Source: Ginkgo biloba (taxonomy: Eukaryota; Plantae; Ginkgophyta). From it: DNA of 20,967 bases. The stretch lies in the NCBI GenBank assembly GCA_024626585.2, contig JANKJI020000001.1, positions 1,206,385 to 1,227,351 of the forward strand. The letters are read 5' to 3'. Shown here piece after piece: positions 1-20,967 of this stretch (position 1 is the stretch's first letter; each line of letters starts with the position of its first letter). The position numbers were made by a program, and so were the translations under genes. The notes beneath the pieces are model-generated. The model was not told the DNA's origin. It saw only the letters and a program-made list of their open reading frames with translations, and made no database searches.

Positions 1-282
1 TGATATTAAATCTTAAGTAATATCACAAAATAAAATTAAATTTAGCTCATAATACTCTATATTCTCAAGCAATCAATTAATGGAAGAAGAAGAAGAAAAA
101 ATCATAGAAACAAAAATTGTTTTAGATCACTTGATTCACCACCACAAAACTATGTAGTACAATTACATTGTTAAAACTCTCCTTTCCCTAGGTAAAATTT
201 GACATCTTACCTTTTGCATTCAAGATTCTAATGGTNNNNNNNNNNNNNNNNNNNNNNNNNNNNNNNNNNNNNNNNNNNNNNN

Positions 283-380
283 CTAGAAAAATATGCATGC
301 ACTCATGCAACCACTAGAAAAGCTAGAAAAGAATACATATACTCATGAAAGCACAAGAAATGCATGAAAGTACTAGAACA
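283..380. repeat. Degenerate tandem repeat
   Basis: Recurrent CTAGAAAA, ACTCATG and CATGAAAG subunits. Confidence 0.45.
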
Positions 381-769
381 TATAATCTCAAATTAGATCT
401 CATGCAGACATGACTCTAGTGACTTTTATAGAATTTCGTCACTTAGAGGTTACATGGCCTTTTATTAGAAATTAAAAATTAAAAATTTTAACAAAGATTA
501 TTAGAACAATAACAATAAGAAGTTAGTAGGAGGTTTTAGGAAGCATGAATATCACCCACATTTTAACAATTGCTCTAAGTGGTTTTATATAATCTTCTAT
601 CCTCAACCTATGAAAAATATAAATAAAAAATATCCTAACTCTTTGTCTTCAAAATCAGTCCTTCACAGTAACTAATTCTCCATCACTACTAGATTTGTTT
701 ATATAAATTGATACTCCTTTATATATTTTCATAGCATTAATCCTCACCACTATTCCTTATTTTTTGTTT

Positions 770-1070
770 ATTCATCTCCAATGTTCATTATTTCTTATGT
801 TTCCTTCCCATCTCTGTCTCTTTCCTTTGTCTTATGTTTCTTCCTTACCTCTTTATGTCTTAAATCCTTAGTTATCCTTCCTTCTACCTCACATCTCTAT
901 CTTCCCCATATTTTTCATTCCATCTTCTATTTAGTATCTCTTACTATATTACTCTCATTCCCTCCTTCCATCATAGTTTTCTCCTCTTGGTTTCCATCAT
1001 CTTCCCTATTACTTTCCTTTCCTTATCCCTCCCATCTTTATCTCTCAATTATTATAGCTACTCTAAGTCT
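770..1070. repeat. Pyrimidine-rich low-complexity tract
   Basis: About 300 nt of mostly C/T with very few G. Confidence 0.6.
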
Positions 1071-3029
1071 CCTGAGCCACTATAATAAGTGCCACTGAAC
1101 TATCACCAAATTGCATTAATTGGAAATAACCAAAATTCATGTAGTCACTACNNNNNNNNNNNNNNNNNNNNNNNNNNNNNNNNNNNNNNNNNNNNNNNNN
1201 NNNNNNNNNNNNNNNNNNNNNNNNNNNNACTATAAGAAGAATGTCCTTAATCTAGATAAGAATATTATAATTTAAATAAATGATCAATTTTAAATGTCAA
1301 AGGATTTTTATAAGAGTTCTTTAATCTTTAGATAATAAGATTTAATTTTAATCATAAATCATTGGATTAAAATTTCTTATTCAACATTGAGCCCATACTA
1401 TTGGGATCTCCAAAAATAAATAATCCTACCATTAAATATGCAAATGATAACCTAGACATATTGAATCCTACTACAATATAAAATTTTATATTAACTAAAG
1501 TCNNNNNNNNNNNNNNNNNNNNNNNNNNNNNNNNNNNNNNNNNNNNNNNNNNNNNNNNNNNNNNNNNNNNNNNNNNNNNNNNNNNNNNNNNNNNNNNNNN
1601 NNATTGCATGGTTATTTTTAGAGGTTCTATTCATGGCTAATGGTTAAAATGTAAACCTCAGGGTAGGGAATCCTTAATCATAGGGCTTATTTGTGATTAT
1701 AGCATATTGAATTGTCATTATTATGCTCTTTTTTTTTGTTTACTTGCTCCTCTAATTCCCTAAAAACCCTAGAGAATTAACTTAGGGTAATGTATGAGCC
1801 ATGCTAAGACTATCAAGGGGACATATTAATGCACTAGAGTATAGTGCCTATATTAGAGGCATGCATTAGCCAATTCACAAATGTGTTTGGGTTTACTTAT
1901 AATGATTTTTGCTAAGAGAACTAGGTGGATCCCTAAGCTCAAGTCTACCTGCTATAGTTATTGGTGTAGTTGTGGGTCTAATGACTATTGATGTAGTTAT
2001 TGGGAGTGTGGTTTATTGTTGTATCCATACTTTCATGGCCTATTATCATAACCATGGAACTAATAGGCATTTTTAGTCTAGGGCTATTATTGTAGACCTA
2101 AGATTTGAAGCTGAAATTATAACTATTAGTGGGGGTTGGATAGTTCTCTTTCATAAGAGGTTATCCATGATGCTAAAAGATCGACATTCTCTTCTAGTAT
2201 GAGGTTGAGGGATGGACTCTAGTGGATTGGTAATGACTATTAGAGTATGATGGTGGTATTTTATACACCAAAGGTTTGGTTTCCTACATAAAAGATCCCT
2301 ATAGCTGGTCCCTATGGCTAATAAATAGTGTTGGAATATGCATTACAATCCCTTTTCTCTTAACAACCCTTCCCTATTGACTTACTAGAAGAACATGAAG
2401 TAACATAAATATATAAATATTGATTGTTAAGTATGATGGTTAATCAATTTTGTTATGGTTATGATTACGAGTTTGTTTATTTACATTCTCTTATGTCTTT
2501 ATTTTTTAGTAGGGAAGTAAGCTATTATAATTTAAGTGACATTATTATTATGATATAATNNNNNNNNNNNNNNNNNNNNNNNNNNNNNNNNNNNNNNNNN
2601 NNNNNNNNNNTTGGTTGAATTTTGCATTCTTGCATATCTACTTCATGTTATTGTTATGTTGCAATCTTCCCATGTTGATGTTTATTTAGTAAGTGACATA
2701 GAAAGATTCAACAACCAATTTATACATCTTAACGAAAAGGTCATACTAAAGTATTGAATGCTTGAGTTCCTTATGGTTAATAAGCCCATTACTTCCAAGG
2801 GAAAAGAATTGATGTATCCAAGATCACATGAAACACCTTTGCANNNNNNNNNNNNNNNNNNNNNNNNNNTTTTTTTATTAATTATATTATAAAGCATGCA
2901 AGACAAAGTAATTACCTAATTATTGATAGTCATCCCACTTTGTTAATAAGAGATTATGATAATTTTTTATCCTCTTCCTAAGAATAACTAGGATAAGCTT
3001 TGCCCTAGGATAAGAGCATTGACATATAA

Positions 3030-3100
3030 CAACATGCATGCACATGTAAGAGCATAAATACACATGTAAGATCATACACATGCAAAAGTATGCATTCACA
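3030..3100. repeat. Degenerate short tandem repeat (CACATGTAAGA units)
   Basis: CACATGTAAGA occurs twice, followed by a decayed CACATGCAAAA. Confidence 0.45.
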
Positions 3101-6100
3101 AATTTATTTATTTAAAGACTAGCTTATGAATGCTTNNNNNNNNNNNNNNNNNNNNNNNNNNNNNNNNNNNNNNNNNNNNNNNNNNNNNNNNNNNNNNNNN
3201 NNNNNNNNNNNNNNNNNNNNNNNNNNNNNNNNNNNTAAAGCATTAAATCAAGACTAGTTTTAAGAGAATTTCTCTGATTGTACAGTGACAGAGTCTTGAG
3301 TAGTGTTGCAACAGGTTACAATATTGATTACCCCCTTGGATTAATTCCAAATTGCTTTCAAAACACATTTGAAGGTCATTCCTTCATCCTCTTATTAAGC
3401 GGGTACATTAGCTTGAGTTTAGTGCGTAGCCACCCATTATAAGATTCACATTTTTTACCACTCCTTCACATGATAGTGATTGATGTCTTAGGATGACAAT
3501 TGAGAAGAGATTTGTTTAATTGACATATAGTCCTAACTAATTCACTTCCCTTAGATTGGTAAAGTTACAAGTGCTTCCTAATTCGACCATGATAAGTAGA
3601 TTGGATTCCCATCAAATGTGTTTATTTTCATAATCGTCTAAATTACTATTCAAATACTCAACTATCAATATACACAAATGCACTTAGAACTATAAAATAA
3701 AAATATGTTACTACATTTTAAGATGTGTTTATAAGGAGAATTATAATACTATCTATGCAACTCAACCATCTCAAGAATTTTATTTTGTCTCTAATAAGTA
3801 TCTTATAAAAAATAATTTGTTTAATCATTTTATAGACTAATTATATGCAATTATATCACTTAGCATAAACAAGGGATATAGTATCATCCTCACTAAGAGA
3901 AGACATTATATAAAATAATGGCATATTAAATGACATTAAATCACACAGCACTAGGTCTATCCTTACTAATATACACATATTATACATACACACATATAGT
4001 AACAATTATATATAATTCACACTATAAGCATATCAAACATGCATGATAAACATTTTAATATTAACCATGATGGGGTCATCACTTCCATATTCTACAAAAT
4101 GGCCAAGCCATTTTTCTTAACAAATTAGACCCAAGTGTACGCAATTGCATTTATATAAGTCAAATACATACTTCAATGCTCGTACTTCACAGTATAAGAA
4201 ATTGTAATGTTCCCTTCTTAATACCACTTGATTACTATCGATGTACAAGCCAAAACATATGAAATAATTCCATATTTAATCAACATGAAGAAAACTCTTA
4301 TGTGTATAGATCAACTATAAACTCTGATTATTGATTGTCACATGCCAAGCTTGCCCTCATCTACCTTACAACTTTACTGCATATGTTACCATTATGACCA
4401 TTTCAAAAAAATATTTTCCTTTTCTCTTTTAAGACTTAGAGATTTATTACATAAAAAAACATTCTTTTGAATANNNNNNNNNNNNNNNNNNNNNNNNNNN
4501 NNNNNNNNNNNNNNNNNNNNNNNNNNNNNNNNNNNNNNNNNNNNNNNNNNNNNNNNNNNNNNNNNNNNNNNNNGTTTTGTCAATCTTCACCAATTTGTAT
4601 GAAATATTGAATTCTATGCCCCTTGGTCTGAGTGAGGGGTCTTCCCTCCCCTCATCCTCTTCCATAATGCATGCATGGTCAGTCCTCCAGAGTTAATCAC
4701 CATCCTCATAGACCTATGCATTGCAAATTATGACCCCTGTTACACCTCAATTATTGTCCACTGTGTCTTCTTCCTATGGTCGCCACTATTACGGCATTTT
4801 CCATCCCTTAATGAGGATTATTACAAGATATTAATATTNNNNNNNNNNAGAAAAGTATTATTAACTTGATATGTATTATTTAATTACAAAATAACTAAAT
4901 TATTATCATAAAATACATGGATATTGGTTAACTATATCTATTACCTCCTATCCCTCTCACATTCCATAAGAGGATTTTTGTGCTCCATTAAAAAATTATT
5001 TGCATTAAACAGTAAGGTTTGAGATATTTAGGCCTCTACTTCTTGACCTTCCTCTTCTTCCCCTAATGTCAAGCATGGTTTGATTGGGAGGTGGAAAAAA
5101 TTTTCTTGGTGCAATCGTCATTTTTTTCTCTTTGATTTTGTTGTATCTAGATAGGTATTTCCTTGACCACACTACCCTCTTTAATGTACATGTCTTGAGC
5201 TAAGACATCAAACTTTTTTATGATTATGAATCCACCTGTCTTTGATTCCTATACTCCCTGTAATGGTTGAGAGATAACAACTCCTTAAGAGCTTCTCATA
5301 GCTCTTAATTTCTTAGCAAGTGTAGAATCCTCGATGAGATCTGACNNNNNNNNNNAAGATTTGATATTTTTTGCAAAATTTTATTTGCCTCCTGAATAGG
5401 AAGCGATCAGGACCTTTGACCATACTTAAGGGATGAACTTCCTCTTCATGTCACTCTAGTCCAACCTTTCTTAACTTTATCCTCTTTTTATCTCGAGAGA
5501 GGGCCCTCTCATTTTATTGTTTAATGACCTTCCTCCTTCTGCATGTGTACATTTTTCTCCTTGTACATGTAAATGTTTTCCTTGGATTAGACTTACTAGT
5601 ATGGGATCACTTTATTGTCATCTCCTTATTATTTTACAATGGTTCTTAGCTTTGGAAAAAACGTCATGTGACCTACTTAATGACATAGTGAGTATTGAAA
5701 TGGTATTCTCTCATAATATACTTAAACCATAAAATATCTATTGTTGACTTGAATATTAATTTATTCTTTAACTGGTTTATTTATATTCACCTCCACATAG
5801 ATTTTATCTATTACTCTAATATTATGATATATTGTATCATTATCACATAGAAGGAATTTTTATTGTAAGGATCCATTTTTTCACAATTGTTTCTCATATC
5901 TGAATTCATCTAAAAGATAAGAGAGTTTAACCCAAACTAGGATCTTAAGTGGACCTAGATTTTTTGGGATAAAGAATGGAGTCCACCATATGAGATCCAA
6001 ACTCAAGTTCCTAATAAATAATTACCCTCCATATAAGATAATTTTAAGGTCAATATGACCTAGGGTAATGCTACATTAAATGCTTCCCCTATGGTAGGTC

Positions 6101-6759
6101 ATGAAGATCTCTTATCATATAAATACCTCTTTAGGCTCAAGTCAAAGAGGCATGGGGGATATTTCATCAAAGTGATTCACCTATTATCATTTCTCATATT
6201 ATATCATTAGACTATGTCAAATCTTGTTAAGAAGTCTTGGATCATTCATGATATTTTATGAAGAAATATTATCACTATAACATTGCACATAATTAAGGCA
6301 TTAATATTATACATTTAGAGAATGTTTACATACCATGAAGAAGAGAAGAGGAGGTATAAAGGGTTTGTATCCATCTAGGGTATTAACACTTATTTAATGA
6401 TATCACTACATGATGTCACCTTATCCCTTTCATAATAAATTGAATATTCTCTTTACATTGAGTTATGTCTTTTTGGGTATACCATTTCTTCTTAATGCAT
6501 GATATCTTTATACTAATCTATTTATCTCCTTACATAATACATATTTCACTTTGTTCTCTTCTTATATTCACCTTAAAATTTTGGCAATTTGTCAAATAGA
6601 TCATCTTGAGTCATCAATGGAAGAAAGCATCTTCAAAGGAGAGTCATCTTGCATAAGGATTTCATTCCCCATCACACATTCATTTTTCCTATTCTTATGT
6701 CATTGATTTATTCATATTGTCTACATGTTCCATACGAGTGGTCTTCAATAAAAATACTC

Positions 6760-7800
6760 AATAAAATCCATATTACTGTAAATTATCTTTCTAAGATCTA
6801 GTCAAGTGAAAAGCTAGTAGGTGTACATGATGATTTTTCAAATGAAATCCTATTTGGATTGATGTAGTTCTAGAATGGCATGATGGTATTGGCAATTTTT
6901 TTTACCAATAGGGAGTTTCCAATTAATTTCATATAATCCCAACATTAAATTCTTCTTATGAAGGTAACACCATTTTAATTATTTAAGGTTAATTATATAA
7001 AATAGAAAATATAATTTAATGATGTGCAGCAAAGCATGAAGTTGTAATAATTATATGATCTACATGAAGGACTAAGTGTAATCCATATGGGAGGAGAATT
7101 AATATATTAAAAATTATTCAATGTAGGATTGTGATTTCCCACCCTTAGTTGGATTTACCAAATATTGTGATGAATGCCAATCAACTAGGAAACTGGCATA
7201 GAAAGATTATTTATCACTATATCTTATTTAAATCTAGGTGCCATTTATAAATTTCAAATTAATCTAGTAGCTAAGAAGACTAACATACTATATATGCTAA
7301 AGGTAATATATTATTCTACCAAGTGGGTGGAAGTAAAGTCATATCTGCATTCTACAACTCAAACAATAACTCCCTTTTTATATGAAATAATTATTTTAAG
7401 ACATAGGCATTTATTAAATTTGGTAAGTGGTTATCGTAAATATTTACTTAATAAAATAATTAATTATCTTAACATTGAATTTATGGTTACTTGTAACAAT
7501 TATAAACTCTATTATACTGAGGATAATAGACTAGTTAAGTCTATGGATAAAGTCATTTATAAGGATTTGACTAAATTTTATGATGTTGGATGTGCAGACT
7601 AGGAGGATAATCTAATGGAAATATTATAATCTTATTATGGAAGTTATAAGTCTATTGTTTTACAAATATCATTCTAGTTAGAATATGATATGGAAGTTTC
7701 AATACCAATGGAGGTTTAGGTCCTTAATTTCGGGGTGTAAATTATGATAAGGATGGATGATAAATATTTTTTAATAAATATATTGGACAATTTTCCTTGA
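6760..7800 (+). mobile_element. Highly degenerate Ty3/gypsy pol remnant (RNase H end, linker, integrase)
   Basis: Across stops and frameshifts: NYLSKI*SSEKLVGVHDDF, LEWHDGIGNF, LHEGLSVIHMGG, CDECQ (HHCC finger), TKWVEVK, YYTEDNRLVKSMDKV (from YYPQANGL.ES.NK), D*ED (from DWED). Boundaries approximate. Confidence 0.8.
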
Positions 7801-8239
7801 TAGAGATATGTCATTAATTTGTGATATAGCATTGACATAGGTTTCTCAAGATATGTGAATCCAATGTCCTCTTTGGCATGCGTGTGACATAAAAAAAGCA
7901 TGGAAATGACTTTGTATCGGAGGTATAGAATAAATCGAAACTTGAATTTGGAAATAATGAAGCAACACGGTACTCATGAAAAGAGAGGGGGTGAAAGAAA
8001 GAAAAAAATAGTACCATTTATTCTTTCGTGTCTCTCTTCATGCCTCAAATTCATGTAAAAATATTTAAACTACTTGCTATGCTTTTAGAGGTCAGCCGAT
8101 ATATATTTCATTCACCCACTAACGGCTTATGACAGCCTTCCTCTACAGGCCGAACGAACGAGACCAAAAAAAAAAACTAAATGTGGTGGAAGAACTTGGC
8201 TTGCATTTGGGCAGGCAGTTCCAACATCCAAACCAGATA

Positions 8240-8510
8240 CCACGTGCGCCAATTAGAGGAGAAAGAACGGGCTGTGGACCCACGTGCACAGGACACAGAC
8301 CGACTAACAATCCCCCCGCACTTGCAACATTTTCATTTATTTCTTTTCTGCACCATCATTCCAACTCTTCTCTCCAATAGACCAAACCAAATATCCAACA
8401 CTCGGAGTATATCGCATGTGCAATGGGGACTAAGGGATTTTTCCTATTAGCACAGTGGGCGGTGCGGTCTCTGCGGCTTCGAAGGCGGGGTTGAGCAGAT
8501 ATAAATAAAA
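8240..8510 (+). promoter_or_regulatory. Putative GDH proximal promoter
   Basis: G-boxes CACGTG at 8241-8246 and 8281-8286, CCAAT at 8249-8253, TCP-type GTGGACCCAC at 8274-8283, TATAAAT at 8500-8506. The region is CpG-rich compared with its flanks. Confidence 0.55.
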
Positions 8511-8647
8511 TTAATGGGTTACATGTCAATGGATCGAACCCACGGGACTCTCTTTGTTCTTTAAGACCTTGTTTCCAATAAGTTGCGCCAATACCAATAG
8601 AGGACCAAGAAGAAGATGTGCTGATAGGTCAAGGTTTAACTGTAGCA

Positions 8648-9200
8648 ATGAATTCGTCAATGGACGAGATGAATCTCCTTCAGCAGGCGCAGAGACACCA
8701 CTTGGTAGTTCGGGAAATGGGCGAGGAGATCGATTTGGAAATGGGTACCGGCGATGACGATCCCACTTTTGGGCACACCACCCCCACACTTGTAGGGATA
8801 CCCCAAGACCACCACCAACACCACCACGCCAATGAACAGGAGGAGCACAAACAATTGATCATTGTGGGAGGGCATCCAGAGCATCAGGATTTGGGTAAGA
8901 TGCAACAGCCCAGGAAAAAGAAGAAAGTGGTCAAGAAATGGAGGGACGAATGGGCAGATACCTACAAGTGGGCTTACGTCGATGTCTACGAGGGCACTAC
9001 CCGAATTTTCTGTTCTGTTTGTAAAGAGTATGGCAGAAAGCACCGTAGAAATCCCTATGGAAACGAGGGCAGTCGGAACATGCAAATGAGTGCGCTTGAG
9101 GAGCACAACAACAGTTTGCTTCATAAAGAGGCCCTTCGCCTCCAATTGGCTTCCAAGGATAAAACCATTTCTTCTGTTGAGAGGCCGATCTATGTCAAAG
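8648..9200 (+). CDS. GDH4: NADP-specific glutamate dehydrogenase (plant GDH4-type), coding exon 1: N-terminal extension with NLS and zinc finger
   Basis: ATG at 8648 gives MNSSMDEMNLLQQAQRHHLVVREMGEEIDLEMG...KKWRDEWADTYKWAYVD...FCSVCKEYGRKHRRNPYGNEGSRNMQMSALEEHNNSLLHKEALRLQLASKDK...IYVK, which I recognise as the N-terminus of plant NADP-GDH. Donor AAAG|GTCAGT at 9200/9201, phase 1. The ORF-track start at 8618 is a GTG. Confidence 0.93.
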
Positions 9201-10350
9201 GTCAGTATTATAACCATCCTTCTCCTGGTTTTTACTTTAATTCCACGCTATCAAAACAATTCAAACCATAGTTGACATCAACAGCAAAAGTTGTGAAATT
9301 TTAGGCCCCAAAACAGTAGAAATTGCTTAGGGTAATTTAGGTTCGAGCTCTGTTTTTCTAGCCATAGTTCTTGATCTTGATATTATAAGCTTGAAAATCC
9401 CTTCTCGGTCAACATGCTTCAAAACAGCAATGCATATATGTTTTCAAATTTGAACAGTTCAAAATTATATCAATGAAGTGCGGAAATTGCATTGGGCAGA
9501 TATTCAGTTCCCTCTCCTATTTTGCCATACCGTTCTAGTGCTTCTGGGTCATGTGGTCTTTTTCATGTCATATTTATTGCAAAGGATCCTATGTGGCAGG
9601 AATTGCAAATGCTCTCTTTTGAAAAATTGTATTTGTTTGGATTCAATTCTGAGTTTCTTTCTCCAGCTTTTTCCAAACATCCATGAACTTAGTCATCTTT
9701 AAATGCTAGAGGTAGGCCAACTGCAGCAAGATATCCATATATGTTATGATTGTTGCCTGTCTGAGGATGATTTCTGGGTTATTGGTGGGATTTGATATTT
9801 TCAATTTCTTTTGCTTCAGTGGGCTTAAGGCGTCAAATTTGACAAACAGGCACAAATCCTCAATAACAAGGCCTTTTGTGAATACAGCTTGTCATTTGCA
9901 AAATCAATTGCAATATCCTCCTTCACATATCTCTAAAATGAGAATACACATTAAGTTCTATACAAATACCACCCTTATTTTGAAGTGCAAAATTGACCTT
10001 CGTTTTCATTTGAAGGCAATTTTTTCCAGCCCTTTTAAGCCCAGTAAATGGCCTGGATCATCAATTGAAGATTCCCTACTCTAAGAAAATGGGACTGTGA
10101 TGGTGGTATGTTGGTGTTAGTTTGGGGATTTGGCTAAGGTTCGGCTCAATTAACAAGATCTTCTGCCAATGGATGAATTGAGGCAATCTGATTCCATTGA
10201 CCTAGCAAAACCGGAGTAAGCACCATTCTTTTGCATAGATCCCAGATTATNNNNNNNNNNNNNNNNNNNNNNNNNNNNNNNNNNNNNNNNNNNNNNNNNN
10301 NNNNNNNNNNNNNNNNNNNNNNNNNNNNNNNNNNNNNNNNNNNNNNNNNN

Positions 10351-10790
10351 CATTGTTGAGGATATCAACTCCTTGTTTGTCAAAGGATCACCAATTGTAT
10401 TTAGTTGATTTTTAATCTATTTTATGTGTTGAATGTGATCTACCATCTCCAAGCTTCTAACTATAAACCTTCTCATGAAGCATGGGGGATCTAGCATCAT
10501 TATTTGTTTCATACAAATTTCTAATAGCATGCCATGCTTCCTTTGGAGTGGTGATATCCTTCACATTCTCAATTATATTCTTGTTCACTACTAAATTAAT
10601 TAATGCAAGTGCAACCCTACTTCTAGCATCATATTATAATTGCAATTTGGTTTTAATAAGATCTCTTACTGTAGTTCCATCCACAAATGACCATAAAACA
10701 TTCAATAACAATAACTTTCTTATTTAGTGTTGCCATGTGCCATAATGTTTTGCACCAATAATTTTTCCTATGGGTGCACTTAATACATTG
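10351..10790 (-). mobile_element. Ty1/copia gag remnant (UBN2/Retrotran_gag_2-like)
   Basis: Minus strand reads HYGTWQH*IRKLLLLNVLWSFVDGT...ALALINLVVNKNIIENVKDITTPKEAWHAIRNLYETNNDAR...IKNQLNTIGDPLTNKELISSTM, the typical copia gag pattern. Confidence 0.8.
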
Positions 10791-11504
10791 CCACTAATTG
10801 ATTCCATCATGAAGTGAGATTGGCTCACATGAATAGAAAAAAAATGCATAAATATTTACTCCAAGTGCACACTAACACCACATAAACTATATAAAGGAAT
10901 TAGAAGATTCCTCATCACACCAAAAAATATATCTTTTTATTAATTTTAAGTGGTACAAGGGTTGCAAATAGCCTTAAAGGCTCAAGGATCTTTTACAATA
11001 TTTTTTTTAAATTTAAAAAAGAAAATAACTTTTTTTCTAAGGTCTAAAAATCCCTTTTTACAAGATAAAAAAGAATTAACTTGATCCTTATTAGTCAGTC
11101 ACTAGTCACATGTGAACAAAAAGTAACACAAAAAAAAATATTAAACCTTCTAAAGTTAAGACTTTAGGAAGAAATTATTTTTTTTTGTGAAAATTGGAGG
11201 TGGTGGCCTGCATGCCCGATGCTTCTCCTTCAATCTGATTTCTTCTTCGATTTTGATCAATCAGCCTTAAATTCAGCTTCGTCAATCCTGGTATGCCTTT
11301 GAGCGACTACCTTCTATGTCAAGTACGACTGTGTCAAGCCTCAAATGGTTGTTCAAATTGTCTTCTTTGGCTATTGTGCGTTTTCCTTCTCCCATCCACA
11401 CTTGCAACTTCTCTTTCGACATTTTTCTTGGCATTGCCCATTCCAATTCATGATTTTGAATCGAGGGTGGGCTCTCTCTCTCTAAATCATGATCACATAC
11501 CATA

Positions 11505-11662
11505 ATTAATATGTTAAAAGAACACCTCGTAATGCACAAATGCAAATGAAACAACAAGCTGATCAACATCATATAGAGCAAGAATTTTAAGTCAGTGACT
11601 GGGTATATCTGCCTCCACAACCATATAAGCAAACATCTGAAAAAAAATCCCATAATGAGAAA
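11505..11662 (+). mobile_element. Ty3/gypsy (chromovirus-like) post-integrase-core fragment
   Basis: LKEHL../NAQMQMKQQADQHHIEQEF*VSDWVYLPPQPYKQTS matches the AQ.RMKQQAD.HR....F.VGDWVYL.LQPY.Q motif. Confidence 0.8.
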
Positions 11663-11786
11663 NNNNNNNNNNNNNNNNNNNNNNNNNNNNNNNNNNNNNN
11701 NNNNNNNNNNNNNNNNNNNNNNNNNNNNNNNNNNNNNNNNNNNNNNNNNNNNNNNNNNNNNNACAAAATGCGGTTTCTCAGCGTAG

Positions 11787-12470
11787 TCATTTTGCCCTAC
11801 ACCAGATCTTGTTTAGGACTTTATTCGATTTCTTATTAGTACTTTCAACTATGCCATTGGCGTGAGGATAAAATGTTGTTGATTTCCAATGAATAATCAT
11901 AAACTCTTGTGTCATGAAACTCACACCTTGATTACTTACTATTTTGATCGGGCATTCAAATGAGTAATGATCATTTCTTAAATGAAGCGAGNNNNNNNNN
12001 NNNNNNNNNNNNNNNNNNAAGAGGGAGGGCCTCAACCCATTTGGTGATATAATCTATAGCCACTACTATATATTTGGCTTGTGTTCATTGGGTTGGAGGA
12101 CTAATTGGTCCTACAAATTCGAGGGACATTGGGCCAATATGGGATGTAAGGGTTGGTGATGTATTGCATGTGGTTTGCCTACTCTTTAACATACATCAAC
12201 AGCCAAATTCTCTTCATCCTTAAACAATCATGGACACAATAATTCAGCCAATAGAATCTTCCAGGCAGTGCTGTCGCTACCCATATGCCCTCCTGCTACT
12301 CCTTCATTGGCTGCTCAATTACACAATGATGTAGTACATGATTTGGCCCTAATCAATATAACACCCGTTCACTCAATTGATATGGTTCAACATGTCATGC
12401 TAGTTTTGACATTTTGTGCGATCTAGTTTGGGAGGCATTATTATGGTGGCCAAATATTGCACAATGACTT
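11787..12470 (-). mobile_element. Ty3/gypsy integrase remnant (non-chromovirus-like)
   Basis: Minus strand: NEGVAGGHMG...TAWKIL, FVGPISPP...KYIVVAIDYITKWVEA, PIKIVSNQG, HWKSTTFYPHANGIVESTNK. Confidence 0.9.
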
Positions 12471-12479
12471 TTTCTTTTT

Positions 12480-12884
12480 CTCCAGTATACGCCTTTCTTT
12501 GGGACAAACTTTTGCAATATGACTTTACTCAAAACAATTATGACATCAAAATGGGGCTACATAATCTATCTCTTGTCTCCATTCATAACGATTGACATTA
12601 AGAATAGTTTCTTGCATCATTCTCTAGGGAAATTTCAACACATATTCTTGCATACGCTGCACTTTTGTTCTCTCTTATAGCTTTAGGGATGTGCAACGTC
12701 TTCCCTAGTATATAACCCATGTCAGACAATTCTTTCATCCTAGTATTCTTGAGGGAGTCTAGGGAACCTGACCTGAGTCTATGCCTCAAATATTTTATCT
12801 CCTGTTTTTGTTTGTTTCTTTTTGTAAGCTGCATTGTACTTGATCTGGGTGTAATATGGTATCTTTTGGTGTAATAGCATATTT
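12480..12884 (-). mobile_element. L1-clade LINE ORF1 remnant (DUF4283 C-terminal region plus zinc knuckle); may extend to about 13400
   Basis: VRFPRLPQEY*DE, MGYILGKTLHI...AAYARICVEISL, WRQEIDY, and a CX2CX4HX4C knuckle CHNCFE*SHIAKVC at 12545-12504. Confidence 0.85.
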
Positions 12885-13958
12885 NNNNNNNNNNNNNNNN
12901 NNNNNNNNNNNNNNNNNNNNNNNNNNNNNNNNNNNNNNNNNNNNNNNNNNNNNNNNNNNNNNNNNNNNGATTTGGTTGTCTCTGTCATTATTCTACATCA
13001 CGTTTTGGGTGATGTCGCCTAGGATACGTGATGTCATACCCATTAAGTCTGTAAAGGTTTCAGTTTTGGATCTCAACGTGTTCTAGTGAATCCTGATATC
13101 CTCTTGAACAGGAGCTGCTTCTCGACTCACCCTATGAACCATAGAATGTCTGCTGCTGCTGTCTTTCATGCTTTATTGGTGCCTTGACTAAAAGGTGTTC
13201 TATTTTTTGCGACATTAATAACTTCTCTTTTTTTGGGCAGTGCTAATTATTACATAATTTGGATCTGTGACATAGTTTTGGGAAGAGAGCCCTATAGTGT
13301 CTGGCTCTTTGTCATAGCTCATAGCCAGCTCCTTGGGTGCACCTTCTGATTGCATGCAACAATAACATTTGGAGTGTTGAAAGTCGAAATAAATCCATCC
13401 ATTGGGCGCAATAAAATTAAATAGAAGTTTCTATCAACTATTTTTTTTTTGGAAGGATCCTCTGTTTGGTTGGGGCATCCTCGCAGAGCACTTCTATCTC
13501 AGAGAAGGTGATTGAGTGTAGTAGGGTGCGAGATTATCTTGTAAGTAATAGTNNNNNNNNNNNNNNNNNNNNNNNNNNNNNNNNNNNNNNNNNNNNNNNN
13601 NNNNNNNNNNNNNNNNNNNNNNNNNNNNNNNNNNNNNNNNNNNNNNNNNNNNTCTTGTAAGTAATAGTGGTGAGAGTTTCTTCCTTTGCATTTTTCTGGT
13701 CTTCCTTTTCTTGCCAAATGCAAAGCCCAAATGTACATAAATGTTGTGTTTGCTTTCTTTCTGTATTTTTGGGTTGCTGAGTTGTATATTTTAAGTACAA
13801 TTGAAATGAGTGAAATCTGGTTACATTATTTAGCTTATGTAGATGAAGTTAAAGGATAGAGTATGATATAGTTTTGAAAATGACTTTTGAGATTCTAAAC
13901 ATATGGCTGATATTGGTGGGTTTGACTGTGCTATTATTACCTAAATGGATTTCTAAAG

Positions 13959-14088
13959 CACTTCTGTGTAAAAGTGCCGAATCCATTGTGGAAGCTGTGA
14001 TAAGGAAGGACCCTCATGAAGTGGAGTTTATACAAGCGGTACAAGAAGTAGTGCATTCTCTAGAACCAGTTCTCTCCAAGAGCCCACA
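13959..14088 (+). CDS. GDH4: NADP-GDH coding exon 2 (start of GDH dimerisation domain)
   Basis: G+CA restores Ala, then LLCKSAESIVEAVIRKDPHEVEFIQAVQEVVHSLEPVLSKSP, the GdhA-like P.E.EF.QAV.EV motif. Acceptor TAAAG|CA at 13958/13959 matches the phase of exon 1. Donor CA|GTAAGG at 14088/14089, phase 2. Confidence 0.92.
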
Positions 14089-14258
14089 GTAAGGTCTTCA
14101 TGCATGTCTTGATTGGTTGAGAATATTTTCTGTAGGATGAATTTTCACTGTCAGGGCAAAGAATTTGAACTACTAGTAAAAACAATGTGCAAGAAAAATG
14201 GACCGATTTAGGCCAAGGAGAATGCAGCAGATCTAAGTTGACCATGCTAGTGTTACAG
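14089..14258 (+). other. GDH intron 2 (170 nt)
   Basis: GTAAGG...TTACAG, phase 2, in-frame join KSP-Q-FVHIL. Confidence 0.9.
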
Positions 14259-14542
<284 letters not shown>

Positions 14543-16759
14543 TAAGTGAAATGTTGAACTGCATTGATGACACTAGACAAGTTACCTCTTCAGAGAGTGA
14601 TTTTTATTCCTCACTGTTATGAACCCATGCCAATGCTTCTCTGCAAAATAATTGTTTCAAGTTTGAAAAAGTATGTAATTTTACCAATGATGTTGCCTCT
14701 GTGGGAGGGTATTAATGAGCATTCAAAATGAAGACACCAACTCTTGCTGCAACATTTTATAGCTTGAAAGTTCTTTTATAATTTTTATTTTTTTTATCTT
14801 GTACCTATCAGGTCGTGGTTGGGACAAGGCAGTTCAAGACAGCTATTGGGCTGATTTTTTTTGTTAATATTCTATTGTTATTGTATTCTTAGTAGCTTGC
14901 TCGACAGTATTCAAACACTTTATGAAATTAGATTCTGTCCGTAATGATTCACATTATAAGTTTACACTTGCTGAAGAGTTAAATTTGTAGGGTATCTAGC
15001 ATCTTAAGTTGATGACATCATCCAGAAAGATGTCTTGCATGGGAGAATTTTCTACTGATCTCAATGTAGAAATGAAAAAAATGAAATGAAGTGAAATTAT
15101 CTCAATGTTCACTAATGACCAAAGAGTGGTCTTTATGGGACTGATGGGTACTAGCAAGTAATATTTCTCCAAGGGAGTACCTATGGCAATCCAAAGATAA
15201 GGACTAGCTAATGAATACAACTAATTTGAGAGAGTAAATAAAAATTGAGTGTGAGGTCCCTNNNNNNNNNNNNNNNNNNNNNNNNNNNNNNNNNNNNNNN
15301 NNNNNNNNNNNNNNNNNNNNNNNNNNNNNNNNNNNNNNNNNNNNNNNNNNNNNNNNNNNNNTTCCATTTTAAGGTGACCATCTATATTAATTAAAATTTT
15401 GTTATACTCTAAATAACCATTTGTGAAAGAATATAATTCTTAATTGGCCACCTAATTGATGACATTATCTATAAAACATAGTGGGAAATTATCTTTTAAA
15501 GTTACCTTATTAAGGTCCTGGTAATTAATATAGATCATAATTTTACCATTTTTTATTTATAACAGGGGCAAGTGAAGAAACCCACTAGTAGTACTCTGCC
15601 TTAAAAGATGAAAATGGCTTTTGATAACTTCTCAATATGCTCTTTAATTAGCAAGATGAACTTTAGAGCTAAACACCACTACTTTTGTCCCACCATCCAA
15701 GCACCCTCTNNNNNNNNNNGGCGCATTCACAAGAATACAAGATCTTCAAGTACTAATTTAAGTTTAGAGTAATTACACACAAGGACATCACAAACCTCCT
15801 AACAATGTGCTAGACATTACTTAAGTTCTCATTAGGAAAAAAAAACTCCAAACCATAAAATCTAATATTTAGGAAGGATGACAGAAAGGTCCCCACTGCT
15901 GCTGTCTGTCTATCATGGGGTGCTGTGGGCACATAAAGTAGTGCAATAGACTATAAGTTATTTGCTATGACAAAATCACTGAAGACCTGTTTAATGAGAT
16001 CCTCCGCTGCTTAATCATCAATGGCCAAAGATAATTAAGTGATTTTGGTATGTAGGAACTAAAGCCAGGTTTGTGTTTGCCTGTTACAAAACTTAGGCCC
16101 CATGAGGAAGGTGAGTGACTAGAACAGGGTCCTTCTGATGAGAATTACTGTTGTCTTTTTGCTCCATCTTCCATTACAGTCCTTGTTTTTCACTTATAAT
16201 ATTGTCTCTCATTTGGATGGGTTAAGTTATGTTGCAAAAGCTTAGAACACCATTTTTTCCATCAATATGATATTTATACTTTAGAGATCCCCATCTTTCC
16301 TTGCACGGGGATGTTTTCACTTGTAGATGTGTGTTCTTTTGGCTTATTTGCAGAAGCTCATCTCCTTAATCTTCAATGTTACCTGATTGGATAGAAATGA
16401 TTTGAAATCATTTAATGTCCACTTAGATCAACTTTGTCAATTAAATCTTGAAAAATGTGTTCTTTTTTACATGTCATGTTTNNNNNNNNNNCAAACAAAT
16501 TAATGTTTTTCTATATTCTAGGGTACATTTTGATCTTTCCATCCACCTCGTTATTCTTTGACCCTTATTTTATAATTTTTTTGAACTCATTATTTTGATT
16601 TCAGTTATTGCATATTTTCATCAATAAAGGTTTCTAGATTTTTAAAAAAGTTTTGCCTTTGTTTCTTTCTCTCGTGTTTGCATACACTCCTAAGTAAGGT
16701 ATTCATAGATAAAGATGTCACTCCATGTTTTGCTCATTTGTGAAGATTGCTTTGTTACA

Positions 16760-18100
16760 GTCAGGGTTCTCTACATTGCAGTGTGTTACTTTCCCTTAGC
16801 TATATCTCGGTATGCCATGGATATAGATGGGGAATCTTCATTTTTGGATCTCTATTCCAATGAGGTGATGCCCTTTTAGTAGGTGACTTCAATGCCCATA
16901 CAAGTACTCTTCAGTCACTAGTTTATGATGCTTTTGAGGACAAGCTTCATATTTGGGAGATTGACCATTCAGACTTTGGTCTAGACAGATTTTCTAATTT
17001 CTGCAAGGCAATCTCAACCTATGGGCATCATCTGTTAGGCCTTCGTGTGTCACATGATCTATTTGTTTTGAACGATCTTCATTGTTTCTTGGATTCGTTG
17101 CTTCCACCCGCTTTCCTCATGGGGGGAGGTAGTGTTCTAGACTATGCCCTTGTCAATTTATCCTCATTGCCTCTCATTTCATACCTTTACCCCTGCTCCT
17201 ATCTACCATTAACTGAGCACATCTTTATAACTTGTATCTTCCTTGGCCAGTGTTCCCTTACCTCCACTTTCCTTTGGCTCCTTTATTCTAAACCCATCTT
17301 TCCCTAGGTCATTATCTAATTTGATCATGCTTATGATGAGGTTATAAGCACAAGTGACTTCGGTAGCTTGGGAGTTTTACTCTTTTCAGTTGCACCATAG
17401 TGGACTTTCTCTTTTGTTATCTTTGGAAGGTGGCCTAGGAATTCTTTTAGCATATAGTCCATCAATCCTCTTCTTTTTGACCCTTGGAAATTACTTGCAT
17501 GAACAAGTAGTTTGATAGAAATTGAAAAGCAAATGCATAATCAATTCAAGAGAGATTTTATAAGTCTGCTCAAGAGAGCCAAGGAGAATGAAAGGGAATA
17601 TCGTTGGTAACTTAGTTAAGAGAAACATCGCTTCTAGTCCCTAACGAGGCAAGAGCTTATTCATTGCCTTAAGGAAACTCACAACATGTTTTATAAAACT
17701 CATTTGTCTTGAAAGTCTATTTTCCATTTATATGATCTTGAGGTTTGGAATTTTTCAATGAGATTTTTTACTCTAGTTGCTCCCCTTGCACATTTCTATT
17801 ATTTTACACCTTGTCCTAAAATCACACGATGCATGAGACCCTAGAAACTACATGATCGTCATGGTAGGCCATATCTTGGCCAAGCTTTACTCCACTATCC
17901 TAGATACCTACATTTATAGTTGGTTGACAATGATGGCCTTAGAGTTAATGAACAAATGGGTTTTCATTAGATTATTAGACCTTGGATCATATTCTCATGC
18001 TCAGGGCTATTGATGAAAGGCCAAGCACTGGCATTCAAAAATATACTAGTGCTTTGTAGATCTTTGAAAAACCTTTGAGACTATTTGCTATTGGCCTTAC
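16760..18100 (+). mobile_element. Degenerate non-LTR retrotransposon ORF2 (APE endonuclease plus N-terminal RT), RTE/RTE-X-like
   Basis: LYIAVCYFP at 16769. Stop-free frame 16864-17307 with LLVGDFNAHT, YGHHLL...LFVLN, GGSVLDYAL and TEH (SDH equivalent). RT motifs PRNY..VMVGHILAKLYSTIL (17840), EQMGF, TLDHILMLRAI, CFVD (18050). Confidence 0.88.
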
Positions 18101-19515
18101 CTTACTCTATCCATGCTTGTGTTACATACACTACTCTAGGCGGTGGTTAGGTTTAGAATAAGCATAAATTGTTGTTTGCCTTAGGCAATGACAACCTTAA
18201 CAATCCTTTTGAGATTTACTTTCCAAGTTCCTAAACTTGGTATTTCTGTGGAGCCTGTATACATGGATAAATATAGCGTTGATCCAGTGTTGTTGGGTAA
18301 GTGTCCCTATTGGGCTTTGTACTTGAACTAGGGACAATATCCACACCTGGGATGTAGGTACGGGTGCAGGTTGTACTTGACTGTACCCCCGTCTTGTCTC
18401 CCTCTCCTCGTGAGGATAGGCCACTGTCCCCAATTTGAGATAGCAAAAAAACACATGCAAAAAATGATTTTGTAAAAAACAAACAAACAAACTTGCTTTC
18501 ACCTATTTTTATGTTAATCCAACTAACCATAGCACCAATTTCAATAGTACTAACCCTCTTTCTTTTTCATAAGAGNNNNNNNNNNNNNNNNNNNNNNNNN
18601 NNNNNNNNNNNNNNNNNNNNNNNNNNNNNNNNNNNNNNNNNNNNNNNNNNNNNNNNNNNNNNNNNNNNNNNNNNNNNNNNNNNNNNNNNNNNNNNNNNNN
18701 NNNNNNNNNNNNNNNNNNNNNNNNNNNNNNNNNNNNNNNNNNNNNNNNNNNNNNNNNNNNNNNNNNNNNNNNNNNNNNNNNNNNNNNNNNNNNNNNNNNN
18801 NNNNNNNNNNNNNNNNNNNNNNNNNNNNNNNNNNNNNNNNNNNNNNNNNNNNNNNNNNNNNNNNNNNNNNNNNNNNNNNNNNNNNNNNNNNNNNNNNNNN
18901 NNNNNNNNNNNNNNNNNNNNNNNNNNNNNNNNNNNNNNNNNNNNNNNNNNNNNNNNNNNNNNNNNNNNNNNNNNNNNNNNNNNNNNNNNNNNNNNNNNNN
19001 NNNNNNNNNNNNNNNNNNNNNNNNNNNNNNNNNNNNNNNNNNNNNNNNNNNNNNNNNNNNNNNNNNNNNNNNNNNNNNNNNNNNNNNNNNNNNNNNNNNN
19101 NNNNNNNNNNNNNNNNNNNNNNNNNNNNNNNNNNNNNNNNNNNNNNNNNNNNNNNNNNNNNNNNNNNNNNNNNNNNNNNNNNNNNNNNNNNNNNNNNNNN
19201 NNNNNNNNNNNNNNNNNNNNNNNNNNNNNNNNNNNNNNNNNNNNNNNNNNNNNNNNNNNNNNNNNNNNNNNNNNNNNNNNNNNNNNNNNNNNNNNNNNNN
19301 NNNNNNNNNNNNNNNNNNNNNNNNNNNNNNNNNNNNNNNNNNNNNNNNNNNNNNNNNNNNNNNNNNNNNNNNNNNNNNNNNNNNNNNNNNNNNNNNNNNN
19401 NNNNNNNNNNNNNNNNNNNNNNNNNNNNNNNNNNNNNNNNNNNNNNNNNNNNNNNNNNNNNNNNNNNNNNNNNNNNNNNNNNNNNNNNNNNNNNNNNNNN
19501 NNNNNNNNNNNNNNG

Positions 19516-19950
19516 GTGGATTATTTCCAAGATAATTTCTTATAATTTGGTATGTGAAAAGATTCCATTAAGGGTGATGACTTTCCCTAATGAACATTTA
19601 CTTCTAATTATGGATCATTTTATGTGGTATCATCAAATTAAAAATTATCTTAGCAATTAAACTTTATAGAAGGAGTAACTAAGAAGGAATGATAGAGTTT
19701 AAAATTTAGAGTATTAACTATGTTTTCTTTAGTGNNNNNNNNNNNNNNNNNNNNNNNNNNNNNNNNNNNNNNAGGTATGTGGATTAGGCATAGGAACAAG
19801 AAATATTGAAATACTACCATAAAGGTCTCTATAGAGATCATTTATCATGAAATAAGACATCTAATAATATTTTTTGAGAAAAAATTTCTTATCCTACTAT
19901 ATTTTAGGAAGCATATAAAGTTTCTAAAGAATGAAAAAGTTTTTATTTAA
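19516..19950 (+). mobile_element. Highly degenerate Ty3/gypsy pol remnant (linker plus integrase HHCC region)
   Basis: DDFPNEHLLLI...WYHQIKNYL, then RYVD...EILKYYHKGLYRDHLS*NKTSNNIF...YPTIFR, a decayed form of RCV...IL...HEG..GGH....TA.KIL...WPTLFK. Confidence 0.7.
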
Positions 19951-20044
19951 ATTCAAGGAGAGTTGTATTGCCTAGTATACTATTGTAGTCAATTATATAT
20001 TGCCTCAACCATTTATATACTGCCATAATCGATCACTATTCAAC

Positions 20045-20570
20045 TTACTTATACAAAGTATTGGGCATACATCTTGTCGGACACAAGAGTTGAGTGTCCT
20101 TTCTCAAACACTGATGAAAGAAACTTCGATGTCTGGTATAAGAAAAATATTCAAGAAATTGGTGTCTTTGTTTTGTCCCCTTGAAATCATTTTGGGTATT
20201 GCCAAAATTTTCGAAATGTGCAAAATTGTCCACAAGACTTTTGTCATGGCTTAGTCTCGATGTCAAGATTGCTAGGAATATGTACTTCTGCTTGTTATAA
20301 TAGTTGGACTAAGGCTTCGTTTTTTCCTTCCAATTGCTGCACTTTTGCGTGGTCTCAACTACGCATAGTAGCTAGTTCTTGAGAGTATTGATCCTAGATA
20401 TTCTGCAACAGTTGGTCCTTCTTGTTGAGTTGTTGGTCAAGATCCATAAAGCGGTCTTCGAGCTCCTCAAGAGCTTAATTCGCCTTTTTTCATGCCATGG
20501 TGGCCTTCATTCTGTCATACTTGAGATCAAAGATCTCTTGTCTATCTTGGTCCACTTGTAATATTTGGGC
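20045..20570 (-). pseudogene. Decayed coiled-coil-like coding remnant, probably a TE accessory ORF
   Basis: Minus strand reads ELEDRFMDLDQQLNKKDQLLQNI*DQYSQELATMRS*DHAKVQQLE: E/Q/K/L-rich with stops. Family not recognised. Confidence 0.35.
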
Positions 20571-20967
20571 ACCTAATTTTGAGATAATATGCTACAATCC
20601 CTCAGGAATTTGTTTTTCTAATTGTAGGATAAAAAATGAGAGGTTGGTAGGAAATACCACTTATTTTACATATATTAATAAGAAAGGGGAATATTCTATT
20701 ACCTCTTTTGGAGTGATTCAATCATCCCACAAGGCTTGGTGGAGCTTAAAATTCTAATCCTTATGATTCTTCTTGATGGTCCTCTTTAGGATTCTAATCA
20801 AATTTTTATTTGTTTCTTTAGCCAACCCATTCTGTTATGGATAATAATTTGAGGATAGAGATAAGAAAATATAATAACTTTTACTAAAGTATATTATTTT
20901 GGTTGATACAAAGGCTAGGCCATTATATGATATCAAGGTTGTAGGTACCCCAAAATAGGGCATGATT

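Follow-up and report, generated by a model that had tools for sequence, protein, structure and literature searches.

The window, a 20,967-nucleotide stretch of Ginkgo biloba DNA, carries the first exons of a gene in which a predicted, transposase-related zinc finger is joined to the body of a glutamate dehydrogenase (GDH). We regard it as almost certain that this locus is the 5′ end of a seed-plant GDH4 orthologue, and hold the identity of the finger and the evolutionary statements made below with the same confidence. The pairing of finger and GDH is already in public annotation for land plants, and the Ginkgo locus is one more orthologue; because the architecture is present in Pfam-based annotation, this is a known family and not a new discovery at the database level. 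The first exon of the gene has the following features.

8648 to 9200, plus strand: exon 1 of the GDH4-type gene, from the ATG at 8648 through 184 codons and one further base to a phase 1 donor, AAG/GTCAGT, at 9200/9201.
8660 to 8770, plus strand: acidic N-terminal motif, residues 5-41, with the consensus MDDMNLIQQAQRHHLVVRELGEEIDLEIGPGDDDPSF, also given as ...LVVRELGEEIDLEIGPGDDDP.F.
8909 to 8938, plus strand: basic cluster PRKKKKVVKK (residues 88-97), patterned like a monopartite nuclear localisation signal.
8939 to 9154, plus strand: zf-C17orf113 finger module, from W98 to residue 169, with predicted ligands C122 (9011), C125 (9020), H153 (9104) and H159 (9122).

Translation of 8648-9199 begins the codon of P88 at 8909. 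The tryptophans W98, W102 and W108 that follow the basic cluster are spaced as W-x3-W-x5-W, F121 lies directly before C122, and by residue indexing the ligand spacings are exactly C-x2-C, x27 and H-x5-H. The initial annotation had placed the basic stretch and the Trp, Cys and His residues at coordinates that prove exact to the base. Over its full length, exon 1 is ~70-72% identical to the N-termini of flowering-plant GDH4 proteins, and residues 85-184, which comprise the basic stretch, the finger and a linker, are ~80-85% identical. The variable spacer of the Ginkgo exon is rich in His and Gln, unlike that of flowering-plant GDH4.

The finger matches the Pfam family PF25431 (zf-C17orf113, ‘C17orf113 probable zinc finger’) at residues 106-169 with 89 bits (E 1.7e-25), well beyond the cut-off of 29.5 bits, and the match spans model positions 1-62 of 63. 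A score of this size across the whole model means that the finger is not a chance resemblance. A HMMER search against 1.84 billion representative proteins gave 78 matches at E <= 1e-3, which fall into three tiers. The first consists of 13 N-termini of plant GDH4 proteins with 81-87% identity, among them the full-length Euphorbia lathyris protein P0008 (637 aa), which carries PF25431, PF02812 and PF00208. The second tier (P0017-P0020, 41-45% identity) is made up of what look like stand-alone finger proteins. One of their genes adjoins that of the condensin subunit NCAPD3 and shows no GDH exons on the stretch of DNA fetched. An Atlas look-up of P0018 returned no match. The third tier is a tail of proteins with 25-42% identity, including three of 735-741 aa (P0063, P0073 and P0074) in which the finger at residues 71-139 is followed by DUF4371, Dimer_Tnp_hAT or both. 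The search also turned up a limpet protein in which the finger occurs seven times and a protein that combines it with a Ty3 gag domain.

In an alignment of 61 relatives (A1), all of which match PF25431, W102 is invariant and W108 and G141 are at least 90% conserved. The four Cys and His residues named in the initial annotation also hold up in this alignment, C122 and H153 being invariant and C125 and H159 conserved in at least 90% of the sequences. The proteins of hAT type, which contain DUF4371 (C17orf113, ZNF862, ZMYM1, FAM200/ZBED5 and GTF2IRD2-like), share the Pfam family and the layout W..W..FCxxC..GS.N.Q.SAL..H.xS..H with the Ginkgo finger at 25-45% identity. Their finger is N-terminal as well, often with a basic stretch just upstream, but their DUF4371, RNase-H-like and hAT dimerisation domains have no counterpart in GDH4. 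In PRDM11 (PR/SET) and in a ‘tramtrack-like’ BTB protein of arthropods the same finger is joined to a body that is not a transposase, and the predicted folds match at TM 0.65-0.71; that body is a domain for chromatin or transcription, whereas in GDH4 it is a metabolic enzyme fold. The hAT, PRDM11 and BTB relatives support the view that the finger is a transposase-related module of a nuclear type.

Two other identities were rejected. The Ginkgo finger has no match to the BED finger (PF02892), and only one of the 61 relatives reached so much as E 0.068. The locus is not that of a hAT transposase, since P0008 contains only PF25431, PF02812 and PF00208 and GDH exons follow the finger exon in the window. 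A sequence search of the PDB found no relative, the best E of 0.88 being chance.

A word-indexed search scored over the finger produced 373 proteins; the following figures refer to the 120 matches listed, which are all from flowering plants and are mostly named NADP-specific glutamate dehydrogenase. Precomputed Pfam annotation gives both the finger and the GDH family for 119 of them, and the remaining one is an orthologue by sequence identity. Among the matches listed is the 637-aa P0166 of Arabidopsis thaliana, named ‘amino acid dehydrogenase family protein’ and taken here to be At1g51720. Both P0166 and P0008 have the same order as the Ginkgo gene: acidic motif, KKKVVK, zf-C17orf113 and a GdhA-type body. 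A cluster of the ESM Atlas has 840 members, all from Streptophyta, and PF25431, PF02812 and PF00208 are present in 100% of them. With at least 119 annotated proteins and this cluster, the extension is indeed common to other plant GDH4s, as the initial annotation had stated. Its further statement that bacterial and fungal GdhA enzymes have no such extension also agrees with our results, in that solved bacterial, fungal and protist GDHs begin at plant residue ~180-206.

Logan contigs of 2-3.8 kb encode proteins of 625-636 aa with all three domains, and one metagenome contig of 2481 bases (L004) contains the entire reading frame without introns. These contigs indicate that splicing joins the finger exon to the GDH exons in the RNA of relatives. 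They also rule out a prediction artefact that fuses two genes, since intronless, transcript-like contigs hold the whole fusion.

Among 134 unique GDH4 N-termini, nearly all residues from 91 to 170 are at least 90% conserved, KKKVVK included, as is the GEEIDLE core of the acidic motif. KKKVVK is also invariant in 12 of 12 diverse GDH4-type sequences. Pairs of flowering-plant proteins are 86-97% identical in the basic stretch and finger and 65-84% identical in the GDH body. On these alignments, the basic stretch and finger are the best-conserved part of the protein, and the finger is under stronger constraint than the enzyme part.

Downstream of exon 1, the gene continues as follows.

9201 to 13958, plus strand: intron 1, 4758 bases long and interrupted by several N gaps.
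13959 to 14088, plus strand: exon 2, with which the GDH body begins, reading ALLCKSAESIVEAVIRKDPHEVEFIQAVQEVVHSLEPVLSKSPQ, placed by tblastn alignment to P0008 and ending at a CA/GT donor at 14088/14089.
14259 to 14306, plus strand: 5′ part of exon 3, broken off by a 10-N gap at 14307-14316.
14317 to 14398, plus strand: disturbed stretch past the gap, 82 bases with a frame change, offering 35 bases where relatives have 51.
14399 to 14488, plus strand: coding piece ending ...FLGLEQ, with a CAG/GT donor at 14488/14489.

At the junction of exons 1 and 2 the acceptor AG lies at 13957-13958, and the G at 9200 together with CA makes an Ala codon. The predicted reading across the junction, ...PIYVK-ALLCKSAESIVEAVIRKDPHEVEF, is collinear with P0008 (...PIYVKALMSKTAGTIVEAALRRDPHEVEF), whose full-length sequence is uninterrupted. 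The in-frame splice to a GdhA-type enzyme proposed at the outset is thus borne out, in phase 1, by the predicted junction. The claim that the whole extension lies in a single 5′ exon is likewise upheld, here and in an independent lineage described below.

The GDH body is less well preserved in the assembly. The codons FRVPW...NRGFRVQ of the relatives are expected where the disturbed stretch stands; a codon triplet for FRV is found at 14352-14360 in a different frame, and a TAG at 14378-14380 shares its frame with the coding piece that follows. Positions 14381-14488 match PF02812 (ELFV_dehydrog_N) with 31.6 bits against a cut-off of 25.3. A search of the window up to 20967 found no further GDH exons, including those for the NAD(P)-binding part, ELFV_dehydrog, which orthologues do carry. 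The window covers the first GDH exons only, and the exon for the position of the active-site lysine lies outside it. Exons were searched singly, and where the whole protein was needed, full-length database orthologues were used in its place.

These features raise the possibility that the Ginkgo copy is decaying or mis-assembled, with exon 1 intact and a GDH body that is untranslatable as assembled. The frame change and the TAG, the lack of more GDH exons up to 20967 and the occurrence elsewhere of decayed copies of the finger exon (L011) all fit such a reading. However, exons 1 and 2 and the piece at 14399-14488 are open and conserved, and the lesion abuts an assembly gap in a window that holds 20 N runs, for which reason a local error of assembly is no less likely than a true lesion. 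The remaining exons could sit beyond the window or inside a 939-N gap, which long introns could explain. We judge a decaying or mis-assembled copy to be somewhat unlikely. Seven other open reading frames of 58-147 aa in the window show no Pfam match (eight queries in all, six on the plus and two on the minus strand), so that an impression, gained by eye, of retroelement pieces in the introns finds no support.

A further question is whether the body that follows the finger is a working enzyme. The body of P0008 aligns without gaps to the Plasmodium GDH 3r3j. More broadly, the plant GDH4 body aligns end to end with hexameric GdhA-type NADP-GDHs (Plasmodium 3r3j and 2bma; E. coli 3sbo, 4bht and 4fcc; Corynebacterium 5ijz), with E values of 1e-119 to 1e-140, and SDFDPKGKS and EGANMP are kept in both. 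Those enzymes carry no N-terminal finger and keep three motifs, GGGKGG, GPYKGG and AGDIGVG, that are altered in the flowering-plant proteins. The lysine of GGGKGG is presumably the active-site lysine (PROSITE PS00074, G-G-[SAG]-K-x-G), that of GPYKGG (K89 in Clostridium symbiosum numbering) we take to hold the side-chain carboxylate of the substrate, and the aspartate of AGDIGVG we assume to be the catalytic one. The titles of works cited in PMC4079599 describe clostridial lysines, Lys-128 of E. coli and an aspartate as essential or catalytic.

In P0008 the first motif reads LGGAAGG against MGGGKGG in 3r3j (in context, LGGAAGGSDFDPKGKS against MGGGKGGSDFDPKGKS), the second GPCRGG against GPYKGG, and the third SEEMGVG against AGDIGVG. 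The lysine of the GG..GG motif is absent from all 116 flowering-plant sequences showing this motif, which read GGAAGG (68), GGSSGG (25) or GGASGG (23). GPCRGG occurs in 105 of the 105 that show the second motif, and the aspartate of the third is Glu or another residue in flowering-plant GDH4. GPCRGG is common to flowering-plant GDH4 and the Ginkgo window, where Arg is encoded at 14423-14425 in place of the substrate-binding Lys. P0008 retains the NADP-binding motif GSGxxA and much of the pocket.

A plant-like lineage represented by metagenome contigs (L002, L003 and L005) has canonical motifs, LGGAKGG, GPYKGG and LGDIGVG, together with the finger exon, which ends at the same point as exon 1 of Ginkgo. 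Because these contigs pair the finger exon with canonical motifs, the fusion is older than the changes in the active site, and the job of the finger is independent of the loss of catalysis. A non-catalytic or altered role of GDH4 is plausible, although the OsGDH4 kinetics given below speak against a dead enzyme.

A literature search that reached a minority of subscription journals found no paper on the finger or on the changes in the active site. A 2020 review describes what GDH4 catalyses and what it does as ‘still not clear’ (PMC7733991), in line with the initial annotation, which knew of no settled function for the extension. Recombinant rice OsGDH4, included as a control in a study of rice, is reported to show NADP(H)-GDH amination, with a cited Km for NH4+ of 12.4 mM (PMC6776155). 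A table of 2026 assigns the Capsicum orthologue in silico to ‘Nu/Mit’ (PMC13259437), the only statement on the localisation of GDH4 that we found. An organelle transit peptide at the N-terminus is unlikely, as this region is acidic and conserved as a motif and the same table lists none for the Capsicum orthologue (PMC13259437).

These data allow a second reading, in which GDH4 is a working NADP-dependent GDH and the extension regulates, stabilises or targets it without any role in binding nucleic acids. The published OsGDH4 kinetics (PMC6776155) speak for it, as genuine evidence against a dead enzyme. A working enzyme would also fit the L002/L005 lineage, which retains every canonical residue examined along with the finger, and the preservation of the NADP-binding motif and of most of the fold, as measured by the E value of 8.8e-140 to a solved GDH. 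However, the lysine of GGGKGG is replaced by Ala or Ser in 116 of 116 sequences, that of GPYKGG by Arg, and the aspartate of AGDIGVG is altered as well; the finger is more conserved than the enzyme body; the recombinant protein was made in E. coli BL21, a host that has an NADP-GDH of its own (PMC4079599); and the 2020 review calls both activity and function unclear (PMC7733991). We consider it distinctly unlikely that GDH4 is simply a working GDH with a regulatory or targeting extension. The idea that it is a sensor rather than an enzyme is favoured by the missing active-site lysine of flowering-plant GDH4 and opposed by the OsGDH4 kinetics.

The predicted fold of the finger bears on what it might bind. 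A single-sequence AlphaFold model of exon 1 (pLDDT 35) was superseded by one built from the 61-sequence alignment, which reaches a mean pLDDT of 71, with a low value of 52 over its first ten residues, those of the basic cluster. In the predicted structure a beta-hairpin ends at C122, a short helix starts from C125, and two helices carry H153 and H159. Foldseek matched this model to no solved structure in the PDB at E <= 0.001. In the exhaustive VIA-align search the best scores, Z 6.0-4.8, went to the C2H2 fingers of TUT4, TUT1 and SF3a subunits, while U1C, JAZ and ZFa scored lower; this is a weak likeness to C2H2 fingers of the U1/matrin type.

Comparison with the ESM Atlas, in which both sides are predictions, placed ten clusters at a TM by query of 0.61-0.81, and in eight of them PF25431 is one of the commonest families. 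Streptophyte GDH clusters, among them the one with 840 members, score 0.73-0.81, and values of 0.61-0.72 were obtained for hAT-type clusters, including plant ones, and for ZMYM1, FAM200, a BTB fusion and PRDM11. The description of the finger as of the C17orf113/ZNF862 type, made before any search, therefore agrees with the Pfam name, with the relatives carrying DUF4371 and hAT dimerisation domains, and with the fold matches at TM 0.61-0.72. As for a structural likeness to TTF/BED fingers, one Atlas cluster, with TM 0.67, is named ‘TTF-type domain-containing protein’, and the search of solved structures gave no BED or TTF match. The TTF label is thus supported indirectly, through the name of a cluster of predicted structures.

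A third reading draws on the solved neighbours of the finger. It holds that the target of the finger is RNA or another protein and not DNA, which would give GDH4 a part in the metabolism of RNA or in a complex of proteins. The best of these neighbours (TUT4, TUT1, SF3a, U1C, JAZ and ZFa) contact RNA or protein, the near-invariance of residues 99-166 suggests a large fixed interface, and the H-x5-H spacing, which is usual in C2H2 fingers of the U1/matrin type, counts on the same side. Nevertheless, the Z scores of 3-6 lie in a range that is also common among unrelated folds, and the family occurs in hAT-type proteins, in PRDM11 and in the BTB fusion, where by analogy DNA binding would be expected. 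We find a finger dedicated to RNA or protein quite improbable.

The reading we prefer is that GDH4 is a nuclear, nucleic-acid-binding protein built on a dehydrogenase scaffold. A land-plant ancestor would have joined the finger exon to a hexameric dehydrogenase of the GdhA type. The basic stretch would carry GDH4 into the nucleus; PRKKKKVVKK has the classical monopartite pattern K-K/R-x-K/R in an exposed region, a likeness of pattern only. The finger would bind nucleic acid, most likely DNA, in the manner of the N-terminal fingers of hAT transposases, and the dehydrogenase body would serve as a hexameric scaffold that binds NADP(H) and metabolites more than as a bulk ammonium-assimilating enzyme. 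Taken as a whole, this explanation (a GDH4 orthologue with nuclear import, a finger for nucleic acids and a scaffold body) is the best available, and we see it as evenly balanced between right and wrong. Nuclear binding of nucleic acid as the mechanism of GDH4, for which we lean on the analogy with hAT proteins, PRDM11 and the BTB fusion, is a possibility to which we give somewhat less than an even chance. The lysine cluster may equally well be an arm that contacts DNA, given that 29 of 49 non-GDH relatives have a basic cluster at most 14 residues upstream of the finger.

In its fullest form, the proposal is that the GDH4 of seed plants is a nuclear regulator and not an assimilator of ammonium. 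A hexamer that binds NADP(H), and perhaps a ligand resembling 2-oxoglutarate or glutamate, would place six transposase-derived fingers on DNA or RNA and so couple carbon/nitrogen or redox status to expression, the fusion having begun in early land plants as a nuclear GDH that was still active, with catalysis lost later. We put this forward as a tentative proposal that is more apt to fail than to hold. In regulators of the CtBP and ANGUSTIFOLIA type, a dehydrogenase fold has been turned to nuclear regulation, where it serves to bind NAD(H). They are a conceptual parallel to GDH4 with an unrelated fold, that of D-2-hydroxyacid dehydrogenases; CtBP itself lacks a finger and is brought in by partner proteins.

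Plant GDH4 is commonly grouped with genes for nitrogen assimilation; studies of expression use it as an ‘NADP-GDH’, and it serves as a control for kinetics. The name may mislead, in that the finger is the best-conserved part, the lysine is gone from the flowering-plant proteins and at least one lineage has both the finger and an intact site. What this analysis adds to the known family is the constraint on the finger, the loss of the lysine in flowering plants, the GPCRGG of Ginkgo and the lineage that unites the finger with an unaltered active site. The role of GDH4 thereby becomes a testable question of localisation, DNA or RNA binding, and activity. If the proposed origin is true, the gene of a metabolic enzyme would have taken up a DNA-binding exon from a transposase and retained it for hundreds of millions of years, and GDH4 would be a clear example of such a capture.

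The glutamate dehydrogenase (GDH) body of this gene and its flowering-plant orthologues is altered at motifs found in solved, active GDHs. The window reads GPCRGG at 14414-14431, where GPYKGG is expected, with the arginine encoded at 14423-14425. Among flowering-plant orthologues (P0008, P0079-P0093 and P0117-P0235), GGGKGG is replaced by GGAAGG, GGSSGG or GGASGG, and in most of these proteins SEEMGVG stands in place of AGDIGVG. The altered positions in the window and in the orthologues align with residues essential to the active site.

At 14307-14398, next to a gap of 10 Ns, exon 3 of the window copy is unreadable as assembled: the frame shifts, TAG occurs at 14378-14380, and the sequence has 35 bases versus 51 in relatives. 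Either the assembly is at fault here or the window copy itself carries a lesion.

Two further features were mapped at exon 1:

Window 8660-8770, upstream of the finger: conserved acidic motif, consensus MDDMNLIQQAQRHHLVVRELGEEIDLEIGPGDDDPSF
Window 8657-9217, minus strand: antisense ORF of 186 aa, overlapping exon 1

Within the acidic motif, GEEIDLE is at least 90% conserved, and the spacing V-x2-L/M-x3-I-x-L suits, as a pattern match, a putative leucine-rich nuclear export signal. The antisense ORF probably exists only as a side effect of conservation on the coding strand. At 8001-9000, in the surroundings of exon 1 and over the 600 bases that precede it, G+C climbs to 0.46 versus the flanks; most 1-kb bins in the remaining window lie at 0.22-0.38, with runs of N pushing values lower still (0.115 in one bin).

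Outside GDH4, the closest relatives of the finger are P0017-P0020, together with L001 (685-1317), at 41-45% identity. In this group the finger seems to form a small protein by itself, 210-295 aa long, with a basic stretch and without a transposase domain; one member of this group adjoins the condensin gene NCAPD3. Elsewhere, a protein of the limpet Patella vulgata (P0016, 1526 aa) carries seven tandem zf-C17orf113 fingers and a weak DUF4371 match, and in P0049 (541 aa) the finger is joined to Ty3 capsid/gag domains.

Metagenome contig L011 (223-731) holds a GDH4 finger exon decayed by stop codons and a frame shift, and therefore pseudogene copies of this exon exist. Tandem GDH4-like gene pairs lie on two flowering-plant-like contigs, in each of which the upstream copy is cut off at the locus end:

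L006, 10-6538 and 9686-17790: tandem GDH4-like gene pair
L008, 3-5594 and 9686-17268: tandem GDH4-like gene pair

The finger exon is also followed by GDH exons on metagenome contigs from a plant-like eukaryote:

L002, 10028-17319: finger exon and GDH exons
L003: finger exon and GDH exons
L005, 9809-17105: finger exon and GDH exons

All three carry the same finger exon as the window, then GDH exons retaining LGGAKGG, GPYKGG and LGDIGVG. These loci encode a finger-GDH fusion with a canonical-looking active site.
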